DNA of 63,871 nucleotides, counting the filler, from Octopus bimaculoides (taxonomy: Eukaryota): the NCBI RefSeq assembly GCF_001194135.2. It is 7 parts of 6 records of this genome, joined end to end, with 100 filler letters (N's around TTAATTAATTAA, not from the genome) between each part and the next. Parts side by side here need not be neighbours in the genome. Positions count along the whole stretch, not along the records: positions 47,003 to 56,596 come from NC_068981.1; 6 more parts are not named here. One strand, 5' to 3'. The notes below the pieces were generated by a model. The model made no database searches and had not been told where the DNA came from. It was given only the letters and a program-made list of their open reading frames with translations. Position numbers and translations under genes: made by a program. Positions 1 through 63,871 of this stretch are shown here, piece after piece; the stretch's first letter is position 1, and every line of letters begins with the position of its first letter.

Positions 1-25539: not shown

Positions 25540-26300
25540 ACGAATTTATATAAAAATACTTATTATACCAAGATAGAAAAATGTTGAACAATATTATTAA
25601 AAATAAATGTAAAACTTATCTTATCGAAAATTATAAACTTGACATTATTAACTTTACGTTTATTAAAATATAAACTAACAGAAGTATTAAATGCAAAGCT
25701 TATCTTAACGAATCTTTCGTTTAAAATACAATTTAAGCGAAGTTTTAGGTTAAACTAAAATTATAAAGTTATATTATTAACTTTACGTTTATTATAATAT
25801 AAACTAACAAAAATTAATTTATATAAATTAATTAATATAAACTAATTTATATAAAAATAATTATATCACCAATAAATAAAAGAAAAACATTTAACAAAAT
25901 TATTGAAACGAAATGCAAAACTTATCTAATCGAATCTTTAGTTTAGATAAAAGTTTTAATGTTATACTATTAACTTAGTTAGAAAATTAACTAATAATAA
26001 ATGAAATTATATAAAAATATTTATTTTACCAATAAAACAAAGAGAAATATTAAACAATATCATTGAAAATAAATGCAACACTAATCTAATCGAAGTTTTG
26101 GTTTAAACTAAAATGTTAAACTTTATACTATTAACTTAGTAGTGTTAAATAGGATATCAGCTAACATAAAAAATCAAGTGAATTTATATAAAAATACTTA
26201 TTTTACCAATAAATGGGAGAAAATCATTTAAGAATATTAGTGAAAATAAAAGCAATACTTATCTCAACGAAGCTATAGTTTAAACTAAAATTTTAAACGT
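25540..26300. repeat. Very AT-rich degenerate tandem repeat, about 160-180-bp unit, about 4-5 copies
   Basis: Recurring AATTTATATAAAAATACTTATTTTACCAA...AAATGCAA(A)ACTTATCTAATCGAA...TTTAAACTAAAA at about 25543, 25845, 26005 and 26181. Confidence 0.75.
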
Positions 26301-26345
26301 GGATTTTCATGGATGAGTTCATGAACTTTGGTTCTTTTCTCTAAA

Positions 26346-26391
<46 letters not shown>

Positions 26392-26413
26392 AGACACACA
26401 CACACGCACACGC

Positions 26414-26449
<36 letters not shown>

Positions 26450-27353
26450 CTGTGTGTGTAATGATAAAGATTAATTTTGTGTAACCGTTGGAATTAAGTT
26501 TGTAAACGATAGTATGGGAAACGATAGTTGATACACAGTAGGATGGAATGTAATCTGTTTGTAAAGGATTGGTTCTTCGTTGGTTACCACTATGTAATGA
26601 TGAAAGAACATTGATAGAAGTTGTGAAGAAACTATTTATTTTACCGTTACATTATACAATACCTTGCCTTGACGGGCGGGTGAAAAAATCCTAAAGCATG
26701 TGAAGTAAAAAAGGTCAATTTCGGCCTGTATGTTCTTATTGTAGTAGTAAACCATAGAGAGAGATATGGTAATGTGCAGAGAAGAGAAAGTGAGTTAGTG
26801 AAAGTGAGAGAGTGTGGGACGAAACAACTGCTCTGTTGGTAAGTTACCATAGTTGTTCTCTTTGTGCCCTTTTCTTTAGAGAAGGCGTTTGGTCAGCCGG
26901 TCAGCCAGACTCCGTTCTCTCTAACTGAGTTGTCACCAAGTGACTAACTGATTGAGTTGCCACGAGCCGACTAACTGAGTTGTCACCAAGTGACTAACTG
27001 ATTTGTGCTTGGGAGTTCTTGTTTTTATAACTATCCAGAAGGATAAACATATCGTTGAGAACAATGGATTTAGTTGGTGGTACTTGTTATCTTAATTCTA
27101 GCTTTTATTGAAGTAGAAGAGGTTAGAAAGGTCAAGTGGTGAAGACATTAATTCGGCCTAGCTAAGGCAATCTGGCAAATGTAAAACTGCTGTCACAGAA
27201 AAAAAATCATTGTTCCACTGTTAGAAAACTTCTGTTAAACTGTTACTTGAAATTTGGCTATGGTGGATCGAGTCCACTTCATGCCTGCAAGATCCACTAC
27301 ATCTATACATACATGCATACATGCATACATACATACATACATGCATACATACA

Positions 27354-27384
<31 letters not shown>

Positions 27385-27441
27385 GTGTGTGTGTGTGTGT
27401 GCGCGCGCGTGCGTGCGTGTTTGCGTGTGTGTGTGTATGTA

Positions 27442-27600
27442 TGTTGGTGTGTTTACGTCCCTGTAACGTAGCGGTTCGGCAAAAGAGACCGATAGAATAA
27501 GTAGGCTTACAAACAATAAGTCATGGGGTCGATTTCTTCGATTAAAGGTGGTGATCCAGCATGGCCGCAGTCAAATGACTGAAACAAGAAAAAGAAAAGA
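27442..27600 (+). mobile_element. SINE family B 3' half
   Basis: GGTGTGTTTACGTCCCTGTAACGTAGCGGTTCGGCAAAAGAG...GCATGGCCGCAGTCAAATGACTGAAACAAG. Confidence 0.85.
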
Positions 27601-27919
27601 TTCTTACATACATACATACATACATACATGTTTTTTAGTTTTCTCTATCGTTTCACTGGTTCCATGCTTTACTTAGGGGATTAGTGTCTGAAAAACGGTA
27701 CTAGAGACAATAAAACTTTTTTCTCAGTCTATATCTCTTTTTATCGCTATATACATTGAAACACACACACACACATGCTTTTGGGGACTGATGTCACTAG
27801 AGTAGAAAAATCTGCTTTTCTTTTGTTTTTTTAAAAAAATTCTATAAACTGTTGTTGCTAAAGTAGAGAAAATCTTTGGTTATTTACCATTAAAGAGAGT
27901 CCATTACATTTTTTAAGCA

Positions 27920-30861
27920 GTACAGGTCTTTGTAATTTGAAAGGTAGTCTCTTCATGCAAGATTGCTGGGAAGTGGAGTGGTATTAAGATGACAACGAAA
28001 AAGACCAAACATTTTAATAAACCTCCTAAGTGGAAAGTAGCAATACAAAAAGAGATTGAGTCTCTGCGGGCTGATGTATCAGTTCTCTATTAACTTGCTA
28101 GAGGAGTAAATATCAAGAAGAGAAAAGCTAGAAAAATCAAGCAAAACTATAACATCAAAGATTTTATAAACCTCCTTTCAACAAAGAAACTGTTGAAACA
28201 ATTTATATAGTTGAAAGCCCAAGGGCTTAGAAGGTATCATAAAAGAATCAAATTTTATCGACAAAACAAAATAATCAAGACAGATGCTAAGAAATTTCAT
28301 AGGGAAATTGGCAAAAATACGATAAAGAGTTAAAGGAGCTACCTAAGATTAAGGAAATTGAAAAGCTCTAGAAGATATGGAGCCACAAAAAAAAGTTTAA
28401 TGCTGATGCTGACTGGATAGAACGTGAGAAAGAGTCTGCATGAACTTGAAGGACAGAAGTGGGAAGCAATAGGAATAAAAGAGATAGAATAAAAGGACAG
28501 AAGTGGGAAGCAATAGGAATAAAAGAAATAAGGTGTGTTCTTAGATAGTCTCACAGATGGAAAACCCCAGGACTGGATAGGATCCCTAATTTCTGGCTGA
28601 ATTGTTTGACAGAAGTATACAAAAATCTCGCTGTATCTCTAATTGATGTCATTCAGAACCAAGAGCGAATACCTGTCTGGCTGACTGAAGGAACTACTTA
28701 CCTATTATCAAAAACGGAAGACACAAAAAATCCAAAGAATTACCGACCAATAGCATGTGTCTCAACACCACTTACAAGATCCTCACATCCATAATAACTG
28801 AAAGAATGTCCGCTTTCCTTGAACAAAACTCTATCCTTTCAGAAGCACAGAAAGGCTGTAAACGAAATTCTTATGGGTGCAAAGACCAATTGCTCATAAA
28901 TAGAACGGGTGTAGAGAATTGCCGGAGCAAAAAATAAGAACCCGAGTATGGCATGGATAGACTATAGGAAAGCGTTTGATAGTGCCTCACATAAATGGAT
29001 GTTCAAGGAGATCTCTCCTGTCGTCTTAAAATTCTTACAAAATAGAATGGCCAAGTGCAACATTATAGTAATGAGATGAGCCAATCAGACAGCAGCAATA
29101 TCAAACGAATCATCTTTTAAAGTGACTTCCTCTCTCCATTACTTTTTTGTATGACACTAATCCCACTCTCAAACGAATTGGATAACACTAGATATGGGTA
29201 CAAAATTTTCAATAAGATAATTAACTATCTTTTTTACATGGACGATTTGAAACTGTTTGGAAGGAATAATCAAGAACTAGAGGGGGTGTTAACAACTGTT
29301 AAAGAGTTTAGTAATGACATTGGGGTGGATTTTGGCCTCGATAAGTGTGCTAAAGCAACTTTTGTAAGAGGCAAGCTTAGACAAACAGCTTCCATTAAAT
29401 TAGATATCAACACTACCATCAAGGAACTTGATGCTAGTGTCGGAATAAACGGAGGAAAAAATAAGAAAGGAGTACTATAGGGAATAAAACTTGTACTGAA
29501 GGCTGAACTCGACTCTAAAAATCGCATCGAAGCTTTTCACATCCTGGCACGTCCAGCACAGTTTTACCATCATTAACTGTGATCCTACGGAACCGCAATT
29601 CATGAACAGAAAGACAAGAAGATTATTGACAGCCAAGAACATGTACCATCCCAAGGCAGACGGAGACAGTCTGTACCTACATAGAAGCAGTGAGGGTAGA
29701 GGAATAATGCAATTAGAACTGTGCTATAAGACATCCACTATAGGAATGAACAGGTACTTATCTAGTACTGAGAATTGGATGCTGCAACTTGTGTGCAAAC
29801 ATGAAAGCAGCAAAAAGTCACACTGTTGTCAAATAAGTTTATAAAATCGAAAGGGAACTTGGCATTAGCCATGAATTAGATGAGTAGCCTGAAACCACTG
29901 CTACGAAACGAGCAAAACGAATTAAGCAGTCTGCAAAAAAGAACGGGCAGAAACAAACTTAGAAGCGGTGGAGCCAGGAACCCCTGCATAGTCGATACAG
30001 TCTCTGAAGCCAAAATGCTAATGTCGATCAAGCAACAATCCAGTTGTTGACTGCGGAGTTCAGAATTGAAATCAGAGACTGAAGGCTTCACACTGGCAGC
30101 ATAAGATCAAAGCTTGCTTACTAGAATTACTAGGCTAACGTTCTTAAAAACGGTACTGACCCTAAATGTTGATTCTGCGACATATTTGACGAAACAATAG
30201 GCCATCTTGTTTCGGGACGTTCTGTGCTGACACCAAACGAACAAAAAAAAACGCCACGACAGGGTAGGACAGTATTTATACTGGAAAATATATAAGCACT
30301 ACAAAATCGATACCCCTTCTTACTGGTATAAACATTATCGTGAGCCAGTTGTTGAAGGTAAGAATGTCACCATCCTTACTAATCGACCAGACATAATTAT
30401 TAAAGACAGGGAAGGAAATACTTGCAGTATTTCCCACTGATAAAAATACATCTGTAATGGAATTTGACAAACTTAACACATACAAGGATCTGGAAACTGA
30501 AATACAAAAGATGTGGAATCTTAAAGCAAAAACTGTTTCTGTTATTGTAGGTGCTCTAGGTATGATAAAAACGGGATGCTAGAAACATTTAGACAACATC
30601 CCAGGAGAACAATGTCTCAAGGAAATCCAAAAGATTGTGCCGATAAGTACTGCCCACATCCTTAGAAAAACCCTATCAATTTAAATGTTTGCGTTGTATT
30701 TATATAGAAGTATTTTTATACTGCCCTCTTCACTTCTCGCTAAGCTTTCAGTTATATTTCAACATCTCTTAACCGTCACTTGCCCTAGGGTACTGGGTGT
30801 GCCCCAGCAAGTGATTGCATCAAACATGCAGATTAAAAGTAAACAACAGTAATAATAATAA
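27920..30861 (+). mobile_element. R4/Dong-clade non-LTR retrotransposon (RT, zinc knuckle and restriction-like endonuclease), 5'-truncated, decayed
   Basis: Ordered motifs: PKWKVAIQKEIESLR; WLTEGTTYLLSK..TKNPKNYRPIAC; QKGCKRNSYGCKDQLLIN; MAWIDYRKAFDS; NYLFYMDDLKLF; FGLDKCAK; HPKADGDSLYL.RSSEGRG; KSETEGF; KC*FC..DETIGHLVSG; RHDRVG; NRPDIII; KL.TYKDL; IVGALG; TAHILRKTLSI* (stop 30682-30684); 3' UTR ends in TAATAATAATAA. Confidence 0.92.
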
Positions 30862-30889
30862 CATTTAATGATTATTGTTGTATTTCGAG

Positions 30890-31129
30890 ATTCTTTTACT
30901 TGCTTCAGATTTGACTGCGGCCATGCTGGAGCACCACCTTTATTCAAGCAAATCAACCCCAGGACTTATTCTTTGTAAGCCTAATACTTATTCTATCAGA
31001 CTCTTTTGCCGAACCGCTAAGTTACGGGGACGTAAACACACCAGAATCGGTTGTCAAGCGGTGTTGGGAGGACAAACACAGACACACAAATACACACACG
31101 CACGCACACACACACACACACACACACAC
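30890..31129 (-). mobile_element. SINE family B 3' half (head lost in gap)
   Basis: TTTGACTGCGGCCATGCTGGAGCACC...TTTTGCCGAACCGCTAAGTTACGGGGACGTAAACACACC. Confidence 0.88.
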
Positions 31130-31298
31130 NNNNNNNNNNNNNNNNNNNNNNNNNNNNNNNNNNNNNNNNNNNNNNNNNNNNNNNNNNNNNNNNNNNNNNN
31201 NNNNNNNNNNNNNNNNNNNNNNNNNNNNNNNNNNNNNNNNNNNNNNNNNNNNNNNNNNNNNNNNNNNNNNNNNNNNNNNNNNNNNNNNNNNNNNNNNA

Positions 31299-31573
31299 CC
31301 ATACAACCACTCCTAGTCATTTTTCTTTCGCCAAATAAACACACGCACTATATATTCATTCTTCACTCGTCTATTACTGTTCTTATTCTAACTCATGTCC
31401 ATTGTCCGGAAATCTTTCGTCATACATCTGTGACCTTCTCAGCGACACTTTCCGTCTTCGTGTGAGTTCTTGTTCTGCTTATTCCATTCTGTACTTGTAT
31501 GATGGGTATCCTTATATGTGCATACGTCTGTACATGTGTATGTGTGTGTGTGTGAGTGTTGTGTGTGTGAGTG

Positions 31574-31612
<39 letters not shown>

Positions 31613-32430
31613 ATTGTTCTTCCCTCAGCCCTGTCCTCTACCCTGTTGCCGCTGCAACTGCCCTTGAACCTGACTTCTGTACCATTCTTGTAACTCACTG
31701 TGTTTGTGTGTTCGTCCACGCTGTTGCCGTCATGGTAGATGTTGTTGTTAGTCGTGTTGTTGATGTTGTTGCTGCCTTCTGTGAAGTTACAGTATATGTC
31801 TTCATGTGTGCATATGGGTTCGCTTCCTATTTTGTTTGTATCCATACCCTTTATACAGTTTTTTTCTTTTAACGTCTCTAATTAAAAAACATTATCATAG
31901 GCATGTGCATATAAGTCTATTGTATGTGTATTACGCTCTCTGTAGCTGTTTTCTTTTTTCCCTTTCAGTTTTTAGTCCGTAGTAAAGTAGTAGAAAGGCC
32001 TGGCGCCCCAATAAAATCCCTGATCTGTAGAACTTATCTATTCGATAGGTGTCCATCTACGGAGAACAATTGTATTTTATGTAGGATGAACCCATAAGTT
32101 AACTGTAAGGTTAGGAATATAATGCATAGTTTACGATGTGCTGGGAGACGGTGCAGAAGCAAAACCACTACTTACATTACAGAGACGACACGCAGCATTA
32201 CTATATAGGAGAACACTGACGAGAACTCAAAGAAGAGAAAGGCTTGTCAGTGCTCTACCAACATGCTCAAGCAGTTCATAGTGGCCCAGTCAATAGCATA
32301 GAGGTCAAAGAATTAGCAACGCATAGAACTGACACGACACTTAGGCTACACACATAGCGATAGACAGACCGAGCCTCAACAGAAAACGCGAATAGACCCC
32401 TCCACCACTACACCACACATGACGACTAAG
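31299..32430 (+). mobile_element. Second Penelope-like copy: inverted pLTR followed by GIY-YIG relic
   Basis: The left part is homologous to 15830-16060; 32100-32400 reads NCKVRNIMHSLRCAGRRC....TYITETTRSI and shares CTCTACCAACATGCTCA and TAGACAGACCGAGCCTCAAC with 16256-16545. Confidence 0.78.
31403..31447 (-). ncRNA. Minimal hammerhead ribozyme motif, degenerate core
   Basis: The minus strand reads UGUCG CUGAGAAG GUCAC-AGAUGU-AUGAC GAA AGAUUU C CGGACA. Confidence 0.55.
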
Positions 32431-32926
32431 AATCAGAAAAAGAATCAGGAACTGCTCAAAGAATTCCATCCATAAAGACGAAACTTTAACTTATACAGCC
32501 TCTGTGAAATTACTTTCAGACTCACACATTAAGTTCATCGAATCCCTAGTATCCGCTAAGTAGGCCGTCTTTTTCAATCCAACAAAGTCTTTATTTAGAA
32601 CATTCACTTCAATAAGAGAGTTCCCAAGTCTTGCCCTATTATTGATTACCAAAGCATTTTCTTCAGATAATTTTCAAATTCACACACTCTTTTTACCAAA
32701 TTATACTTTGATTAACCTATTTATCTAACCTTCTCTGACTGGATATTGATTTAAACCAGTTACACAAAGGAAAAGGACTAACAAAACAATACTGATGACA
32801 ACAATAAAGAAGTTACAACAACAACAACAACAGTACTGTCTTTTAATTTAGTTGGATACAACTAAATATTACAGGGCAGTGTATTCCCTAATTCTGTCAT
32901 CCACCTCTCGAATAACAACAGCGATA

Positions 32927-33260
32927 ATATTAATTGACTCTAACATAGAGGAAACGGGGTTAACAGATTAAATCGACATCCTACTTGACTTCTACTTTAT
33001 TTCATCGATCCAGGAAGGGTGAAAGACACAGTGGACCTCAGTGGAATTTGATCTCAGAATGTAAAGAGTTGAAAGCATTTCGTCTGACATTTTAACGATT
33101 ATGTCAATAAGAACTTCTAATATTGATACAAGATCACATGTTTGGTGACAGAATAATCGGTTAATCCTGTATAACTGGTACTTATTTTATTAAACCTAAT
33201 GAGATGAAAGACGAAGAGGAACCTGCCGGGATTTGAACTCAAAATGTTAAACGGCCTAAC
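32927..33260 (-). mobile_element. Two old SINE family A copies in tandem
   Basis: GACCTCAGTGGAATTTGATCTCAGAATGT and ACTGGTACTTATTTTAT...GGATTTGAACTCAAAATGT. Confidence 0.65.
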
Positions 33261-33413
33261 TAAATATTTTACTATTTTCATTTTTGTAGTTAGGGGATAG
33301 AAAGTATATAAGACTAATCCAAATACTATCCAAAGACGATAGTTCTTACCTGATCATTACAATGGCATGAAACTCAAGCTGTGAGAAAAGGAATTCAGCT
33401 GAAATACTTGTGC

Positions 33414-33423
<10 letters not shown>

Positions 33424-33450
<27 letters not shown>

Positions 33451-33529
33451 GGGGTGAGAGAGAAAGAAAGAAAGGGAGAAAGAAAGAAGAAAAGAGAGAG
33501 CGAGAGAAAAAGAGAGAGAGAGAGGGAGG

Positions 33530-33560
<31 letters not shown>

Positions 33561-33645
33561 GGGGAGAGAGANNNNNNNNNNAAGGGAGAAAGAAAGAAGA
33601 AAAGAGAGAGCGAGAGAAAAAGAGAGAGAGAGAGAGGGAGGGAGG

Positions 33646-33691
<46 letters not shown>
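33424..33691. repeat. GA-rich microsatellite, partly duplicated across a 10-N gap
   Basis: Direct reading; AAGGGAGAAAGAAAGAAGAAAAGAGAGAGCGAG occurs at 33472 and 33582. Confidence 0.95.
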
Positions 33692-33693
<2 letters not shown>

Positions 33694-34102
33694 TTAGAAG
33701 GAAAAATTGCTCAGACACACTTATGGTGATGGTTGAAGTTATTGCAGCGATGGAATTGTGGGAATGGATAAGAAACCAGACTTAAAGCATGTAACTGAGG
33801 CACACATCTATTTGACTGACACATAGACACTCAAACAAATATGAACAATGACAAACATACAAATGTAACAACAACGTCATCAATTACAACGACCATATGT
33901 AGCGGATAAATGCATAAGTGAAGAACAATATTAATTGTTTGTTGAGATGGCCATTTTATTTATATGATTATGATGGTCGTTACAATGTAGAAAATACAAC
34001 TGCTTCGAGTTGTTTGTGTGCACAGCTTGTTAGTTGTTGCAGTAAACAAATTGCCGTTAGTTCCATGGGCCATTGTGTAGATAGTAAATTCATCTGTGTG
34101 AA

Positions 34103-34164
<62 letters not shown>

Positions 34165-34604
34165 GCAGACAGACAGAGACAGAGAGAGAGGGGTAAGTAA
34201 ATTAGGTCAAGCTAAAGCAAAAGATTTCTCCTCTGTATCAGTTCTGCCATATGTATGACTCGTGAAAGATCAAGAGATCATATTATTCTCATAAATTTCC
34301 TAGTGCAACAGGCGAAAGCATAAAAGCCAACGTTTTGTAGGGAACTGTGGATTCAGTTTCAAATCCTAGCTTAGAAATTTGGTAGCTATCCGCTACACAC
34401 ATAAATACATATGTATACGCAAGACATTATGCATGTGATCAAGTACCGTCTCCAAAATATCATCATGGTAAAGCTCTTCCAATGAAGCGTTAGGACACAA
34501 CTAAAGTAATCTATTACGCCATCCATAGGAAGGTATGAATTAAAATGTATACACAATTAGCAATTAGCTATCACTACAACAGAGCACAGTGGGAGAACCT
34601 TAAC

Positions 34605-34768
34605 GTAATCACTAGACTTGTTAAAAGTTGTTGCCAAATCTTCCTCAGTTACACGGCTGTCTTAAATTAGGAAGGGACGTATTAAACATTGAAATGAGGT
34701 AGTCATGGCTGGAATTCGTTCACTCATAGGTTTGCTCGATTAGGGCTGAGATAAGACAGAACAACTAC
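34605..34768 (+). mobile_element. Short interspersed repeat family C
   Basis: GCCAAATCTTCCTCA...GTCATGGCTGGAAT...ATAGGTTTGCTCGATTAGGGCTGA. Confidence 0.5.
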
Positions 34769-37073
34769 CACTACCATCACATAGACCCCGTGTAGAATAA
34801 ACCACAGTCAGTTGGTATTTCATTACTTCCCTACTTCTACCTCTGTCATTAAGAACGAATTACTGAGACAACATTGCCGTTTTACATTTTATGTGCCTTT
34901 AATAGGTTCTGATTTTAATGCCTGTTGTTTGACAGATAGGTTTCCTTTTTACAGCTACGTTAGGTTCCTCCAATTTCAAAACATTGATTTTCTTACCATG
35001 CCAAATGGCATATATCCAATGACAATGCATAATGATTACTTATCTAATCCATATATTCATCTATTTAATCCCGTCCATTGGTGTATCATATAACGAAGTA
35101 TTTTAAAGAGAATTAACTAATCTACAGTGAACACATATATAAACAGCTTTTTCAGAATATAAATTAATACATGCACACACACGCACATACACACGGAGAT
35201 ACAGAAAAAAAACATACATACTCACCTCTCCACCGCATACACTCACACACATACATGATGGTTGTATAAAAAATAATGCAAAAGTGGGTATAACTTTTTG
35301 AATCTCTTCTGTTTGGCTGCCATTTTCCAATTTCTTTAATTTTTGTTCCAATTGATTTCATATTTTGGTGTATTAATGTAGTTTTGTATGTTAATCATTG
35401 ACATGAAATTTATTTTCACCCCAAATCAATAAATAATGAGTTAATAGCTTTTAAAGTTTGCAAGTTTTGGGTAAATTTAGCTAATCGAAAGTTACAGACA
35501 TATAAGTGTCTGTTTCCGTAGTATCAAGTCAAGCTGTTAACAAGCTGCTTACTCTTCTGTTGTCCTGTCAAGCCACGTGGTCATTTTTGCTAATTAAATG
35601 CTTAAAACACGAGGTATGAGGTGGTTGGGTGATGTGTTAAATAGGCCTTAAATCACGTACCAAAAAAAAAAAAAAAAAATTATGTATGTTTTTGCATAAT
35701 CGTATGAATTATCGCTTGCAGACTACAAATTCGCAGACATTTTCTAAAAATTCCAAAAATAAAAAAAAAGTTATGAGGGTTTATATATCGTGCATAAAGC
35801 AGAATTCTGCCAATATTTCATTTCTTTATTATTGACAACTCGTGCAGTCACGCACAAAATCCTGTTTTCTGACTGGGTAAAAATGATCAAACTTTAAACC
35901 ANNNNNNNNNNNNNNNNNNNNNNNNNNNNNNNNNNNNNNNNNNNNNNNNNNNNNNNNNNNNNNNNNNNNNNNNNNNNNNNNNNNNNNNNNNNNNNNNNNN
36001 NNNNNNNNNNNNNNNNNNNNNNNNNNNNNNNNNNNNNNNNNNNNNNNNNNNNNNNNNNNNNNNNNNNNNNNNNNNNNNNNNNNNNNNNNNNNNNNNNNNN
36101 NNNNNNNNNNNNNNNNNNNNNNNNNNNNNNNNNNNNNNNNNNNNNNNNNNNNNNNNNNNNNNNNNNNNNNNNNNNNNNNNNNNNNNNNNNNNNNNNNNNN
36201 NNNNNNNNNNNNNNNNNNNNNNNNNNNNNNNNNNNNNNNNNNNNNNNNNNNNNNNNNNNNNNCTGTACAGTTTTCTTTTTTCTTTTCTTTTTTTATGCTA
36301 TTGAAGGAGATAAAATTGGTATGATTCCACTGGAGAATGTTTTCAAGGTGTTCAGATTCTATGTAGAAGATCTCTAGGCACAGAAGGTCAGGTAGCAATA
36401 AATGTAGTATCTGTAGCATTTTTGGAGTTGTTGGCAAGTTGGTCATTGCTGTTCAGAAAGAAGAATATAACGGGGCAAAATCGAACCTAGAAAGGAAAAG
36501 CCAATTCGCGAGATGAGACCCCTTTAATTTCGCTCAGATTGCTTTCAATTTTGGTGTATCGATGCAATTCTGAATTTTGATTACGCTCAACCAATTACTT
36601 TATCTCGTAAATTAAAGAATCTGATGTTATTTGGAATTAAAGTTGGGAAATTTGGGTAATTTTAGTTAATCAACAGATAGTGTGGTATTAGCAGCTTGTT
36701 ACCATGACAACCGCACGCTGCGTTGTGTTTCACTTCACCCGTGTCTTTGCTGCACGTAATCAATAGCGTGAAACGCCATCTTTGTGACTTGGATGTTAAC
36801 CCATGTCACTGCAAATATAGCAAAAGTTGTTTATGAAGGTGAATGGACAGTATTGCCAACCTTCAGGGACTCCTTAACTCAGATAGCTGGATTTATGATT
36901 TCACTAGGTTAATTCTATTCATAAAATTAGGAGTATTTCTTAAGCCGTTAGCTTCACATTTCTTTTTCTTGCGACAAATTCTTTGTTGACCAGTGTAATT
37001 CTTATCGTAGTTTAAAAATCCAAGCATGAAAACGTTACTCAACTTTGGAGTTTTGGAGACAGACGCCCCCTTT

Positions 37074-37117
<44 letters not shown>

Positions 37118-38107
37118 NNNNNNNNNNNNNNNNNNNNNNNNNNNNNNNNNNNNNNNNNNNNNNNNNNNNNNNNNNNNNNNNNNNNNNNNNNNNNNNNNNN
37201 NNNNNNNNNNNNNNNNNNNNNNNNNNNNNNNNNNNNNNNNNNNNNNNNNNNNNNNNNNNNNNNNNNNNNNNNNNNNNNNNNNNNNNNNNNNNNNNNNNNN
37301 NNNNNNNNNNNNNNNNNNNNNNNNNNNNNNNNNNNNNNNNNNNNNNNNNNNNNNNNNNNNNNNNNNNNNNNNNNNNNNNNNNNNNNNNNNNNNNNNNNNN
37401 NNNNNNNNNNNNNNNNNNNNNNNNNNNNNNNNNNNNNNNNNNNNNNNNNNNNNNNNNNNNNNNNNNNNNNNNNNNNNNNNNNNNNNNNNNNNNNNNNNNN
37501 NNNNNNNNNNNNNNNNNNNNNNNNNNNNNNNNNNNNNNNNNNNNNNNNNNNNNNNNNNNNNNNNNNNNNNNNNNNNNNNNNNNNNNNNNNNNNNNNNNNN
37601 NNNNNNNNNNNNNNNNNNNNNNNNNNNNNNNNNNNNNNNNNNNNNNNNNNNNNNNNNNNNNNNNNNNNNNNNNNNNNNNNNNNNNNNNNNNNNNNNNNNN
37701 NNNNNNNNNNNNNNNNNNNNNNNNNNNNNNNNNNNNNNNNNNNNNNNNNNNNNNNNNNNNNNNNNNNNNNNNNNNNNNNNNNNNNNNNNNNNNNNNNNNN
37801 NNNNNNNNNNNNNNNNNNNNNNNNNNNNNNNNNNNNNNNNNNNNNNNNNNNNNNNNNNNNNNNNNNNNNNNNNNNNNNNNNAATATCATATTTATTCACC
37901 GAAGAACTTGGGAGGGTTTGTTTGAAGAAAAGGTTTCACTTCTACATCTCGCAATTGCAAACTTCTAATCAAACATGCAAGATTACCTAAAGACACATTT
38001 AGGATTTCGAATAGAGACAGTAGCTGAAAATAAAAAAGAGAAAAAACTAAGCATTTTTTATTCAAATTTTAATATGGTATGAAAATTGGAATTTTCTTCT
38101 TATTAAA

Positions 38108-38147
<40 letters not shown>

Positions 38148-38155
38148 AAGAGAGG

Positions 38156-38218
<63 letters not shown>

Positions 38219-38380
38219 AATACGATATTATTTTCATCAAAAATACTTCCACATCTAGAAAACATCTCCCCAAAACATCTGTAACAATTAAATTTTAATG
38301 TCATAATGCAATGGAGAAATTATGAAAGAACAATATTTATTATGATGGCCATTTTAAAGAAATTTGTTAATATCTACTTA

Positions 38381-38754
38381 CTCTTTTACTTGTTTCAGTC
38401 ATTTGACTGCGGCCATGCGGCAGCACCGCCTTTAGTCGAGCAAATCAACCCCTCGACTTATTCTTTGGAAGCCTAGTACTTATTCTATCGAACTCTTTTG
38501 CCGAACCGCTAAGTTACGGGGACGTAAACATACCACCATCGGTTGTCAAGCGATGTTGGGGGGACAAACACAGACACACAAACACATACACACACATACA
38601 TACATATACATATATATACATATATACGACGGGCTTCTTTCAGTTTCCGTCTACCAAATCCACTCACAAGGCTTTGGTCGGCCCGAGGCTATAGTAGAAG
38701 ACACTTGCCCAAGGTGCCACGCAAGCTACCTACCACACAGCCACTCCTGCGCCT
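38381..38754 (-). mobile_element. SINE family B, nearly full length, with B-box region deleted
   Basis: Head AGGCGCAGGAGTGGCTGTGTGGTAGGTAGCTTGC joins directly to GTGGCACCTTGGGCAAG; internal CA/TA microsatellite; tail GACTGAAACAAGTAAAAGAG. Confidence 0.92.
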
Positions 38755-39968
38755 TGTTTAAATAATTTATTTTTACTTAATAGACTCACTTCACCTAATA
38801 CGTTAAATATCTGTATTTCCTTTAAAATGTGCCGCGAATAAGGTAACAAATGTGGAGAATCATTTGCTCAAGAAGGTACTCCAGAGTGAAAGCATTAAGA
38901 ATAATTACGAGAGAGTATGGGCAATTTCCTAGCTGAAGGTGAAGAACTGTAAATGTTTGTAAAAGGGAGCGGAGAAAGGAATGTAAAATATTTTAAACAC
39001 TGGGAGGAAGTTCAGCCGAAAAAGCTGCCGTGTCACATTTCTACACTGTCGGGGTGAAAATAGAATCTACAACCTCCACTATCTCTATTATTAACTAAAA
39101 CACACTGAACATTCTCCATTATGGCCAAACCACTTTCTCAACCGTATTTTCAGCTCGAACCAGTTCGAAAGTTTCTACATGGTCGTTCGACCAAGTAGAA
39201 ATAGGAGCTAAATTTCTCAACTCACACCCTATCCTCTTACTGAAGAAGAGATGCATTAGGTAATGTAATTTGCAATCCTTTGAATAATTGGAATGGTCAT
39301 GACTAGAAAATTTTTGAGAAAAGAACTGCTCAGTTATAGCCAGCCTAGGGCCAAAAAACAAGAACAATAATATTTACCCACCAACAGCCACCCCGTTTTA
39401 ACAACATACAACATCTGTCCCATATAATACTTCTCACTTTTTTCCATCACTATCATGAAAGCCATCCACACTACGGCCAAGTCTCTACCACTCCCATCAC
39501 CATCACCTTCACCATCACCACCACCACCACCATCACAAATACACCACAGCAACACATCGTAACTAACTACTTCCCGCGTTGTCTCTTTACTCTATATCTC
39601 CCCTCCCCCACCCGCTATGTATCACTTTTCCGATCTCCATTTACGGTTTGTTTTGCTTCTTCACCTTCAAACTTTGTTTTTGCCACCTTCCCTCAGTATC
39701 TACTCACACTGATACTCCTGCACACATTGTTCTATTAATCAGCTTGACTGCGCCTGTCATATATCAGCTATGCTCTGTGTTAAAGTTAGAGAAAAGATTA
39801 ACTATACACCTGAGTCCTCTGTGATATATAGCTGTCCGGTGGACATCTCACCAAAAACGAAGGACAAGAGAGGTGGTGAGAAAAAAATAGAGAGAAATGA
39901 AGAAGGGGAGTGAGAGAAAGAGAGGGAAGGAGAGAGAGATAGAGAGATAGAGAGATAGATAGAGATAG

Positions 39969-40018
<50 letters not shown>

Positions 40019-40099
40019 AGCTAGCTTTGGTGTTTGAGAGAGAAGTAATTTTGGGGAGGTGCAAAAGCACTTTCAGTTGACGAAAACTTGCATAATATA

Positions 40100-40317
40100 C
40101 GCAAGGCCCGAAATTTTTGGGGAGGGGACCAGTCGATTAGATCAACCCCAGTACGCAAATGCTAACGTTTCTTATTTCTTTATTGCCCACAAGGGACTAA
40201 ACATAGAGGGGACAAACAAGGACAGACAAAGGGATTAAGTCGATTACATCAACCCCAGTGCGTAACTGGTACTTAATTTATTGACCNNNNNNNNNNNNNN
40301 NNNAGGATGAAAGGCAA
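40100..40317 (-). mobile_element. SINE family A 3' portions (two tail variants), interrupted at 40318
   Basis: GGGGACCAGTCGATTAGATCAACCCCAGT and GGATTAAGTCGATTACATCAACCCCAGTGCGTAACTGGTACTTAATTTA...GGATGAAAGGCAA. Confidence 0.85.
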
Positions 40318-40780
40318 GGATCTTTTTGGTTTGACGGGTAACATTTTTCATTAATGTTTTATGTAGTGTTTTTGGTACCGAAACACTTTCAAACTTCGTA
40401 TACTTGTATATTTTGTATTATAGAACAGATAAAAATTTTCATATTCGAAGTTATTTCATGTAAAAAGTTGTCGTGTTTCGGTAATTTCAACCAATCACTG
40501 ACGTCTATTGAGGTGAAAACAATTACTGCCGTGGAATGTAAACAACGGTGTTATGGGATCTTTTCCTTTGAATAAAATTAGTGCCGTTGTTTGTCAACAA
40601 CAACTACCTGTGTTACTCTTATTTATGACATCATTCATGCGTTTGTACTGGTTTTAGCTTTAGGGTTTTAGGGTTAGGGTTCAGGTTTTAGAGTTAGGGT
40701 TAGTTTTAGGGTTACGGTTAGGATTATGATTATTTTTGCCATAACCGCACTCATAACCATAACCCTAAAACACCAACTCC
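40318..40780. mobile_element. Second GGATCTTTT-type element with degenerate TTAGGG/CCCTAA tracts
   Basis: Homologous to 8428-8620; TTAGGG-like run at about 40655-40720 followed by an inverted CCCTAA-like run at 40754-40770. Confidence 0.6.
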
Positions 40781-42747
40781 ACACCTCACTTTACCTATCA
40801 GTAATAAGTAGTATATCATCTGAGAATGTTACCTGCAACAGACTGCTTTCCTACATTTCTGTCTAGGAACATACTGTTTGATTCACTTAAAACCATGAAA
40901 CTCTTAAGCAGTGACTGTGTGTCTACTAGAGACATATTATTCACTGAGTAACATAATATTGACTTACATCTGAAACTAATTTTTCACTAATTTGGGGTTG
41001 CTGAATCCAAATCTCAAATGGATTTCTGTCTACCACGTCAATGTTTTGTTCTCTGACATACCCTATTATTTAAAATAATTACTGTGAAAAAGTACCCAAT
41101 TATAACAACACTAGCCAACACATCTGTAACGATCAAATGTAATGCTTTATATTTGTGCATGTTCACACGTCGGCTTCACCAATTACAACGATCGTGTTTA
41201 ACGATAATATGCACCGAATAAATGAGAGAAGATATTAATTGTTAATTGAAATGGTCCTTTATTTATTATCGTCATTATCACAAAGTAAGTTACAACAACT
41301 TAGAGTTGTGGTACACAGGATTCTGTAGATAGCTTCATCTGTGGGTGACTATTTGAGAAAGAAAGAATAAGAGAATCTAGACAGACAAAAAAAGTAAGAG
41401 CTCTTGTGTCACACGTTGATAGGCATACTTGAAGTGAGAAAGAGAGATGCTCTCTGACCAGCGGTCAAAGGATCAAAAAGATAGAACTGATTTTTATCTA
41501 TATTTTTTGTACTACATTAGACTACGTTAAACAAAGGATTTTCCCGCTTTGACTCATGTATGACTCGAAAACAGTTAAGAGGTTAGTTTACTTATATAAA
41601 TTTTCTAGTGCAAGAGGCAGGAACAATAGGAAATGTAGATTCGGTTTCGAAAAGTGTTCAACAGCAATGGAATATTTTGATGTTAGGATGAAAACATATT
41701 TATATTCCTAGTGGCCACCATAAGAAATAAAAGACTGCAACATTCGCCGCTTAGATCAGAAAAGTTTCGCTTGAAGTTTCCCCAGAGAAAAACATTCCGA
41801 AAAATGTTGTTACTAGAAAATGTTGCCACTCAAATTCACTGGATGGAAGCTAAGATAACATCATGTGTAATGAAAAGAGGAATAGTGAGACTCTAGCAGA
41901 AAATGGAAAGGACAGCGACTTGTATTACGACGACACAGACATAAAGCCAGAAGAATAGTTTCTCAAGTGGATGATGTAGAAGAGTGACGCAGAATTTGAA
42001 AGAATTTGAGACTATATACTCATCTATATGTGTATCTATATATTATAAAGTTTAAATTGTATTGCATTGAATTGTATATTTTGTTATACTTATAAATACA
42101 ACAGTGTAATGTTTTTTTAAATATTAAATTTTTAATAAATGTGGCAACGGAAAATCTTTGCAACTTAAAATCGTGTATTATAAGCATTGGGCCCCTAGAC
42201 TATTGAGACCCTCATGCAACTACCTAGTGAGCTCATAACTTAAGCCGGCATACTTACGTAGGGTTTCCTTCAACCTCTCATAAATTTTGAAGAAAAGGCT
42301 TTTAGTTTTTTTAAAAAATAGTTCCTCAGTTCCTATAACGCTAACTTAATTGAAGAATTCAGTAATTCGGACATTAAAAGAAAAATTTTCTTTCACTATT
42401 TACTTTAACTGAAATGAAAAAAAAAAAAAAGCATTGTTCTTTGGTGTATGTTAGCTAAAATGTTCAGCAATTTCAGACCTTGAAAAGATGAACTGTAAAG
42501 TCATAACAGAATGAAGATCGCATTCAAAGGTAGTACTACTAAGTGGCTTCTTGGATATTTCGTAGACTTTGTGATTTCGTCTTCGGAACATGTTTAAAGG
42601 AAGGAACAATGCTCCAGACTGGTCTGGCCCAGTCATTTAGAAATGAGTAGAACGACTCTGAAGGAGGTTAGTTGTGAGGACACAGACCCAATAGAAACCT
42701 TACAATTGGGGAAGCAGTGGAAGAGACTATACCGCGAATAGAAGCCA

Positions 42748-42804
<57 letters not shown>

Positions 42805-42875
42805 ATTATTTAACATCTATATAATTAACTAGCTACCTGTCCGCCTGTCTGTCTCTATGCATCTATCGATCTGTC

Positions 42876-42961
42876 TGTCTATCTTTCGCTTCCCCTCCCT
42901 CTATGTACGTAACTGTTTGTCTATCTTTCGCTTCCCCTCCCTCTATGTACGTAACTGTTTG

Positions 42962-42968
<7 letters not shown>
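42876..42968. repeat. 42-bp perfect tandem duplication within a TCTA/TCTG microsatellite field
   Basis: TGTCTATCTTTCGCTTCCCCTCCCTCTATGTACGTAACTGTT at 42876 and 42918. Confidence 0.95.
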
Positions 42969-43051
<83 letters not shown>

Positions 43052-43474
43052 AACCCAATAACCTAAGAGAGATAGTATTCTATCATTGTCTTCAATTACG
43101 TGGTTGTTAATAGTTTCCAAAACTTCTATATGCTACGACAGACGTTCACATTATACTTGTATATTTCGTCAACTGTTGCCCTGTCGTTTAAAACTTTTGT
43201 GACCTGTTGGTGCAAGCATGCCGTCTTAAGGTATGGACCGGCAGTTGACTGAGGGCCTCAAAGATCTGGGGGCTCAATGCTAGTCTATGTATATTGTGGC
43301 TTACTGTCAATAAATTAATACTATCGGCTCGGTGGCATTCCGTTGCCCTAATCATAAATATCTTTCCAAGGTGTAACACTTGAACTTCATCACTACGGTT
43401 AACATTACTTGAGAGATAAAACAAAAAATTTATTAACTACAGCAATATTAACAGCTTCTAAAGATAGCTTTATG

Positions 43475-43638
43475 CAATCGTTTACCTTGTTGGAAATAGC
43501 AGACAAATTTCGTTTTTAAACTGGAAGGACTTATTGAACAATGTCTTAGAAATATAAAACGATGGGATGGCCATAGCTGGAATGCTTTAGATATTAAATC
43601 TACTCTGTCGCAGCTAACCTGGGACTAAACAACAACAA
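43475..43638 (+). mobile_element. Short interspersed repeat family C
   Basis: GGAAATAGCAG...GATGGGATGGCCATAGCTGGAATGC...CCTGGGACTAAACAACAAC. Confidence 0.55.
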
Positions 43639-45048
43639 AAATAATTGCTGTAACAATAACACCAAGACATTGTAATGGCGGGACGTGAAGTTTAGGAGTG
43701 GCGGTCGAGAGCAATGTTGTGTATATGAGTTGATTATTAAGAAGATAATGTTGTAGAGTAGGTAATGAGAGTGGGAGTGATGGGTTGCAACTAATTATAG
43801 AGGGAGTCACCACAATGGAGGGAATGTCTCCAATGATTTACTAACACAATGATTCATCAACGAAGCTGTAGACAAAACACATGTCCAGGCAGGTTACCTT
43901 CTGTCTGTGGTCACCTTCTGTGATGGCGGCGGCGTTGGCGGCGACGACGGAGGTAGTGGTGTTGGTGATGGCGGGGACGGCGGCAATGGACAATTTGCAA
44001 ACATTGAAGCTCTGTGCTGAAAATGTCTCAAATAGGTTTATCATTTGTTGCTGCTATAGGTAAACGAGGATTGGAAAGATGAGAAGAATAAGAAAGAGGA
44101 AGAAAAAAGATAAGAATATAAAAAGGGGTGAGGAGGAGAAAGTGGGAGAGTGGAAGAAGTGTAGGAGAGAGGGAGAAAAGAAGAGAAAGATGAGAAAAAT
44201 AATAAGAAGGAAGAATTACACAAAAAGAGAAAGTAAAGAACAAAGGAAGACGAGTAAAGGAGGGGGAGCAGCAGGAGCAGCAGAGGAGAGAATAGATAAA
44301 AAGAAGTGGAAGGGTAAGAGAAAAGTAAAGAAATAAGAGAAAATAATTAAAACGTTGAAGTTTTTCTTGTTTTTCTTCAGTTGTGAGTTGAGTCATCTGC
44401 CTCAATCCCACTCAATAGTGTCACCTCCCCACTCACTTCCCACTTCCTTTCTTCACCCCAACACTAAGGATTGGAATATCATTCAGGTGTCTTACGGAAA
44501 TCAATGGCCAGTATCACAAATTAACTGTGTCGCCAGCCTCTTTCATCTAACACGCGTGCACACACACACACAGACGTACATACATACATACATACATACA
44601 TACATACATACATACATAATGCATGCATACATAATGCATGCATACATATACCCACAAACACAAATAACATGCACACACACACATACACACAAACCCCCAC
44701 AAAAGACTTCCATTGAATCAGAAAAAACATTGTTCAGAAAAGACAGTAAACACATCCCACCTCCTCCTACATCCCATCACCAAAAACAACAACTACAAAA
44801 ACAATCGATACGCAATTAAGAAACCCATTTTTAATGGAAACATTTATCCATTTATCAATTTATCAAAACAAAATGAAATAAAAGTCCTTGTTTCTCGCTA
44901 CTGGGGGAAAAACTGTGTTTACAGACGGAACGGGACATTTGGTCATCACTGATTTATGAATAGATTAGCAGATCAATCGATCGAGAGATCGATTAATGGA
45001 TAGCTAGATATAGACAGAGAGGTAGTCTGATAAAGCGCTAGACGCACA

Positions 45049-45092
<44 letters not shown>

Positions 45093-45599
45093 AAAGTAAA
45101 AAAAAAAACTTTCTCAATGTAGTCACTATATTTGAAAAAAAATATTTTTTAATTAAAAATTATAATATAAATAAATCTTTGAATGAAAGCAGATTAACAC
45201 AACTTAATGAAAAATGGTTTTGTGTTAGCGCTGTCGCTTTCTTCAGCTTTTCAAACACACGTATACAGTAAATCTTTCTATGTTGTTGTTTATATAGGAG
45301 TAATTGTGTTCGGTAGTAGTTGTGATGCTTTGGATTGAATATCTTCATAAAATATTCTTCTTATGCCTTTCGTAACTGATAAATTTCTTCCTTTATTTTG
45401 AAGAAAGAAAAAAAAAGAGAGAGGGGTAATATTTTGAATTTTGCATTCGCACAAATGCCTATCTGTTCACTACATGTAACATTCCTGACAGATGGATTCT
45501 TGATTTGTTGTGTAAGTATTTTGATCTGATCTGATCTGTTAACCCTTCTTGGCTGATACAGCTTGCATTGCAGTAAATAAGATGTTTGTTTTGCTAGTC

Positions 45600-46470
45600 A
45601 CATTTACATTATGCTTGAATTCTTTCTCATTCTTGAAAGTTTTTGGTTTTTGCCCTGTGCAGTTAAATCACAAGTCCTACAACGAAGGTTTTCGCATTTT
45701 ATTACCTGCATTATTTTACCGATGTAAGATTTCGCCTTTGTTAAGAGTCCTAATATTTGGTGGATGTCTTCGACTGCTAACGTATTCATGCATGGTCTTC
45801 TGTTATATACTCTTATCTTTTTATCTGATGATACGTTGCAGAAGAGTTGAGTGACTTCTTTGGACATGTATTCAAGGTTATCAGACAAGGAATGCTACTC
45901 AAGGAGTTGCTTTCCAAGTCTCATGATGTTATCTGCCTCGTGTATGCAAACTTGGTCCAGGGGTGCACTTTGACAATTGGTGGTTAAGAGACGTTGCCGA
46001 AAGGATGTGATATGATATTCAAAGGCATTCTACCCCCTTATTTTCGTTTTAGGTAGAAGCGGCTTACGTCGCTGTTGATATGGAAATTATGTGTGCTGGT
46101 TAGTATTTTCTGGTTTGGCACCTCAATGGCTCGGATCTCATCAAGCGTCCAATCAAGTAGCCCAAATGTTGGTGTGAGTACTGGTACTGCAAACACATTG
46201 TGGGCCACTGTTTTATTGAATGCATAGGGTTCCGAGGTCCATATTTTCTTTATTCGACTAATATTCTTTAGTGACATGTTCCTTGTTATGGGTACTATTG
46301 TAAGATATGTTTTCATCTACCCCTAGGTACCTGTAGCATTCCTCATTAGATATAGAGGAAATAGTTAAGCCATTGATGGAGATGCTGTAAAATAGGTAAT
46401 CGTGAGTTAGTTCCAAGTTTGAATAAATAATACAGTTATAGGTAATGTCTAGTTGCAGTTTCAAATAAGA
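45600..46470 (-). mobile_element. Second, divergent R4/Dong-clade retrotransposon fragment (RT thumb and downstream region)
   Basis: ECYRYLGVDENISY....NKEHVTKEY; IKKIWTSE..AFNKTVAHNVFAVPVLTPTFGLLDWTLDEI; ILT.THNFHINSDVSRFYLKRK; downstream LRCRTC resembles the zinc-knuckle C..C. Confidence 0.85.
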
Positions 46471-46843
46471 ATTTCAATGATAATCCAGGATGACATTATA
46501 TGTCATCTGCTATTCTTCATTCTTTATCTGTCTAGATACATCTACCCCGTAACCTCTTTCGACTACCCTACCACTATACTGACTAGTATATATCTACGCG
46601 ACTACATAAACGTCTGTTTTTCCCCCACACTGTAAAAATAATATCCCTATTCAACCCTCATCCATTCACTATTCAAAATTGGAACTAGTAACCTTGCCAT
46701 GGATACCTATTTTACACATTCTTATTTTACCTCCATTTTTTGACAAACTGGAATATACTAATATCCTTGACTGGGGATGTTCCCTCATCTTTACACCTCT
46801 CAAGTGATTTCAAACGTTTTGCTTTTCATTTTCATGTACATAG

Positions 46844-46902
<59 letters not shown>

Positions 46903-47326
46903 NNNNNNNNNNNNNNNNNNNNNNNNNNNNNNNNNNNNNNNNNNNNTTAATTAATTAANNNNNNNNNNNNNNNNNNNNNNNNNNNNNNNNNNNNNNNNNN
47001 NNTATATATATGAATTTATATTTTCAAAAACATCAGTATGCAGAGTAACTTCGAAGTATTGGCAATGTAAACAATCATGATGGCTTAGATATTCGAAACT
47101 TCGATATTCGAAGTCAATGTCAATGCTGTTGTTGTTAAAGAATAATAAAGTTGTACTCTGCCAAATATATTGTGTATTACTTAAATTCAGTCATGGTTTA
47201 TCATAGCATAAAAAGAAACATTAATATATGTGTGTATGTATGTATGTATGTATGTATCTATCTATGTAGTATGTATGCGTGTATTTATCTATCTATCTTT
47301 CACTGTGTCTCTCTCTTATTCTTTTA

Positions 47327-47705
47327 TTCTAAAACTTGTTTCAGTTATTTGTCTGCGACTCTGCCGAAGCACTGCCTTTAGTCTAAGAAATCCCAACTAG
47401 AACGTATTCCTTGTAAGCCTAGTACTTATTCTATCGGGCCTATTTGCCGAACTGCCAAGTTACGGGGACGTCAACACACCAAAATCGGTTGTCAAGTGAC
47501 GATGGGGGACAACACATATACTTAAATATAGATAAATATATACAAGGTGCTGCTTTCAGTTTCCATCTACTAAATCCTCTCACATGGCTTTGGTTGGCTC
47601 GAGGCTGTAGTAAAAGACACTTGGCCAAGGTGCCACGCAGTTGAACTGAACCTAGAAATATGTGGTTGGTAAGTAAGCTTCTTCCCAAAAGCCACTGTTG
47701 CGCCT
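47327..47705 (-). mobile_element. SINE family B, full length, older copy
   Basis: Head AGGCGCAACAGTGGC...GGTTCAGTTCAACTGCGTGGCACCTTGGCCAAG; body TTACGGGGACGTCAACACACC on the + strand. Confidence 0.88.
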
Positions 47706-47713
47706 AAAATATC

Positions 47714-47801
47714 TGCCCCGGGTGTGGATCGTACTCATGACCTTTAGAATCCTCTTATTTGAGACGAGATTATGAAACTGACGTGCTGCCCACTGCGCTA
47801 C
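47714..47801 (-). tRNA. Elongator tRNA-Met(CAU)-like gene with a 21-nt intron; lacks the first 6 nt, probably a pseudogene
   Basis: The minus strand reads G TA GCGC AGTGGGCA GCAC G TCAGT TT CAT A [ATCTCGTCTCAAATAAGAGGA] T TCTAA AGGTC ATGAG TACGATC CACAC CCGGGGC A, then GATATTTT. Without the bracketed insert it matches the eukaryotic elongator tRNA-Met pattern; stem-breaking substitutions are present. Confidence 0.8.
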
Positions 47802-48753
47802 TATAATATATATANNNNNNNNNNNNNNNNNNNNNNNNNNNNNNNNNNNNNNNNNNNNNNNNNNNNNNNNNNNNNNNNNNNNNNNNNNNNNNNNNNNNNN
47901 NNNNNNNNNNNNNNNNNNNNNNNNNNNNNNNNNNNNNNNNNNNNNNNNNNNNNNNNNNNNNNNNNNNNNNNNNNNNNNNNNNNNNNNNNNNNNNNNNNNN
48001 NNNNNNNNNNNNNNNNNNNNNNNNNNNNNNNNNNNNNNNNNNNNNNNNNNNNNNNNNNNNNNNNNNNNNNNNNNNNNNNNNNNNNNNNNNNNNNNNNNNN
48101 NNNNNNNNNNNNNNNNNNNNNNNNNNNNNNNNNNNNNNNNNNNNNNNNNNNNNNNNNNNNNNNNNNNNNNNNNNNNNNNNNNNNNNNNNNNNNNNNNNNN
48201 NNNNNNNNNNNNNNNNNNNNNNNNNNNNNNNNNNNNNNNNNNNNNNNNNNNNNNNNNNNNNNNNNNNNNNNNNNNNNNNNNNNNNNNNNNNNNNNNNNNN
48301 NNNNNNNNNNNNNNNNNNNNNNNNNNNNNNNNNNNNNNNNNNNNNNNNNNNNNNNNNNNNNNNNNNNNNNNNNNNNNNNNNNNNNNNNNNNNNNNNNNNN
48401 NNNNNNNNNNNNNNNNNNNNNNNNNNNNNNNNNNNNNNNNNNNNNNNNNNNNNNNNNNNNNNNNNNNNNNNNNNNNNNNNNNNNNNNNNNNNNNNNNNNN
48501 NNNNNNNNNNNNNNNNNNNNNNNNNNNNNNNNNNNNNNNNNNNNNNNNNNNNNNNNNNNNNNNNNNNNNNNNNNNNNNNNNNNNNNNNNNNNNNNNNNNN
48601 NNNNNNNNNNNNNNNNNNNNNNNNNNNNNNNNNNNNNNNNNNNNNNNNNNNNNNNNNNNNNNNNNNNNNNNNNNNNNNNNNNNNNNNNNNNNNNNNNNNN
48701 NNNNNNNNNNNNNNNNNNNNNNNNNNNNNNNNNNNNNNNNNNNNNNNNNNNNN

Positions 48754-48788
<35 letters not shown>

Positions 48789-50226
48789 TAAACAATAAAT
48801 TAAATTGAGAGATAGGATTGGCAATCCAATAATTCATTTATATTATAATATAACATAACATACTATAAATATAATATAAGATAATATTTAAAAAATCATT
48901 GAAAAAACAAAAGAGCCAACAATTTGTTTCGAGTTATATACATTATTTGATTTATAAACAATTCAATTTTCTGATATAAATCTCATCAGATCTATGGTTT
49001 AACAATAGACAAAATTCTATGTGAAACGACGGCTGGATTGTAACAAAAAAATCAATTCAATTGCCTAGATATTATGCACGTGAGCGTTAACTTTTCAACT
49101 ACATAACAATTACAATTAAAAAACAACAAAATTATATTGGGCACAATAGAATCTACAACTCTCGAAATATATTTCTATATATCTCAAATATTATTAATCC
49201 AGACTCGTTTAGGCTGAAGTATCGTGTATTAAGTATCATGTAAAAATTAAGTATATAAATTAAGTATGAAGTCTTACTTAATCTAGAGAATGTAATAAAA
49301 CGTAATGTTAATATATAAGAACTCTTTCCTTTATTTAAGATTATTGATATTAAAAAAATTGCTTAAAGTAACCGACAAAAAATGTTCTTTATTTAGTTTA
49401 TCAGAGGGAGAATTCCGTAATAAATATGAAGATTAACCTAACAAAAATGTTCTTTATTTACTTAATTTATTGGAGGGAGCATTCGGTAATATATAAACTT
49501 AGAGCTACAATAACTACAATCTATATTAACCCATAGATATAGAGTTAGGCTATAATAATGGATATCAAAATATTACTAGATTTTTTTAGGTGCAACCAGA
49601 TTTGAAGTTACTTGAATAAGGATTATTGACAGTAACTAACAAGTAGATGTCCCTATATTTGTATATTATGTAAGGAAAACCTCAATAAATAAAAAAATTA
49701 ATATAAACAAAACGAGTATATCGAAAACTATAATTTATATTATTGTACTTTTTATATAAAGGACTATAAATAGTATATGTCAAAATGTTATTAATTCTTC
49801 CAGAAGTAACAAAACAATATTGTTGTAATATGAATACGCGTTATAAAATCTAGAATGCTAGAATTGTTATTGTTCTTATTAAATCTAGATAGTAAATCAA
49901 ATAAATCTATTCAATTTTTATTATTATTATTATTGTTGTTGTTGTTGTTGCTGTTGTTGTTGTTGTTGTTGTTGATGATGCTATTATTTATCAACATCAA
50001 TTAATTAATAAATTAAATGAATGTATTTATACATATAATTATTAAGAATAATGAAGAAATCTTATCTGTAGTAATTAATATTAAATTAGTAATATAATGA
50101 TGCATTTTACAGTAACTACAATAATCTGTACTAGAAAATTCTGAATTAATCCACTAAAAAATTAATTGAACATTATTATATAGACTAAGATAACAAAATT
50201 TAAAGATTTATATACAACCCCCAACG

Positions 50227-50284
<58 letters not shown>

Positions 50285-50409
50285 TGCACACACGCGTATA
50301 TACATATACATAGGTATATACATACAAGGAAATATATAGATGTATACAACCAAAATCTACACATAGATATACAAACCTATATAGAAACATATATGTTCTT
50401 CCTCTCCTT

Positions 50410-51190
50410 GCTTTATCGCACAAAATTGTATCTTTCTATAGGCTTTAATACAGGTACGATATTTTCCTTTATTTGAAAACAGGCCTCAGTCTTAGAACAG
50501 AGACCTAATTCGTCCGACAGCAATTCAAGAAACATTTTTTTTCTTCATTTCAGCTGCTGAGTAATTTTCACTGGTGGGACAGCTATTTATTTCTTTGCAG
50601 AACATATTTATTGGGAGTTCTCATTAGTCAAACAATTCCAATCAGTCCGTATTGAACAGATCGGTTGCTTTTTTTTTTTTACCACGAAAACCTATGCTTT
50701 CCAGGTTTTTCCCTGAAATCTCATATCAATCCACATTTCGCCAACGAAGTGTAGTTTTTCACCTCTCACGCCTCGTACAATTTTTTTATGTTTTCTTTAA
50801 AGTAGGTTTCTCAATTCTTATCCACGTGTCAGTATCAATAATCGAGACGTCACTACCAGTAACTACTTGTAATTTGAGATTCACTTCAATTACTCTTACA
50901 TGTACATATATTTTGTTTTTGGTGTCGCTTCTACTTTGCTTTGAGAAAACCTTAGAATTTTTTAAAGTTCGACCTTCCAAAATTCGCTCTGCTATGTGAG
51001 CTCCTGCGTCCTACCTTTTGGCAACTGTAAGATATTTTTGCGTTTTGAAAGAACAATCATTCATGAAATCCGTAGCATAGGTTTTATCTTAACATTTGTT
51101 TTTGTTTATACCTTCTCGGTCGGCACGCTTGTATTTGTGTCAACTCCTCTTCAATTTTCTTTGCCAGGTGACCCAACGTGTTACGGGTAG
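50410..51190 (-). mobile_element. Ty3/Gypsy gag zinc-knuckle, aspartic protease and RT-linker relic
   Basis: CYGFH...CSF....YSCQKVGRRSSHSR (CCHC-like); LKLQVVTGSDVSIIDTDTWIRIEKPTLKKT (LQLDTGSD protease); DLFNTD*LELFD..ELPINMFC; SDELGLCSKTEACFQIKENIVPV. Confidence 0.82.
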
Positions 51191-51207
51191 TTTAGTTGTT
51201 ATTGTTA

Positions 51208-51244
<37 letters not shown>

Positions 51245-51254
51245 NNNNNNNNNN

Positions 51255-51290
<36 letters not shown>

Positions 51291-51437
51291 TATCATCATC
51301 ATCAGCTCTACATGACCAAATTAGATATTTTGAATCTTAAATGAAAATTTACATGTCACAGTACACATAATTATCTGTATGTGTATTTATATAGATGTCT
51401 ATGTGTGATGTGTGTGTGAGCGTACTTATACATATAA

Positions 51438-51477
<40 letters not shown>

Positions 51478-51483
<6 letters not shown>

Positions 51484-51646
51484 ACTTGGGGATGGTCATA
51501 TTGCCAGTTTAGCCAATAAAAACACACGCACTGTATATTTGGTGTTAATTTTTTTTTTTTTTCAGCTTTATATTACATTAATCTTAATCTTAATCTTATT
51601 TCGGCCAGAGTTCTTTCGTCACACTTCTGTGACCTCATCAGTGGTC
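51478..51646 (-). mobile_element. Third Penelope pLTR copy, cut by gap
   Basis: GTTGTACTTGGGGATGGTCATATT...AATAAAAACACACGCACT...CTTTCGTCACAC is homologous to 15815-15955 and 31310-31450. Confidence 0.8.
51603..51646 (-). ncRNA. Minimal type I hammerhead ribozyme with intact catalytic core
   Basis: GACCA CUGAUGA G GUCACA-GAAG-UGUGAC GAA AGAACU C UGGCC: core CUGAUGA/GAAA, 6-bp stem II, CUC cleavage triplet, CCA/UGG stem I. Confidence 0.78.
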
Positions 51647-54078
51647 NNNNNNNNNNNNNNNNNNNNNNNNNNNNNNNNNNNNNNNNNNNNNNNNNNNNNN
51701 NNNNNNNNNNNNNNNNNNNNNNNNNNNNNNNNNNNNNNNNNNNNNNNNNNNNNNNNNNNNNNNNNNNNNNNNNNNNNNNNNNNNNNNNNNNNNNNNNNNN
51801 NNNNNNNNNNNNNNNNNNNNNNNNNNNNNNNNNNNNNNNNNNNNNNNNNNNNNNNNNNNNNNNNNNNNNNNNNNNNNNNNNNNNNNNNNNNNNNNNNNNN
51901 NNNNNNNNNNNNNNNNNNNNNNNNNNNNNNNNNNNNNNNNNNNNNNNNNNNNNNNNNNNNNNNNNNNNNNNNNNNNNNNNNNNNNNNNNNNNNNNNNNNN
52001 NNNNNNNNNNNNNNNNNNNNNNNNNNNNNNNNNNNNNNNNNNNNNNNNNNNNNNNNNNNNNNNNNNNNNNNNNNNNNNNNNNNNNNNNNNNNNNNNNNNN
52101 NNNNNNNNNNNNNNNNNNNNNNNNNNNNNNNNNNNNNNNNNNNNNNNNNNNNNNNNNNNNNNNNNNNNNNNNNNNNNNNNNNNNNNNNNNNNNNNNNNNN
52201 NNNNNNNNNNNNNNNNNNNNNNNNNNNNNNNNNNNNNNNNNNNNNNNNNNNNNNNNNNNNNNNNNNNNNNNNNNNNNNNNNNNNNNNNNNNNNNNNNNNN
52301 NNNNNNNNNNNNNNNNNNNNNNNNNNNNNNNNNNNNNNNNNNNNNNNNNNNNNNNNNNNNNNNATATATATATATATATATATACAGACACGCGCGTGAG
52401 CAGGTATATTTGCGGTAGCAATCTATAACGCATGATGCATTAATATGCATAACTTCCTACTCATAGATGCAGGCACATTGGGTTCGAGCTATAAAAATGT
52501 TTCATAAAACCTACGTTTATCGGAGCTTGCTCGTGTGTCTTCCTAGGTTTGGATATATTGCAATGTTTCAGATATTTAGTTTCATTTAAATCCATATGTA
52601 ATCTTTTATGCCATGGGTATTTTTGTTTATATGTAGACTTTTCATCATATACACCACCTCTATTTCTTTTATTTTAAGATTCTATAGCCAGGAATCTGTT
52701 ATTATTCAATGCGAGATTCCTTTTGTTTCACAGTTGAGTGTCCTTCGAGTGAAATTTGTCACGTAGAAATAAGTTTCGTAGTTTGCCCGTTATTTATAAC
52801 ATGGCCATTATACTTCAGTAAATTGTTGTATTAAATTTTAGTGGCAGGTAGCCGTGCAGCAAATATTCTGGCACTCGAAGTGGAATTGACTGTTAAAATA
52901 TGGTTTCTTGAACAATGTTTATTGAACGCGCTAACAAGAGAGCCTTTACGTAATAGTTTTAACGGATAGAAATAGTAACAGACCTCCTGAAATTCTACCA
53001 TCATTTACATGGTGGCTTCGATCATAATTCCTATGTTGATAAAGGCTAAACCTTGGCAAGTATATTTTATAAAACATTTGGCGTTGAAGGAGGTAGTAAG
53101 GTCTTAGATAGAACATCTTAGATAGAATATATGCTTCTTCTGCATATTGCAGAAGATGACTTGGCAATTTCAAATGCGCCTGTTCTGTCTCTTAGGAGTG
53201 TCTTTCTTTAGCAGCACTTATTCATAGTCCCATAACTCAGTTACATGGTGCTGAATATTTCCATAACAAAACTTCACGCAGTAATTACTAATACGTAGCT
53301 AAGACCAGATGTAATTTAGGTAAACGTAGACAGCACATATCTGATGTTTGAAATTACATTCAAACAATCGCTAAACCCGTAGCTATCTATCTATCCCTCT
53401 ATATATCTGTCTATCCATCTCTATCCATCTGTCTACCTCTCTCTATCTCTCTCCATATATATATATATATATATATATAGTAGTCTTTGTGAGTGTTACG
53501 GTCATATAGGTAACCAAATGTCTTGCAGAAAACTGTCAATCGTGGTTTGTAGGACTGGAAGCTGTATTGCTAGATCTGCATTATTTAGAAATTGAATTCT
53601 GCTATCTACTGTTACTATGCGAAAAAGAATGTGTTAAACAAGAATGTTCTACCCTACTTGCATGACATTAAATATTAAGAGTGTGATATCTCACACACGT
53701 AGAATATCACAAAACGTCTCAGGGATTGTGGAGAAATAGCTAAATTGAAACACATATGAATATATGTACAGGCACGCACACACAAATGACATATATATGT
53801 ATGTATACTTGTCATCATTCCGTTTTAGTTCAAGATTTCTTACAAATAGAGAAAGAGCTGATTCCTAACCAGGCTCCAAGTTTCCTTCACTGGAATTTCA
53901 ACATCAACAACAGGGTATTTTTGTAAGTATGTATATATGTAATGTATGCATGCATATGTGCAGATTTGTACGTTTAGTTTTATACATGTATTCACATGTA
54001 TACATTTGCATATGTAGACATGCCCATATATATTTGGTCATGTATGTATGTATGTATGTATGCATGTATGTATGCATA

Positions 54079-54238
54079 TGGGCGTAGGCGTGGTTGTGTG
54101 GTAAGATGTTTGCTTCCCAGCATGATTCTGGGTACTGTCCCTCAGCGTGGCATCTTGGGCAAGTGTCTGCTACTATAGACTCGAGCCAGCCAAAGTCCAG
54201 TGAGTCGATTTTCTAGAAACCGAAACAAGTCCGTCATA
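54079..54238 (+). mobile_element. SINE family B head, degenerate
   Basis: GGCGTAGGCGTGGTTGTGTGGTAAGATGTTTGCTTCCCAG...GCGTGGCATCTTGGGCAAGTGTCT. Confidence 0.85.
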
Positions 54239-56552
54239 GAAATTTGAACTGTTAGAGTATATTTATCCATAAATGACCATTCTCTGAAAATTGCAGTTAA
54301 GATATTCTGTAACTTCCAATTTTTCATTCTATATAAATCATACTCACTTTTTTTTTATTATACATCTTCATTTTCTTTATCCTTTCACGTTTAGCTTTTA
54401 TCATACAAGAACACTGTATCCGATGTTATGGTCATTGCTTCGTTCTTTCAGTTTCCAGATATGGAAAAGACATTCCACAACGTAAGCCATTGCTATTGTT
54501 TGAATTTTGTTATTCTTTGTTCATTTTTGTTTTTGGTATTTGTAACTCAAGGAAGTTCCATGGCCTTATAACGTTTACTTGTATTTACCTATAACTGTCT
54601 TATTTTGCATTACTGAGTTTATATTTAACTTTATTGATTATCGATTTCATGTTGAATATAAGTTCTAATGGTCAAGTGCCTCTCTCTTCTTTAATGTAAA
54701 ACATAACTGGATAGTCATAATTAATGCCTCAGTACATTATTCACCCCTACAGCAGTATTTCATGTAGGAATCCTTATAATGCCCGATATTCAGGTATAAT
54801 TTGTCTTTTATCTCTATCTAACAGTGAAATGATTACATAAGGGTGAATCTACGCTAGAATGGGTTTAAAGAGTTATGGTAATGGCACTATTTCCATAAGC
54901 TTGAGTTTGTAAATTGTAGGAAATTTCTCCCTGTAGTTGCTATCAGCTAAGACTCAGTTGGACTAACACGCTGCTCTACCAAATGTTTCGTTAGATTATT
55001 TTTATATATGAGTCACGTTTTGATTGATATTGTGAGTAAATTTTCCAAATCCTTTAATGTTTTAAAAGTCTTTATTTCATGTATCTCATTTGTCTCGTGA
55101 AATTACTTTTGAATGCCTGCATCTATGTTCAGTGATGTCTGTAAAATCTTCGTTGAAAGTGTCTATGAGATACTCCCAAAAAGTAATTCCGTCAGCAGTA
55201 TTTTCCTTGTGAAATGCGGTAAATATATCGTATCAATACTAGCTGATTTTGGAATTGAAGAATATTTTCTATGACCTCTTATATAAAGGTCAAACAGATA
55301 TCATATGTCTACTCTATCGCAATAGCCTAATCAAGACGACGAAACTGTCCGTGGTACCAGATTTATTAATATATGTCTATGATCAAAGCCTTTTCAAAGG
55401 GTGTCGGCCTGGATTAACAATTATATCAAAATGTAACTAATAAATACTAACGTATCTGTTGGTGAATGGTAGAGAGTGCAAAAATTGCAGCCGGGATATA
55501 CATGAGAATCGAAAATAGTGATTTGTGAATACAACTCTGGAAGTGATGTTTACTGTGTTGCAATGGGTACATTTTCAATTCCAGGTGTCATCCTCATTTT
55601 TTTCATATTATTCTGCATATTCGTTTAAAGCTTATTTTCGTTCACGCTCTTTCACTTATTTCTTTTTCATTTTCGCATTTTCAATTCGCAAATATATTGA
55701 GCTATTTTCCGATGCAGCGTAGATTAATTTAACAAGGTTACTTTTGAAGATGTGATAACAGGTTTTCTGATAAATGATGGATTAATAACTTTAGAAACTC
55801 TTTTGTTACATTGGATTTAACCGTTAAGATTGAATGCATGGATCATACTTTATGCTATATTTCACACGCACACACACATAGGCATACATACAAAATGCAT
55901 ACATGCAAACACACACACACACACATATATGTACGTACACAGACACACATCTATTTCTGTGTGTATCTTTTTATATACGGAGATAGAGAGAAAGTGCAGG
56001 AGAGAGAGAAATACATAACTATATATACGCAATTGTTTACGTATACTCATTTGTACGTTTGTATATGTATGCACGAGTGCATGCGTATGCGTTTGTCTGT
56101 GCGTGAACACTTGATTTATGATTCATCGGGATGTATGTTTGTCATGGAAATTTAAATGTATTTCTATAATAAATATGTATTAGGAAAAGCACAGAATTCA
56201 GCATTAACATCCATATTGAAAAGAACTTGTATATATATGAGATTAAAATACATACTCAATTGATTGGAATAAAATGATTTTTAATTAAGTGAAATAAATT
56301 TATTAAACGGTACGAATATATAATTCAATAAAAGCAATTTTCTATTTAAAAGTTAATAGAAGAACGTAATAAGTGAAATTAAAGGCTGCAAAAGAAAATC
56401 TCACATAAAATTACCATTCAAACTTCGTATACACATAAATATATACGTGTGCGCGCGTGTGTGTGCATATATCTATGTATGTATGCATGTATGTAAGCAT
56501 GTATGTATGCATGTATGTATGCATGTATGTATATATGTATGTATGCATGTGA

Positions 56553-56596
<44 letters not shown>

Positions 56597-56696
56597 NNNN
56601 NNNNNNNNNNNNNNNNNNNNNNNNNNNNNNNNNNNNNNNNTTAATTAATTAANNNNNNNNNNNNNNNNNNNNNNNNNNNNNNNNNNNNNNNNNNNN

Positions 56697-56728
<32 letters not shown>

Positions 56729-56799
56729 GTACGCCAAAATAAGAATAACACTTTAACAGATATATTTACTAAAATTACATGAAATATTAAAGAGTAAAT

Positions 56800-57450
56800 T
56801 TACTCAATAAAATCGCCATCGGCTTCAACCACGGTCTCCACTATCTCGGAATCTCCTGCAAAACCTCTGGATAGTCTACTTGTTTAATTTTGGGAATGAT
56901 ACCATAATCATTGTATTCCCCTAATCTTTGGTGTTACAAGGAGTTTTGCTTGTCTCTCGCTCAGCTGCACCCTACACATAATAATCAAAGGGCTTGCAGT
57001 CCGAGGAGTTAGGTAGCCAGATGTTAGGGGTGATGTGGTAACAGAATTCGTTCGTCTGATAGCTATGACTCGTTTCTCTTGCTTGAGTAGCATGGTGCAG
57101 AGTCCTGTTACCAGACATAGAGTCTTCCAGCAGTCACACTCTTGGACCAGGGCAGCACTACCTCCTGCTGAGTCTGAGGCCGTGTAGGAAGATGAATGGA
57201 GGCATAACGTCGCCATCACTAGTGATCACTCCGAACACTATAATGTTTACTGGATGTTTGAAATTTATCACTCTCGGTACATCTCGTCAGATTGCACTGT
57301 CCTCAGATTGACCCCCGAACACTTTGAAATGCTCACATTGAGCTTCCGGCACGAATGCCAAGGAGTACAGTGTGTGGTTTCCAAATTTCCGCCAGAGTGA
57401 TTTACATGATGGTGGTGTTTTTCTCACAGACGGTGCCCAACTAACCATAC
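56800..57450 (-). mobile_element. IS630-Tc1-mariner DD37D (maT-like) transposase relic with internal deletion
   Basis: N-terminus VLLGIRAGSS/NVSISKCSGVNLRTVQ; C-terminus YVW*QDSAPCYSSKRNES*LSDEFCYHITPNIWLPNSSDCKPFDYYV*GAAERET; 37 residues between the last two Asp after removing a 4-bp duplication; stop at 56800-56802. Confidence 0.75.
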
Positions 57451-57468
57451 TATGCTGTATATACTATG

Positions 57469-57500
<32 letters not shown>

Positions 57501-57804
57501 NNNNNNNNNNNNNNNNNNNNNNNNNNNNNNNNNNNNNNNNNNNNNNNNNNNNNNNNNNNNNNNNNNNNNNNNNNNNNNNNNNNNNNNNNNNNNNNNNNNN
57601 NNNNNNNNNNNNNNNNNNNNNNNNNNNNNNNNNNNNNNNNNNNNNNNNNNNNNNNNNNNNNNNNNNNNNNNNNNNNNNNNNNNNNNNNNNNNNNNNNNNN
57701 NNNNNNNNNNNNNNNNNNNNNNNNNNNNNNNNNNNNNNNNNNNNNNNNNNNNNNNNNNNNNNNNNNNNNNNNNNNNNNNNNNNNNNNNNNNNNNNNNNNN
57801 NNNN

Positions 57805-57871
<67 letters not shown>

Positions 57872-58170
57872 ATAAAAACAAAATCAAAAACAAGCAAAGC
57901 GCATGCGCAAAATTACATATATAAAATGGCAAAATATGCATATTTTTAGACGAAATATATTGATTTTCTTTCCTTCTCTTTTTCTTTTGTTTCTTTGTAA
58001 AAGACGATGGTAGGGCAATGCTCTTCCAGTGAAATCTGTTGCATGTAATTTAAGCAATTATTCCAAAAGTATAGGATATCATTTCCATTTCATGAAGTGT
58101 GTGGACTTCATTTTCTTGACACTTGCACAAACACCCACTCATGAATATAATTTTGTATAATATGCACATA

Positions 58171-59251
58171 TCAGGTCATCTAATAAGTTCTGTCCGAATT
58201 TTGAATAAAGAAAACAAATGATCAAATGTTATATTTAATTGAAATTTAATCATCAATGTACTTTCCCTGATTATCATTGATATCTTTCCATCTGTTTACA
58301 AGCTTTTTAATCCCATCAATGTAAAACTCTTTTGGTTTCAAAGCGAATAACTCTGAAATGTCGGTTTCGACATCCTCCTGGCTTGCGAAAGTTATGTCCC
58401 CCAAATGATTCTGTAAACTACAAAATAAATGGTAGTCTGAAGGAGCAAGGTTGGGAGAATAAGGTGGATTATTTCCCAACGAAGCTCTTCGATCTTCTGT
58501 GATGTAATCTTTGCACCTGTGGGGTCGCGCATTGTCCTGATGAAATATCACTTCTTTTCGATTCACTAAAGCGTGTGGTTTTCTTCAAAGTTTGGTTCAA
58601 ACGCTCTAATTGCCGACAGTAGACTTGAGCATTGATTGTTGCATTAGGTGGCAACAATTCAAAGTGAATTACTCCTTTGCAATCCTACCAGTCAGATAGA
58701 GACAAGAACCTTTTTTCCCATGAAGTACCCTTCTCGGTTATAGTTGAGCTTTTTCCCTTTTACCAAGCCACTGTTTACGACGTTAAACATTTCTATAGAA
58801 GATCCATTTTGCGTCACCAGTCACAAGTCTATCCAAAAAGGGTGAAATGAGTTCGAGAGAATAGAGAGAAGAACAGATGTCAACGTGGGATTTGCGGTTG
58901 CTTTCGGACAATTTATGAGGCACCCATTTTCCAAGTTTAGGAACCATTCCAAGTTGTTGAAGATGACGATGAACAACTGTATCGTTTGAACTAAGCTTTA
59001 TTGCCAATTCTTCAAATGATAATGCAGGATTTTCTTTAAGTAATGCTTCAAGGAGCTTATCATCAAGCTCAACTGGACGTCCTGTTCGATCTTCATCTTC
59101 AAGGCTGAAATCTCAACTTCTGAATTTTGCAAACCATCTTGTGCCAGTTCTTTCATTCAAGCATTCTTTCCCATAAACTGAGTGTATGTTTCGAGTCTCT
59201 TTCATTCAATTTTAAAAAAGGTAAAATCGGAGAAAATTTATGGGATGACCT
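58171..59251 (-). mobile_element. Mariner-type (Mos1/SETMAR-like) transposon with terminal inverted repeats; transposase pseudogene, 5' deletion
   Basis: Motifs GKWVPHKL, RLVTGDAKW, FHQDNARPH, PPYSPNLAPSDYHLF and KYIDD*; TIRs 58173-58201 and 59223-59251 match at 23/29; TA at 58169-58170; stops and frameshifts present. Confidence 0.93.
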
Positions 59252-59351
59252 NNNNNNNNNNNNNNNNNNNNNNNNNNNNNNNNNNNNNNNNNNNNTTAAT
59301 TAATTAANNNNNNNNNNNNNNNNNNNNNNNNNNNNNNNNNNNNNNNNNNNN

Positions 59352-59506
59352 GTGGAGAAAAGCAACCAGTCTTTGTGGTCGTCTGGTGGAGAAAAGCAAC
59401 CAGTCTCTGTGGTCGTCTGGTGGAGAAAAGCAACCAGTCTCTGTGGTCGTCTGGTGGAGAAAAGCAACCAGTCTCTGTGGTCGTCTGGTCGAAAAAAGCA
59501 ACCAGT
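59352..59506. repeat. 34-bp GC-rich minisatellite (4 full units plus a partial unit, starting at a gap)
   Basis: GTGGAGAAAAGCAACCAGTCTCTGTGGTCGTCTG at 59352, 59386, 59420 and 59454; partial at 59488. Confidence 0.97.
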
Positions 59507-59748
59507 GAAAGTATCAGTCGGTCTCTGATAGGTTTATGGTGGAGTCTCTGTTAATTGAGACTTCCGGCGTCCTGTACCCTCGGAGCATATCGTTGCTCAC
59601 TGCTATGGGGCTAGAGCTGGGTAAGGAGATGGCTACCCGCAAGTGCGAGCCTCTGCTCCAGTACATCTCCTTCGCCATCTTCCACGGCAGCATCTTTACC
59701 ATTTTGTCGTCCGGGACCGAGAGGCGGTTTGAATTACAGCAAATCTAG
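59491..59748 (+). mobile_element. CRE-like non-LTR retrotransposon 3' end (restriction-like endonuclease C-terminus)
   Basis: In frame EKSNQ*KYQSVSDRFMVESLLIETSGVLYPRSISLLTAMG...EPLLQYISFAIFHGSIFTIL resembles E..K..KY..L...F.P.AIET.G..GP....L..LG....LFQRIS.AI.RGN...IL. Confidence 0.6.
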
Positions 59749-60061
59749 AGAACGTAAGACCTTTACAGCTTTCTACACGAGCAACATTATTTGTCCTCCA
59801 TTTATTGATCGGCTCGGGATAATTTACAAAGTTGACCGTTTAGAAATATAATGAAATTAACTATCTCTTTTACATATACTCTCCTCTCTTACACTCACAC
59901 GAACAAATGCACACACATACACACACCCACCCACCCACACTCACGCAGGTACAAACACACGCACACGCGCACACATACAATACACACACGTGCACACACA
60001 AACACAACATGCATTCCCACGCACTTATATTTGTCATTTTATCATTGACAGTGTTTTCGAA

Positions 60062-60094
60062 GTTTCGGACAGCTTACCGTTCATCAGAGTAAGC
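60062..60094 (-). ncRNA. Degenerate hammerhead-like core, probably a Penelope pLTR remnant
   Basis: The minus strand reads GCUUACU CUGAUGA ACGGUAAGCUGUCC GAAAC; stems are poorly formed. Confidence 0.35.
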
Positions 60095-60174
60095 AGGCCA
60101 CAGAATAGTGAATACGTACTCTACAAGAAATTCTGAGTGATCCTTCAGTTTCATTTACAATTGTTATAATTCGG

Positions 60175-60221
<47 letters not shown>

Positions 60222-60313
60222 NNNNNNNNNNNNNNNNNNNATATATATACATGCGTAGCAATTACAACGTGGAAAACACTCTAGCCATTCCCCAAAAAAA
60301 ACATGTTTGCCTG

Positions 60314-60363
<50 letters not shown>

Positions 60364-60909
60364 AATCTATCTATCTATCTATCTACCGGTCTGTCTCTCT
60401 CTCCCACTGCCTGTCTGCCTGCCTGTCTTTGTCTTTGTCTCGTTCTGTATTTCCCTCTCTCTATCCATCTATGTATGTATCTGTCTGTCTGGCTATCTGA
60501 CCGTCGGCTTCGCTGTCCGTCTGTCTCTGTCTGTCTATCCCTCTCTTTCTTTCTCTCTCTGTCTCTCTCTGTCTCTCTCTTTCTTTCTCTCTCTCTCTTT
60601 CTGACTCTCTCACTCTGTATCATTTTATCTATCTGTCTATCTATCTGTATTTTTGTGTGTATGCATGTGTGTATATATATATATCTTAACCTCATCCTGG
60701 CTTCTAATTCGCTTAGGCATACGAGATAATTCATCGGTTAATTGTTTCTTTAGTCTTGGAAATATTTTTCTTTTGCTCTGCATGACGTTATCGATGGCAC
60801 TTTAAACCGAATAATTTTCTTAATGTTGCCTAATTATGTTGACCTTCGGTGAATACCTGTTGACATGATATGCTTATCATTTTTGTTTGTCTCTCAATGA
60901 AGACCCGAT

Positions 60910-60947
<38 letters not shown>

Positions 60948-61699
60948 GCGCGCACGCGCACGCGCGCACTCTCTCTCTCTCTCACACACACACATATACA
61001 TGTATGTATGTATACGCTATTAAATATTATTTCGAATAGTACTCTATTACAGGCTGGATTAGTTTGATTTCGCCGGTTCCAAGTAATACTCCACTGGTTT
61101 TAGTCGAATTTAAACACATACGCACATACATACATACATACATACATACATACATACACACATAGATCCATACATACATGCATGCATGCATACATACATA
61201 CATACATACATACACACATAGATCCATACATACATGCATACATACATACATACATACACACATAGATCCATACATACATGCATGCATACATACATACATA
61301 CACAGACACATGCACACACATACAGTATACATACGTTTGTTTGTTTGTGAGTGTGTTTGTGTGTGCATTTATATATGTAGATTCACGTGCATACATATAA
61401 TACTTAGCGGGAAAGTTATTAGATGCTGTCGATTAGAAAAACTGAGAAGTAGGCTGAAGCCAGATGTGGGGAGTGGCAGATTCAATCTTTGAAAGGGAGG
61501 AGAAGGCTAACCACCCACAAAATACCATTTTCAGACTAGACAGACGAGAAAACACGAGAAAGGACGAGAGATGACAAGTGTAAAAGAGATTGCGGCAAGA
61601 GACGAAAGGAGTGGAAAAATTTCAAAAAATTTCAAAAAATTTCAGTCGGACGCTGACACTCGTTGATGCTGCATCGAAGAGGCCAGGGAATAGAAGAAA

Positions 61700-61880
61700 G
61701 AAGACATACACCCAACACCAGAGCTGAAGACACCTCCGAAAGGAGGAGCCCCGCCACGTCAAAACGGTAGAGGAGTAGGTGCCGAAACCGGACGTGGTTC
61801 CTCCTGATGATGTCTTGAGCTAACTGGATCCTATAAAGGAGATGTTGTGGTAGCAGACCACGAAACATGGTTGAAATTCC
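61700..61880 (+). ncRNA. Two tandem hammerhead-like cores in a GC-rich island (Penelope pLTR or retrozyme-like)
   Basis: CTGAAGA 61724, CACCT...AGGTG, GAAAC 61784; then CTGATGA 61804, TGTCT...AGACCA, GAAAC 61862. Confidence 0.5.
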
Positions 61881-63871
61881 TGGAAATGATTGTTTGGCTC
61901 TAAGTTACTATCAAATAAGTTTTTAAATTAGGCTGAGCCAATGAATAAACGATACTAACNNNNNNNNNNNNNNNNNNNNNNNNNNNNNNNNNNNNNNNNN
62001 NNNTTAATTAATTAANNNNNNNNNNNNNNNNNNNNNNNNNNNNNNNNNNNNNNNNNNNNAGTTAAAATATTAGCAAATAAATAAATGTCGTGATCGGGTA
62101 ACAGTCAATTCATGCGTGTTTGGTGCGCGTACCTTTCTCGGAAAACAATTATTTCTCTTTCATTTGACTGGGAAACTTTCCGGCAAATGATGATCTTTGC
62201 TGAGAGTACGACGACACCGACCGCCACCACCATTATCCCAACTACTATCATCACCATAACCACTACACTACCACACTACCATCATGNNNNNNNNNNNNNN
62301 NNNNNNNNNNNNNNNNNNNNNNNNNNNNNNNNNNNNNNNNNNNNNNNNNNNNNNNNNNNNNNNNNNNNNNNNNNNNNNNNNNNNNNNNNNNNNNNNNNNN
62401 NNNNNNNNNNNNNNNNNNNNNNNNNNNNNNNNNNNNNNNNNNNNNNNNNNNNNNNNNNNNNNNNNNNNNNNNNNNNNNNNNNNNNNNNNNNNNNNNNNNN
62501 NNNNNNNNNNNNNNNNNNNNNNNNNNNNNNNNNNNNNNNNNNNNNNNNNNNNNNNNNNNNNNNNNNNNNNNNNNNATCAACAAGTTAAACAAGGTTCTAA
62601 TAAATTATTTTGTGGGGTCTTTTCAGTCATTTTGGATCATATTTATTTTTTCCTTTACATATATTCTTTTAGATTAGAAACATTGTAAATAGGATTGCTT
62701 TTAGGAATACGTCTTCTAAAAACCGTCAATTAAGTGAAACGAGAAATGGTATTTGTACTATGTGAGAGAAGTCCTGCTAAAATTTAAAACCGAAACTGTC
62801 GGCCCCACTGACTAGTTTACCTAGTGCTAATTGCATAAACTAATTGTATTCATCAAATGCATTAGACATAATTTCTGTAAGTTTTTATAGTCTAGTTTAT
62901 AAATTCTACAATATCAGATATTTATCAGTTTTATTTCACTGCCGGTTATTGCCAAATGTTAATGGTCATTTATTTATCTCGTGGAATTTCTTTTCAATGA
63001 ATTTGTTGTTGACTTGTATATGCATTTACCTATTCGTTTCGCTTGGTCAGCATACCCAAGTCTACTTTTGTATTTTCCCACATTGTTTATTTTCATTTCT
63101 AGTCACGCAAACTTATCCGATCCTCGAATTATATACCCCGTCCTCATTGATCATTGCACAACATAAACAGAAAATCTGTGGTATAATCTTGAACGTTATT
63201 ATTTCTTTATCGACATGAAATTGGCGAATACAATACAAAAGTCTTCCCAATTTTAACCTACAAAAATACTAACGGTAAATATTCAAATTATTCAAAAATA
63301 TTCAAAAAAATGTTGCTCGTCAAATCAAAGATCCTAATTCTTTCTACTAGGCTTGAAATTTTAAGGGAGGGAACCAGTCGATTATATCAGCAAGTACTCG
63401 TATTTAATCTCAGAGTTGTCAATGATTTTACAACTGGTTGTTAATTTCCGTAAAACAATTGTATTTGCCCGCACACACTCATTGACTTTCATGTTCATAA
63501 CTTGAATAGCGAAACACTCGCACAATGAATGATAGTGTATATGAAAGATAATGGGTGTGTGTATGTGTGAGTGAATACAAATACATAAAGTTGAACAGGC
63601 TCGCACATACACATACGTACACCCATTACCTTTCATATACACGTACATCAAATAGGCATAACTACGCACGTTCACCCGTTATCTTTCATATACTTACATA
63701 CATTGTGCAAGCGTGTGTTTTGCTATTCAAGTCAATGGAAACAAAAATAAATGGTGGAGATGGAGTATATGTAATCTGGGTATACCCCCACTTTTAAATT
63801 TTTTTTTTTTTTTTTTTACGGAATCCTATGTTTCAGACCATGGAGAATCCGATTCTGGAAAATTTTTTTCC

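What the first reader, a model, noticed from the sequence alone, without database searches (positions are those of the whole stretch)
47706..47801. Intron-containing elongator tRNA-Met(CAU) gene relic in an animal genome
Seen: a tRNA-Met cloverleaf (CAT anticodon at 47774-47772) with 21 extra nt (47770-47750) exactly after position 37. The insert contains TAAGAG, a one-mismatch complement of the ancestral anticodon-loop CTCATA, and its third-last base (G) is placed to form the anticodon-intron pair with position 32. There is a U31/U39 apposition, no encoded CCA, and a TTTT terminator-like run follows the 3' end. Known: 37/38 introns with an anticodon-intron pair are TSEN substrates; in well-studied animals they occur mainly in Tyr-GUA, Ile-UAU, Leu-CAA and Arg-UCU tRNAs, while intron-bearing elongator Met is typical of plants. 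Inference: this lineage has or had a spliced tRNA-Met gene family, and this is a DNA-level duplicate that decayed (broken D, anticodon and T stems; first 6 nt replaced by a TA microsatellite beside a gap).
Basis: partly seen in the sequence, partly recalled or inferred. Interest (0 to 1): 0.72.

Follow-up and report, generated by a model that had tools for sequence, protein, structure and literature searches.

The report
Dead intron-bearing methionine tRNA gene copy
This is a decayed copy of a methionine tRNA gene in an octopus-type genome that still carries its small intron; the same intron type occurs in intact genes of a coral and many other marine-animal contigs, so the relic is real but fairly ordinary.

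Summary
On the minus strand, 47801-47714 is a decayed elongator tRNA-Met(CAT). It has positions 7-73, the anticodon at 47774-47772, a 21-nt insert at 47770-47750, no CCA, and TTTT at 47709-47706. Standard callers (ARAGORN, Rfam tRNA) miss it.

A pattern scan of metagenome contigs found at least 135 intact animal-type tRNA-Met(CAT) genes with 13-25-nt inserts in the same slot. Nearly all inserts start ATC and carry (G)AG at -5..-3. C32 pairs with G(-3) in 98 of 101 genes.

A covariance model built from 101 of these genes hits the window at 46 bits (E about 1e-12), with the insert in the intron slot. One carrier contig is coral DNA: the Orbicella faveolata reference scaffold holds three such genes.

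So the relic descends from an intron-bearing tRNA-Met gene. Such genes are not plant-specific among eukaryotes.

The adjacent SINE is 78% identical to Octopus bimaculoides copies. It starts just after the T-run and never carries this unit in four other copies.

Not tested: whether cephalopods keep intact, spliced copies. No cephalopod tRNA-Met gene could be fetched.

Verdict: a pseudogene of a known kind, of modest interest.

The parts
47714..47801 (-). Decayed elongator tRNA-Met(CAT) gene, tRNA positions 7-73 including the insert
   Evidence: 57/66 identities to human-type tRNA-Met, score 81 against shuffles at 22.5 +/- 2.8. Covariance model R1 gives 46.1 bits, E = 1.3e-12 over 47714-47807.
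47771..47801 (-). 5' exon remnant (positions 7-37). The A box TAGCGCAGTGG is intact. G24->A breaks D-stem pair 11:24, and C32 has become T.
   Evidence: Sequence read; alignment to the model consensus.
47772..47774 (-). Anticodon CAT (positions 34-36)
   Evidence: One search places CAT at 47774-47772.
47750..47770 (-). 21-nt intron-like insert ATCTCGTCTCAAATAAGAGGA. It has the 5' ATC and GAG at -5..-3 of the family, and G(-3) lies opposite position 32. It contains an internal TCTCG/TCTCA 5-nt tandem.
   Evidence: The intron-end profile built from 101 introns scores it at 8.9 bits (family median 12.4). P = 2e-4 for random 21-mers, and P = 0.009 for the 3' end alone. The model places it in the intron slot.
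47714..47749 (-). 3' exon (positions 38-73) with A38->T, G42->A, G49->A, T55->A (B box) and T62->A. It ends GGGGCA without CCA.
   Evidence: T54/T55 are invariant in all 101 family genes.
47706..47709 (-). TTTT run 4 nt after position 73, read as a Pol III terminator
   Evidence: The intact family genes also show T-runs within about 10 nt of their 3' ends.
47802..47814 (-). TA-rich repeat standing where acceptor positions 1-6 should be
   Evidence: The model aligns AUUAUA here with six unpaired acceptor positions.
47815..48753 (.). Assembly gap (939 N) directly 5' of the relic. It hides whatever lies upstream.
47334..47704 (-). Context, not part of the relic: an octopus-type tRNA-like SINE copy starting GGCGCAACAGTGGC one base after the T-run
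   Evidence: 78% identity over 393 nt to Octopus bimaculoides CM046623.1 (L124 20070-20462). The 5' ends of three L124 copies and the window's second copy are preceded by unrelated sequence.

Best explanation
The unit is a dead copy of a nuclear, Pol III-transcribed elongator tRNA-Met(CAU) gene that carried a short protein-spliced intron in the anticodon loop.

In the living ancestor, internal A and B boxes drove transcription to the downstream T-run. The pre-tRNA paired C32-U33-C34 with the GAG near the intron's 3' end (the anticodon-intron pair). The tRNA splicing endonuclease cut after position 37 and 21 nt further on, and the RtcB-type ligase joined the halves. These processing steps are inferred from how such introns are handled in other eukaryotes; they are not shown here.

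The copy then decayed in place:
- It has 8 substitutions in 67 exon positions, two of them CpG-type.
- Four stem pairs are broken, and T55 of the B box is lost.
- The first six bases are replaced by a TA repeat next to a gap.
- An unrelated SINE is inserted just after the terminator.

It is most likely non-functional today.
For: Shown by tool results:
- tRNA-Met homology is far above chance.
- A model built only from intact intron-bearing tRNA-Met genes finds the relic at 46.1 bits, E = 1.3e-12, full length, with the insert in the intron slot.
- In 101 intact genes the intron starts A/T/C in 101/100/99 cases. It has G at -3 in 98, A or G at -4 in 99, and G at -5 in 68. C32:G(-3) pairs in 98/101, and U31.U39 is unpaired in 101/101. 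The relic has every one of these features.
- The relic's insert scores 8.9 bits on the intron-end profile, P = 2e-4.
- The family genes look functional. Acceptor pairs 5:68 and 7:66 covary (24 and 36 double changes). Rfam tRNA scores the coral copies at 47-50 bits, above its threshold of 29.
- At least one carrier is a true animal genome, Orbicella faveolata scaffold MZGG01001766.1.
- The relic's acceptor type (G7 with CCGGGGC) and C20 match the subgroup whose introns are 17-25 nt long.
- Decay is shown by ARAGORN and Rfam failing to call it.

From the literature: genes for one isodecoder in a genome tend all to have an intron or all to lack it (Yoshihisa 2014, PMC4090602). One intron-bearing relic therefore suggests an intron-bearing family.
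Against: - No intact intron-bearing tRNA-Met gene from a cephalopod was seen. About 37 kb of octopus-type DNA gave no hit.
- The insert position is ambiguous at DNA level, and 37/38 needs an extra A38->T change.
- Minimum-free-energy folding of the anticodon-intron region is no better than shuffles, both for the relic and for intact genes. Structure support therefore rests on conservation, not on energy.
- Splicing has not been shown for any of these genes.
Confidence: 0.85

Rival explanations
1. An intronless tRNA-Met pseudogene picked up an unrelated 21-nt insertion in the anticodon arm after it died. The source would be filler DNA, slippage, or a local duplication flanked by the TCT microhomology.
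For: The most parsimonious DNA alignment puts the insert at 38/39-42/43, bounded by TCT...TCT. The insert has an internal TCTCG/TCTCA tandem. The copy is heavily decayed, so indels are expected.
Against: The ATC-start ambiguity is a property of all 101 genuine introns, not a peculiarity of this copy. The 3' end of the insert is free of that ambiguity and still fits the family (GAG at -5..-3, P = 0.009). Similarity of the insert to the preceding anticodon arm is no better than shuffles (P = 0.58). An insertion landing in this 5-6-nt slot of a 72-nt gene is itself roughly a 7% event.
Confidence: 0.08
2. The unit is one member of a high-copy tRNA-Met-derived repeat (a SINE head or tRNA-like retroposon), not a relic of a bona fide tRNA gene.
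For: It lies directly against a SINE in a repeat-rich genome, and genome-wide copy number could not be measured.
Against: The adjacent SINE starts at GGCG(C/T)AGG with unrelated upstream sequence in three O. bimaculoides copies and in the window's second copy. There is no second copy of the unit in the 9.6-kb piece and none in about 37 kb of octopus-type DNA. The unit ends in its own T-run. Even a tRNA-Met-derived repeat would have had to start from an intron-bearing gene.
Confidence: 0.05
3. The resemblance to tRNA-Met arose by chance in AT-rich repeat DNA.
For: Standard tRNA finders do not call it.
Against: The alignment score is about 20 SD above shuffles. Model E = 1.3e-12. BLAST finds the same 96 nt in 50 or more independent tRNA-Met genes at 75-81% identity.
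Confidence: 0.01

Closest known systems
Intron-containing elongator tRNA-Met(CAU) genes of plants
   Same: Same isoacceptor. A short intron placed after position 37 in the anticodon loop, removed by the protein tRNA splicing endonuclease.
   Different: The exons here are animal-type: 57/66 identical to human-type tRNA-Met, with CGTCAGTCTCATA in the family. The intron belongs to a class with 5' AUC and (G)AG at -5..-3, found here in a coral genome and in marine contigs. No homology to plant introns was tested.
Intron-bearing tRNA-Met(CAT) genes of the coral Orbicella faveolata and of marine host-associated metagenome contigs
   Same: Same exon sequence family, same intron slot, same intron ends, the same U31.U39 and 32:(-3) pair, and the same T-run terminator.
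   Different: Those genes are intact: 93-113 bits to R1 and 47-50 bits to Rfam tRNA. The window copy scores 46 bits, has lost its 5' acceptor strand and the B-box T55, and has four broken pairs. The coral introns are 13-14 nt, whereas the relic's is 21 nt.
Canonical animal intron-containing tRNAs (Tyr-GUA, Ile-UAU, Leu-CAA, Arg-UCU)
   Same: Position of the intron, the anticodon-intron pair, and the presumed TSEN/RtcB processing (established knowledge; Yoshihisa 2014, PMC4090602; Lu et al. 2015, PMC4536317).
   Different: A different isoacceptor, not on the usual list drawn from vertebrate, fly and worm genomes.
tRNA pseudogenes / tRNA gene relics
   Same: Broken stems, a damaged promoter box, CpG-type changes, and missed by tRNA callers.
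   Different: It retains a recognisable intron, which makes it informative about the ancestral gene family.

Membership tests
Functional cytoplasmic elongator tRNA-Met(CAU) gene | Complete cloverleaf with a 7-bp acceptor stem, callable by tRNA models | tested here: not met
   Positions 1-6 are absent, and pairs 11:24, 28:42, 49:65 and 52:62 are broken. ARAGORN and Rfam RF00005 give no call even at E<=10.
Functional cytoplasmic elongator tRNA-Met(CAU) gene | CAT anticodon and an elongator-type (not initiator-type) body | tested here: met
   CAT lies at 47774-47772. The body is 57/66 identical to elongator tRNA-Met. It has U31.U39 as in all 101 family genes. Animal-type initiator genes on the same contigs look quite different.
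Functional cytoplasmic elongator tRNA-Met(CAU) gene | Intact internal Pol III A and B boxes plus a T-run terminator | tested here: inconclusive
   The A box TAGCGCAGTGG fits TRGCNNAGTGG. The B box has T55->A at a position invariant in 101 genes. TTTT is present at 47709-47706. Transcription was not testable.
tRNA gene with a canonical protein-spliced intron (37/38) | Insert located one base 3' of the anticodon | tested here: inconclusive
   Placements from 37/38 through 42/43 are near-equivalent in DNA alignment, and 37/38 costs one more mismatch. The model puts the insert in the family's intron slot. The same ambiguity exists in every intact member.
tRNA gene with a canonical protein-spliced intron (37/38) | Anticodon-intron base pair between position 32 and intron position -3 | tested here: met
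   The relic has T32 opposite G(-3), a wobble. The family has C32:G(-3) in 98/101 genes.
tRNA gene with a canonical protein-spliced intron (37/38) | Splice sites presented in bulges next to a helix | tested here: inconclusive
   MFE folds of the anticodon-intron region are no better than shuffles, for the relic and for intact genes. RNAalifold did not predict the anticodon-intron helix.
tRNA gene with a canonical protein-spliced intron (37/38) | Intron actually removed from the transcript | not testable with these tools
   No RNA data were available.
Animal elongator-Met intron class defined here (AUC...(G)AG NN, 13-25 nt) | 5' ATC, G at -3, A/G at -4, usually G at -5, length 13-25 nt | tested here: met
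   The insert is ATC...GAGGA and 21 nt long. Its profile score is 8.9 bits against a family range of -2.3 to 17.2, P = 2e-4.
tRNA-derived SINE head | The unit recurs joined to a common SINE body | tested here: not met
   Four other copies of the adjacent SINE lack it. There are no other copies in the piece or in about 37 kb of octopus-type DNA. Genome-wide copy number was not testable.
Retro-pseudogene of a mature tRNA | No intron, templated CCA, often an A-rich tail | tested here: not met
   The intron-like insert is retained. The 3' end reads GGGGCA-GATATTTT with no CCA.

The most novel reading that the evidence does not exclude
An intron in elongator tRNA-Met, with conserved ends (5' AUC repeating exon positions 38-40, and GAG pairing with C32-U33-C34), is an old and widespread feature of marine animals. 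Here it is verified in one coral and seen in three further exon types of unverified hosts. It would have been lost from vertebrates, insects and nematodes, and cephalopods would still splice such genes. The conserved masking of C34 by the intron could mean that it times or directs a modification of the wobble base. That last point is speculation from general knowledge of intron-dependent modifications.
Probability: 0.4. Interest if true: 0.5.

Novelty: new member of a known kind. Interest (0 to 1): 0.35.

Why it matters
The relic itself does nothing. Its value is as a marker: it indicates that the octopus lineage had elongator tRNA-Met genes with an intron.

Following it up showed that such genes are common in marine-animal DNA, including a coral reference genome. 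They share a conserved intron architecture that the usual lists drawn from human, fly and worm omit.

That bears on how tRNA intron repertoires are gained and lost in animals. It also matters for annotation: ARAGORN parsed many of the 13-14-nt introns as long variable arms. And it gives extra substrates for studies of TSEN specificity and of circular tRNA introns.

Tried and rejected
- ARAGORN, with and without the intron option and with lowered thresholds, and Rfam at E<=10, did not call the relic. At 80% threshold ARAGORN returned only spurious calls elsewhere.
The queries were the translation across the relic, the SINE ORF, and two putative exons.
- Looking up a 115-aa window ORF in the assembly collection found nothing.
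- A profile-free phmmer search with the SINE ORF gave 8 weak hits. One led to Octopus bimaculoides chromosome DNA (L124) and the rest to about 1-kb Logan contigs. None held a tRNA-Met-like unit.
- Scans of viral contigs found nothing. The prokaryote genome scan found one contaminated SUP05 contig.
- Host identification by exact protein look-up worked for one coral contig only. It failed for the GCCTCGG-type contigs most like the relic.
- Accession-prefix and topic searches of the paper library found no description of an animal elongator-Met intron. Absence from this library is not proof that it is undescribed; GtRNAdb may list such genes.
- The tandem-duplication origin of the insert was rejected (P = 0.58).
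- Thermodynamic folding gave no signal.
- A target-site duplication for the SINE could not be defined, because its 3' end runs into microsatellite.

Full report
**What is there**

On the minus strand the sequence reads:

TATATATATTATAG TAGCGCAGTGGGCAGCACGTCAGTTTCATA ATCTCGTCTCAAATAAGAGGA TTCTAAAGGTCATGAGTACGATCCACACCCGGGGCA GATATTTT AGGCGCAACAGTGGC...

The score is 81. In 300 shuffles of the neighbourhood, scored on both strands, the mean was 22.5, the SD 2.8 and the maximum 36.

- CAT at 47774-47772
- insert at 47770-47750
- position 7 at 47801
- position 73 at 47714
- TTTT at 47709-47706
- no CCA

Positions 1-6 are replaced by TA repeat abutting a 939-N gap at 47815-48753.

The copy is clearly dead:
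- ARAGORN finds nothing, even with introns allowed and thresholds lowered.
- The Rfam tRNA model finds nothing at E<=10 in the piece or in a 167-nt sub-window. Intact relatives score 47-50 bits on that same model.

**Is the insert an intron?**

At DNA level its position is ambiguous. Any placement from 38/39 to 42/43 costs one exon mismatch, while the canonical 37/38 costs two. I therefore looked for intact relatives.

I scanned metagenome contigs for animal-type exon sequence with at least 6 extra bases between CATA and AGGTC. The pattern was CGTCAGTYTCATA N{12,40} AGGTCRTGAGTWCGATCC. Of these, 101 are distinct sequences with at least 6/7 acceptor pairs.

The pattern did not constrain the insert, yet the inserts share these features:
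- Length is 13-25 nt.
- They start A, T, C in 101, 100 and 99 of 101 cases.
- They have G at -3 in 98, A or G at -4 in 99, and G at -5 in 68.

On the alignment:
- C32:G(-3) pairs in 98/101 and U33:A/G(-4) in 99/101.
- U31.U39 is never a standard pair.
- Acceptor pairs 5:68 and 7:66 show 24 and 36 double compensatory changes. This marks the genes as real tRNA genes under selection.

The window's insert, ATC-TCGTCTCAAATAA-GAG-GA, has all of these features. On a profile of the intron ends it scores 8.9 bits, against a family median of 12.4. P = 2e-4 for random 21-mers of local composition. For the 3' end alone, which is free of the ATC ambiguity, P = 0.009.

A covariance model built from the 101 genes (R1) finds the window at 47714-47807(-). 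The score is 46.1 bits, E = 1.3e-12, over the full model length, with the insert in the intron slot. The next hit in the piece is 7 bits.

The ATC start explains the positional ambiguity. In every member the intron begins by repeating exon positions 38-40.

**Are the relatives animal genes?**

One contig (L052) encodes an ORF identical to XP_020622617.1 of the coral Orbicella faveolata. The reference scaffold MZGG01001766.1 (L122) carries three intron-bearing Met-type genes within 6 kb. They score 93-102 bits to R1 and 47-50 bits to Rfam tRNA. Two tRNA-Lys(UUU) genes lie among them.

Weaker indications for other contigs:
- Some carry animal-type initiator tRNA-Met genes (the 'animal-type' reading is my own knowledge).
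- Two carry a Gfi-like zinc-finger ORF (this is my reading and was not tool-tested).

Three main exon types occur: GCCTCGT/ACGGGGC (coral), GCCTAGG/CCTGGGC and GCCTCGG/CCGGGGC. The relic (G7, CCGGGGC, C20) belongs to the last type, whose introns are mostly 17-25 nt long. The hosts of that group could not be identified. One such gene sits on a low-coverage contig of a SUP05 symbiont assembly, evidently host contamination.

**Context**

One base after the T-run a SINE begins (GGCGCAACAGTGGC..., 47704 down to about 47334). A phmmer search with its ORF led to Octopus bimaculoides GCA_001194135.2. A full-length copy there is 78% identical to the window's over 393 nt.

Three O. bimaculoides copies, and the window's second, truncated copy (54081-54240, +), all start at GGCG(C/T)AGG with unrelated upstream sequence. 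So the tRNA-Met unit is not the SINE's head. The SINE simply inserted next to the terminator.

About 37 kb of octopus-type DNA contained no further R1 hit. That sample is far too small to bound genome-wide copy number.

**Mechanism**

Shown:
- descent from an intron-bearing elongator tRNA-Met gene family
- decay: 8 of 67 exon positions changed, two of them CpG-type; four stem pairs broken; T55->A in the B box; the 5' acceptor strand lost

Inferred from established knowledge (Yoshihisa 2014, PMC4090602; Lu et al. 2015, PMC4536317):
- The ancestor was transcribed by Pol III from its A and B boxes to the T-run.
- It was cut by the tRNA splicing endonuclease after position 37 and at the 3' bulge set by the 32:(-3) pair.
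- The halves were joined by RtcB.

The same review notes that all genes of one isodecoder in a genome tend to share intron status. That makes an intron-bearing family in this lineage likely, at least at the time the copy died.

**Rivals**

- A post-mortem random insertion is disfavoured by the fit of the insert's 3' end and by the slot coincidence. A tandem-duplication origin is rejected (P = 0.58).
- A high-copy repeat is not excluded genome-wide, but it has no support.
- Chance resemblance is excluded.

**Limits**

- No RNA evidence exists for splicing of any of these genes.
- Energy-based folding gives no support.
- I found no paper in the held library describing an elongator-Met intron in animals. 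Database annotations may already show it.

**Verdict**

This is a pseudogene of a known kind. The modest added value is the recognition of a conserved elongator-Met intron class in marine animals.

Noticed in passing
window 47334-47704 (-) and 54081-54240 (+): Two copies of an octopus-type tRNA-like SINE, with head GGCG(C/T)AGG(A/C)GTGG.TGTGTGGTAAG. The first is near full length and 78% identical to a copy in Octopus bimaculoides CM046623.1. It begins one base after the relic's T-run. The second is a truncated head. No target-site duplication could be defined because the 3' end runs into microsatellite.
   Followed up: partly
L001-L121 (metagenome and one prokaryote-assembly contig); L122 13874-13959(-), 16872-16957(+), 19138-19223(+): Intron-bearing animal-type elongator tRNA-Met genes are abundant in marine host-associated contigs and occur in three exon types. 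Introns are 13-25 nt and share AUC...(G)AG NN ends. They often lie in tandem arrays, for example three copies about 1 kb apart in L025 and a 2.9-kb duplicated unit in L083. tRNA-Lys(UUU) is a frequent neighbour (31 calls). Only the coral Orbicella faveolata was verified as a host.
   Followed up: partly
L122 19138-19223 (+): One coral copy of the Met-type gene with intron has anticodon CGT (ARAGORN calls it tRNA-Thr), plus C32->G and a D-loop change. It is either a decaying copy or an anticodon-shifted one.
   Followed up: no
L009, L026, L064 and other coral-type loci: The 13-14-nt introns begin ATCTGA(A), a full copy of exon positions 38-43/44. As a result ARAGORN reports 48 of the intron-bearing genes as intronless 86-94-nt tRNA-Met with a long variable arm. 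This is an annotation pitfall, and the direct repeat at both splice sites may say something about how the intron arose.
   Followed up: partly
L121 (FXLX01000321.1, 'uncultured SUP05 cluster bacterium isolate CRYPA'): A 1-kb contig with coverage 0.55 in a bacterial symbiont assembly carries a eukaryotic intron-bearing tRNA-Met gene with a Pol III T-run. It is almost certainly host contamination of the bin.
   Followed up: no
window 47224-47295, 50224-50347, 51345-51534, 53933-54084, 55869-55976, 56415-56596: Rfam 'evalue' hits to mir-297, mir-3149, mir-466, mir-1277, sno_ZL1 and others all lie on TA/TG/TATG microsatellites and are far below the gathering scores. They are artefacts of low-complexity sequence.
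   Followed up: yes
window 53829-53914 (+) and 54452-54481 (+): Two short open segments with acceptor- and donor-like borders read in frame QDFLQIEKELIPNQAPSFLHWNFNINNR / FPDMEKTFHN. They could be exons of a gene on the + strand. A word-index protein search found nothing.
   Followed up: partly
window 47815-48753, 51245-51254, 51647-52363: Three assembly gaps fall in the 9.6-kb piece, each flanked by microsatellite. The first hides the relic's 5' side.
   Followed up: no
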